64,000 bases of DNA from Entomortierella parvispora E1425 (Eukaryota > Fungi > Mortierellomycota), in the NCBI GenBank assembly GCA_020891255.1, contig BQFW01000014.1, forward strand, positions 434,001 to 498,000, read 5' to 3'. The notes beneath the pieces were generated by a model. That model had not been told where the DNA came from. It did not search any database and was given only the letters and a program-made list of their open reading frames with translations. Each line of letters opens with the position of its first letter. Position 1 is the stretch's first letter. Position numbers and translations under genes: made by a program. Positions 1 through 64,000 of this stretch are shown in pieces.

Positions 1-2
1 CC

Positions 3-89
3 TTTGCAAAGCCCGAACTTGAGATCCTCGCCATGTTTGAAGAAAAGGTGGTCTTTTATTTGAAGCGAGATCGCCAGAATGATCCATGA
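3..89 (+). CDS. Possible 3' end of an ORF entering from the left edge (FAKPELEILAMFEEKVVFYLKRDRQNDP*)
   Basis: Open frame 3-89 with protein-like composition ending in TGA; too short to assign. Confidence 0.2.
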   Translation, partial: FAKPELEILAMFEEKVVFYLKRDRQNDP

Positions 90-120
90 TCTAACAAGGG
101 CTCTACATGGTTTACTCCAC

Positions 121-331
121 TTACCGATCCTGCACTTGCCCTCCATACTTCCAGATCCTTTCCAGTTGGTCTACGAGACCTCCAGTACTGCACTAACCGA
201 TCCTGCACTTGCCCTCCATGCTTCCAGATCCTTCCAGTCAGCCTATGCCACCTCCAGTACTGTATTTACCGATCCTGCACTTGCCCTCTTGCTTTCAGAT
301 CCTTTCCAGTCAGCCTACGCGACCTCCAGTT
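121..331. repeat. Three-copy tandem repeat, unit 72-73 bp
   Basis: ACCGATCCTGCACTTGCCCTC recurs at 123, 196 and 268, each followed by CAGATCCTT(T)CCAGT...ACCTCCAGT. Confidence 0.9.
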
Positions 332-1235
332 CAGTCCTGATTCAGTGAAATAAACAGATTCTACCCCCTTGCCACTGCAGTCTACTTTTGTGAGGTTCCT
401 GACCCTGCGCTGCTATACAAATTTGAGTCCGATCGCTCTTCTCAGTACGAAGGTCTGACATCTAGAGCAAAACGCAATTTTAGTCATGTCGCCTCCAAAA
501 TGCCGAAAAAAAGCGCTCAAAGGACGCGTCTTTCCTCCACTCTCGCAGACAGCATGCTCCCCTCCAACCTATGGTCACGCTTTGCCCTGCCAAGCCTCAT
601 CCGAGTCCCGAGTCAAGTTTTTTTTATGGTCAAACACGTTTTCCTGGCTCGAGATGCTCGCCATTGGCCGCCTCCAAGCGCAAAGGCCTTCTCCCGAGTC
701 ATTTTTTGCCCTATGTGGGTTTGAAGGTGCCAGTTTCTGAAGGAATGCAGCCAGCCAGGACGTGAATGTAAATGAGCCAGATGAATCCTCGTCCATGAAT
801 GCGCCCATTCCGCCATGCGCCACTCATGTCTGCGACCATTCTTCGTCGAGATTCGAAAGAGAGAAGTTGCTTACATGGTTTACATGGTGCGTCATATTCA
901 AGGCGCTTTTTGCCTTTTTGGGATCGCCGGGAGGACCTTACAAGCCAACATGGGATTTGTGCATGAGGATGGAAGGGACATGGTATGGGAAGGGAGGAAA
1001 GGACAGGGAAGGGGAGGAGGGTATGTGGAAGGTGAAGGTGAGGGAAGTAGGTAAAAAAGAGAAATGCTTGCATGGGATTTATACGACAGGGAAAAAAACA
1101 AGGTTGATCGGGGTCCGTCCCTTTTCGTACAAATACCAGCCCTCGCCCACTTTTTTTTTGTTGTTCTTCATCGCATCTTGCCTTCTTCAAAGCAACTTCT
1201 CAACCACAAAACACCACTGCAAAGCCCTTCCTCCT

Positions 1236-1236
<1 letters not shown>

Positions 1237-1278
<42 letters not shown>

Positions 1279-1280
1279 CC
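1237..1280. repeat. (TGCC)11 microsatellite inside element copy 1
   Basis: Direct reading; the homologous site in copy 2 (53511-53542) has 8 units. Confidence 0.95.
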
Positions 1281-1469
1281 ATGTTTACCGTCTGCCGCCA
1301 CCACGAACTCAAGGCTTCCTGCCGCGGTCCTAGTCACCCTCCTTGGTGATCAAGCATCCGACCACCTCCTGCTTTCAAGACCTCTGGTGCATATCATCCT
1401 TGGCAACCAAGAGCAATCTCGTCCTTGGCCGGGCCTCCTTCCGCGACGATACCTCTGCTCGTCCATCTG

Positions 1470-2410
1470 CAAGAACAGCCGTCTTCCATTCGGCTCATTG
1501 GCCTCTTCCATTCCGCGTCAAGAACAAGACATTGGCCCGAGCCCGCCACCAAGAATCTTTCGCGACTGCTCTCTGCGGTTGCAAGAAAGGAACAAGGTTC
1601 TCTACTTGGTCCCTCGGGAGGGTCTTGAGCTTCCCTGCTGAAGCACTACCCTCTAGATACCATGGGAGTTCCTGGCGTGCTCAACGGCCCTTTTGGGCCT
1701 TGAGCGACTACCTGCGCCTCCTTTTGTCGTTGCTGACATGGTTCTGTACTTGGTTCCTCGGCGGGTATTGAGCTTCCTTTGTTGAAGAACTACCTGCCTG
1801 ACACCTTGATGAGTTCCTGGCGTGCTTCACCTGCGCCTTGCTTCTGCCTTTATTCTTGGTCTGGCCACCCCGTCTGCAAGAACAGCTGCCCTCCATTCAG
1901 CTCATTGGCCCGCCTCATTGGCCCGCCTCATTCGCGACCAAGTTCAAGACATTGGCCCGAGCCCGCCACCAAGAATCTTTCGCGACTGCTCTCCGCGGTT
2001 GCAAGAAAGGAACAGGGTTCTCTACTTGATCCCTCGGGAGGGTCTTGAGCTTCCTTGCTGAAGCACTACCCTCTAGATACCATGGGAGTTCCTGGCGTGC
2101 TCAACGGCCCTTTTGGGCCTTGAGCGACTACCTGCGCCTCCTTTTGCCGTTGCTGACATGGTTCTGTACCTGGTTCCTCGGCGGGTATTAAGCTTCCTTT
2201 GTTGAAGAACTACCTGCCTGACACCTTGATGAGTTCCTGGCGTGCTTCACCTGCGCCTTGCTTCTGCTTTCATTCTTGGTCTGGCCGCCTCGTTTGCAAG
2301 AACAGCTGCCCTCCATTCAGCTCATTGGCCCGCCTCAATGGCTCGCCTCATTCGCGACCATGTTCAAGACATTGCCTTGAGCCCGCCACCAAGAAATTTC
2401 GCGACTGCTC
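1470..2410. repeat. ~420-bp tandem repeat (about 2.2 copies) inside element copy 1
   Basis: CAAGACATTG(G)CC anchor at 1531, 1951 and 2371 (period 420); each unit contains two related ~80-bp sub-monomers ending GAGTTCCTGGCGTGCT. Confidence 0.9.
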
Positions 2411-2751
2411 CACAGCGGTCTGCCAAACAAAGTATCGACTCCTTGGTCCTTCTTTCCTTTCCTTAGTCCAGTAGCATGTGTGGTGTGTGGGGGGCCGTTT
2501 CTGTGGGCGCCAAGGGTATAACGTCTGGTTAGGAGTCAGGGCTCACGCTCTACAGTTACTTCCTTTGATACCTCACCTTGGGCCAAAGTGCAGAGCGGTG
2601 ACTAGATAGCCGGTTGGGTCGGGTCATGGTCATCACCATCAATCTTTCAAATACATTCATTTTCCAAACGGGTTCAAGAACCCTTTGCAAATCAACGTGT
2701 TTTCAAAAAAAAAAAAAAAAAAAAAAAAAAAAGCAATGATTCGATTTATTT

Positions 2752-4009
2752 TTACAGCTGATTCCCTGTCCGTCTTGCAGGTGTGTTGTCCGGAGAAGCG
2801 TGCAGTAAAGGTGTGCGTTCAGCAACTGTGAACGAACTGTACCCAAGCTTCTTTGCCCTATATCGATAGTGGATGCACTGACCCAGAAGAATACTTTGGA
2901 ATATGGCCGAGACAGCATAGACGATCCAGCTTGTCCAGTTGGCCGTTGGTCTCAGGGCAATGGAGACTGTCAAGAGGATAGTACTTGGTGTCTGAATGAG
3001 CATCCAAGGAATGCTCAAAGCACCAACGGACTTTGTAGTGTGGGCCATGGTTAGTTTTCTATACAATACATTGCAGCAAAGATTCGAGACTGCACCCTCT
3101 CACCTTGCGAAGATAGGTTTCGATCAATTGTGGAAGGTACTGGATCAAGGCCAGCAGCACGTTCAAGATGCCTAATAATCCAGCCCAAAGAACCAGGATC
3201 CAGTGGCTCGCAGACCCTTGTTGATCTCCACGGCCCAGAGCAGCAAGGAGGACGGCCGTCATGGTTGTGCACACCAGCAGATGGCCGAGGATTATTTTTC
3301 CAAAGAGCAGTGTCAGCGCCCACTCGAACGATCGAGATGGCAGACAGATCAGATGGAGGTTGTGGACAAAAGCATTCACCTTCTTGTGCGGCGGGAAGTA
3401 AACGGTGTAAAGAATAAACCTGTGAGAGCGTACAGCCGCAATAGCAGATTAGCTCTTGAAGTCTGTGAGGTTCTGTTTTCGCATAAATGAAATACATCTC
3501 GGACATACAGGACATTGAACATGATGAACTGGACACCGAGTTGACCGATCCCAAGAGTGTTTTCTAGACATAGCCCTGCACTCTAAAACAAATAAATCAA
3601 TGGTCAATCGCTGCAACATCCCAGTCATAACTGCCAGATAATCTTCAGGCAAGAAAGGCCATCCTACCACGGTTTTGCAACACCGAACCACTGGCCATTG
3701 AAGGATCAGCAGGTTGAGAAACGATGAAGTTGCGGACAGACATCCCAATAGTAGGAACCAGGGACTAAAACCATCACTATTCTTCTTGTGGATGATGCGA
3801 TAAACCTATGGGGTCAAGGTTATTCAAGTTAGAGTGCTGCCAGGATCATCTCCGTTCGTACCTGCATCGATTGATAAATTCCTCCCAACTCTTACCTGAG
3901 GTACGTAGGAGATTAACAAACCAAAAAGCACTACGACGGATAGGACCAGTTCTCCAGTCCGCCGCCTTTGTGGACACTCGTACGGCGCGGCATTAAGATA
4001 GTCGGACAT
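2752..4009 (-). CDS. PQ-loop repeat membrane protein (spliced)
   Basis: Exons join to MSDYLNAAPYECPQRRRTGELVLSVVVLFGLLISYVPQ|VYRIIHKKNSDGFSPWFLLLG..., second repeat LLNVLLALIQYLPQLIETYLRK, C-terminus AERTPLL...GNQL*; GT-AG introns. Confidence 0.85.
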
Positions 4010-4524
4010 GGTGTTGTGTTGACTACAAGGTCTTGAGGCAGGTTGGGAACCAGTGGAGGGGAAAAGAAAGAAGGCGGGCTGAAGAGGAGAAATAAAGAGA
4101 AGAAACATTGGCCTCTGCACCACATGGTGAAGAGTCGCAAGCCCCTGAATATGCTCGGCGTATTGTTGTCAGATGAACACACCACCATTTGACCATACCT
4201 TCCATTCTCGTCTATCCTTCCTCCGTACTTTCTTCCAACGACCACGCTTGTCTACCAAATGCGGACACCCCTTCAGACGTTCGCGAGGGGCGTCGCGGTT
4301 TCTCACATGGCAATGGTTAGAGTATATCGGCCATATGAAGCGTCGGTTGAAATTTGCGCGTCAGTGCCGTGTCTGTCGTCCACTGTTTTTGACAGTCATG
4401 AATCAAAAATTGTAAACAAGCCTCTTTTTTTTGACCATTGGCCAGACAGGGTTCATGCCAGTTCCTTTACTCATTCTTCACAGCGCCGACTCAGGAAGCA
4501 GACAACAGCAGCACTCATTACACA

Positions 4525-6484
4525 ATGTCTGACGAAGCAGGCTCGAGCAGCAACGGCAGCAGTAGCAACCGTGCCCCCCCTGCCGCTGGCAGTATCGGCT
4601 CCCTTCATACCCACACCACCCCTGCTGGCCGACTGCCTTCTCTTCGAGGAGGACGTGGTGGTGCAACAGCTTCCACCCGCGGTGGTGCCACAAAGGTACT
4701 GCGAGTTTATATGGAAGACCCCAATGGATGGTGGCCATGGACAGAACGGCAGCGTTTTTTGACTTGAAATTGAATGAATGGAGCCTTCATGGGAATCCTG
4801 TTGACCAACATGTGTGGACCTGTCTTGCCTCGGCATTGCTTTAGCTCAAGTTTGCCCCCACCGTCCCAACCAAGCGTAACAAGAAGGATGCGTAAGTATT
4901 TGAACCGACAAACTGTGCTGATAGACAACTGGAAGCCCCTGGCTAACCTCGCTCCCTGATACATGCTCATAGATCACTCTCATTGCTGGAAGAAGCCAAA
5001 GCCTCGAGTTCAGAAAGTGGAGCGGTAATAGACTCTTGAGCATGCAATAACAGGGAAGACAGGCAGTCGAAGGCGTAGCAGCAGTATGACTCATAAGTTT
5101 GTTTTTACTTTGAAAAATCGCTAGTTCCGTGGACGTGGCGAGAGAGGCAGAGGAGGACGCGGTCGTGGCAGAGGAGGTCGTTTTGAAGATGCCGTAGCTA
5201 CTGCTTCAGGACCCTTCTCACTGGGACCTGCAGCTGCTGGTAAGAGCCAATGATGAAAGCATGCCTTGATGATCTATTAAAGCACCTGATGCCGGAAAAC
5301 TAACTTGTTGTCTTCTCCGTCCATTTTGATAGCTCGATCCAGAGCCGTTGCGGTCGGTGGTGGAGCCAGTGGAGCACATTCGAGCTATACAGGAGTTAAG
5401 GCCTTGAAGGTCGAGTCAGGCGAGGGCATGTCGGGAGAAGACCGTGATTTCTATGGAGATGCAGCTGTGGATTTGAAGTTTGGTTCTGTCGCAACCGACG
5501 CTTCTGTCCCTACAGGCTTGGATAGTGTCGATACCAAAGATAGCAAAATGAAAGAACAGGACATGGACAAGAAATTCAAAAAGGATGAGATCAAAACCTT
5601 TGAAGGAACAGAGGAGGATAGAGCAGGTGAGTTTACGCGGTCCCATTCTTCTCAACGAGGACAATGCCTTTATCGAGCTCATAACTAACAACTTTGATAT
5701 AATCGTAGATGAGGAAGATGAGGACGTCAAGATCAAAATGGAGGGACCAGCTGGAGATCTTTTGCCTTCTGTAAGTGGTCATCTGTTATTTTAAGCAGTC
5801 GAAGCGTTGAGACTTTTCATCCTGGCGCCATCACGATCTTTGCTCTAACCCCATCTCTACTTTTCAAATGCTTTCTAGTGGGTGGAAGATCAAATGTACT
5901 TTTTCCAGTTCCCCAGTGTCATGCCAGCATTCAAACCAAGACCTGTTACTGCAGTTCCCATGTCTTCTGTCTCTTCCTCATCAGCATCATCTCCAGGAGC
6001 GTCAACAGCCAGTGGAGATACGGACGACAGCCTCATGGAAGTAAAGCCAGAGCCCATGGACGTTGACAGACCCATCTTGATCCCCGATAACGACCTCTTG
6101 TCGGTCAAGGCCGAACCTCAAGATACTCGCTTGGGAGCACTATCGGGAGCAGGTTCCTCTGCACCTGATGGCCAACGTGCGCGCTCAAAGGCTGTTGGAG
6201 GAGCTGCAAAGCAGGCAGAAAAGAACGAGGTAGAGGAGAGTCATTTGCAACAAGAAGGCAAGATTGGACGGTTACTGATTTACAAGTCTGGCAAGGTCAA
6301 GATGAAGGTGGGCGATATTGTTATGGACGTCTCCTCTGGCTCCGAGTGTTCCTTCTTGCAGGATGTTGTGGTGGTGGACTCTAACAACAAGCAGGCATTC
6401 GTAATGGGATCGGTCCAAAAGCGGATGGTTTGCGTCCCTAACCTGACTCAACTATTGAATGGTTTGGAGGCTTCGGACGTGTAG
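4525..6484 (+). CDS. RPC4: RNA polymerase III subunit RPC4 (Rpc53-like), multi-exon
   Basis: N-terminal RG-rich region, KFAPTVPTKRNKK exon, YFFQFP motif and C-terminal EGKIGRLLIYKSGKVKMKVGDIVMDVSSGSECSFLQDVV typical of the RNA_pol_Rpc4 domain. Confidence 0.9.
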
Positions 6485-6712
6485 TTTCTCATGGAAGGGA
6501 CAAAGCACAACCATCCACGAACAAAAAAACAAGACTATTAAAACTGTAACAATTCTAACAAGAGCTCGATCTGACATGCAGCACTTTGAACAGGATGGTG
6601 AAAAGAAAAAATAATGTGATATTTTCGTGGAGTCCGACTAGTTTGATATGACGAACCCAGCCTCATTCTGCAGAGCTCTGCTACTTTCATCTATGTTTGA
6701 TTCGTTTCGTTC

Positions 6713-7186
6713 TTAAAAGACGCCCTTCTTGTCACCAAATCTCAGTCCAAAGTTGATGAGAATAGCGACCAAGATAAAGACGCAGAGGATTGTAGGACCA
6801 AAGCGGTCATCATAAGGACCGGGCAATCTCTTTCGGATCCTGTCTGCTCTCCAGTGGAAGGTCATCAGGGCATAGATCATGACAACGACGGCGACGAATG
6901 TGAAGACACCGGCCGAGATGCGACCGATCCTGTCGCCAAAGTTCAAAAGACCGATGGCCAGAGAGCCCAGGAGCACTGTGAAATTGAGCCAGGAGAGAAA
7001 TGTACGCTCATTGGCAAAGAAGACCTTGGGCTCGACTCGAATGGGGAGCGCGATCCGTTTTCCGGGTGTTGCCTGGAGCAAGGGCTGAGTCGATGAGGGT
7101 GGGGGCATCACGGCGCTGTGGATGTGTTGACCCGATCTACCAGCGCCAACGCCGGCGGCAGAAGATCCTGATCCTGGTGCTGACAT
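6713..7186 (-). CDS. VTC1: Vacuolar transporter chaperone 1 (DUF202 family)
   Basis: [28 protein letters not shown]...[14 protein letters not shown] with three TM helices; single exon. Confidence 0.95.
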
Positions 7187-7207
7187 TTTTGTTTGTTAGT
7201 CCGTTGC

Positions 7208-7236
7208 TGTTGTTGTTGTTGTTGTTGTTGTTGTTG
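7208..7236. repeat. (GTT)n microsatellite in the VTC1 5' region
   Basis: Run of GTT/TTG triplets read directly. Confidence 0.85.
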
Positions 7237-8094
7237 CAGTTGATCCTCTGATCCTTGTTTTTTTGTGTTGTTTGTTCAGAAGTGCACAGCTGTCGTCAAT
7301 GTGATTCGTCGTTTTTTTTTTTTTTTTTCTTCCTGGGGTCAGTCCTAGGGACTTTTTCGTGGTGAGGAAAAAAATCGCGTTAGTTATGAATGATGACATA
7401 CTGCATTCAGTTGTATTGTAGAGTGCGGACCATGTACATTGTCTGCCCATCAGTGGCTTCTCTCATCCAGGTAAAGACTTTTTTCTTCCGTGAAAAGGAC
7501 TCATTCCCTGGTAAAGCATGCATTCCATGGCCCTCCCTCCATGAATTGTCAAACCCCTTCCGCTACCATTTTGGCAGAATCGATTCCCAAAAGTTGTGCG
7601 CATGTCCATTGTGGTCCATCCATCCAAAGAAGAAGGTAAAAGATGTGGGCATTCTTGTCTACTTACAACGCAATGATAGAATGGAGTGCGGTTGGGTTGG
7701 TCGGGTTTGCTGGTTGACAAGGCTAAAACGCAACGGTGCGGGCAGAGAGGAAATGGAAAATTGCTTCGTGACTGGCGCTTGATCGACACCAGCAAAAAAA
7801 AACTGGAATCGCTCTCTTTTCTTTTCTTTCCAGCATGCAAAAAGGTATTGGTACAATATATTTTTTTTCAGCCGGCTTGCAATGGCTTGCTTGTCTATGA
7901 GAAGTGGGAGTGTGTCGATCTACAGGGCGGAAATGTATAAGAGGTAATTGGGTGCTAATGGTGGGATGATTATGTGGTGGAAGGAAGAAATATAATAAAA
8001 GTACAAAAGGGCGACAGAGCGTGATCCCCTGACACGCGCGCCCTTTGGAGAACGGAAGAGTCGCAACTTTTCAAATAGTTGATTGGTTTTTCCT

Positions 8095-11026
8095 TTAGGA
8101 AGTGTGCACAGAAGGCCATCCGTTCTAGACAAGGGGCAAGGAAACATGTTAGTCCAAGCAGTTCTTTTGTGAGAAGTTTTTGCAGAAGAAAGCAGGGGGA
8201 TGGGGCTGAATACTTACAAAAGGATGACGCCAACCGCACTGGAATTGGCTAGGATGGTACCCTTCGCCGCTGGTTGAGGAGTTATAACCAAGATGCCCTT
8301 GAAGCAAGGTCTTGCTCACCACGAGCGTATCTGCACAGCTGGAGCAATAGTCGTGCTTCCCCAAGATGCAATTCTGTAGACTGATATCAGGTGGCGTCGC
8401 TCTTTCACCGCGGGCCTCAACATGCATGTCATTTTCGAGGATGAACGTTGCCGTCAACGCCACAGATCGCTTAAAGATCAGCCCGCTGCCTCCAGTTGCT
8501 ACGAAGACACCGCAGTGCTCAGGCACAGTCTGATGGGCCAGGTAGATCGTATTCAGCATCTCCTGCCAGCCACCCTCACAGAATGGGAAATCGTCTTCCA
8601 TGATGCCCAGATAGACGGTATCTTCCACGGAGCCGACCTTGCGAATGGCACTAATTAGATGCTTGCGTTGATTCTTTTCAAATCCCTCCTGTCGGATCCA
8701 CTTGACATGTTTCCGGGCTGTAGGTATCGTCTCAAAGTACTCCTTTGCTTCGTCAAAGGCAGGGAAATCGGTGAAGTGAGTGTACACCACGATTTGGATA
8801 CGAGAGTACAATGGATCTACAACCTCATCAGGGAAGCTGGCCAAATAGGACGACAGTGTCTGTTTGATGTACGCGACATTGTTGCGCCTGGGCGCCGTCA
8901 TGATGATAAGAGTGAGCAAGAAGGGCGTAGCAGGCTCAATGGTCGTGTTCAGGAGCTCATTCGAGACATCCGGACGGTAAGTGTGGATCTGGTTGCATCC
9001 AATCAAGACCAGAACGAGAACTGTGATCAGAGGCAAGACATACGAGACAGTCTTCCAAAGGGTAACTGAAAGCCTCTTTTCCCGAGAAGATCCACCCGAG
9101 ATCCCAACTGAAACAGATTCGTGAAAGTATGCCTGTGCAGACTCAGAAGAGTGACGGACGTGCTCTTTTGTAACAGCCTGGCGATGATAGTCTTTCTCAT
9201 CGCTGTCATCCTCGAACCCTGTATTCTCCCAGAGGAGCTTCTCGACTGTCGAAGTTTTGACTTTGCCGCCCCAGCGTCCCATCCTGCGTTGGTACGAGAC
9301 CACGAGAGCGACCAAGAACCCGCCCAAAAGCCCACTGACAGCCCACCATACGATCGTCTTTGGAATAACGTTGAACAGGGAGAGAATGGTCTGGAGGTAG
9401 ATCCGACGGATAGCAAAATGGGATCCTGTATTGGAGCCATACTCGGCCATTGATGGAGAGGTGGTTTCTGGGAACAGCGCCTGCACAACCAGCAGAGCAA
9501 AGAGGAAAGGCGAGAGTCCTATTAGAGCACGTTGAACAATTAGTGATGATACCAACGGAGGTTCATGTCAAAAGTCTGCAGGACTCTAATAAATGGAGAA
9601 ATCCTTCCCACTCCTCCACTCCATGTCCACCAAACCCTCACCCCGCCCGTTAATATAATATATCTCGTGCGCACTGCTCAAGGGCGATCGAAGCTTTGCC
9701 CGCTGTACCCACTTTGCCCTCTGTGTCCTGGTTTGTTGGCTGGAAAAGGCAATTCGGCCGTCATAGTGTTTGTGCTGCCGCATGCTGACAATGCTTTGCG
9801 TCCGTGCTGTCGACGGTGCCGTCATGCTGGGCTGCTGGCGATGCGAGGTGCAAAAATAGACCTCATAGGTCATAAATAGCACACTGTCAGCAATCAGCCT
9901 TGACGGGACCTTGACGCGCCAATGTCCTCATTCATTCCATTCTACACCACCGATCGTGGCTCGTGTCTGGACCAACACCTTGCACTGGTGGCAGCAATGC
10001 TCCTTTTTTGGGTTCATGCTGCAGGCGATTTGTTTGTTTGAATGTGTATCGATGCGGTCCGTTCATGTTGGCATCTTGTCAACAAATGTCAAACTCGACC
10101 AAGATGTCGGTGCAATTGAGCATGTCCTGATCCTGATGAAACCCCTCCCATTGTCCTCCCTCCTGTCCTCTTGTGCTCATCTTTTCAACTGCTCATTCAC
10201 CATCTTAAACTTTGGCTCATTACTGTGAGAAAAAAAAAATCATAATAAAAAGAAGCTTACCTAGGTTACACTCCAGCATCGAGTCGCTGAAGAAGAGCGC
10301 TGGTACTTGCCATCCAAAGGCTCTTGAAAAGTTGATGCCCAACAGTTGACGGATAGTTAGCACGAGTGCAAAGATTGTGAGCAACACTGTCCGAAAGACT
10401 TTGGCCCCATTGCCATTGAAAACGGCCGTCAGTCGCTCCTCAAAGAGAGCCAAAGAGATCAGATTAGACGCTCCCAAGAGAATCGACGTGCCCAAGGTTT
10501 GATGGGCGCCTGCCAATAGTGTTGGGGTCAAAGGGATCACAAACGGGGAAGCCAGCATGGCTGCAAACCGCCCCGTATAATAGACATGCGATGGCGCGGA
10601 GCAGTGGTCCGGAAAGGAACCCCAGATCGAAGACAGTGTCAGTAGAAAGGTCACTGCCAGAACGATCCTCGTTGTGGGTTGGAGAAATAGAAGTGAGACG
10701 AGAGTTTGGATCGGAGATGCGGTGGAGGCGGCAAAGTCTGGCGAGGGTGCTCCGGAGCAAATAGAGACGGTGGTGGAGTTGTGGAGAGAGGCTGGTATTG
10801 ATGGAGGTGGTGATCCGTATGGCTTCTGATGTTGAAAGGGGGAGGTAGGCGAGTCTGGGGGAGTCGGCACAGAGGACGAAGGAGGTGCGGGGGAGGATGC
10901 TCTGGTGGACGGTGAAGATGCTATTGAGGATGCATAGGAGACGAAGGCCGTGTTTGAATGTGGATTGAGGTGTTGAGAGGAGAGCGGGGTCGGACTCCTT
11001 TGCAGGGTCGACTGCAATGTTGACAT
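8095..11026 (-). CDS. Multi-pass membrane protein fused to a C-terminal GT54/MGAT4-like glycosyltransferase domain (three-exon model)
   Basis: Exon 11026-10261 ends CTA G|gtaagc (phase 1) and exon 9518-8219 starts ag|GA CTC TCG (phase 1), giving ECNLGLSPFLFALL; GT motifs LTLIIMTAPRRNNVAYIKQTLSS and YLGIMEDDFPFC; short last exon NGWPSVHTS*. The GT domain is secure; the fusion is less so. Confidence 0.65.
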
Positions 11027-11672
11027 TGGGAAGAGTGAAGAGGTGAGGTATGAACGTGCGATCAGAAGAGAAGGATGAGCGAATGAATGAGGAATGACGA
11101 GAGCAAGAAGAGGAGATCTAAAAAGTTGAGAGAGAAAGATAAAAAAAAAAAAAGACACTCAAAAGGAAAGGAAGCGCTGCCTGTGACATTCCTTCACTCT
11201 CATTTTTTCGGTGTCCGCTGGTGGTGTTTGCTCCCACAGCCTAGAAGTCATTTTTCTCGTTCCCCGCACAAGTGCACATCGACACTACATTTAGCACAAC
11301 GGATTGCAGCGTTGCCTCGTGTCATCGCTGGTTGCCTCTGGCGTCATTCTTTCGTCTTGCGAGGCAGAAAAGATGCACAAAGAGGATCCCGTCCAACAGA
11401 CTCCCTGGTCTCACAGTCTCACACAGTCTGCGGGGTCGTCTCAGAGCAAGGCAAGAGCACAAGTCCAGAAATGCAGCACAGCCTGCCTGTCGCACAGCCA
11501 CGCAGCCACCAACTTGTTCGACGCGACCCGATCGGAGGAGTGCAGTGCGTGTGCACCTTACGTGGACTCTCTCGGCCGTTCTTTGCTCTCGCCTCTTTTC
11601 TCTTTGGCCGTTCGTTTTCTTCTCTTTCTTCTGCATCTTCATACCCTCTCACCTACCGCCACAGCCCCGCCA

Positions 11673-13791
11673 ATGTCTGAAAGAGTCACCCTCTTTGTCT
11701 ACGACCTGTCCCAGGGCATGGCCCGTACAATGTCTATGGGCCTCATGGGCCGTCAAATCGGTACTTTACATTCCATTCACTTGTCGAGAATGTCTCTGGC
11801 CGGCAAGAAAACTGATGCTGTGTATTTACCCATACTAGACGCCATCTACCACACGTCTGTCGTCGTCTTTGGCCGCGAATTTTTCTATGGCCAGGGCATC
11901 ATGAGCGCCATTCCAGGAACCACCCAACATGGAACTCCTATCGAGCACGTTGACATGGGCGTGACCGAGATTCCACAGGAGGTCTTCATGGAGTTCATGG
12001 ACAACATGCGGGAGACATTCACAGCGGATGCATATCATCTCTTGGACAACAACTGCAATAACTTTTCGAACGAGGTTTGCCAATTCCTGGTCGGACAACC
12101 TATCCCAGCCCACATCACGTCCTTGCCAGCCGATTTCTTGAACACTCCTTTTGGACAGACGATGCGACCTATGATTGAAGGCATGTTTGGACCCAGTCGC
12201 CACACCCCAAGCCCCGTTCCACCTTCTGCTGCACCCCCAGCGTCACTCTCAGCGCCGACTTCTCTTTCGTCACTTTCTCTTAATCCCTCATCGTCTGGGA
12301 CGGTCGCCTTCATGACCGATCTTGGGCAACTCAATAACGCAATCCAAAGCAACCCAGCAACTGTTGTCTACTTCACATCTGCAACATGCCCGCCATGCAG
12401 AGTCATTGCGCCCATTTATGACGAACTTGTGTTGTCAAAAGGAAAGCAAATCTTTGGCGTAAAAGTCGACATTGGCATGGCGCAGGCGATCGGTCGTGCG
12501 TACGAGGTTCGATCGACTCCTACTTTCATGTTCTTTCTCAAGGGCAAAAAGTTTTCTCAGTTTTCAGGAGCCAACCAAGCCGAACTCCGGAGTAGCATTG
12601 ATCTGTTGATCTACAGTGCCCACCCAGGTATGTTCGCTTGCCTATCCTGTAGCTGCTGGATTTGCTTGCAAGATTTGGTCACTGTCAGTCGAGGCAGTTA
12701 CTAACACACTTTCGCCCTAATTATTTAGCCCATCCACACGCCCTGCTGTCTCTTAAACAGTACAAAGCTCTTTCTGGAGTCCCTATTCTGTTTTCATCTC
12801 TGAGCTCTCTGGATGCAGTATTTGCAAAGCTAAGGACTTTCCTCCCTACTGAAGGAGGATTGTCTCAAGCAGAGGTCAAGCAGTTGGATAAGATTCACTC
12901 CTGGCTCCGTAAACGAGAGGAAGCCAAGACAAACCCAGGAACAGAACCTTCCATGGGCGAATTGGGGGCGACTTGGAAACCCCTTTTAGGTGCGGATCAA
13001 ATTAGAGGATACCTGGTGTCATAACTTTCACATCTGTCAAACTCACATCGCTAATTGTTTTTTTATGACCGTCATCTGTAGGCAAGTTGATTACATTGTT
13101 GCCATATGAAACCCAATTCCCGCTATGGGACATTATTCGAATGCTGGTATTGCATCCCCGAGTTGCTGAGGTCTATGCCAAAGATGGAAACCTCACCCTG
13201 GTCAATATGTTCAAGAATGTGGGAGCCAAGGGGGATGAGGGCTCCAAACCAGTGGCACTGATGACCCTTCGGGTGGCCTGCAATGGATTCGGAACACCAC
13301 TTCTCGGAACCTATATTCTCTCGTCTGCCGCTCGAGAGGCTACCAAGCAGCTTCTAGTGTCTACACTTTTGTCAACTGTGCCTCAACAGCGACAGACGGC
13401 CGCATCTCTTGCCTTTAACATTGGCGTCAAGATTGCAGAGTCGCGGAGTCAAGTCTTGAATGTTGCTTCACCCACAATTTCAGGAGGACCACTGGAGGAT
13501 CTGGAGGAAGACTGGTCTATGGAATGTTTGAGCGCCATCGCGACAGCCATTGAAAAGGAGGAGACAGAGGAGATTTTGCATCGGTTGTTGGGATCAGTAG
13601 CAAACTTCATATTCATGGAAGAGCCCTTTTCTGGAGCGGTGCTTATGAACATTCTGGGCCTGCCCGAGACATTGGACAAGAAAATCCAGGACAAGATCGT
13701 GATAAGCGCGAATGTGGTGGGCCTCTGCCGTGAGGTCAAGGAGATGGTTAGCTCTGCAGTTACCGAGCAAGCACGGCGTCAAGACGAATGA
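11673..13791 (+). CDS. PPPDE (DeSI-type) peptidase - thioredoxin - PUL domain protein
   Basis: VYDLSQG start, catalytic IYHTSVVV and LDNNCNNFS, thioredoxin ATCPPCRVI, C-terminal PUL-like FPLWDIIR...RQTAASLAFN; GT-AG introns. Confidence 0.9.
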
Positions 13792-14085
13792 TACAAGGGA
13801 TAGAGAATGTAAACTATTTAATAAACGACTAGGGAATCCCTATAGTGACAGTTCAGCACCAATGGTGACAGTTCAACATCGTGCAATGACGCGTCTCTCA
13901 ATAAACATATACACAGATTGCACATTTGTTGAAGTAAGGTCTTAGGAAGTATATTATTTTGAACAAAAAAAATACAGGTTTGCATATTGAAACAAGAAGG
14001 GTATGGCAGATTGTTCTTTTTTAAGAGTCAAGAACGAAGAGTAGATTGGAGAAGTTTGTCCATGGACTGTCCGAGATACCATTGC

Positions 14086-15105
14086 TCAAAGAGCTTCAAG
14101 GCAGCAGCACAAGCAAGCTCCCAGCGCGCTATGGACCCCCAAAAAAACAAAAAAAAAATCACGGCGTTAGATTTCGAAGACAAGCATGTTGATGCTGTGT
14201 GGCCCATGCCATTTGTTGTTTTGTGTTGCTCGTTCGCCCGAAGCCACTCTTTGTATGTCGATTTTGCTTTATCGGTAAAAAAAAAAAAAAAAAAAAAAAA
14301 AAGAGTGGACTCGTGGCGATTGCAACAAAGATGAGAGAAAACAGTGCTCAAATCGCTCATTTTTTTTTGCACGTTCGTTTTATGAGGGCGATAAATCCTG
14401 TCAAACATCCCACCCTTCCTCTCAACTCTGACTCTTTCTTTTACTTTCTTCATCTAATAAGGTTCCGTTGCAGAGCGTGCCACCAAGAGCTCAACCCACT
14501 TTCAGACCACAACTTGGAAAACAAACGAAGGAGAGAAAGGACAGGGCAGGAATGTATGATTTTTTTTGTCACTTACCATCCAAAGCAAAGATCGTCATTG
14601 TTGTTCCTTTGAGGGGCCGCTGTCTGTTGGATGATGACGGTCTGAGGTTGTGGGGTTGCTATTTGGAGACAGGACAAGGTTGAAATCAGAGAGAAACCGA
14701 AAGGGTTAATTGGTCAGTTGGACTTTCACTCCTCTTTTTCTCTTGATTGAGGAGGACGAAGGCTGTGGACAAATATTTTTCCTCAAGCAGACTGATTATT
14801 CAGGAACAGGCCTCTTTTTTTTGGTGATGGAGTTGGGCGAGTGGGGGAGAGTTTGGTGAAAAGACCTTACCTTGGGGATAGTATGCCTGTTGTTGAGGAG
14901 GGTATGGCTGGTAAGGGGATTGCTGAGGAGGGTAGGCGGGTTGGCCGTAGGAGGCTGCAGGGTACTGGGGTTGTCCGTAAGCGGGCTGGCCATACGGAGG
15001 CTGGCCGTAAGCAGGTTCACCGTAGGCGGGTTGGCCGTAGGATGCCGACTCGGGGTATTGGGGAGGAGGAGAGTTGGGGTAGTAGCCTTTGTCTTGAGTT
15101 GCCAT
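14086..15105 (-). CDS. CYSTM-type protein (Pro/Gln/Tyr-rich N-terminus, Cys-rich TM C-terminus), three exons
   Basis: YGQPAY repeats; exon 2 ...TVIIQQTAAPQRNNNDDLCFG; exon 3 completes CALGACLCCCLEAL*; splice phases consistent. Confidence 0.85.
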
Positions 15106-16149
15106 TGCGAATGAGTGTTGGAGTAGGTGGATGGAGAGATGAGAGAGATGAGAGAGATGAGAGCTGACAGAAAGAGGAAAAAGAAGAATAAAAAGTCGAC
15201 GTCTAGAATGAAGGTCAGGCAGGCTGGGCTGTTGGGCACAGGGTTATGTCCTGTTCCACAGTGCCTGAACGGGCCGGAACTCGACCCATGCCAGCCTTTT
15301 CCTGGCCACGCACTGCTCGCGCTCGCCCACCAATGTCATCCCCCTCTCCCCTTTCGGTCTTTTGGCCATACCTAACCAGCCCGCCAACTCACCGCCACAG
15401 ATCTTATCCCTGCCAGCTCACTCATTCGTGCTCGCTGCTCCCTCGGTTGATTGCAATTGAGGGAAATACACACAGGGACATCTCCAGTCAGAACCATCCG
15501 CCAACAGGCAACAGTCGTATTTTTAGTCAGTAGGGCGACGCAATCCATCTGCACTGTACTTCTTTCGTTTCGCAGTTGCTCTCTCTCCTGTCTTTTCGCT
15601 TTGCCATAGAATTCATGTCCTGGAAAATGAATCGCATGGAAACCATCGAAGATTTCTTTTGATCACAGAGTCAAGATCTTTGCCAAAAACCCCCCAACCG
15701 TGCCGCTTTCTCTACCTCGTTTATTTTTGCCTCTTTCAGGGGAAGTCTTTTGTTGTTGTCCCCTGTCATTGTTTGCAACTACAGCCGCCTCTGCAGTCGC
15801 CACCACAGCCGCTGTCGAAAAACATTGATAATGTAGTTGTCAATAATGGAATTATCCGTACCAGACACTGGTACCATGCGCCCAAACCTTTTTGTTGCAA
15901 GATCTGATCACGACCACTACAAAACGTCTAACAGCGCCACCCACGCGAGCAATGATCAGACCATTTCGGCGCTAATGGTGAGATCTAAGCAGATCAGACC
16001 CTTGAATCAAGAACATGGACAAATACCGAGGGCAGTTGTCGCAACGGCTCTTTTCTATATCAAGCTATGAAGACGGACACTCTTGTCGTTTTTTTCTTTC
16101 GTCGACTCCGAGTTTTTTGCAAAGACAATTGCATCTACTTCATAAGGTA

Positions 16150-16765
16150 TCATGAGAGTGCTTTCCCTGCGCCCAGGCCGTGGATCCAATGTCTGTCTGT
16201 TCCTTTGTAGTATATGACTTCAATCTCAGCTAGCACACAAAGCCCCAAGCAGATCACTATCCTGGCCCTGGAGGCACGACAGATTGGTCGCAGATAGAGT
16301 CCATGACCATACATATCGGTCGGGTCGCCTTTATGGAAGGTTGGATCCAGACGAGTGCTTGAAGAGAAAAGGCCGTTCGTCTCTCCGACGTAGATCTGAA
16401 GTCCAGAATCAATGAAGGCCACGAGGATAAACAACACACTAAGCACAATCCGAATGAATCCGTTGTACGTTCTCAACGATGCTACTGCGATAGTTTCTGA
16501 CCCACCTGCGCTTTTCTTGGAGCTGGACGAATGATCGGCTTGGGCGGGGAAAAGGTGCGCCCAGCCATCTCAAATAATAGTAACGTAGCATGAACCAGGT
16601 ATCAGGATTAAAGACTGGTATCCATATTTCAATGGGCCATAATGATCCGTTTTTGGTCACCAGCGCGACATGAGCAATGTCCAGTGACAGGCAAACCAAG
16701 CCCAGAAACGAAATGGCGATATAGAGCTAATAGATCCGGATGTAAGAAGCCAACAAACTTGACAT
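16150..16765 (-). pseudogene. Disrupted member of a lineage-type four-TM protein family
   Basis: MSSLLASYIRIY*LYIAISFLGLVCLSLDIAHV...NPDTWFMLRYY; in-frame TAG at 16729-16727 and a frameshift near 16480 before RTYNGFIRIVLSVLF...CRASRARIVICLGLCVLAEIEV; homologous to 17100-17738. Confidence 0.75.
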
Positions 16766-17099
16766 TTCGTTCTAAGAGAAGAGAGTTTTGGTGGATGGTG
16801 GGTGGAGTGATTTGGTTTGAAAGAAGGAAAGAAAGAAGAGACAGAGTGCATTGAATGACGCGAAGAAAGACGAGTCTTTGAAAGGATCGGCTTGTCGAGT
16901 CAGACGTTTCTGGTGAGACACTGGCAGGGTCCAATCTCCTTTGCGCTCAACGCCCAAACTCTGCTGCACCCGTTCGCGGAAGAGAACGATTGACTTATCC
17001 AAGGCATTGAATTCCCCTTGGTCCTTCCTGACATAAAGTATGGAAATGTATTACTGAGATACTAAAATATGGGTATTAAAACTGAGAAGATCTACATAC

Positions 17100-17738
17100 T
17101 TAGACTTGGGCGAGTTCGACAGATTTGTCCATGTCCTCCCTGTGACCATTGTTGACCCATTCCACCGTGCCAATATCTGTTCTCCAGTAGCAAACCACTT
17201 CCACCAAGGCCGCCAAAATAAGGATGAGGACAAACATGAATCTCGCGCGTTGGAGGCGGCATTGGCTCAGCAACTGTCCATAACCTGACTCAGCCAGTAG
17301 AGACGCTGGAGGCCCTGAGCAGAAAAAGATGTCGGTCGCAAAGGGACGGAGGTCAACTTTTTGGTCCACTCTGGCGGAATTTATTTCGAGCAAAAAGCCT
17401 GTAATCTCGAGCACAGGTGCGACCAATGCAAGAGCAACGATGATAATGCTGAAGGCGATTCGGGAGGTTCGGTTGTGCACCGTACGTGGTTGAGTGTAGC
17501 TAGTCTTGGTGAAGGTGGTTCCTGAGGCGGCGGTCTTGCGGTGGGCGAGGTAACGGCCAGCGAACCAAATGTCGGGACAGAGGAGCAAGATGAAAGTTAA
17601 AGGGCTGAGAGAAGATCCGGCTTGGACGGCCAGAGCCAACTCGGTGATGTCAAGGATCAGGCAGACACAACCGACCACTGACAGAAACGTGCAGAGGTAG
17701 AAGACGGGTTTGTAGGAGGAGGATTTTGATCGTGTCAT
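17100..17738 (-). CDS. Four-TM protein of an unrecognised family
   Basis: 212-aa intronless ORF from MTRSKSSSYK; hydrophobic helices; VCLILDI, CPDIWFAGRY, CRLQRAR motifs; TATAAAA about 65 bp upstream. Confidence 0.75.
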   Translation of the reverse strand: MTRSKSSSYKPVFYLCTFLSVVGCVCLILDITELALAVQAGSSLSPLTFILLLCPDIWFAGRYLAHRKTAASGTTFTKTSYTQPRTVHNRTSRIAFSIIIVALALVAPVLEITGFLLEINSARVDQKVDLRPFATDIFFCSGPPASLLAESGYGQLLSQCRLQRARFMFVLILILAALVEVVCYWRTDIGTVEWVNNGHREDMDKSVELAQV

Positions 17739-18552
17739 GTTGTTTGGAAGTGAGGTGGTTTGTGAAGGTGGACTGGGGTCGTGGTGAAAGTATGACCGCC
17801 TTTTATAGGGTCGACCGAGGGACCAAGGAGTCGATTCTTGAACCAATCCCGGGGATGGCGCAGGATCTGTGCGACCTTGGGAGCAGTCGACAGGTCATTG
17901 GAACATTCTCATCCCGCGCGGTCGTCTTTTGACATGGAGGTATAAAATAAAAAAAGTCTATTCAGCTTTAGGTGCCAGGCACAGGACTCACCTTCGCTTT
18001 CCGCGATGTGTTTGTTGTGAACGGTCGGAATTCCTGGAACTGACTATGGATGATTTTCAGCGGTGCTCAACCAGCAATTTTTTCTAAGAAAGGAAGTGAG
18101 GCGGCCAATGGGCAATGCCCTCAGTGAAGGAGATGGGTGGCGGTGAGAAAAAAAGGAAGCGGGCTGAAAGGAAATGCCCTCAAATCTGCAGCTTGGTGGA
18201 GGTAGTGGTGGTGACCACAAATGAAAGAGTACCATGCGCCAATTTTCCCAGGAAAACTTTCGTGCTTCGAATGTCCCGAACTCGGAGCGCCACCAATGCG
18301 AGCCGAACAGAGCTGCTCCCATGCGGCTACCATGTAATTCTCATTCCTCTTCATCATCATCATCATCAACAACACCGGCATCGTCGACACCGTCGTCATT
18401 CCCCTCCCTCCTTTCCCTATCCCCTCCCTGTCCATCGAGGACGCTGCATGGATCCCTTTCCTAATCGTGCCTTTTAGCTTCTTTTTTCACTCCTTTTTCA
18501 TCTGCCCCCGATTTCGACGCCTATCCTTCTTTCATTTAGTCACTTCCACGCA

Positions 18553-20025
18553 ATGCGTCCATCGTTCATCTCCACCCTCGGAGTCCTGTTGACCGTGTGC
18601 ACAGTCCTCCCGCAAACCGGGGCCCAGCAGTTGTGCAATGGATACGCCGAACTTTGCGCGAAACCATACAGCCAGGTCTCGTACGCCACCGCCCACAACG
18701 CGTATGCATTCGCGCCCCGCAACGGCATTGCCACCAACCAAGACAACAACATTCAGATTCAGCTGAAGGACGGCATTCGCGCATTCATGCTGGATGCGTA
18801 CAATGTACCTTCTGGCAACCCCAATGACATTGAGCTCTGCCATACCTCTTGTAAGGGCTCTTTGGTTCTTGCTTGAGCCTCGGTTTAATTGCTCATGCAG
18901 CTATTCTTTTTTCTTTCTTGGATCCTCTCTGATCTTTTTTCCTTGATTCACTTTAGGCAGTCTCCTGGACGGAGGACCCCTGTCAAAAACCCTCGCTTTG
19001 TTCAAGGCGTTTATGGACGCGAATCCGAACGAAGTCATTACGATCCTCTGGGAAAACGCACAAAACCTGACACCTACCCATTTCCAGGTAAAGAGAATCT
19101 ATCATTTTTGTGGACAGTGCATGTCCTCCGCGTCTTTGTCATGCATTATAACTGATCCTTCTTTTTCATTAATAGACCGTCTACAATGCATCTGGACTCG
19201 TACCTTATTCATACGCGCAAGCCAAGGGGAACACGACCTGGCCGACCTTGGCACAGATGATTGCTAGTGGCAAGAAACTGGTCAGCTATCTGGACACTGG
19301 CGCGGACGCCTCTGTGCCATGGTAATGGCATCTGGTGTTGTAACAGGCGTGTAAGGGGCCGACGGCTAAACGCAAGAATTCCTATGGTTTTACTAATGAC
19401 CCATATGCCTCCCCTTTCCTCCTCTTTCGACAGGCTGATGGCAGAGTACGACTTTATTTTCGAAACCCCCTGGAACCTTGTGAAAGGCGGTGGTTACCCG
19501 TGCACAGTGGATAGGCCCAAGGATCAGAGAAAACAGGTAACAGGCTCAAGTGCCAAGATTTTGTCGGTCGATCGAATGAAGAAAGTGGCATCTAATGACT
19601 CTTTCCCCTTGTAGATGTACGTCCTCAACCACTTCATCTATGGGGACTTCAAACTGGGCAACACAACTGTATCCATTCCTCAGAAGGGATCTGCAAACCA
19701 GACCAACGGACCCGATCTGACGTCCCACGTCAACTCGTGCGAAACGACGTTCAACCAGATCCCCAGCTTTGTGGCCGTGGACTTTTACGAGATTGGATTG
19801 TTGCTCCAGATGGTTGCCAAGGTGAACAATGTCACCTGGAATGGACAGTTGGCAACACAACCTCCACCTTTACCAGGAGCCACCGGACCTGGATCTGGAT
19901 CTGGATCTGGATCTGGAGGTGGATCGGGAACCTCTGGCAATGGAGCTGATGCGACCAGTATAAGTCTGGGTGCCCAGTTCTTCAGTGCCTTGGCCCTTGT
20001 CCTCTTGAGCTTGGTGGCCATCTAA
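18553..20025 (+). CDS. Secreted, probably GPI-anchored PLC-like phosphodiesterase (PI-PLC X-domain-like)
   Basis: Signal peptide; LCNGYAELCAKPYSQVSYATAHNAYAF, TNQDNNIQIQLKDGIRAFMLDAY, PNFV-type FVAVDFYEIG; Gly/Ser linker plus hydrophobic C-terminus; several introns. Confidence 0.88.
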
Positions 20026-21655
20026 AAAAAAAAGAGTTATATAAGTTTATGACTATATAGCTTTTCTCCACTCGAGTCAGCGACAGTTTGCACAGTTGCG
20101 AAATAGCGTAGGCAGACAAAAATACCCCGCAACCAATCTTTATAAATGAACGCGTAACCATGTGCACCTTTTATGGAGGCTACCCAGCCAAGAAGGTGGG
20201 CACTTTAGCTTTCTTTCCCCAGTCCTTTTACAAGGTAAGGGTACAAGGCGACAGGGTATTGTCGGGTTCGACAGGAGCTTTTTTCTGGGATGAGCAAAAG
20301 GGAAGTCCTTCCGATGAAAAGGGGCCGCACAAGGGTGTCGGACTTTGCTCGAGGGCTGCAATTGATTGGGTTGTTGACTTTAACCCATCATGCGCAAACT
20401 GGATCCCCGCGCCTTTGACGAGCATGAGTGGATCGCTCTCTCTGAGACAAAGCCCCCCACCGTGGCAATTGCTCAACAGAGGTACATGTACATGGGTTTT
20501 GATGAGGTGAGATGACGAAGTTCGACGGGACCTGGATACGCTACCGGCGGTAAACTCGAAATTAGTGCCAATATCATACTATGGAAGAGAACCGACAAGG
20601 AGGCTTTGCTTCATATTGAAGTTCAGACAAGGTGGCGCTGACGGTTCCTGGCTGCAGAAGATTGGCCTTTTGTTACAGTAACAACAAATATTCTCCGAAA
20701 GAAGGAACAAGGTGACCATGCAGAGGTGCGATAGCAGGGGGATTGATGATGGTCAGAGTGAGTGCTTCATTTAATTTTTTTTTTTTTTTTTGTGGATTGT
20801 TGTTGTAAAAAAAGGGCATTCGCCGCGAATAGGCTTGGGGCAACGGTCCAAGGAGAAAGGGCGAAGAGGATGACGGGTTTAGCCTCAATGACTCTTCTGA
20901 TTACATTCACATTGGGCAGACCAAAATAAAAGAAAAAAAAGATTTTGGCCGTTTTTTGACGTTGTGGCACAGACAGGCTGTTACTGCTGTGGCCGATCTC
21001 TCATTTGATGGCTGCTGGGGAAGCGTGGAAAAAGGCGCCGCGCTTTTAATCTTCTTTTCGACTGACATTCAGTCAGCGCTCCCGGATGCTGGCTGGGAGA
21101 GGGTGCGCTTGCAGCAAGAGCAGCAGGGAATCAATCAAGTCTAGAAGCGCCTGTTCCTTCCAGAACGGCATTCAAACAGAAAAAAAAATCTTCAATTGGC
21201 GAAAGAGGGTCAGTCAGACCGTGGTGATGCCCGCTGTACTTCTCTTCGGGTGAGTCGTGTGAGCGACTGCTGGACAGCTGCGACAGCGAAGGCCAGAAAG
21301 AAGAAAAGGCGAACTCGGGCACCCTTTTCGCCTCTCTCTTTCCTCTTCTCTTTTTCTTCGCACGCTCTGTCCCATCTCCACTTTCGGCCACCTCTCCTCC
21401 TTTTCGCTTCCCTCCCCTCTACTCACTGTTCTATACCCTACCTGTCTGTCCGCAGCATCCGTCACTCTCTCCTCCCACCACTCGCAAAATATCCCTGTTC
21501 TTGGGCTTGTCTCTTTCCCTCAATCCCCACTTTGACCGCCAACCTTCTTCTTTCTTTCTCCGACTCGATTTGTCGTCTATCGCATCTATCTCTATCCCAT
21601 TCTCAACCCAAACGTTTTGCCCATCACGGCTCGCCGACACAGTATCGCTCAAGAG

Positions 21656-23748
21656 ATGCAGAAAGAAGAGTTCACCTCGTTTGACGAAGGTGACAAGGTC
21701 GAGGTTTCTGCATACGACAAGCAGGAGGGATCAGCCTCATTGCACGATGATGCTGACCTTAGCACCGCTGCTCACGGCGAGGCTGGTCTGCAGCGTAACC
21801 TGCAGGCTCGCCACTTGACCATGATCTCCCTCGGTAAGGATCGAGCCCAACACACCTCTGCTCCCTTTTCAATCACTCTCTCTTCTCCCCACCGCTCCGA
21901 TTTACCCAGACCCAGTCATCCTACCACATTGCCCGCATCTGGATATACTACGGGCTTTTTTTTTTGCTTGGGAGCAAACAGATCTTCAAAACTGAACGAC
22001 AAATTGTTTGTTGTACGACAAACAAAACTGAGGCAAATTTTCTCACCCACCCTCCTCTTCCCTTTTGCGTCCAGGCGGCACCATTGGTACGGGTCTGTTC
22101 TTGGCCTCGGGCTCGAGTATTGCGATTGCAGGTCCTGGTTTCTCCCAGATTGCCTACTGCTTGATCGGAACCATGATCTACGCCATGATGTCCAGCTTGG
22201 GTGAAATGGCCACGTACCTGCCCATCACCGGATCCATCAACGCTTACGGTACCCGCTTCTTTGACCCAGCTCTCGGATTCACGCTCGGTAAGGTCCTTTC
22301 TAATATTTGTTGGGCCAACGGCAACATTTTTTCCACTGTTGCCTGAAACCTGAGGCATGAGCTTGCGATAGGTCCCTCGATCTGATCCACTAGCAGGGCA
22401 CTAGCACAGCCTTGGGCCAACCCCGTTGACGTCACGTGCTGATATTCTTTCTTTTCCTTATCTTTCCCCAGGCTGGGTTTACTGGTTCTCATGGTCCGTT
22501 ACTCTGGCGACCGAACTAGTGGCCTCCTCACTCATCATTTCGTACTGGATATCGATCGAAAGATGTCCCGGATGGGTCTGGGCCGTGGTCTTTATCACCG
22601 TCTTGACCTCTCTGAATCTCACGTCCGTCAAGGCCTATGGTGAGACCGAGTACTGGCTGTCGCTGATCAAGGTGCTAGCTGTCGTTGTCTTCATCATTGT
22701 TGGATTCCTGTACATTGGCGGCGCTGTTGGACACGTTCCCGAAGGATCGCCCAAGCCTGGTAGCCAAATCTTTGACATGGCACCCTTCAACGGCGGCTTT
22801 TCAGCACTGTTCTCCATCTTTTTGAACGCTGGATTCTCTTTCCAGGGTGCGGAATTGGTCGGTATCGCTGCTGGTGAGACCAAGAACCCTCGCAAGAACG
22901 TCCCCCGCGCCATTCGCCAGGTCTTTTGGCGTATCCTGGGTTTCTATGTGTTGACCATCCTCATCATTGGTATGACCATCCCCTACAATGATCCCGAGTT
23001 GGCCAACCCCCAAGGTGATGTGTTGTCCTCCCCTTTCACCCGTGTCTTTGTCCAGGCTGGTATCTCCATCGGAGGTGACATCATGAACGCTGTCATCTTG
23101 GTCGCCGTCTTGTCCGCTGGTAACTCGGGTCTCTATGCCTCCTCTCGTGCTTTGCATACGTTGTCCAAGGAAGGAAACGCGCCAAAGTTCCTGGGCTATG
23201 TGAACCGTTACGGTGTCCCCGTTTACTGCGTCCTTGCTACGTCCTTGGTTGGTTGCTTGGCCTTCATTGTGTCGCTGCCACAGATTGGTCAGGGTCAGGC
23301 CTATAACTGGCTCTTGGCCCTGGCCTCGACCACTGGATTCATTGCCTGGATCGGTATTGCTTTCTGCCACTTGCGATTCCGCATGGCCTACAAAGCCCAG
23401 GGTCGTTCCCTCAAGGATTTGCCCTTTGTGTCCAGACTTTATCCCTTTGGACCCGTCTATGTTCTCGTGGTGTGTTTGGTGATCTTGTTCGGACAGGGCT
23501 ACACGGCCTTCTCCCCCTTCAGCGTCAAGGCCTTCTTGTCCGCCTACGTGACGTTGCCCTTCATTGTGATCTTGTACGTTGGCAACAAGCTGTGGGCAAA
23601 GACAAAGATCTTGCGTTTGGTCGATGTGGATCTGGACACTGGCAGGAGCTTCCTTGACACGACCATGCCCGTAGGCAACGATATCGGCACTGAGGAACCC
23701 AAGGGAAAGGTCCACATGTTCCGCCGCGCTGTTGCCTCCATCTTCTAA
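21656..23748 (+). CDS. Amino-acid permease (APC superfamily, YAT/LysP-like)
   Basis: LQRNLQARHLTMISLG|GTIGTGLFLASG, YGETEYWLSLIKV, FSFQGAELVGIAAGETKNPRKNVPRAI, DVDLDTG; introns after SLG and FTLG. Confidence 0.95.
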
Positions 23749-25399
23749 ATGGCTCCAACGGCCAATGCCATATCTCTCTCTCATTCCTACATAGTATATT
23801 ACCCCATTAAAATTGTAACAAAACCCTCACTCACACACTCCTTGCTCTCTGAAATAGCCCTGACTGTAGCGTTTGTTGTGGGGGAAATAGCACCAGTATT
23901 TGCGGTCGAGGGGTCTGGGTCGCAAAAAAGCATTGATCGTGCTTCAAACAAACAAAAAAAACACGGAGTTGAAGCAACGTGTTAGCATCTGTTACTCTAG
24001 GACTCCTTTTTCTGGATGAACGACAGAGGAGCCCTGCTAGGTCCCAGAGGACTCACTTGTGGTTCCCGGCAAAACGGATTAGGGGGAACAGGCATGTTCA
24101 GGGTCCACGTTTAGCCCTGGAATGAAGAGGCCCAAATGTGGCAGTGTTGGCATGCAACGTGGTATTTTACCGAGGGACATGAGCTCGAGAGTACCAGGGT
24201 ACAATAGCACGATCAAAGTCGACCCTCTTGTTCATCCTTTGGTCGTGTGATGCACTTTTTCTGGCATTTCTGTTACTCCCCTTTGATGACAACGGCGTTC
24301 TCCTTCTCCTGTCTCTCTTCCTCTCTCTCTCCCCACAGCCTCAGCTGCTCTCAAGAGAACGAGCCTCCTGGAACAACAAGTGTATATGTGTGTTTTTGTT
24401 CTTCCTACGAGAATCAATAGGCAGTCATTTTTGTAACGCGGGTGGCAACCAAAAAAGAACCTCCTGTCCCTTTTCATGCTTTCCCTTCGTGCCTCCTACA
24501 AGTTATATCCCATGGTTGCTCAGACTCTGTCCCCACAGTGGCAGGCAATCCATGACTAACCATCGACAAAACCAGGTTTGGTCAAAAGTCTCCTGGATTG
24601 GCTCGAGTGTCATCGTATCTGGAGGGAGTTGGCTTTTTTGGCTATGTCCTATTTACCTTCCTTGTTACTGAGCCGGCAAATGTAAGAAGGGTCGAGCAAT
24701 GGGCCGAAGGATGGCGCGGGCTGGCTGATCGAAAAGAGGCCAACAAGGGACGACAGCGGCGGCGAGGGAGAATGAGAACGAGGATGTGCTATTGTTGAAG
24801 GCTCACTTATATTGATGGCTCTTCGGTTCCCAGTCTGGTTGACAGCTGAACTTGATGGCGTTCTTCTCCCCGGCTCCGACTCTTTTTTTTTTCCTCTTTT
24901 TTTTTTGGAACTGTAGGTAATCCCTTGCAATGTCCATGACCACCAATGGTTGTACCATTGGAGACACCAGTCCGACAAAAAAGAAAGAACGCTCAAGGGC
25001 TGAACCTTGCAATCATTTTTGTTTTCTATTCCCGACTTCTCTTTTTCTTCCACTCTTCCATCTTTTAATATCCATTTCTCTTTCTGTCTGTTCGTCGGTA
25101 CCCTTCCACAGCACGCAGTAGTCTCCAAATCCCCCATACTGAGGTATCCATAGTGCTGGCATCCCCTTTATTTCTCATCTTTCATACCTGCAGCTGGGCA
25201 GAGCTCCGCGTGCTCAACCCCTCTTGCTTTTGGATACCAACCATCCACTTTCGAATTCTATCTCCTTCCCCTCTCCTCCACCCCTCCTCCTCTCCTGCAC
25301 CTCTCAAACTCCTGTGCCTGATTTATTACTTATTTTTACATTGGGACGACGCCAGACCCAAGACGGACGCCCCATCCAGGTTATCAAAGGAACCCAAGA

Positions 25400-25406
25400 T
25401 ATAAAA
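25400..25406 (+). promoter_or_regulatory. Candidate TATA box of the 25637 gene
   Basis: TATAAAA followed by a pyrimidine-rich leader, about 230 bp before the ATG. Confidence 0.5.
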
Positions 25407-25636
25407 GAGACCTGGGATCTTCTTCATAAGGTCTTTTTTCTTTTTTCCGTGTAACCACCAACTGCAACCACTCTTTCTTTTACTTTTCGACTTGCTCATT
25501 CACGCTTCTGCACAGAGCACAAAAGAGTTCCATCCCTTTCCCCTTCAATCCCTTTCCCGCAGCTGCCGTTACACAAAAGAAAAAAAAAAGAAACCACTTT
25601 TCCCCTCAAAAAAAAAAAAAAAACTCATTGTTCACC

Positions 25637-26560
25637 ATGCTCTTTCCATCCTACGCCACTCTCCTGGTCGCGACATTGGCCATCCTCTCTTCGACTTCCT
25701 TCACACCTGCGGCCGAAGCGCACTCTTGGGCTGACTGCATCGACTGGCGCTTCAACAAGCCTGGGTCCAATGATTGGTCCAGCAAAGGTGGTGTGTGCCG
25801 TGGCTACGCCCGTCGATTCCCTCTCGGCAAAGCTTTTGGCTCCCTCGACTCTGCAGACCCCTCCCGTCATTACCAACAGGCCGGCAACCCCAACACGGCC
25901 TTGCCTTGCTCGGACCACAAGCATGGCAAAGATGTTGGATCGGATGAGACCAAGGCCAACCCTGTCAGCAAGGCCTATGGTGGCAAGTGGGGCGCCATGA
26001 CCACGACCCAGGTCGGTAACACGTTGTGTGTTCGTTGGCCCGCCAAGAACCACGCCGAGAAGAACGAGGACAACACAAAGGTTCAGATCAACTTCTCCAA
26101 GGTCAGGGATGGAAAGGATCCTAGCCAGCAAGATTTGTTGAAGAACACGGTGGCGTTGTTGCCCTACAAGAACTGCAACCCTGGCAAGGACTCTGACAAG
26201 AGACCTTGTGGTGGTTGCTTCAAGGTCCCTGTCCGCGCTGCCGGTACTTATCTGTTGCAGTGGCGCTGGATGTTGAACCCTGGCGAGTGGTATACCAGCT
26301 GTGCTGTAAGTATTATTTTGATTTGTTTGTTGCCTCGCTCTTCACAATGGATGCCTCCCGTCTTCAATGGAAGACTGACTCTCCTTCTCCTCTTCTTCTT
26401 CTCATAGGATATTCAAATTGGAACTGGTGGCAGTGGCAACAATGGCAGCGGCCCCAAGTCTACCAAGTCCACCAAGCCCACGAAGCCTACCAAGAGGACT
26501 GTTTGCAAAAAGGTCTACAAGAAGGGCAAGGTCGTCGGCAAGAAGTGCACCAAGCAGTAA
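25637..26560 (+). CDS. Secreted His1 protein, LPMO-like candidate, paralog 1 (exons 25637-26305, 26408-26560; 273 aa)
   Basis: Signal peptide ending AEA|H (His codon at 25721); WPAKNH; YLLQWRWMLNPGEWYTSCA|DIQI; Lys-rich C-terminal tail. The gene is secure; the function is inferred from motifs. Confidence 0.85.
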
Positions 26561-27736
26561 AGCTTTTCCATCCGCCATGTTCTAGACTCCTCATCATCAG
26601 TCACTGCACGTGTACTTTACTCTCCCCACTCCCTCTTGCACACACCATTACATTGTTTCCTGTCTGAAGACATGACCTATACATCAAAAAAGAAGAGACA
26701 CGGAAACGAGCTCTTCATTAAAGAACTACTCTCAAACACAAACACTGTCGCCTAGCAAAAAAAAGAGACCGGATTGGAGTGCGCGTTTTGGTCTACGAAA
26801 TGACCTTATTGACGGGCCTTTCGTCATCGGCGCAAGACTTTAGATTAGATCCAATCAACTTGTCCCCTGCATCCAACGACAAATAGTCCAAACAGCCAAA
26901 CATCCACACAGCCTGCCCACAGCGATAGTGACCCCGATCGAAAAAAATCGGAACTCTCTCCCTCCTTCCCAGCTCGTGCAGACAATGTTCCATCCATCAT
27001 TCCATGCATGCAATTTATTATTCGGTTTTGCGTTGATTGCTTCCTTGTGCCTGAGTGCCGATTTTTTTTGATGATTGAATCCCCGGGAGAGAAGGGCCTT
27101 TTTTTTTATTATCTGGGTGAGGAATTTCGGTTACTGTTGTTTGTTGTTGTTTGCACGGGATGAATGAACCCTATTGCAGTAGCTTCAAAGAGGGGTTCCT
27201 ATTTGCACTATCGAATTCTCTCTCCTGAAGCACGTCTCAATCTGCTTGAAGGTTTGATTGCCAATATGGCCTGGCGCGCAAGAGTGCTCCTCTCGGAGGA
27301 TGCGGCGCTGGAGCTCAACCCCAGAGCCAATGTGGAGGAAAGAACAAGAGAGCGAGGCATTTTGTGTCCTCGATCAGCGCACGCACACTGCATGATGCAT
27401 GGTCGTGCACCAGTTGGGCACCGCTGATCTGTCGACCATATTTTGTCCTACATTCGATCGCAGCAAAAAGAAAAAAAGAGTGTCGTTGCGTGCCTCTTTT
27501 TGTGAGCACTTTTTCTTTGTGGCCAAGAGATGTTGATGTGGATGTTGTCGACCTCTTCAGTGCACTGTTAGTCTCTTCCCGTCAATTGGACAGAGTTTGT
27601 ACTGGGCGTTTTACCTGGGACATGTCAACAAACAGCTCAAAAAATCCCGAGGGTGTCGCAAAAGCGAAAGAGTCATTGGATGCTCCCAAGCATATGCCAT
27701 TTTGCCACTAGCTTCTTGCCTCTACCTCTGATGTTA

Positions 27737-27753
27737 CCCCCCCCCCCCCCCCC
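27737..27753. repeat. Poly(C)17 tract
   Basis: Direct reading; unusual among the otherwise A/T homopolymers. Confidence 0.9.
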
Positions 27754-30103
27754 TATCAAAAGGCCCTGCCCACATTTTTCGCCCTCCTTCCTGAACGCCG
27801 CCTCGGCGTAGATCGAGGTCCTTGGCGAACGGAAAGAATAGACACTACTCCTTAGGAATACCCACAGAGGGTTCTATTTTTTGTTTTTTTTTGTAGTAGG
27901 TAGCTATATGTAGATCCCTTGGCAAGACCAGCAAGAAAGAGCATCCTTGAAGGAATTCTATCTTTTCAAGCTATATATAATCCAACTGGGCGCCAGGTTG
28001 CCGCTTTCCATCTAGTCTTGTACAGCGCAGAGCATGCGAGTTGGCGGTTGGACACCTCTTTCCTCTGCAGCCTGAAAGGCATGGCCACATCGTCTGGATA
28101 GGTATACCTGAGCCCGTTCTATCTCTTATTTTTGCTTTTCGACGCCGTGTGTCATTGAGAGCAAGAAGAGCAAGAGCAACGTAAAGAGCGACAAGAAAAA
28201 CCACTGCACTGCTGACTTGCTCTCACTTGACAACACTCTCCGAGAACTCTACAGGGCTTTTCTCTGTCAGCGAAAAGGGGGTGGGATGGGACGTGCTTGG
28301 GGGGATGTTGGGGCCTGCAATAAAGAGCTTTTGACCCCTACCCCAGAAGATGGACAACAACATCTAGGAGTGTCAATTGTGTGTGGTACCAGCCCACTTT
28401 TCACCCGGGAAAATTGTCCACAGGGACCCAAACCAAAAGGACAGAAACAAAGCCAGACGGTAAGACAATGCAAGGTCGATGGCAAAGCCGAGCACCACAT
28501 TGCACCACACCACAGCAAATCAGCCATGCCTCCTTTCTGTAAAACGAGGCTAAAACTCACAGCAGTTTTTCCAGCGTGGCGTGCCTAATCTCCTAGCGAG
28601 GGGCTTGACAGGGGGTAGGGGGCAGGAATAGGTGAAATTGCTGAGAAACAAACACCACAGCGACGGGACTTGCCGAATCTTAACGGTCCAGGGCACTCCA
28701 AATCGAGGAGACAAGGCCATCGGGGTCAGGGGGCGAGACAGGCTTGTCAAGTGCCCATCGCGATAGACTCACGCGGAGATGAAGCAATCCCGGGGAACAA
28801 CAGGTGAGAGAGAGAGAGGAGGGGAATGCCATTTCCCTCTTCCCTTGGTAAGACAGAATTCACCAGCAAAGTCCCTTGTGCCCTTGAGTGTGTTTCAATT
28901 TTGCTGTCCGTTCACTTACCACTTCGGTCCTCGAAAGAGTTGCTCGGTTCTCCCGATATACCACCCATTCCTCATAAACTCCTCAGGATCAAGTACCCTG
29001 CCCCCGAACCCCTGCCCCCTGTCTCTGACCTCTTCCTTGTCGGCAGCAAGACCCAAACAGCCCCGACGAGACAATTGCTGTGGGAGTTGCTTCCCAGTCT
29101 CTTCTGGCCAGGGTTCACTTGTTTTTCTTGAAGAGGTATAGGAGAATACACAAAGGCAAGGTTTGTCCAAGCCAAGAGATACGGTTGCTGTTGTGCCTTT
29201 TTGCTTGTGCCCAGAGGGCCGACCAGACGTCCAGAACATATTGCCGTAATTTAACAAAATAAAGTGCGGTCAAATGAGAGGAGTTTGGACTGCACGGTGG
29301 TCTGGAGGAAGGTACAATTTATTTTTTGCTTCCTTTTTTTGTCGTCACCACAGGAGGGGAGAAAGATAAGTGGCAGGATGGCGTCGCGCGATCCTATTTT
29401 GCGTTTAGTGCGCCTCTCCTGGCTGGAGGGCTGATGGCCGCTTGTTACTGCCACCACTACAGTTGAGCGAATGTCCGAGAAGGAAAAAAAAACTCTCAAG
29501 ACTTGATAGAGGCAAAGAGGGGGGGAGTGTAACCCACATTTTATTTCATTCCAACCTTCCTTCCTTGCTTTTAGACCACTTTCTCACCAATGCCAGTGCA
29601 GGACTCTTCCCAAAGGAGGGCGCAAACACACCCTCGGCATTTCGACAATTAGGATTAATTCAAACCCTGGCAAATGAGTTCAGGTGCGCGGGGAGTCAGA
29701 CAAAGATGTAAAAAAAAAATTGGGCTGGGTTAGTGAGCGTTGTTGCTTATGTATGTCCGTCCATTCGCGCTCCTCTTTTGGATTGGTGTTTTGGCCATTG
29801 AACCCGGTTCCCCTGCCCATTCAATCTTCATTCAATCCCAGGGGTTTCTCAAAACCGAGCATTGCGTTTGGAGAAAGTTGGTAGCCCCATAAATACCAGG
29901 GTATCTCCCCTCTTCTGCTTTTTTTTCTCTTTGTCAATCATCCACCTTCCATCTCTACCACCAACCTTTCCTGCTAAACCTAGCATCTCATCCTCCTCCC
30001 CTATCCCTTCAACGTACATCGACACTCTCGCATTCCAACACAACAATCCGACCTCCTCTCCTCCCTCATCTTCTAAACACCCACACACACACACTTCTTT
30101 AAA

Positions 30104-30814
30104 ATGGTTCTTAAGTCTACCTTCACTTTTGTCGCCGTTGCCGCTTTGGCTCTTTTCACCGCCGCCCCCCAGCAGGCTGATGCTCACTCTTGGGCTGACT
30201 GCATTGACTGGCAGTTCAAGAAGGGTGGCCTCAATGTCCCTGGCAAGCAGGGCCAGGACTGGACCGATGGTGCCGGAAAGTGCAACGGTTACGCCCGTCG
30301 CTACCCTCTCGGCAAGGCCTTCGGCTCCCTCGACTCTGCTGACCCCAACCGTCACTACCAGCAGGTCCACAAGAACCCCAACTCGGCCTTGCCTTGCTCT
30401 GACAAGAGGGCTGGTAAGGAGCCTGGTTCGGATGAGACCAGGGCTAACCCTGTCAGCAAGGCCTATGGTGGCAAGTGGGGCAAGATGACCGTCACCAACG
30501 TCGGTAACACCCTCTGCGTCCGCTGGCCTGCCAAGAACCACGCTGTCAAGGATGAGGAGAACCACAAGGTCCAGATCAACTTGTCCAAGGTCCGTAATGG
30601 CAAGGACATCTCCCAGCAGGAGTTGTTGAAGAACACCATTGCTCAGTTGCCCTTCAAGAACTGCAAGCCCGGCAAGAACGAGGATCGTCGTGCCTGCGGT
30701 GGATGCTTCAAGGTTCCCGTCCGTGCCTCCGGTGTCTACTTGCTCCAGTGGCGCTGGATGTTGAACAAGGACGAGTGGTACACTTCCTGCGCTGATATCC
30801 AGATCGGCAAGTAA
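30104..30814 (+). CDS. Secreted His1 protein, LPMO-like candidate, paralog 2 (intronless, 236 aa)
   Basis: Signal peptide ending ADA|H (His codon at 30185); HSWADC, WPAKNH, YLLQWRWMLNKDEWYTSCADIQIGK*; eight Cys aligned with paralog 1; strong codon bias. Confidence 0.9.
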   Translation: MVLKSTFTFVAVAALALFTAAPQQADAHSWADCIDWQFKKGGLNVPGKQGQDWTDGAGKCNGYARRYPLGKAFGSLDSADPNRHYQQVHKNPNSALPCSDKRAGKEPGSDETRANPVSKAYGGKWGKMTVTNVGNTLCVRWPAKNHAVKDEENHKVQINLSKVRNGKDISQQELLKNTIAQLPFKNCKPGKNEDRRACGGCFKVPVRASGVYLLQWRWMLNKDEWYTSCADIQIGK

Positions 30815-33800
30815 AGGAAAAAAATAATAAGATTTGTTTTTTCCCCTCCTCCTTTCAAAGCTTTATACCCTCGATCTTTTCTCTTCATCTTTGCAACATC
30901 TCCAAAAAAAAAAAAACAGAAAAACATGTCAAAAGTTATATAAAAACACATCTACAAAGTACATATGTCCCCTCATTACTACTTTCACAATAAAATGACA
31001 TGAAAGGAAAGACCGGGTTGAGAAAGAGGGCACAGTGCGCGCCTTTATTCTTCACTTGATCCTTTTTTCTTTTCGAGATCAGCAGAAAGCACTCCTTTTC
31101 AACTTTTGTTTATAGAGTCCATTCCACAACTCCAGCGACTGCTGCAGTTGAAAATGCAACGGAAATGGCCCAAACGCCCATTCCTCTCTTTTGCATTATC
31201 GATTGCAGCAAAGATAGGTCGATAGTTCAAATTAATGTGAATTTTCGAGGGCGCAACCCTTCCCGCCCCCGCCGTTCGTTGCCCAAGGTTCTGAGTCTAA
31301 CCACAATCGTGGGCGTGAAGATGGGGGACAAGGTAGACACACACAACGTCTGTCTGTTTGGATGTGCTCTCTGTCCATGAGGGACGTTGGTTCCCCTTTT
31401 CGACATGTGCCGACCGTGTGGGTCTCGGACGATGCCTGCCAAAAATCCCCTTTCTCAGTTGGACCAAAACCGTCAAGCTGAGCCCATCTTTTTTTGCAAT
31501 CTTGGCTTTTTTTTGGTTTTCCAACATCCAGCAAAGAACTTGTTGATTCTTTTCCTTCACCAGGCAAGCTCAGAACGAATGGCTGGAAGCGGTTTTTTTT
31601 GTTGACATTCGTTCCCCAGGGAAAGAGACATCCCCACCTTTTCTGAGTGAAATTGAGGTGTCACACCGGGGGAATCTGGGAAGGGTGATGCCATCATGTA
31701 CAGCACACGCAACATACAGGTTGGCTGACTTCTCTCCAAGGTCTTTCACTCATTCTTATTCTTGCCTGGGTCACCTGAAGACAGGAAGACAGGAGGGGGG
31801 CAGAAGCGGGGTGTGGACATGAAAAAAAAACAGTCGAAAGATCTTTGAACTGTCAAAAGGATCGGCGCCTCCCACATGTCCCCCTGTCCCCTGTCCCCCT
31901 GAAAAAAACAAGAATGCATCCGTTTCAGTTTGGCTGACAAAAAAGTCCCCCATTAGCCACCCCACCCCTGATTCTCGTAACGTCTGGCTCCGACCTGACC
32001 ATCTTTTGATGGCTGTTCAAATCTTTGTGTGGATCTTGCTGCTCCGACCAAAGGATGTCTCATTCTGATCGTGCCTGGGCAGGCTGAGCTGTGCTCCAGG
32101 CCACTTTGGGTGCCAAGTCTCCTGGCCCCTGGCCCTAAAGCTGAGGACCTTTCAATGTTGCACTTTCAGAGATCATCTCTAAAACCAAAACTGACATCTC
32201 AGATCCCATGTGCGGGCCCACATAACACACGTACTTTTGCGCACCTGCAAAGGAGGCAGTGCAGACAGAAAGAGTCGGGGCGTGTTGGAGAAGTGGTCGC
32301 CCACGCACATTTCAGACAGACTGAGCAAGGCAGATAGAAAGACAGAGGCAAGGGATACAGGTGATTCGACCGCTGCGAAGATAATTCAGGAACAGAGTCT
32401 GTGTAACCCAACGTGGGGTTGAAAATAGACCCCATCCTTGCGCCACCGAGAAGCAATTTTCAAAAAACGTGAGGTGAACGACTGGTTTGGGCGCGTGGAC
32501 GTCTGAGGAAGGCAAGAAGGAGCAAAGAGCAAATTGCTATGCATCTTTTGACTTCCTCCCTCGAAGGCAGAAAAAGATACTTGACTTTTCCTTTGCCAGC
32601 CTCTCTCTGTCCTGGTTTTGTCATCTCAAAAGTGATGAACGGAAGTCGTCGATCATTGGCACTGGCGCACCCTTCATGCACGATTTTCTCCAAGTCCTCC
32701 TTTGCCAGGCCGCTTGAAAAGACCGCTCCTTACTTTCACTGCCATGAGGGCCAATCGACGGAAATCATCTTGATCATAGTCACCCACCATTCTAATGCAA
32801 CCATTGTTCCTCCCAAAAATCGACAATGTCTGATCACACGCCTCCATTTGACGACAGTCAGCAATGGATGTTTTCAGGGGTGGCAACCTTTACCCTGACG
32901 CATGCAAATGCACCAGGCTTGCTCTCAAGAATAATCACATTCACAAAAAAAGAAAAAAAAACGGGCGAAGAAAACATTAAACTTTATGAGAACCTTGGGT
33001 GTCCAGTTCGCACGGGAGCAGACTTGCCTCAATTTCCAAGTATAGACCTTCAGTCTTCCCAAGAGGATCGTGCCATTGACAGTGTGTATGTGTGTGTGTG
33101 AGAGAGAGAAAGAGCACCATGTAGAAGAACCGTTAACGGTGCCTATGGTCCAGCTTCCATGAGCTTTTTGCGTGGCATCATGATGGCCGCATTGTTTCCT
33201 GCTGTTGATGCTGCTGGATATAGACATAGTGTGGAGGGGTACAGTGCAGTGCGTTTTTTGTTTGTGTGACCAAGAAGAGAAGTCCTTTTCTATGTTTATT
33301 CTCTAACGACATTATTGTTTTGTTTCATGCCTGGAAACTAATCTTTCCAAAGAAACAACGTCTACAGAGATCAAACATGGATGTTGTAATGTTGTGAACG
33401 ACGAGTGAATGACGATGATGGCATGGACAGCAGTTGTTGGTCGTGGACCGATTGCATCGGGAAGCTGCCAGAGAGAGCACAATTGGCTGTCATTTGAATC
33501 TCGCTCGGGTCCTTGACCAGAGCGTTTCTTTCTCGACTGTCCTCCTCATCACGCCATCAAGCCACAGAGAGAGGAGCGAAAGTGCACCCACGCGCTCTGG
33601 ATGAACCAATTCCTAGCCCTTGTTCCTGCATCCACCCGTTTTGAGGCAATTTTGTACCAAGGTATACCTTTTGCTCACATCATTACTGTGCGTGTTATCT
33701 CGAGATTGACGCTAAGAACGATGATTGAAGGTGAACCAGGTAGGGTATGTATGAGGAACTGTTGATCATGGATACCCGAGGGAAGGAGATGAGGATAGAG

Positions 33801-34409
33801 CCACAAGAGCAGGGAAGCAGGCGACCCAAAACGGATACATCCTAGATTTTTTTTTTACAAATAGCTGTCCTGTTGTTCCTGTCTGTCCTCCTTGAGGATG
33901 GCCCATGGGTCCTTGCAGGGTCAACGAGGGCGGTTATAGACGAACCCTTCCGACCCTTCTTGACCTCTGTCATCTCTGTGGTTGCCTGTGATCGGTTCAT
34001 TCACCCTTCTTCCCTGCCAAGCAGGGGCAAACACTAACCGGGTCTTCTCTTCCACATTTCGCTCTCCTCCCGCCCTCGTCCTCCCTTTCGCCCGGGCTTT
34101 CAGCTCTGCTCTCATCTCATTGTTATCACGACGCACTCCATTTGTTTTGTGTTTATCGTTCTCCCCCTCTCCCTTCACGACTCTCTTTCTTCTTTCACTT
34201 CTCAATCTTCCATCCTTCAGCCCTGATCTTTCTCCACCTGCATCTCGAATCTTCCGATTCTCTCGTTCTCTGTCACCCTTGTTTTCCAGTTCACTGCCTG
34301 TATCGAGCATCTGTCCACTTTTTTTTCCCTCTCTTGTTTTCAAACCTCGTCCCATCTGCCTGTTCATATCTTACCCGGCGACGTTCAAAACAGCCTGCAC
34401 CCCCTAATA

Positions 34410-37317
34410 ATGAAGCTACTAGAGTCCAACAAGACTAATTCCAGTGAAGTCCCTACAATATCTATCGAGACCACCCAACCTCCCATACCGTCTGCGACCA
34501 CGATAATAGATCCCCCTCTAGAAACCATCGATATCCCCCAGGTCTCAGCTGCCTCATCTTCAAGTTCTCCCACAACATCCGCACCGTATACATGGGCGCC
34601 GGAACAGGGGTTCTTGGACAAAGCCAGCAGCAGCAACTCTTATCCTTCTGTTCATGTTTCCCCTTTTGCACATCCACTCGACGTGCAGACTTCCTCTGAA
34701 GAGATTCGTTCTTCGCGGAACGATCACAACAGTGGGGATGACTTCCTTCCTATGACCCCAGGAGAGGACATGGTATTCGATAGAGGACTTCTCTTCTCTA
34801 CCCACCGGATACCAACAGTTCGCTCCGATCCCAGCCATGCCGTTCATAGCTCTCCCCTTCCTACATTCCCTTCCATGAACAGGACTCATTCGGATCCAGA
34901 GGCGACGACTTTAAGGGTCGAGAACTCGACAGTCGTTGAAGGACGAGAAATTCACTCAACGCCCATTTACATGCCTCAGATCCAAGAGCCCTTGACAGCA
35001 GAAACCTTGTCCACTTACGCTTCCAGCACCCATTCATCAAAGTCATTGCAACACCCAATCATCCCACCGCCCCGAACGCCCTCACCCGCTGCCCAGAGTC
35101 AACAACAGCGTCTTTCCCCTCAAAATCAACCGCATCCACGAGTCATCAGTCCCAGTGCCTCGCACCAATCGCTTCATCATTTGTTAAGAAATGGCACCGG
35201 AGGTTCAGGAGCCAGCAGCAGCAACAACGGTGGTGGCTATTCATATACCCAACACTCTCTTCGACCTGATTCCGTGTGCTCATTTCCAGACAGTTCTCCT
35301 CTGATGGCCCCTAATGTATTAGCAGCGGTCAATGCCCGGCTACGGGAGTCGCATCGTCAGCAGGCTCAGGCTCAGTGTTCGTCTTCTTCGACTTTGACGC
35401 CTCGACCCATGCAAGAAACTATAGGCGGGAACAGCACAAGAGGTACTTCCAGGGCCTCGAGTATATTTGCTACCTCCCCGATGACCCACAGCACAATCCT
35501 AGAGCACTCGGGATCTATTATGAGTCGTGAGGACCTGTATGACTTCTTGAACCGAGAGGACGAGGAGGATGAGGAGGACGACCATCATCTGGGTCGACCC
35601 AAGCCTGGGTTTGCGTCCTCACTCGCAGGGGAGTCATCGCGCCGCAACTCAAACTCGACGTCAGATGGAAGCAGAATCGAATTGAACGCCAGGAATCGCA
35701 ACATTGATGGCAAAGTGCCTGCGCCAGCACCCGCACTAATGAGCAAGGGTTCGATCCACAGCTCCAAACAGACAGAGCTTAATTCGGGAGCCCTGGCCGC
35801 TCAAAGCAACATGAGGGAGGATCATTCTTCCGTAGACTCGTCAGGTTCCGCCATTTACGCCGAGAAAAGTAAATGGCTGCAGAAGAATGGCAGATCAACA
35901 CGGATGTGGCGGCGTACCTGTTGTGCAATTGGTGTGGTGATACTAGCGGCGACTATTGCTGGAATCACTCTGGGCTTTGTCTTGCGCAAGGGAAAGGTAG
36001 ACGGCCTTGCACCACCTCCGTAAGTATCCATTCCCCAAGACAGTCAAGCGCAAGTGCCTTGAAGTCCTACCATCCAAAACTCACGTCTTCATTTATTCAT
36101 CTCTTGTTTCGAAATAGCAATCCTAGCCAACCCGACGATCCACGAACACCGCTCATTACCAATTTCCCGCCCGATCCAAACCTGCACAAATCCTTCTACG
36201 GACTGGACTACAACCCAGCCAAATCTCTCATGCCTTGGTGCGGGATGCAACTCCAGGACGTGATCAACGACGTCAATTTGATTTCGCAACTCACGAACCG
36301 AATTCGCCTCTATGGCATGGATTGTGACCAGGCTGCCTTGACGTTCCAAGCCATCAACCTTCTCAAACTCAACGAAACCATGAAAGTTGTCTTGACGGTC
36401 TGGGTCGACCAGAACACGACAACCTATGAACGCCAGCGAGATACCCTTTACAAGGTCCTGGATACTTATGGAACCAGTATGGTCCAAGGCGTCAGTGTCG
36501 GCAATGAGGTCTTGTTCAGGAAAGACATGAACCTGACAGCTCTTTCAGCGCTGATGAAGGATGTAAGGACGACCATCCAAAGCCGATACAAGGTCAACAT
36601 CCCTGTCTTTACATCCGAGATTGGAAACAACCTCAATTCTGCTTTGGCGGCTGTTTCGGATGAGCTGGAGGGGAATTTGCATCCATACTTCTCAGGAACT
36701 GCCGTAGCGGATGCAGCAGCCTGGACGTTTCAGCAATATGACGACAAGATCACATCGAATCCGACGCCGTTAAAGTTGAAGGGAGCGATTTCTGAAGTGG
36801 GATGGCCCTCCGCACCAGCGTCGGCTGTTTATCGTAAGTCCTTTGTCAGTTTTGGTGACAGGGCCCAGCCTGATGGGCGGTGGTCCATCCAAGACTATTT
36901 TGCCTGCACTGTTGGAGAACTTGATGCTTGTCAGTTGACATTTTGCCTCTTGTCTCCCTGTTTTTCTCATTTGATTTAGCTGTGGCGTCTGTCCCTGGAC
37001 TTGCCAACATGCAAACCATGATCGATACTTTTATTTGCCAGGCCAACAACCAATCCATCCCTTGTAAGTATCTCAAAGAGGCGTCAAGCGCTAAAGTCTT
37101 CATCTCGCCTCAACAAGAAACGATGCTTGCGAAAGCAACTGTGGTTCAAAAAGGAGTTTTTCTCACGGATTGTTGCTCTGTTTATCTAGACTTCTGGTTC
37201 GAGTACAAGGATGAGCCTTGGAAAACAGACCCAACCGTTCCAGTAGAGCCGTTCTGGGGCCTCTTTGATAAGGATGGAAATCTCAAGGTGACGATACCAA
37301 ACTGTCCAGTATCTTGA
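34410..37317 (+). CDS. GH17 beta-1,3-glucanase/transglycosylase, type II membrane protein (BtgC-like)
   Basis: About 500-aa Ser/Pro-rich N-terminus, TM helix CCAIGVVILAATIAGITLGFVL, then SFYGLDYNP, RIRLYGMDC, VSVGNEVLF and ISEVGWPS (both catalytic Glu), FWGLFD; four exons. Confidence 0.92.
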
Positions 37318-38307
37318 GGATGCTATCTTGGAGTCGTGGATCTTACAGACCTATCCGTATTAATAAAAGTCCACTCCGTGCCCCACAATGGCTGCTCCGC
37401 GCACATGCGATTGTACTTTTTTTTTTTTTTTTTTGACTTTGTGCTACTCTGTGGATGTCTACTGGCACCGCTCTGCCCAGGACTGACAGGAGCTCAAGCC
37501 ATATCCCATGGATGAGTTGACAGCTCTACGATGAAGATGACAGACCATTGGCTCTAACGAAAGATGGGATATATGGATCCAATCGAGAGAAAAAAACTTT
37601 GACAGTGGACCATGGTATTGTCATGCTCTTGGGGAATGTGTGATCCAAAAGATAAGGACCGTAGTCGCCTTGGCGGTTTGTTTGTTAATGACCAGATCAA
37701 AATAGACCAAGTAGACGGGATATAGCTCCAAAGTTCCAAAGTCCCCAAGACCAACTGAGTGGGACCTTGGACAAAAAACATGCCTCAGGTCCGATATAAA
37801 AAATTTTATACAATACGCGGACGCGCTTTCGTTCTTTTTTTCATGAACACAGGGGGGCACTTCCAAGATTGGCCAATGGCAATGGAAAAGAACGCGAAGC
37901 TTACAGCGTCTGTTGGGACGAATGACGGCGCGAATGTTCAACCGCAAAACAACAAACGGCCGCCGCTCTTTTAGGGTCGAAAAATAACATTTTTTTTCGG
38001 GCTGGGGTCAGGCGGACAGCAAAAAGACAAAATGGGCTGGGGGCGAGGGGGACAGAGCGGATGATGGCAAAGGAAATGAGGCGAAGCAGGCACAACAAAC
38101 AACAACAACAACAAAAAAACGTTCCTGCAGCTTCAGGGTCGCGACAGAAAATCGTGTCGAAACACATAGAAAGAGTGCCATCGATGCATTAAGGCGACTT
38201 TTAGTTATATAATCATTACTATTCTCTCCTTTCTCGTCTACAGAAGAAGGAAAGAGAGAGTAGGAGAGAGAAAGAGGGGCGGGAGAGGAGTAGAGAGGAG
38301 AGACTAA

Positions 38308-38730
38308 CTAGTTCACCTTGGCCAGTTCAATGCTCAGGTTCGTCTGGGCACGCTGTTGGGCATTGTACTTGGGAAGACAGCAAATCAGAGCAAAGGGTCC
38401 ACAGCAGATGAACCAGGCGATATCGGAGCAGCCAATCTGGTTATCCTGAATCTCCTTCTGATACTGGGCAATAAGAGCGTCGTTACGCTGATAGGTCATG
38501 ACCGTAGGCTGCTGGGGCTGCTGGTTGTACTGAGGCTGTTGACCATTCGGGGCTTGCGGCTGCTGCTGGTAGTACTGATGCTGTGGAGAAGTCTGTTGTT
38601 GATTCATTGGAGGTGGGTACTGTTGATTGTACTGTTGCACCACAGTTGGCGGCGATTGCTGTCCATACTGCTGATAAGCAGGAGATGGAGCCTGAGGCTG
38701 GACCGTGTAGCTTTCTTCTGGCTTCTGCAT
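38308..38730 (-). CDS. Small Gln/Pro/Tyr-rich protein with a Cys-rich hydrophobic segment (CYSTM-like)
   Basis: MQKPEESYTVQPQ...IGCSDIAWFICCGPFALICCLPKY...; TC-rich leader upstream. Confidence 0.75.
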   Translation of the reverse strand: MQKPEESYTVQPQAPSPAYQQYGQQSPPTVVQQYNQQYPPPMNQQQTSPQHQYYQQQPQAPNGQQPQYNQQPQQPTVMTYQRNDALIAQYQKEIQDNQIGCSDIAWFICCGPFALICCLPKYNAQQRAQTNLSIELAKVN

Positions 38731-39753
38731 TGGACTTGGGGTAGAAGGGTAAAGTGATGAGTGATGATGAGGGAAAGAAGAGGGAAAGAGAAGGAACAAA
38801 GAAAGAGAGAGAAAAGAAGAGTCCCGCACGAACGGCCTCCCCTTTCTCTCTTCCCTGCGACCAAAGAAACAGTCAGAGTTTGGCATTGACAAACGCAAAT
38901 AGTTGATCTAAAGGGTAAACCACATTGGAGCTTTTTGAAGGCGGTTCCTGCGGTCGGTTCGCGTGCAGTAGGCTGAGACTTCAAGCTGGCCAGGTCCAAC
39001 GTCTGTGCGTTGGGATGCCTTCATTTTTGCGCCACAAGTAGTTCACCACCTTCGGGTGGTGAACGGTCCAGATAAGATCTGTGGCTCAAAATTGGGAAGA
39101 AAAAAAATATCCAGGGACAACCGAAGGTTTCCTGGTCATTTGTCTTGTCGCAAAGTCCATGGTCTATGAATGGGGACGACCCGGCTCTTGGTACAGATGT
39201 TCATATTACCTTATCTTGCAACAGTGCAGAAAAGATGTAGAGACCGAAAGTAGGCGCCCCGGGGAGCGTAGGTATTGGTACTTCATGTTTTAGGGCCGGT
39301 TGTTGAGAGTCGCCATTGCACAACGGGAATGAACAAGGAACCAAGGTTTTCCGTCTCGTGAAAACTGTGTAACTTCCTTCTGAATGAATGGCCTGCTCAT
39401 TATTACAAAAATATCAAGAATGCGTTCTGGTGTCCAGCTTGAGTCCATCTGAGGAGACCTTTTCACTAGGGCGACAGAGCAGTGGCAGATTCAATCGTTG
39501 CTTGTTGTCGTACATGTCATGTTGATAAACATCACTTCACAAGAAAATAATCGTTTCTGATATTGTTGCAGAGCCTTCCTGGCTCTCGCCCTTCCGCTGC
39601 TGCGTGCCAGCGTCCCCCGTCTTGCCGTTCTGCGCCATCCTCGGTCGTTTTCTGCTCAGCAACATGTTTTTTTTTTCTCTTTTTTCTTTTTTCTCTTCTT
39701 GCACGCCTCTTTTTTCCCCATTCATCCTCCCCTTCAGCGACAGTGAAGCAACC

Positions 39754-41540
39754 ATGCTTGCGAGAGCAGCCCTAGCCCTATTAGCACTGACAACTGCCCT
39801 GGCGGTAGTAGTCGCTGCGTCAAATCCTGCCTCATCCTTACCCGTGGAGGGTTATGATGAGCCACTCAACTCGGTTGACAAGTCCAAGAATCCTGCCTCC
39901 GCCCAGAAGTGGCCACTTAATCTTGTTGGGGCAGACCGTTCAAAGTCTGTGGTCATCTTGCAGGGTATTAGAGTGCCAGCTTTCATCGCCGACCGGCTCA
40001 ACAGGTACCCAACTGGATACAAACCCCCTCCCTACACGTACGGCAACAGTATTGATAGTTGGGGCTCAAGCAATGATGAAGAGTCCATGAATGGCGAAAA
40101 AGTGGACAGTGAATGCCTTCCGCGCCCCGGCGATGCACAACATCCCTTCAGGGAAGATGGTGGCAACATGAACACGCCCCATTTGAACTCGCAAGGGCTG
40201 CCGTGCAAATCCAAGAAAGAGTGGGCCATTGGCATTGGTAAGTTGTATTCTTGGTCATTGCTGTGTCTTCTTTGGCTATCTCTTTCTTATATTTCTCTTG
40301 CTGTTCATATATAGACTTGAGGGAGAACGAGTTCTCAGTTGGAATTGTCCATGATGAAGGCAAGCCAGAGCTGATTTTGAATGAGGATGGCCAGCTCTAC
40401 ACCCCGGCTTACGTCAAGTTCATTAGCGACGCTCATCGTGCCATTGTTGGTCACTCTGCCTTGAGCACTGGCAACAACACCACCAGCATGGATGACTACG
40501 AAACAAAGAATCAGGTGGATCTCTCCAAGCTCAAAGACACTAATACATACAAAGTCTACCCCCAGGATGTTTATTTCGGATTGCGTGACACAGTCCCAGG
40601 GAAAACTGCTGCTCAGGTGGAGGTTGATATTTTGACTGTTCTGATGCAACGCGCAGTGGATATGGCTGAAGCGTACACTGGAGGAGAGGTTAGCGACATC
40701 AAGATCACCTACCCCAAAAAAGTTCTGAAGTATGGACCCCGAGGACCCTCTTTTTTGAAGTTCACTGAATTCGATGAACGACGAGAACAGGCTGTAGAGA
40801 TGGCCGGGAATCAATTGGAGAAAACTGTGCGGACCGGTACTTTTACGGAGGTTTTGGCCTTGATGTTTGCTCATGTCCCATTCTTTGAGTCGCATCTTCA
40901 ACCGAATCCCGACGTGCCAAAGGATGATCCTGTATTCTTGTCCCAGATGGTGCTCATGTACAACCTGCGAGACTCGTCTGAGGATCTAGTGGTGATGAGA
41001 TACACAAAGGGTTATCGAAGCGCCTACCACCTGGATTTCTTGGCCGGATACCTTCCCAACGATGGCAACATTTACATCCAATTCTCACAATACCTTGCTA
41101 ATTTTGCTCTGGACCGTTTCAACCGCGGAGTCGGCGCAGGTGGAAAAGACAGGGGCCGCAAGGATGCCATCAGTCCGGAGCTCCTCCCCGCATTCGAGGC
41201 GGCGGCCAAACGGATGAGCGATTCCTTGGAAGATGAGAAGGCTCTGCTTATGTTCCGCATCGCCAAGGACTCTTCTGTCATCATCACCCTCAAGGAATAC
41301 AGGGAGTGCAGGATGCAGTTCTTGAAGGAGCGACTCCAAAAGTCGGTTCGACAAGTTCTCGAGGATGCCGCCCTTATGGATGACAGCAAGATTGATCATT
41401 TGATTGTTGCGGATGACTCTGAATTCAAGTCCGCATCGACAGTTGTATTGGAGAACATTGTTTTTGGAAGACGGAGCCACAAGAAAGCCGTGAGTGAGGT
41501 TGATCCAAAGAAGGCGATCGCTCTAGGTGCATGTACGTAA
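39754..41540 (+). CDS. Secreted/ER Hsp70-like actin-fold protein with degenerate nucleotide-binding motifs
   Basis: Signal peptide; intron 40238-40314 gives WAIGIDLRENEFSVGIV...ILNEDGQLYTPAYVKF...IVGHSA, colinear with the Hsp70 NBD through EVDPKKAIALGA. The 3' end is uncertain (possible extra exon 41628-41710). Confidence 0.75.
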
Positions 41541-43284
41541 AGAAAGCCACTGCAATAAACTTGGGCCAAGTTTATCGTGCAGTCGGGGAGGTCATGTCCA
41601 AATAGAACGTTGAGGCAAGATTCCTAGATGCTGCATCCAGTTTCGACAGGTCGGCAAGATCCACGAACAGTAGGCTAGGTCATTTGGCTGCTGAGATTGA
41701 CAATCTATAATAAACCAAAAAAAAAAAGTCGTTACTTGGATTCTGATGAACTTCCCGAACCTCTGGCGCCAAGCTCTTGGAAATCCTTGAAGGGTCCTGT
41801 AGTCACCAGGAGCGTGTGTTCTCGTCTATCAAAAGCGTCCAAAAAGTTGGAAATCCATGCTGGAAGATCTATTCCAATCAAAACCTAAAGGCTTGAACAA
41901 GCTCTTGGAGAAATAGCATGGAGACTCCCAAACTCCCACATAAATGAATTGTGGCCCTGATCAGCATGGTGCTCATGGAAGGAGAAACCATATCGCAATG
42001 AATAAACGCTCAGCAAAAGTTCCCAAGATTTTTTTTTTTCGCTCTGAGGGCTACATGGAAGGTGGACTATATTGTGGGTCGGGCGTTCTTTTCTAGGGTC
42101 TATTTTCTCTCGAAGGTCAAGGGTCCCTTTTTTGAGTCAATTGTGCTTAATGTTCTAGACGATGCACAACAAGCACCAGCTGTAACTACCTCGCGTTTCC
42201 AGAGATGGACGGAAAAAAGTGACAGGGTCCGATAAAGCCTGCATCGTCCAGCACGTCCATTCGCCACATTTTTTCTTACCGTCGGAAGAGGCAGCCTGAA
42301 GGATGCCCGGATACATAGATTGTTGTTTCGATGAGTCAAAGATGAGCCGTCTTTGGCATGCGGAATTGTCGTGTGGTGTTTCTGTCGACAAGGCGAGAGA
42401 ACTCTACTGGAAGCAAACAAAGGAAGGAAGAAGGAGGAGTAAGCTTGACCAAACAAAAAAAAAACACAGTAAAACCTGTTCCTCGTCCACTGACAGATCT
42501 AGGTCGGAAAAATAATTTGATTGCTCAACAATGGGCAAAACACAACCGCCTGGCCCCCTCCACAAAGGGCTGATCGTTGGACCAAGGAAGGAGAGAGCAC
42601 GATCACCGTGCGCTGTTGGTGCTCTCTTACTTGATTCGTGAACCTGGCTCCACCTCGCAAATTGGACATTCTCACATGTTGCCTCTGTTCGTCTCAATGT
42701 CAGAGTACAGGATCTTTGAAGACACCGCTCTCCAAAAGCAGAAGTACCTAGACGCAGAGAAGGGACTTTTTTTGACCGCTCTGATTCATGGACTTCTGGC
42801 AACATTGAAAGCAACTGGACGTCTCGGCGAAATGCTTGGTTATTCAGATGAAAATCGAACTGGAGGGTGATCCGAGGGTCTCGAGCGTTGTCGATATTGA
42901 CCAACAAGGGACATGACAAAACATTTTTGTCAACATGGACACCTCGTGAATGCTCACGGACACAGAGTCTACTGAACTCTCTCCCCCTCTGTCGAAAGAG
43001 CTGTCCGCTAGGCAAGGTCGGTAGAGCAGTGGGCCTTCTTCTTTCCTACTCGTCCTTGGAGTCAATGGTAAACATCTACAAAAAAAACACCAAGTAACAA
43101 CGACCCTCACCCAAGGTAAACAGCAGCATCATCTTCATGCTTATAAAGACGACTAAGGTTGTCCGCTTGAGGATCTTTGTTTTTCAACTGACCACCTCCC
43201 TCACGACCCCTACCCTTCCATCCACTTTCATCGTCCAACTCTTCCTCCATTCCTCAGCACAGAAAAAAACACCCTTCGCAAAAG

Positions 43285-43890
43285 ATGCAGGCCACCACCC
43301 TTCGCTATCTCACCACCCTGGTCGCCTTCTTGTGCTTTGTCTGCTTTGGCCTCGACATTGCCCGTGTTTGCTTTGACCCTGCCGAGAAAAAGTCTAAGAA
43401 CACCGTCTTGGTCTTCATCACCGACATTGTTGGTCTCCTCCCCTATATTTTCCTCACCTTGCGAATGAACAAATCCAGCAAGCAACATCGATTCATCTCG
43501 GTCCTCTATCGCATTCTGTTTTTCGCCTTGGTCATGATTGCCCCCTGCCTCGAGCTTCGAGATGCTCATACCTTGAACAAGATGCTCAACGCGGAAGGTC
43601 CCACCGCTTTTGAGGACCCCGTCTTCCTGGGATGGCTCGATGACGATCTGGGACGCTACTGCTGGGGTGCGGTCCGCCCTGCCTTGGAAATGGCTGACCC
43701 AACTCAGAACATCCACAGCGCCTGTATTGCCTTGAGGACGAGGACCATGCTGAGCTTGATCGTCGCGTTCTTTGTCTTGATCGAACTTGTCTTGTACAAA
43801 AAGTCGAGTATCGGAACTGAGGCATGGGTGCAGGAACGTACGTCTTACAAGGCAGAATCGCACGATGGCGAGAAAAGGTCCGAGGTTTAA
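43285..43890 (+). CDS. Four-TM protein, third member of the family at 16150-17738
   Basis: FVCFGLDIARV, ITDIVGLLPY, YRILFFALV, CIALRTRTMLSLIVAFFVLIELVLY match the motif order of the other two. Confidence 0.78.
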   Translation: MQATTLRYLTTLVAFLCFVCFGLDIARVCFDPAEKKSKNTVLVFITDIVGLLPYIFLTLRMNKSSKQHRFISVLYRILFFALVMIAPCLELRDAHTLNKMLNAEGPTAFEDPVFLGWLDDDLGRYCWGAVRPALEMADPTQNIHSACIALRTRTMLSLIVAFFVLIELVLYKKSSIGTEAWVQERTSYKAESHDGEKRSEV

Positions 43891-44407
43891 ATAAATAAAT
43901 AAAAAAAAGACCACCACTCTTTTGCTCTTTCCACAGCAGCAGTAGAATCTGCCTGGGTGGTCGAGGATCTTGGAAACAGAGATAATCTGTAGAGTCCGTC
44001 TACCTCCTCCTTCATGACCTCAATTTACGAAATAATAATAATACGAATCCTTGGAACGGCATGGTGCACTGCATGAGATGTTGGGTAAATGACTAGTTTC
44101 TGTGATCGTCAGTCGCGTGTTTTGTTCCTCCTGAAGTTTCCCAGATGGTGACGTTGCTGTCAATGCATACACATAAAAGTACCTGAAGGACAATGGATTC
44201 TTGAAGACAAGAAGTGCAACACCAATGCAGGCCAAAGCCGATTGTACATACCTGCCATTTATTTTCTAGGGTGACCCAAAACTTTTTTCTAGTACAGCTC
44301 TCATGTCTGCACCAAGTTTGTGATATATGGAGGAGCAGATGCACTCGAGGGCGAGCAAAGAAGCAAAGATAAATATAACAATAGAATAAAAAAAATAACA
44401 TCCAGAT

Positions 44408-46825
44408 CTATGCATCGACGGCATCCCAGTTATGCGATGTGGGATCCACGACCTCGCCCCGCTTAAACGCCTCTCCATCTTTCTGTGCGATTCTATCAAT
44501 GTCTACATAGCCGTTTGAGAGAATCGATTCCCGACGCGATAGCTTGTTGACTGGAGCTCCCAACAAACAACTTTCACCGAAATCCCACTCGGCATCCTTA
44601 GGTTCAAGCTGCAATTGATCCGTGGATCTCAATCCCAAGTCCTTGAGAACCTGCTGCATCTGCTCGGGGTTGTTGGTATATCGCTCGCGATGTTTCTGGT
44701 GTCCGCCTCCAGTCATCCAATAACCGAATTCCAAGTACCGGTATACGCCAGAGTTCTTGTTTCGGTACAACCCACCGTTCCACCACAGAGGACGACCGGT
44801 ATGGTCCTCGTGAAGTTGAGCACCGCAGACGGATTTGTCATTGTCTTCCCGAAGTTCTCCAATGACACCTCCATAGTTGCGCATGAAGGCATAGGGTTCT
44901 TGGATCATCTCGAATCCGCTCCAGAACGTTTCTTTGTCGCCATGGAACACTCTGTAAGAGACAAGGTCACGCTCCCACTTGCCATTCATCTTGCAGGTTG
45001 CCAGCATGCCCAAGAATCGAGTCTTCTTGTTAATCAAGACCACACCGGACTCTTGCTCATGCATCGAGACCATCCTGTAAAGGCGGGATGTTGGTGGGAA
45101 GGATGAGACAATGGGCGTGACCGATTTGAGCCAGTTCATAATGTTGTCATTTCCTGCAAAGAGGGTTCTGTCGTAAAAGAAGAGGGCTCCTGTTGCCTTG
45201 TATCCTGGATCGTCAAAGAGCATGACCGGGTCCTAATGAGAATAGATACAAAAAGTTCAACGTTAGACTTCAAGAACAATGGAAGTCAATTAACCCAAAG
45301 TGGGCTCCCAGAGTTGACAGAAAGAACAACTAAACTCACCTGCAAAAAGTAGGCGTCTGCATCAACAAACATGACTTCCTCAAAAGATGAGGCCAGCATA
45401 GCAAAGGGCTTGATAGCCCACCCTCCAAGCTTCATGTAATCATTGTCCAAGATCTGGGTCACATCCACGACCTCAATGTCGTTCGCCAACTTTCGCAAGT
45501 ATGTCTGTCGCTCTGGAGAGAGGTCGTAGTTGCCCATGTGGAAAACCTGAATGGGCACAGTAGACTTCAGCCGATTGCGAATTGCCTGAATCGAGGTCAC
45601 CACAAACTCAAATTGGCCGTTGCCGGCGCAAAAGACGATACCACGGCCCTTGTAGGAGCGCATCAACGAGAACGATGTTTGGCGAGCATAGTGCAGCCAA
45701 GGGAACAAGCGCTTCTCCAACCGAAGGAAAAAGTCAATCTCGGGTCGGGTCCTGGCCATCTCCAACAGAATTCTTTCCCGATCTCTATCACGCCCAGAGA
45801 GGTTCTCATAAATGGGGCGAACATGGTGCCAGAGAGATTTGTACAGCTTTTCAGCCCTGGCCAACTCGGCCATGTTGATGCGATCAGGTTTTCCATTTAG
45901 GTCATCGTTCTTGCTGTATTCCTGCTTCAGCATCTGCAGCTTGAGAGCATAGCCGACCGTGGTATCGAGAAGATCGGTGTCCTCCTGAGTCCATGGGGGG
46001 AGGTCCTGAGGAATAGCGACGTCATGTGTTTCGAGAAGACTGTCAGGGACCTAGAGGGTGTGGTGAAAGAGTTGCCGACATGTTAGGGTCTAGAGTGCAA
46101 TAGTACCCAAAGCCTGTGCCCCTTCCTCTTATCGATCGGATTGCGTCTGCCCTTGTGTTCCTGCACAGGGTGGGTGGTTCCAAGGGAACATCCTCAGTCC
46201 CGTTCCCCGTGAAAGACGATATTTTTGATGAGGGTCCAGGCTGAAAGTTTCGGGATGCTCTCAAATTGTGCAACGGACTGGACTGTCGGGAAGACGTTGA
46301 GATCCTCTGTCCCTCTTGGTCTTGGTGGAAGGTACTCTCGCCCTTGCCTTGCGCCTTTGTTCCTCAGCGCCATTTGCTAGTGCCTGTCTCTTTGAGCATC
46401 CCGGGGTTTCATTGTCGCTTGGTCGGTGATATATGCAGGCGCCAATTGCCCATGCACAGGCTGAGGAAGGAGGGGCAGCAGGGAGGAGGAACGACGAAGG
46501 GGCAGCTAGAAGATGACTGACGACAGCAGCGACAAGAATAACCCACAACAGGAGCAACGACCCTTTAATTAAAGATCATCGCTGCGTCATTGGCTGCTAG
46601 CCGACTTTTTACCTTGAAGGAGGGGACAGGGGTGCGCTGCCTGCTTTCCCTACGGCCCTCGAATGAGTCTTGGCTGTACCGACTGTCGCTGTTACTGCTG
46701 CTGTTACTGCTATACTCATCCCTGCGGAATGAGGGCTGCAGCTGCAGACTGAATGCAATCAGACACAGCACGATCATCAGGCCAATGGCCAGCTTGACCA
46801 TGGGTGACCGTGGCAGAGATATCAT
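44408..46825 (-). CDS. Alpha-1,3-mannosyltransferase (GT71, MNN1/MNT family); candidate exon 2 carries two in-frame stops
   Basis: Type II anchor in exon 1; RGIVFCAGNG, WAIKPFAMLASSFEEVMFVDAD, HEQESGVVLINK, HGDKETFW. Exons 46825-46613, (46505-46107), 46050-45340, 45232-44408. Confidence 0.85.
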
Positions 46826-47213
46826 GCTGTTGTGATGAATGCAATGAGGGAGTGAATGGAAAAGGGAGAGGAGGAGAAGGAAGGGAAAAGGGAGAGGAGG
46901 AGAAGGAAGGGAAAAGGGAAGCCACCGCCGTGAAGGATTGAATGGAGTCAACGGGGGGCGGTAGAAGAATGAAAGGAAGGAAAGAGGAGGAGGAGAGGAG
47001 GAGAAAGAGGAAAGATGACGAAAGAGGAGTGGAATGGGCTGAGTGGGTGATGGCAAAGGATGAAAGGAAAGGAAAGGGAAGGAAAGAAAGGAAAAAAGAA
47101 AGAGAGGGCGGCGGAAGAGGGCTGGATGGGCAAAGGCGGCGGTTTGTGTGTTTGTTCAGTCAAGATTGCGACGATGGATCCCTTTGTTCTTGTTTCGTTG
47201 TTTCCTTGTCCAT

Positions 47214-47255
47214 TGTTATCCTTGTCCTCGTCCTTGTCCTCGTCCTTGTCCTTGT
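47214..47255. repeat. Hexamer repeat (TTGTCC/TCGTCC)n
   Basis: Direct reading in the GT71 upstream region. Confidence 0.8.
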
Positions 47256-47893
47256 TCTCAGCCTCATCCTTGCGTGTGTGCTTGCTCTTCCTTGTCTGGG
47301 CCCTGTTCTGGTTGTCCTTCGCCACCTTCCAAGAACAAACAGGCGTTTCGAAGCCCGTTTGTCGTTGCTGTGCTTGCGACTAGCGGAGAGGTGGAACACA
47401 GGGACCCCAGCAAGACATTCACCGGTCAAAATGAACGGGCCTGAGTCGAGCATCGTCATTCTCCTCTTTCTTTACGTGGTTGCGATGTTGGCTGCTTGCT
47501 CCCTTCCCACGTAGTCAGCTCATCCGTTTTTTTATTTATTTTCGACCGTCCGTTGCAACAGCAAGAGACAAAAATAAAGAAACAAGACGGTGCAAATTGG
47601 AATCCTTCCCTCCTTCTCTTCTGAAGGACGCGCGTCCAAAACACCACTTTCTAACCGTACAGTCTCAGCCCTTGAACAACACAACTAGGCAGGTCATCAA
47701 CTTTATGAGAAACCATGGCTATCAAATAAGTTAAGAAGAGGGAGGAAAAATACATTGGTATCGATCTGGCGTGAGAGAAGGACTGCGAAAAAGAAAATAT
47801 GCATGCAATGGTTGAGGTGGAGAGAAGAATAACAACCACTGTAAACGCACAGACAGGAGACTGTGGAGTGGTGGATAGTCCACTGTCTTCAGA

Positions 47894-48912
47894 TTACTCT
47901 GTACGCTGCTTCTTGCTCTGGTGCTCAGAATCGTCCGTTTCATGTTCCTTCTGAAGTTCCTCCATCTTTTGGCGAAGCTCCTGAAGTTCATTCTTCAAGA
48001 ACTCGTGTTGGAGATGCAAACTCTGATATGTGGCCTCGGCAACCTCCTTCTCCAGAACATGCTTCTTGAGCTCAAATCGGATAGAGTCCACTGTATTGGC
48101 GTCGGCGGTCATCTTTTCGTTGGCCTCCTGAAGCGTTTGAATGTACTTTGCAGCCTGTCTCAAGATCGAACCCTTGTTCTTATCACAGTTGGGGACGACC
48201 TTGGTCAACTCTGTAATCCCTTCATTGATAGTTTCTCTACGCCGACGTTCAACCTCCTTGTGATTGTCGCGACGCAACTTGTGCCACTCCTCTGTGCCTG
48301 GAGCGGGTTTCACGTGTGGAGATACAGGCCTAAGAACACAAGAGAGAGACATGTTAATACATCTCCATACAGTCATACAATATTCCAGTCTGGTAAGAGC
48401 CTGGAGGTTTTCCAAGAGATGCACTTACGCAGCAGGGCTGGGTGTAATGGCGACAGTGGCCAGAGTGCTGGCTTCTGCAGCAGCAAGTTGTTGGAGAACT
48501 TGTTGGTGCTGCTCTGCTTCCGAGACTGCAGCGTGAACGTCGGTATGATGATGTTGTTGCTGAACTCCTTGCTCGATTTGCTGTCGGTGCTGTTCTGCAA
48601 TTCTCTCGAGATCCTCTTGATCCTTTTGCTGCTGTTGTTCATTAAAATGTGCCGTGTCCTCCAATGGAGTTCCAACCGCTGCTGCCGCTGCCGCTGCCTG
48701 TGCAGTGTGCTGTGCGATGGCAGCCGTGAAGGATTCGGATCCTGCGATTGAGTTGGTCTAGAAGCAACGCACACAGGTTAGTCCTACATTGTTCCAAGTC
48801 CTGTTATATTCTGAGAGAAGAGACAAGTCGCCCGTCGCGTCCTTTCACGTACCAGCGTGTTCAAAACCTCCTGCACATCATGGTTCGAGGTGACATCGTG
48901 ATTGGAAGCCAT
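47894..48912 (-). CDS. CBF1: bHLH-Zip transcription factor, Cbf1 (centromere-binding factor 1) type
   Basis: KPAPGTEEWHKLRRDNHKEVERRRRETINEGITEL...NKGSILRQAAKYIQTL plus coiled coil; Ala/Gln-rich N-terminus; three exons. Confidence 0.85.
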
Positions 48913-49222
48913 GGTAACTGAATGTAAATAAAATAAATAACGCGTGTTTTTCCTCTCCGGGTTGGTTGTGTCTACTGGACCCTGTTGAGCTGCATGTAGT
49001 TATCGAAAAAGGTTGAAATTAGAATGGTACAGGAGACAAGAGCAACAAAGAATGGGAGCGATTCGATTGACTTTGGGCTCGTGTTGTTAAGAGTTCAAAT
49101 AGTCTGAGGAGAACGAGCTGCCTACTTACGTTCAAGTTGCTTGGTGTAGAGGAGGCTGGGAGAGGGAAGGGTGGAGTACAATGGATGGAAGGAAGGATGG
49201 CCGTGGGTGCGCTGCCGTGTTT

Positions 49223-49271
49223 ATCACATGATCATCCCGTGACCGTGACTTGCTATCGGCCGGATCACGTG
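49223..49271. promoter_or_regulatory. Two RTCACRTG (Cbf1/CDEI-type E-box) motifs in the CBF1 / sulfite oxidase divergent promoter
   Basis: ATCACATG at 49223-49230 and ATCACGTG at 49264-49271. Confidence 0.6.
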
Positions 49272-49545
49272 TTGAGGCGAACTGCAGGTCACCAGGTGCA
49301 CGAAAAGTTCCTGAAGGCTGAAATGGCTGGCTGTATCCTTGGCTGCTGAGCTTGCTCGTCCCCTGCTGCTTTCTATGGCCGTGCAGACCGCCATTGGCCC
49401 ATGCAACGTTGGACCAAGGGTGCACGGCCGATATTAGCTGTGGAGACCGACTCGACTAGTCCAAACAGGAAGCTCCGGACCTTTGACCTGTGCTTCCCCC
49501 ACGAATTTCCGTTTGTGGGGAGAGGAGGAGGGAGGAACACATGAA

Positions 49546-49574
49546 CACGCTTGCTTGCTTGCTTGCTTGCTTGC
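49546..49574. repeat. (GCTT)n microsatellite in the sulfite oxidase 5' region
   Basis: Direct reading. Confidence 0.85.
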
Positions 49575-49738
49575 TTTATTTTTTTCTACTTCTTTTCTCC
49601 TTCTTCCTTCTCATTCACTCTTGCTTTTTTTCAGCTCTCTCATCTTGCATTCCCTTGCTCTCATCTCGGCTCATTCGTCCACTTGACAACACTCACTCCT
49701 AATACCAAATAGAAAATACACCACTCATACCCAACACC

Positions 49739-52000
49739 ATGGAAGCCCATCAAGAATGCATAGTGCCCCCACAGCACTCAAAGGTCGAACTCTGTGATAC
49801 GGACTATGCCCAAGATCCACCTCGCATCCTTTCCAACTATCTCGTCCATGCACCAATGCCTTTCAATGCGGAGCCACACCTACCCTTGCTCGTCAACGCC
49901 GGCTTGATCACTCCTACCGAAGTATTTTTCAAGCGCAATCATGGTCCTATTCCTGATATTCAGCTCGAAGACCATCAGGTCTACATTGGCGTCCAACAGC
50001 CCGGTCCTTCTGGCACAGATACATCCGCCTCGCCCTCTGTAGAATGGAAGGCGCTTTCGATGCATGACATCATGACCAAGTGGCCCAAGGTTACTGTTAC
50101 AGCATCCCTGCAGGTACGCACGACAGACCAGATTGCCAGCCATCTGAACTAGACTGATGTCAACAAACGAGAGAGACTAACATGGGGTTCTCTTTCTTTT
50201 ATGAACCAGTGTGCTGGCAACCGGAGAGAGGGTCTGGCACAGCTCAAGGAGGTCAAGGGCGTCATCTGGAAGGCTGGCACGATTTCGAACGTAGGTTGCA
50301 CAGGTTTGCGGTATTTTTGTTTATCCTCCCTCCTCGTCTTCCTCCATCCTCCTGTCTCTTCCCCATCGGTTCCCATCTCGGCTTTTCCGTGTCTGTGCGG
50401 ATGACCACAGGTTTGCGGCAAAAAAAAAAAAAAAAAGGGAAATTGGCCGTGGTGCGACACACGTCAGATGGCGACATAACCTTATTTTTGCCCTGCTATG
50501 GTCTCCTTATTTCCCATTTGGTTGTGTATTTTGTTCCCACAGTTCAGTTCGGTCCAGTTGATTTGTTTTTGCCCGCTGCATGCGATGGAAAAATAAGAGG
50601 AGAGCAGGTGGAAAGGGAATACAGAGGGCGTTTTCTTCCAGGAGCATGCAGCTTGCTGATCCAACCACACGCTGACTCGTCTTTTTGTATCATCATAGGC
50701 CGTCTGGTCCGGTCCACGTCTGTGTGAAGTCCTCAAGGATATCGCCGGTGTCCCTGACGACCTTCTTCACCAGATGATCCGTAACTACCATGTTTCCTTT
50801 GAGGCTGACGACTATGTCAAGGAGGATGCTTGCTATGGAAGCTCTATCCCTCTCCGGAAAGCCATGTAGGTGTCTGACTTGGGTGCCTGACCCGAACCTT
50901 GTCACATATTATTCTCGTCTAAGACACAAAAGAAATTGACCATGGTCCAAACTTTTTGCTTCCTCAATATTTAGGGACCCGCTGGGCGACGTTATCCTTG
51001 CTTATGAGGTACAACCAAGAACGTACTGTTGTTTCTCCTTTCCTCCATGCATCGGCCTTCGTGTGGTTTATTTTATTGACTCAAAACCCTTGCGCCTCTG
51101 GATGAACTCTAGATGAATGGTGAGCCTTTGACAAGAGATCACGGTTTCCCTCTCCGAGTGATCGTCCCGGGCTATATTGGCGCACGGTCGGTCAAGTTCT
51201 TGCAAAAAATTCTCGTTCAACCCGAAGAGTCGACCTCGTTCTTTCAACGTCGTGATTACAAGATTCTGCCACCTTGGGTAGGTTTCCCATGATTGATTTT
51301 CTTGGAACAGTTTCTAGTGTTTGTGTCCATGTGACTGGAACACGTTTTACAACAGACAGGACTATCTATGTTCGACACCTTCTGCTCAAGAATGAAAGGA
51401 AAAGAAGAAAAAAAACTCACACGGTCTGTACTTGTCCACCATACCGTCATGTTTTAGATTGACGGCACTAACGTTGAGACGGCCTGGGATTCGACTGTTT
51501 CGCTTGGGGAGATGAACGTCCAATGCGTTATTTGCACCCCCATGGAGAAGGAAGTTATCCTGTGCCCAAAACCTGTCACTGTCAAAGGATACGCCATCTC
51601 TGGTGGCGGACGGGCCATTTATAGAGTGGAATTATCCGTGGACGGAGGCAAGACTTGGGAGCCGGTGGACAAGATTGATCAGACTCCAGATCCTATCAGC
51701 GGCATGTACTGGGCCTGGGCACTTTGGGAGAAGAAGGTTCCAAAGATCCTCACCACCTCAGAACTGGTCGTCCGTGCCTGTAAGATCCTTTTTTTTCTTC
51801 TTTCCGAGTGCTCTTTCATCTCAAAGTTTGTATAGGGTCATTTGTTCTAACATCTGTTTGCCCAATCCCTCATTCACCCCATAGACGACTCGAGCGGAAA
51901 CATGCAGCCCGAGTTCCCCATCTGGAACTACCGAGGTGTGATGAACAACGCTTGGTTCCGAGTCAACAATGTCACGCAAATGCCTCAGTCAAACATGTAG
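49739..52000 (+). CDS. Sulfite oxidase-family molybdoenzyme without a cytochrome b5 domain; C-terminal SNM
   Basis: [18 protein letters not shown]|CAGNRR (Moco cysteine), [54 protein letters not shown]...QSNM*; many introns. Confidence 0.92.
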
Positions 52001-52055
52001 TATGTTGCATTCAAAATAAACAGTTTAGTCGTTCATGATCCTCCAGCTCGCCGTG

Positions 52056-53512
52056 TTTTTTTTTTTTTTTTTTTTTGGTTTTTGGTCTTCAGTCTCACAT
52101 TGTTTGTTCAAGATATGTTGGTTTGTAAAGAGTTCTTTGACCCATTTGGAAAATGAATGTATTTGAAAGAGTGAAGACGATGACCCTGACTCGACCCAAC
52201 CCGGCTATCTAGTCACCGCTCTGCACTCTGGCCCAAGGTGAGGTATCAAAGGAAGTAGCTGTAGAGCGTGAGCCCTGACTCCTAACCAGACGTTATACCC
52301 TTGGTGCCCACAGAAACGGCCCCCCACACACCACACATGCTATTAGACTAAGGAAAGGAAAGAAGGACCAAGGAGTCGATACTTTGTTTGGCAGACCGCT
52401 GTGGAGCAGTCGCGAAATTTCTTGGAGGCAGGCTCAAGGCAATGTCTTGAACATGGTCGCGAATGAGGCGAGCCAATGAGGCGGGCCAATGAGCTGAATG
52501 GAGGGCAGCTGTTCTTGCAAACGAGGCGGCCAGACCAAGAATGAAAGCAGAAGCAAGGCGCAGGTGAAGCACGCCAGGAACTCATCAAGGTATCAGGCAG
52601 GTAGTTCTCCAACAAAGGAAGCTCAATACCCGCCGAGGAACCAGGTACAGAACCATGTCAGCAACGGCAAAAGGAGGCGCAGGTAGTCGCTCAAGGCCCA
52701 AAAGGGCCGTTGAGCACGCCAGGAACTCCCATGGTATCTGGAGGGTAGTGCTTCAGCAGGGAAGCTCAAGACCCTCCGGAAGGACCAAGTAGAGAACCTT
52801 GTTCCTTTCTTGCAACCGCAGAGAGCAGTCGCGAAAGATTCTTGGAGGCGGGCTCGGGCCAATGTCTTGAACTTGGTCGCGAATGAGGCGGGCCAATGAG
52901 GGCAGCTGTTCTTGCAGACGGGGTGGCCAGACCAAGAATAAAGGCAGAAGCAAGGCGCAGGTGAAGCACGCCAGGAACTCATCAAGGTATCAGGCAGGTA
53001 GTTCTCCAACAAAGGAAGCTCAATACCCGCCGAGGAACCAGGTACAGAACCATGTCAGCAACGGCAAAAGGAGGCGCAGGTATTCGCTCAAGGCCCAAAA
53101 GGGCCGTTGAGCACGCCAGGAACTCCCATGGTATCTGGAGGGTAGTGCTTCAGCAGGGAAGCTCAAGACCCTCCCGAGGGACCAAGTAGAGAACCTTGTT
53201 CCTTTCTTGCAACCGCAGAGAGCAGTCGCGAAAGATTCTTGTTGGCGGGCTCGAGCCAATGTCTTGTTCTTGACGCGGAATGGAAGAGGCCAATGGGCCG
53301 AATGGAAGACGGCTGTTCTTGCAGATGGACGAGCAGAGGCATCGTCGCGGAAGGAGGCCCGGCCAAGGGGGAGATTGCTCTTGGTTGCCAAGGATGATAG
53401 GCACCAGAGGTCTTGAAGGCAGGAGGAGGTCGGATGCTTGATCACCAAGGAGGGTGACTAGGACCGTGGCAGGGAGCCTTGAGTTCTTGGTGGCGGCAGA
53501 CGGCAAACATGG

Positions 53513-53543
<31 letters not shown>

Positions 53544-54302
53544 AGGAGGAAGGGCTTTGCAGTGGTGTTTTGTGCTTGAGAAGTTGCTTTGAAGAAGGCA
53601 AGATGCGATGGAGAACAACAAAAAAAAAAGTGGGCGATGGGCTGGTATTTGTACGAAAAGGGACGGACCCCGATCAACCTTGTTTTTTTCCCTGTCGTAT
53701 AAATCCCATGCAAGCATTTCCCTTTTTTACCTACTTCCTTCACCTTCACCTTCCACATACCCTCCTCCCTTCCCTGTCCTTCCCTCCCTTCCCACACCAT
53801 GTCCCTTCCATCCTCATGCACAAATCCCATGTTGGCTTGTAAGGTCCTCCCGGCGATCCCAAAAAGGCAAAAAGCGCCTTGAATATGACGCACCATGTAA
53901 ACCATGTAAGCAACTTCTCTCTTTCGAATCTCGACGAAGAATGGTCGCAGACATGAGTGGCGCATGGCGGAATGGGCGCATTCATGGACGAGGATTCATC
54001 TGGCTCATTTACATTCACGTCCTGGCTGGCTGCATTCCTTCAGAAACTGGCACCTTCAAACCCACAAAGGGCAAAAAATGACTCGGGAGAAGGCCTTTGC
54101 GCTTGGAGGCGGCCAATGGCGAGCATCTCGAGCCAGGAAAGCGTGTTTGACCATAAAAAAAACTTGACTCGGGACTCGGATGAGGCTTGGCAGGGGAAAG
54201 CGTGACCATAGGATGGAGGGGAGCATGCTGTCTGCGAGAGTGGAGGAGAGACGCGTCCTTTGAGCGCGTTTTTCGGCATTTTGGAGGCGACATGACTGAA
54301 AA
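52056..54302 (-). mobile_element. ~2.25-kb interspersed element, copy 2 (inverted relative to copy 1)
   Basis: Reverse complement of 479-2732, with the same 420-bp repeats (one 23-bp deletion), (GGCA)8 and T21 at 52056-52076. Confidence 0.75.
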
Positions 54303-54959
54303 TCGGCCTTTTCCTTCATGGTTTCATTAGATTTCCGAATCAGCGTGATTGATACGTTTGCTGGAGGAAAGTCAGAGCGTTGCAGAAGATCAGAGGCACC
54401 ATTCAGCAATGTATCAGGCTGGCTTTTCTCAAGCACAACAACAAATGGACTGTTCACTATAACGGATGAAGCGAAGGCAGGACCGTCGATTCTTCGACCA
54501 GCTGGTTCACTCGAGATGAGGCCGATTCCGGCTACAACGAATTGCATCAACAATACGACCCTCTTCGCTGGACTGTAGAGCCTCAGCTCTATAATGCACC
54601 TAAGATCTCTCCAAAAGCCAAGCTATAGCCATGTTCGAGTCGGCGTTGATATCATCGGACGCTGCCCTCGATCGGTTCAGAGATCTTGGTCGATCTACTG
54701 GGTTTAGTTCAGAGCGGACGGTCCACTCTGGTCACTCGCTTGTGGGACAACTTGCGCATCGCAGTAGGAGTTTGGTTATTTGCGAAGTTCCATCGACTAC
54801 AGTACAGCTATTACTGTACCTCAGACCAAAGATGAGTCCAAGGATGAGAAGACTCACCGACAAAAGTGGGCAATTACCAAGGTCATATCCTACTGCACAG
54901 TTGATAACAAGGTCTTGGATGCCCCTGAGGTGGTCCGGAGGTTGTTCATTTACCACTGA

Positions 54960-55653
54960 ATGAGTACAGCGCTATGGACATTTGCGGCTGCTGTTCAGAA
55001 TCTACAGATCTGCAGTGGATTGAAAACGCTGGAAGTGACTCACAATGGGGAAAACGATTGGTTCTACGCCTCCAGTTTGAACAGGTTGGCTATGTCGCGG
55101 GCCGTTTTCATGACGGCCAGGAAATGCGGTTTGAGGATGATTCCCAGCACCGCCTGGTTATTCTCAGGTTGGCTTGCTCGTGCACTTGGGTACTTACGGG
55201 TCGGCCAAGAGTTGGCCTTCGATCCGGAGGACAGGGATGAGGCAAAGGATATCGAGGAATTCACAAGTCCACTGTGGCTTATTACATCAAAGGACAAAGA
55301 TGTAATAAAGGTCTCGTGTCAAAGACCCGCAGGAGATTGTCTCGTTGTTTGAGCACCCATCCATGAAACGATTCTTTCAGCTTGAGCTGGATGGTCCAGA
55401 CAAGCAATTCGTCCTTGTCGACGGTACGATTACTCCGGCATGAACAGTGATCTTCCCTCTTTCGTAGCAACCATAGCGATCCTTCCTAATATTTCTTACC
55501 GCCATTCTCGGCGGCCAAAGAATAAAATATCTTGAAGTCTACAGCTCTTCTACATCATCCGTTACAGTCGTGCGCCAGATGAGTTGGATCGCAAGATCGG
55601 GCAAGTCATAAACCGAGTCTGGGAATGGCCGCGAAGGACAGACATCAACAGAT
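54960..55653 (+). pseudogene. Decayed ORF (LRR/F-box-like composition)
   Basis: One frame with several stops: QNLQICSGLKTLEV...FYIIRYSRAPDELDRKIGQVINRVWEW; the last part is repeated at 63049-63117. Confidence 0.3.
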
Positions 55654-55810
55654 GACAGTACAGCAACATCTGGACTTTTTCATGTTCCCTGTTGGCCTGC
55701 GGCACCTTTTTTTTTTTTTTTGGGTGGGTGGGGTGATCTTTGTGTTTTATTCGATGTGAATGGTATATACAAATAGATCGATAAATAAATGGCTTTTGCT
55801 GATTCAGCTT

Positions 55811-58170
55811 TTAAGGCGTATTACCGGGGATCTGGAGCCAGAATTCGTACAAGAAGACGGTATCCAACCATGTGCAAGGGGCATTCTCCAGGTTGGTCGA
55901 CATGGCACTCTGAACGTTCAGCTCCAAGATCGGGTTAGTATCGTCGTAGGGCAACCAATTGACGCTTGTTACATCAGGGTTGGTCAATTCCACACCCTGT
56001 TGGCCGGGCTTGGGATTCGGGTTGGCAGTCTTGGCAAAGGTCGTCCATCGATCAATCACTTGTCTGGAGAACTGAGCATCGTCTCCAGTCTGGGAGTAGC
56101 CAGGGACAGCGTCACCACTTCCAAAGACAGGCTGGATATCTGCAGAGTGACAGACACGGCCGGTGCTGGAAGAGCAGTAGTTGGAGCCGACCAAGGGGGT
56201 ATCACGACCACGGTCGAATCGGAAGTTGTACGTTTGCTTGGTCTGGGCCATCGCGCGACTGAGGTATCGGAGCGGGCAGAAGAAATAATACTCCGTTCCA
56301 GCCAAAGTGAACAGATCTCGGACCGCATCGCTGTCGCTCATGTTCAACTGGAAGTATTGAGAGGCCAAGATCTCAGTCGTTTGATTGACAGTGAAGAAGA
56401 GCTCCAGGGACTCGGAGACGTTGGAAACTGGGACGGGGTTGGGGAAGTACTCGGGCACAAAGAGACCGGCCTCGTCATGGACAGTACCCCACATGATGTT
56501 GGCCTTGGTGTTGTAAGTGTTGGCCTTCACGAGCTCGGAAAAGTCGTCCATGATCAAGAGTCCATCGATGGTGGGACGCTCCACCAGGGCCCAGGTCGTC
56601 CACTTGTCATCAGCCAAGGCATCCGCGTTAGCGGTGGTTTGAGCCGTCAACACCTCTTGGAAGGTCTTGTTTCGTGCGCAGGCGAGATCATCAGTGGCAC
56701 ATCCCAAGGCAGTCATAAAGTAGTTGCCGATCTTGGTGGCCGAGGCAGGCAGCTTGAATGGAATGTTGATGGGGTCACTCTCGCCAATAACGCTCTCGTA
56801 CAATCCCCAGGCGGAAGGGGCAGAAAGCAACGCGCGGATACTGGTGGCACCGGCAGACTCGCCAAAGACAGAGACTCGAGTAGGGTCGCCACCAAACGCG
56901 GCAATGTTGCTCTGGACCCATTGCAAAGCAAGGATCTGGTCACGAAGAGCTTGGTTGCCTGGGACAGTGTCGCGATCCCATGTGGGATCGTTTTCCATCC
57001 AGCCGAGCATGCCGAGACGGTAATTGATGGTAACAACCACCACACCACCTCGTGAAACCAGGTTACCGGGCTCAAAGAGGATGACCGAACCAGAGTAGCT
57101 ACCATATCAAGACACCAGGAACCTGATGTTAGTTTCCATTACACCATTATCTCTCCCTTGTTGATGAACGCCAACATTGACGATATGCAACTTACGTAGT
57201 AAATCCGCCTCCGTGGATATAGAACATAACAGGCAATAAAGGCGCGCCAGTTCCTTTCAAACTGGGTGTGTACACATTCAAGTTGAGGCAATCTTCCATC
57301 TGTGCAGCTCCATTCTCAAGATACGTTTCCAGAAGGGCGATAAAACCTGCCGATTGAGATGTTTGAGGGCAAATACCCTTGTAATCAATGGCATTCCAGA
57401 TGCCCGTGAAAGGAGCTTTGGCCACGGGGGCGGCAAAGCGCAAGTCACCGACGGGAGCCTCAGCATAGGGGATACCCAGGAAACGGAAGGCGTTCTGGTC
57501 ACGCCAACCTTGGATCTGACCCACTGGAGAGTTGACAATGACTTGACGGGACGTATCATCAAAGAGAAGGACGCGACGCATCACAGAGTTGAAGCACACT
57601 GTGGGCAATTGGGTGCTGCAAGGGATCCAGTCCGTATTGCCCGTGTCCTTGTTGACGGCCAAACAGTTGGAAAGCACGCCTGGAACGCCATTGTAAACCC
57701 AGAACTGAGTGTAGGGCTCGACTTCAGCCTGTGCGGGTGCATTGTTGTTCAGGAGCGTGACCAAGTCGGTGGCACCGCTCGTTCCTGGAATGTAAATGTA
57801 TCCACCTGTAGAGTAAAAAAAATAAAATATGAGAGTCAGCGGGAGACACAAAATGTATAGAGAAAAAAAAGAGAGAGAGAGGACAGTGCATCTTTGAGGA
57901 CTTACCATCACCCATCGAATCACAGGCAGTCATTCCAGAATAGTAGTCTCGAGGCATTGACAGATACACAAAGGCATTCTTGACTGTAGACGAATCTACG
58001 TCGTTCAAGAGCAAGAGATGGGCTCCATCTATATCACTGGCGAGAGGCGCTAATGGATTCAACACGTCTCGCTTCCTGAATGTTTTCTTGACTGGGGCCG
58101 AGTCTGCAACTTGGTGAAGGGTCACCAGGAGAACGGCGACAGCCGAAAGGACCGATCGAAAGAGAACCAT
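55811..58170 (-). CDS. Secreted type-B carboxylesterase/lipase, paralog A (three exons)
   Basis: Signal peptide; FLGIPYAEAP, EDCLNLNVYTP, HGGG, FGESAGA (Ser), GTVHDEAG (Glu), CHSADI (His); introns 57905-57806 and 57195-57099. Confidence 0.93.
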
Positions 58171-58333
58171 GGTTTTGTTCGTAATATGTTCTTGAACTTC
58201 TGTTCGGAAGAGACAAAAGGGACGTAAGGGGGAGGCGAGGAGGAGGAGGAGGAGGAGGGACTTGAGTGAGAGTGAAGGACGGCACTGAAGAACAAAAAAA
58301 AAAAAGAGATACTCTTATTAAAATGTCGCGCCT

Positions 58334-58340
58334 TTTTATA
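58334..58340 (-). promoter_or_regulatory. TATA box of carboxylesterase A (TATAAAAAGGC)
   Basis: Equivalent TATAAAAGGC upstream of paralog B (62664-62670) at a similar distance. Confidence 0.6.
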
Positions 58341-60133
58341 GTGGAGAACACCAATGTTAATGTCAAGTTAATGGAGGGTCGCCTCGCAGTGTAGCAGACC
58401 AGCTCGGGCTATCTTGATACAAAGAAAGGGCTCGAGCCATGGACTGTATCCAAGGATGAAAAGGAAAAAAAGAGTCCAGCCTCCATATTCGTCTAGCCCG
58501 CTGCTTTTGTTCTTCATCCGCCAATCCTGTTTATTTGCCACCGTGAAAGGGAACAACGAACGGAGCGAGAGGAAGGGGAGGACGGGGGGGATGAAGGGTG
58601 GTCAAGGACGCACGATGACTTGAGTTTATTGAGTGTCAATGTCCATACAAAGGCAAAGGAAGGCACGCGCAAGAGTGCACAAACGACGTTGGGCCTTGCA
58701 CACCCCCGGCGGTATCAACAAAACAACATCGGATATGACAAAGTGGAGAGAAATGAGCTGGAGCGCAAACGATCGTGACTAAGGTTGAGGGTGAGGTGAA
58801 GCACAGAGTCGAGTAGCAGGGCCGTTGTGTGGTCAAACGCCCCTTCTTGCCTGATTGAATTTCTCTCCCTTGAATTGGAGGCTCGACCGGGCCTTTGAAA
58901 AAACAGAAAAAAATAACAACAGTCAGTCAGGGTCCAATAATTGGACAGAGGCGGATGAAGGAACAAGAAAAACTGCACATTCCATCAACAGTGGGTGGAA
59001 ATTGATTTTGGATGTTCATTATCGTTGGCATGTGGAGGTGCCTCCTTTTGGCGTCGTTGACTCTTTCTCCTGTCGTGCCTGGGAAAAGACAACGTGCTGC
59101 ATGCTCCTCCTTTTCTTACGGATTTGGATGTCCTATCCATGTGAGATCTGACATGTCCAATGGCAGACCCTCTTGGAGGGCGAGGTATGTGGAGAAAGAA
59201 CAAGGGTGTAACGCGCACCAGCGCTCTCAATTGGGTGTAGAAACCGAAGATCCCTTTGTAAGCAATGGAGACACATGGCTCTCGTAGGGTACATATTTTC
59301 AGCGCAGAGGGGGACAGGAGAGACGGGCTGGAAGAGCCTATGCAGCCCAGAGAGGCGAAAGCTATTTGTCTTCTACATATCGTCTTTGTCATCGACAAGA
59401 CTTTAAGGGAGCAGAGATCCTCATAGCTACAACGGAAGAATGATTACAACAAGATATTAGCAGCCGTGGGCCTTCCATGGAGAACCAAAAGCGTTGCACC
59501 CACCTGTTTTCTTTTTCGTGGACGCGGGGGGTGCGATTTGTTATTTCGGCGGACTGTTGCGTTTGTTTGGATCGGCCGCTGGCAGAGCAGACCGGCAGAC
59601 AGCTAGTGTGGTGAGGTATGTGGAGGGACTAGAAAAAAAACATGATCGGTCTGATGACCCAAAGCGTTTGTTTATTTTGTTTGCGGCAAACGCGAATGAT
59701 GCATGGCTGCAGAGTGAATCTGAAAATCCCGTTGTTTACATGGAAATTGTTTGCTCGGCAATTATCCGTCCCACAAGTTCTGAGCTTCAAGCCCATATCC
59801 AGTCGTTCACCAACTCACACGTCTATCCTCACCGATCCGAAGCGGCACACGTCTTCCATGAACGAAGGGGGACACAAAGAGTAGACAACGGCGTCGGTGA
59901 GGAGTCCCCTTCTCGCTAATTCCTTTGGCCGAAGTACCGATCTTTCACGAGGCAAACCCTGCATCGATCTGGTCTGCACTGCACTCATTGTAAACATGGT
60001 TAACATATCATAATGCTTTTTTATTCCACTCCAGTATCTCCTAATTCGCGTAGTGGGTATGTGGTATATTGTAAATGGCTGCGATCGATAGATCAATAGG
60101 TAGAGAGATAGATGGCGGGGCTCAAGAGCGCGT

Positions 60134-62489
60134 TCAGGGGGTGTTGCCTGGGATCTCGAGCCAAAAATCATAGAGGAAAACATTGTCGATCCAGGTACAA
60201 GCATCGTTCTCCAAGTTGCTCGACATGGCACTCTGAACGTTCAACTCCATGATCGGGTTTGTATCGTCGTAGGGCAACCAGTTCACTCCCGTCACATCAG
60301 GGTTGGTCAATTCGACTCCTTGCTGGCCCGGTTGAGGGTTGGGGTTTCCTGTCTTGGCAAAAGTTGTGAACCGATCCACGACTTGTCTTGCAAATCGTGC
60401 GTCATCCCCCACTTGCGAAAAGCCAGGGACGGCGGCACCGCTAGCAAAGACGGTCTGAATATCGGCTGAATGGCAGACACGACCAGTACTGGCAGAACAA
60501 TAGCTGGCTCCGACTAAGGGGGTATCACGACCACGGTTGAATCGGAAGTTGTACGTGTTCTTGGTCTTTGTCATCTTGCGACTGAGATATCGCAGAGGAC
60601 AGAAGAAATAATATTCTGTTCCAGCGCGTGTGAACATGTTGCGGACGGCGTCTGGATCTGTAGGGTCTGGCTGGAAGTATTTCGAGCTCAGAGCGAATGC
60701 AGTTCGGTTGGCACTAAAGACCAGCTCCAAAGCGCTTGATACGTTCGCAATTGGGACCACGTTGGGGAAGTACTCGGGCACAAAGAGACCAGCCTCGTCG
60801 TGCACAGTACCCCACATGATGTTGGCCTTGGTGTTGTAGGAGTTGGTCTTCACGAGCTCAGAGAACTCGCTGGGGATCAAGTCTCCGTCGATGGTTGGAC
60901 GCTCAACCAGGGCCCAGGTCGTCCACTTGTCGTCAGCAAGAGCCTTACTGTTGGCAGTCGATTGAGCGGTAAGAACCTGGTCAATTGGACGAGATCGAGC
61001 GCAGTCGAGATCCGTGACGCCGCAGCCCAGAGCCTCCATAAAGTAGGCGCCAATCTGAGTTGCTGATTGCGGGGTCTTGAAAGGAATGTTGATGGGGTCA
61101 CTCTCGCCAATGACACTCTGGTACAAACCCCAAGCAGAGGGAGCAGACAGCAAAGCGCGGATGCTGGTGGCACCAGCCGATTCTCCAAAGACAGTGACCC
61201 GGTTGGGGTCACCACCGAACGAGGCAATGTTCTTCTGCACCCATTGTAGAGCAAGGATTTGATCACGGAGAGCTTGGTTACCCGGGACAGTGTTGCGATC
61301 CCAGGCAGGGTCGCTTTCCATCCAACCGAGCATGCCGAGACGATAATTGATGGTAACAACAACAACACCGCCACGCGAAACCAAATTACCGGGCTCAAAG
61401 ATGATGACAGATCCCGAGTAGCTATCAGATCAAGACACACCAGGAACCTGATGTTAGTTTCCATTATCTCCCCCTTGTCCATGTACTCCAACATTGACGA
61501 TATGCAACTTACGTAGTGAATCCTCCACCGTGGATATAGAACATAACAGGCAGCAAAGCCTCGCCAGTTCCCTTCAAACTTGGGGTGTAGACATTCAAGT
61601 TCAGGCAATCTTCGTCCTCAGTTGCTCCGTTCTCCAAGTAGCTTAGAAGAAGGGGAACAAAACCGGCATCTTGAGAGGTTTGCGGGCAAACATGCTTGTA
61701 GTTGATGGCATCCCAAGTACTTGTGAAGGGTGCCTTAGCAACAGGCGCGGCCCAACGAAGTTGCTGAACTGGTGGTTCAGCGTAAGGGATACCCAAGAAA
61801 CGGAAGGCGTTCTGATCACGCCAACCTTGGATCTGACCCACAGGGGTGTTGACTTTTACCTGGCGCGAGGTGTCGTCGAACAGGAGCACACGACGCATCA
61901 CCGAGTTGAAGCAAACGGTGGGCAGCTTTGTGCTGCAGGGGATCCAATCCGTCTTGCCCGTGTTCTTGTTCACGGCCAAGCAATTGCTAAAGACACCAGG
62001 GACACCGTTGTAGACCCAGAATTGTGAGAAGGCAGAGACCTCGGCTTGGGCAGGCGAGTTGTTGTTCAACAAATCGACCAGCTGGGTTGCACCCGACGTT
62101 CCGGGGATGTAAATGTATCCACCTTGGTAAACAAACCAAAAAAAAAAAAAAAGAAGAAAGGTCAGTGCCATTACATCAGGAGTTTGAGCCATCCCCCACT
62201 TCAATCGAGTTTTCCTCTTACCATCACCCATGGACAGGCAGCTGGTCATTCCAGAATAGTAGTCTCGAGGCTGGGATGGCAATATGTACGCGTTCTTGAT
62301 GATGTTGCCCGAGTCGACATCGTTCTTGAGCAACAGATGAGCGCCGTTGACATCGCTTGCCAACGGTGCAGTTGGAAGAAGGAGTCGCTTGTTGATTTTG
62401 CCAGTTGGGGCTGCGTCGATGCTGCTCATCTGGACACTAAGGACCAGGGCGGCGGAGACGGCCGAGAAGATGGTCTTGAGAAGAGTCAT
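60134..62489 (-). CDS. Secreted type-B carboxylesterase/lipase, paralog B (three exons)
   Basis: Same motifs and intron positions as paralog A (introns 62221-62123 and 61512-61422); full catalytic triad. Confidence 0.93.
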
Positions 62490-62663
62490 CGCGGGGTATG
62501 GCAAAGTCAGGAGGATGGATAGGGAGGAATGCGAGAGGAGGATGCTAGCTTGAGGAGAGCTTAGCGGATGAGCAAGAGGGGGGGAAGAGGAGGACGAGTG
62601 TGGGTGAGTGTGGACGAAAAAGAAGTTGCACTAAAGAACCACAGAGAGGCAGACACCCATGCC

Positions 62664-62670
62664 TTTTATA
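62664..62670 (-). promoter_or_regulatory. TATA box of carboxylesterase B
   Basis: TATAAAAGGC on the minus strand about 175 bp upstream of the ATG; conserved with paralog A. Confidence 0.6.
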
Positions 62671-63048
62671 AGCGATCAATGGCGATCAATTTGCCCGTTC
62701 TCATCATTGACACGCTCTGTTGTTGCTTCATTGCTGGACTGTGGAGGGCGAATAACGGCCTGCGAGGAAGAGCGATTGATGTTTTTCTTCGTGTCGATGT
62801 TTGGGTTGACGCTTTTCCGAGAGTATCGAGAAGACCCCCAACCAGGCGTGTGTGCTTCTCTTGTGTATTCTCATGACACTGCCATGGTGCATCTGGGTGC
62901 ATCTTTCAAAACACAAAGAAAAACTTCCGCCCCAGGCTCTATTCCACATCGCACCCTTGCTGTTGGCTCTAGTAAGAGTTTCGATGAGCAGCTCACCCAC
63001 AGCAATGACCACTGGACGGACAAGATGGAGATGGTTCTCATCGGTTTC

Positions 63049-63117
63049 TACAGTCGTATGCCAGATGAGTTGGATCGTAAAGATCGGGAAAGTCATAACA
63101 CGAGCCTGGGAATAGCC
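63049..63117 (+). repeat. ~70-bp dispersed direct repeat of 55563-55630
   Basis: TACAGTCGT(GC/AT)GCCAGATGAGTTGGATCG..AAGATCGGG.AAGTCATAA..CGAG.CTGGGAAT.GCC shared by both sites. Confidence 0.85.
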
Positions 63118-64000
63118 TACGATCTAGTACCTGGGCTAGTGCAAAACGAACGTTGTTGTCCTGGATTTCTATTCAGTCAGAGTTGTGCCGATATTGACCA
63201 TTGTTCCCTCTTCCCTGCCTCCACAGTCCAGTTGACAAATCAGTAATGTATCTGAACAACAAACAACTTTGAGAAGGAGGCCCAGGTTTGTTTTTTTCAT
63301 CCCTCGGATAACAATTGACGTGCACGCGAATTTTTTTTCTCAAGTGAGTGGAGCAACAGACTAGTATCAAGATAGCAAAAGAAATGACCTTCCTTTCAGT
63401 GATGCTGCACGCCCACATTCATAAAAAGTTGCACTTGTGGACTATTGATCAACTTTGTTGTAGAGGACTTTGGTTCCTGTTATCTGTCTCCCCCCTGCAT
63501 CTGGACCCAAGATTGGGATTTACTATGACTAAGGGCCAATCTGGGGACCAGATTTGGAAAGAGCTTGTCAACAAAGAAGCAGGGCATTGAAGGGACCTTG
63601 TTGGGTTCTTCCGTTGCGCCGTTACTTTGGTTCATTGTTATTGTTGTCACTGGTGATAGGTGAAAAGAGGATCGTTGGGAGGGAGAAGGTGAAGGAATGG
63701 AGGACAACAGCGACATGAATCACTGCCATCGGCGGCCCAGACTTTCCGTCATGGTGGTCGGGTAAAAACTAGTTCATTGTTCGTTCCGATTGTCGTCCAT
63801 GGATCCCGGGCTAATCGTTCTCCTCCGGGCCAAGGGATCACGCCGTACAACATCTCCCCTTTTTCTCCGTTGTTTTATCGGTCATCGAATTCTTTTTGCT
63901 CCCTTCCATGGCCCTTTGCCTTCTGTCGCTCTCTGGTAAAAACTAGAGGCAGGGAAGCGCGGGCAAGTGAAGGTTTATTCACCATTAGGTTCTTAGTGTA

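What the first reader, a model, noticed from the sequence alone, without database searches (positions are those of the whole stretch)
25637..30814. Tandem pair of secreted His1 proteins: candidate undescribed LPMO-like (histidine-brace copper) family
Seen: in both paralogs the predicted signal-peptidase site (AEA|H, ADA|H) leaves His as residue 1 (HSWADC). A second invariant His lies in LCVRWPAKNH after a beta-strand Trp; the C-terminus is GxYLLQWRW-x4-EWYTSCADI; eight Cys are aligned. Established: an N-terminal His, an internal His and an (E/Q)-x-(Y/F) strand followed by xxCADI/V are the signature of lytic polysaccharide monooxygenases (AA10, AA11, AA15, AA16, AA17). The N-terminal HSWxDC and the CxGYARR / PCSD / CGGCF segments match no AA family I can recall, and the host looks like an early-diverging fungus. 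Inference: a new or unclassified LPMO or copper-handling family, possibly acting on chitin or glucan; a GH17 gene lies 3.6 kb downstream.
Basis: partly seen in the sequence, partly recalled or inferred. Interest (0 to 1): 0.85.

Follow-up and report, generated by a model that had tools for sequence, protein, structure and literature searches.

The report
Tandem unclassified LPMO-fold copper proteins
Two neighbouring genes of a Mortierella-type soil fungus encode secreted proteins with the fold and copper-site residues of lytic polysaccharide monooxygenases, but they belong to a large, uncharacterised family that no curated LPMO family model reaches.

Summary
Gene A (25637-26305 + 26408-26560, 273 aa) and gene B (30104-30814, 236 aa) are 72% identical paralogues in a Mortierellomycota genome. 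Each has a 27-28 aa signal peptide ending A-x-A directly before HSWADC.

The AlphaFold model of mature B is confident (pLDDT 92.6). Its 50 best PDB matches and 30 best Swiss-Prot matches are all LPMOs, aligned from residue 1. They are only distant matches (Z 10-11.7, 8-20% identity) and equally far from AA10, AA15, AA13, AA11 and AA9.

Relatives form 464 clusters at 50% identity: Mortierellomycota, Amoebozoa, an ichthyosporean and marine protists. Among them His1, His119 and Tyr199 are invariant or nearly so.

No Pfam LPMO model hits the window proteins. The nearest curated family is the uncharacterised DUF7492, below threshold.

Three limits remain. Copper-site geometry could not be measured, CAZy/dbCAN could not be queried, and automatic names already call some members "chitin-binding type-4" or LPMO. 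The scan's first-stage readers flagged similar His1 proteins at two other loci of this genome.

The parts
25637..26305 (+). Gene A (A-type paralogue), exon 1: signal peptide (25637-25720), His1 codon 25721-25723, second brace His codon 26051-26053 (mature His111), Glu 26285-26287 and Tyr 26291-26293 of E-W-Y
   Evidence: orthologues P0044 (89%) and P0039
26306..26407 (+). Gene A intron, 102 nt, GTAAGT...CATAG, phase 0, between Ala and Asp of C-A|D-I
   Evidence: The spliced product restores CADIQIG as in gene B and all relatives. A contig of run X8 leaves the genome at 26311 and rejoins at 26497, which is compatible with splicing but not exact.
26408..26560 (+). Gene A exon 2: DIQIG, then a Gly/Lys-rich basic tail of about 45 aa with a C-x13-C pair, then stop TAA 26558-26560
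   Evidence: Similar tails occur in 24 of 46 A-clade proteins; P0039 has the same CxKVYKxGKxVGxKC element.
30104..30814 (+). Gene B (B-type paralogue), single exon, 236 aa: signal peptide 30104-30184, His1 30185-30187, His57 30353-30355 (conserved in Mortierellomycota only), His119 30539-30541, Glu197 30773-30775, Tyr199 30779-30781, stop 30812-30814
26561..30103 (.). 3.5-kb spacer between the paralogues. No convincing ORF. Not covered by run X8, whose contigs cover both genes.
34410..37317 (+). Downstream neighbour: Ser-rich N-terminus, one TM helix, GH17-like domain (about 36150-37305). Syntenic, and not shown to be functionally linked.

Best explanation
Genes A and B are an old tandem duplicate encoding secreted, disulfide-rich (4 S-S) proteins of about 210 aa with the LPMO beta-sandwich fold.

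Proposed mechanism: signal peptidase exposes His1. Its amino group and imidazole, together with His119 (after the strand LCVRWP), form a histidine brace that binds one copper. Tyr199 sits axially and Glu197 acts as the second-sphere residue, as in the E-x-Y of AA11. Once reduced, the copper uses H2O2 or O2 to oxidise and cleave a polysaccharide chain.

The likeliest substrate is chitin, or the fungus's own chitin/chitosan wall. The closest sequence relative (AA11) and the closest structural relatives (AA10, AA15) are chitin- or cellulose-active.

The family is a separate family-level lineage of the LPMO superfamily: a sister of Pfam DUF7492, remotely related to AA11, with a His1-to-His2 segment about twice as long. 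The two paralogues differ mainly in that A-type proteins carry a polycationic Gly/Lys tail, which may tether them to anionic wall or soil polymers.

Shown: gene models, secretion signal, fold, conservation pattern, remote homology and conserved tandem arrangement. Inferred: copper binding, catalysis, substrate and the role of the tail.

The confidence of 0.55 is for the catalytic copper LPMO reading as a whole. LPMO fold with a conserved brace is about 0.9, and chitin as the substrate about 0.35.
For: - Fold: AF2 pLDDT 92.6, pTM 0.90. All 50 top Foldseek PDB hits are LPMOs. VIA-align gives Z 10-11.7 with model residue 1 on chain residue 1 of AA15 5msz, AA13 4opb, AA11 4mah and AA9s. All 30 Swiss-Prot hits are LPMOs.
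- Conservation: H1, H119 and Y199 are invariant in 35 Mortierellomycota sequences. In a 36-sequence alignment reaching Amoebozoa, H119 is invariant and H1 and Y199 are at least 90% conserved, while H57 is not conserved.
- Motif register: the profile hits AA11 structures 9exj and 4mah at E = 2e-7 and 4e-7, with E-x-Y-x-x-C-A-D on R-E-M-Y-M-N-C-A-P. AA9 5ufv aligns in the same register (Q-F-Y-P-E-C-A-Q), though only at E = 0.33.
- Spacing: His2 to Tyr has a median of 80 residues, against 81 in the AA11 enzyme CWR-1 (His78, Tyr159; PMC9550227).
- Second sphere: Glu stands two residues before the Tyr in 164 of 193 motif occurrences.
- Secretion: the -3/-1 rule is met family-wide.
- Old duplication: A and B fall in separate clades (the A clade has 98% support), and A- and B-type genes are neighbours in at least 8 other genomes.
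- Expression hints: contigs of run X8 cover both genes at high depth but not the spacer, and soil metatranscriptome contigs match the 3' part of gene B.
Against: - No coordinates were available, so the His1-His119-Tyr199 geometry was not measured.
- The Ala two residues before His2, which I recall as conserved in AA10 and AA11, is Lys here (W-P-A-K-N-H).
- LPMO-fold proteins with an intact brace can lack polysaccharide activity (X325/Bim1; PMC13353379).
- The family occurs in phagotrophic amoebae and an ichthyosporean, which does not point to one obvious substrate.
- Run X8's library type is not on record, so the expression evidence is suggestive only.
Confidence: 0.55

Rival explanations
1. 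A non-catalytic LPMO-like copper protein, comparable to X325/Bim1. It binds copper through the brace for copper uptake, redox signalling or wall remodelling, but does not cleave polysaccharide.
For: Such families exist with an intact brace (review PMC13353379). An AA11 enzyme has a non-catalytic role in Neurospora (PMC9550227). The family is found in organisms that are not known polysaccharide degraders. One distant relative (P0184) ends in a GPI-like hydrophobic tail.
Against: The window proteins have no GPI signal: B ends 5 residues after the last strand, and A ends in a Lys-rich tail. There is no BIM1-like Pfam hit. The catalytic-type E-x-Y motif is strongly conserved. Genomes carry several copies in several clades, as is usual for degradative LPMOs.
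Confidence: 0.25
2. These are simply divergent members of CAZy family AA11, already counted as AA11 in dbCAN surveys of Mortierellomycotina, and so not a new family.
For: AA11 is the only characterised family with significant sequence similarity (E = 2e-7). AA11 is reported as enriched in Mortierellomycotina secretomes (PMC9391592). The His2-to-Tyr spacing is the same.
Against: The similarity covers only about 50 C-terminal residues. Single-sequence phmmer finds no AA11 chain even at E <= 10. The Mortierellomycota-only profile gives E = 0.02. The structural match to AA11 (Z 10.1, 133 residues aligned) is no better than to AA10, AA13 or AA15. His1 to His2 is 118 residues against about 58. CAZy/dbCAN could not be queried.
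Confidence: 0.12
3. A carbohydrate- or surface-binding protein that keeps the LPMO fold without a metal function. In this reading the conserved His residues are structural.
For: Fold alone shows no function. No metal data exist.
Against: His at mature position 1 directly after the cleavage site is conserved in 229 of 264 relatives across distant eukaryote lineages (Mortierellomycota, Amoebozoa, an ichthyosporean), together with His119 and Tyr199. That pattern is hard to explain without the brace.
Confidence: 0.05

Closest known systems
Pfam DUF7492 (PF24320), an uncharacterised fungal family, mainly Ascomycota
   Same: Both share all signature motifs: A|HSW-x-x-C-x-D-Y, W-P-A-K-N-H, C-x-G-C and W-x-W-x-F-N...Y-x-S-C-W/A-D. 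See the bona fide member P0182 (33.7 bits against a cut-off of 27). The Mortierellomycota-only profile hits P0182 at E = 4e-22. DUF7492 models are among the structural neighbours.
   Different: The window proteins get no DUF7492 hit at E <= 1. Their orthologues score 14-25 bits, below the cut-off, and only on the last 60 residues. DUF7492 itself has no known function, and no paper in the library mentions it.
AA11 lytic chitin monooxygenases (AoAA11 4mah/4mai, AfAA11B 9exj, 7p3u, N. crassa CWR-1)
   Same: Same fold. Both have His1. The E-x-Y-x-x-C-A motif is on the last strand in the same register (E = 2e-7). The His2-to-Tyr spacing is about 80. Both are fungal and secreted.
   Different: There is no detectable similarity in the N-terminal two thirds. 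His1 to His2 is 118 residues against about 58, with extra disulfides. Z is only 10.1 with 14-20% identity. I saw no extra C-terminal domain here of the X278 kind that I recall from many AA11 proteins; this is from memory and X278 itself was not searched for.
AA10 / AA15 LPMOs (Pfam LPMO_10: CBP21, CelS2, Tma12, TdAA15A)
   Same: These are the best structural matches: Z 10.7-11.7, 145-158 residues aligned from residue 1. UniRef automatic names call several members 'chitin-binding type-4 domain'.
   Different: There is no LPMO_10 hit for the window proteins. Identity is 9-17%. The family profile scores AA15 5msz at E = 3.3.
X325 / Bim1-like LPMO-like copper proteins (PF20238)
   Same: Both are secreted fungal proteins with a histidine brace and no established polysaccharide substrate.
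   Different: There is no Pfam hit and no GPI anchor. The E-x-Y motif is retained. Whether an Asp ligand is present could not be assessed.

Membership tests
LPMO superfamily (fold and active-site level) | Signal peptide cleaved so that His is residue 1 of the mature protein | tested here: met
   AEA|H and ADA|H follow hydrophobic cores. In relatives the -1 residue is A/G/S in 224 of 229 and the -3 residue is A/V/T/S/I/G in 227 of 229. No SignalP run and no protein data.
LPMO superfamily (fold and active-site level) | Immunoglobulin/fibronectin-like beta-sandwich that superposes on solved LPMOs from residue 1 | tested here: met
   pLDDT 92.6. All top 50 PDB hits are LPMOs. All 30 Swiss-Prot hits are LPMOs.
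LPMO superfamily (fold and active-site level) | A conserved second histidine completing the brace next to His1 | tested here: inconclusive
   His119 is invariant in the wide family, lies just after strand 109-115 and is 80 residues before the Tyr, as in AA11.
LPMO superfamily (fold and active-site level) | Axial Tyr/Phe in an (E/Q/N)-x-(Y/F) motif on the last core strand | tested here: met
   E197-W-Y199 aligns on E-M-Y of AA11 (significant, E = 2e-7) and, at E = 0.33, on Q-F-Y of AA9. Glu is present in 164 of 193 motifs.
LPMO superfamily (fold and active-site level) | Copper binding and oxidative cleavage of a polysaccharide | not testable with these tools
   Requires protein biochemistry.
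CAZy AA11 | Significant sequence similarity over the catalytic domain to AA11 members | tested here: not met
   Only about 50 C-terminal residues align. The single sequence finds no AA11 chain at E <= 10. CAZy/dbCAN models were not available.
CAZy AA11 | Structure closer to AA11 than to other LPMO families | tested here: not met
   Z is 10.1 (133 residues aligned) for 4mah, against 11.7 for AA10, 10.7 for AA15 and 10.6 for AA13.
Pfam LPMO_10 (AA10/AA15/AA16-type) and Pfam AA9 | Score at or above the Pfam gathering threshold | tested here: not met
   No hit at E <= 1 for either window protein. Only two distant relatives reach E of about 0.008 for LPMO_10. P0184 is sub-threshold for both models.
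Pfam DUF7492 | Score at or above 27 bits | tested here: not met
   The window proteins get no hit and their orthologues score 14-25 bits. Homology to true members is nevertheless clear (P0182 at E = 4e-22; shared motifs).
X325 / BIM1-like | BIM1-like domain hit and a GPI anchor | tested here: not met
   No Pfam hit. The C-termini are hydrophilic.

The most novel reading that the evidence does not exclude
This is a new auxiliary-activity family of copper monooxygenases. It is shared by Mortierellomycota, Amoebozoa, ichthyosporeans and marine protists, and together with DUF7492 it forms a clade separate from AA9-AA17. Its enlarged, disulfide-stapled substrate face (His1 to His2 of about 118 residues) would act on a substrate or in a role not yet covered by LPMOs, for example chitosan or mixed zygomycete walls, or prey and self cell walls in phagotrophs. 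In this reading the A-type Lys-rich tail serves as a new kind of polyanion-binding anchor in place of a CBM.
Probability: 0.3. Interest if true: 0.75.

Novelty: new variant of a known kind. Interest (0 to 1): 0.6.

Why it matters
Earlier LPMO families were added one by one to CAZy (AA9-AA11, AA13-AA17). From what I recall, each brought new substrates or new biology, such as xylan-coated cellulose, insect chitin remodelling and pectin in plant infection.

This family is large: 464 clusters at 50% identity, with several copies per Mortierellaceae genome. It sits in abundant soil fungi linked to chitin turnover and in amoebae. It has no curated classification, no structure and no assay.

If it is catalytic, it would add an enzyme class for chitin or chitosan, or for cell-wall oxidation in early-diverging fungi and protists. 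If it is not, it would be another test case that a histidine brace does not imply polysaccharide cleavage.

The conserved A/B pair, with and without a polycationic tail, offers a natural experiment on substrate targeting.

Tried and rejected
- Pfam on both window proteins returned only noise (Peptidase_M14, ERF).
- phmmer of gene B against PDB sequences found nothing.
- Literature searches found no paper on this family: DUF7492; AA18; LPMO with Mortierella, Mucoromycota, Mortierellomycota or Amoebozoa; histidine brace with Dictyostelium or AlphaFold. AA18 is grouped with the LPMO families in PMC13431639; I take it to be the CelOCE family of Santos et al. 2025, which is my inference and not stated in the passages read.
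- The putative 'LPMO16' family of Voshol et al. (PMC6950343) might overlap DUF7492 or X325. No sequence was available to test this.
- The supplement of PMC9391592, wanted for AA11 counts per genome, is not held.
- An RNA-run search with the whole 5.4-kb stretch listed nothing. With gene B alone, only relatives and runs of unrecorded library type were listed. The read layout therefore gives hints only, not a clean splice junction.
- His57 (RHYQQ) was considered as the second brace residue and rejected, because it is not conserved outside Mortierellomycota.
- The GH17 neighbour was considered as a substrate clue and set aside, because the permease and PI-PLC genes upstream are equally syntenic.
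- Model coordinates are not exposed, so no distances were measured.


Full report
**Observation**

The window carries two same-strand genes 3.5 kb apart.

Gene A starts at ATG 25637. Its reading frame runs to ...EWYTSCA at 26305 and is interrupted by a 102-nt intron (GTAAGT...CATAG, 26306-26407). It resumes with DIQIG and a Gly/Lys-rich tail up to TAA at 26558-26560, giving 273 aa.

Gene B is a single ORF, 30104-30814, of 236 aa. The two products are 72% identical over 227 aligned residues.

The only slip is that the spacer between WRW and EWY is five residues, not four.

**Host and family**

Word-indexed HMMER found 223 relatives. All of the best 120 that carry a name are from Mortierellomycota (the nearest is Entomortierella parvispora at 84%), usually with several per genome.

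In an alignment of 35 of them, H1, H57, H119, Y199, E197 and eight Cys are invariant. An exhaustive profile search of 1.84 billion cluster representatives gave 464 clusters at E <= 0.001 and 214 at E <= 1e-10. Named examples are dictyostelids (Heterostelium, Cavenderia) and the amoebae Paradermamoeba, Phalansterium and Gocevia. Others are the ichthyosporean Chromosphaera and MMETSP, Tara and other metagenome sequences.

In a 36-sequence alignment spanning these, H119 is invariant and H1, Y199 and six Cys are at least 90% conserved. H57 is not conserved.

Among 264 Met-started relatives, 229 have H-x-[WYF]-x-x-C after a median 26-residue presequence. Small residues occupy positions -1 and -3 in all but a few of them. 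His as mature residue 1 is therefore a family property, not a coincidence of two sequences.

**Fold**

AlphaFold2 on mature gene B with the 35-sequence alignment gave pLDDT 92.6 and pTM 0.90, an all-beta sandwich.

- Foldseek against the PDB: 48 hits at E <= 0.001, and every one of the top 50 is an LPMO (AA10, AA9, AA13, AA16) or a related copper protein (PmoD).
- VIA-align: Z 10-11.7 for AA10, 10.7 for AA15 (5msz), 10.6 for AA13, 10.1 for AA11 and 8.7-9.7 for AA9. In each case model residue 1 lies on chain residue 1 where the chain is numbered from His1.
- Swiss-Prot models: all 30 best hits are LPMOs, none closer than TM 0.51.
- AFDB clusters: the nearest is a Dictyostelium purpureum protein (TM 0.72, 27% identity), followed by unnamed, 'chitin-binding type-4' and DUF7492 entries.

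The fold is therefore an LPMO fold, roughly equidistant from all solved families.

**Sequence relationship to known families**

Pfam finds nothing for the window proteins. Orthologues and distant relatives give sub-threshold hits to DUF7492, mostly on the last 60 residues.

A metagenomic relative, P0182, is a true DUF7492 member (33.7 bits). It shares every signature motif and is hit by the Mortierellomycota-only profile at E = 4e-22. The family is thus a divergent sister of DUF7492, which itself has no known function and no literature in the library.

Against PDB sequences, the Mortierellomycota profile touches AA11 at E = 0.02. The wide-family profile reaches E = 2e-7 and 4e-7 for AfAA11B and AoAA11, but only over the last beta-hairpin. 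In that alignment E-x-Y-x-x-C-A-D lies on R-E-M-Y-M-N-C-A-P.

By the chain numbering printed, that Tyr is residue 140 of 4mah. This agrees with Tyr159 (precursor numbering) of the AA11 enzyme CWR-1, whose brace histidines are His20 and His78 (PMC9550227). The His2-to-Tyr distance is 81 there and has a median of 80 in this family. His1 to His2 is 58 there and 118 here, with a family median of 111. The extra length lies in the loop region between His1 and the His119 strand; that this region shapes the substrate face is my inference from what I recall of other LPMOs.

**Paralogue history and context**

A FastTree of 118 Mortierellomycota proteins rooted on amoebozoan members places gene B in a clade of 36 and gene A in a clade of 56 with 98% support.

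In at least eight other genomes one member of each clade carries adjacent locus tags. Fetched loci confirm the same-strand order A then B in Entomortierella, Lobosporangium, Podila, M. alpina, Gryganskiella and Lunasporangiospora. The duplication therefore predates the radiation of Mortierellaceae.

A-type proteins often carry a basic Gly/Lys tail (24 of 46 have more than 12 residues after the last strand). B-type proteins end five residues after the last strand (32 of 33).

The neighbourhood PI-PLC_X, amino-acid permease, A, B, GH17 is syntenic as a block, so the GH17 gene is weak evidence about substrate. M. alpina has an additional CE4 deacetylase gene between B and GH17, which is at least compatible with a cell-wall theme.

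**Expression**

No RNA run of the organism could be listed.

Contigs of run X8 (same species label, library type not recorded, about 90% identity) cover both coding regions at high depth and none of the spacer. Run X7 of the same sample covers parts of the spacer. This looks like transcript data. One X8 contig leaves the genome at 26311 and rejoins at 26497, which is compatible with the intron plus a divergent tail but is not an exact junction.

Soil metatranscriptome contigs match the 3' part of gene B at 85-100% identity.

**Interpretation**

The best-supported reading is a copper-dependent LPMO-type protein. The parts of the proposed copper site are:

- His1 and His119: the brace.
- Tyr199: the axial residue.
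- Glu197: the second sphere.

The family is not reached by the Pfam or PDB sequence models of any characterised LPMO family.

Substrate is inferred only. Chitin, or the chitin/chitosan wall, is favoured because AA11, AA10 and AA15 are the nearest relatives. From my own knowledge, Mortierella species are also associated with chitin-rich soils; the paper read on that topic (PMC8208141) lists Mortierella only among taxa correlated with disease suppression.

The main rival is a non-catalytic copper protein of the X325 type. A smaller possibility is that CAZy/dbCAN already absorbs these proteins into AA11, since AA11 is reported as enriched in Mortierellomycotina secretomes (PMC9391592). The purely local similarity makes that unlikely, but I could not run dbCAN.

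**Novelty**

No paper in the searched library describes this family.

It is not wholly unseen. UniRef and ESM-Atlas automatic names call several members 'chitin-binding type-4 domain-containing protein' or 'lytic polysaccharide monooxygenase'. Pfam has catalogued the sister group as a DUF. First-stage readers of this scan flagged two further 'secreted His1' loci elsewhere in this genome, which I did not examine.

I rate it a new family-level variant of a known kind of enzyme. It is worth biochemical follow-up.

Noticed in passing
window 18620-23750 and 34410-37317; L004, L005, L002: The gene order PI-PLC_X, amino-acid permease, LPMO-like A, LPMO-like B, TM+GH17 is conserved across Mortierellaceae genera. 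In M. alpina a CE4 (Polysacc_deac_1) gene sits between B and GH17 (L005 12182-13771). In Entomortierella parvispora (L001) the stretch downstream of B showed no strong match to the window's GH17 gene.
   Followed up: partly
window 26408-26560; P0039, P0031, P0035, P0046 and others: A-type paralogues carry Gly/Lys-rich polycationic tails. Gene A and P0039 share a CxKVYKxGKxVGxKC loop. A few A-clade members instead have poly-Asp/Glu tails (P0060, P0061). Their function is unknown.
   Followed up: partly
P0184, P0169, members of alignment A2: Distant protist relatives carry extra parts. P0184 has a GPI-like hydrophobic C-terminus, the Heterostelium protein P0169 has a C-terminal extension of about 200 aa, and others are fused to TSP1, EGF or WW domains.
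   Followed up: no
window 26561-30103: This is an unusually long 3.5-kb spacer between the paralogues. It has no convincing ORF and no coverage in the transcript-like run X8. Long A-runs lie just upstream of gene A's ATG (25575-25625).
   Followed up: no
window 38308-38898 (-): ORF of 196 aa with a Gln/Pro-rich N-terminal half and a Cys-rich, hydrophobic C-terminal segment (WFICCGPFALICC). It has no Pfam hit.
   Followed up: no
same genome, other pieces (earlier notes s1-192339, s1-183358): First-stage readers flagged two more 'secreted His1, unclassified LPMO' genes elsewhere in this genome. This agrees with several copies per genome, but I did not compare them with A and B.
   Followed up: no
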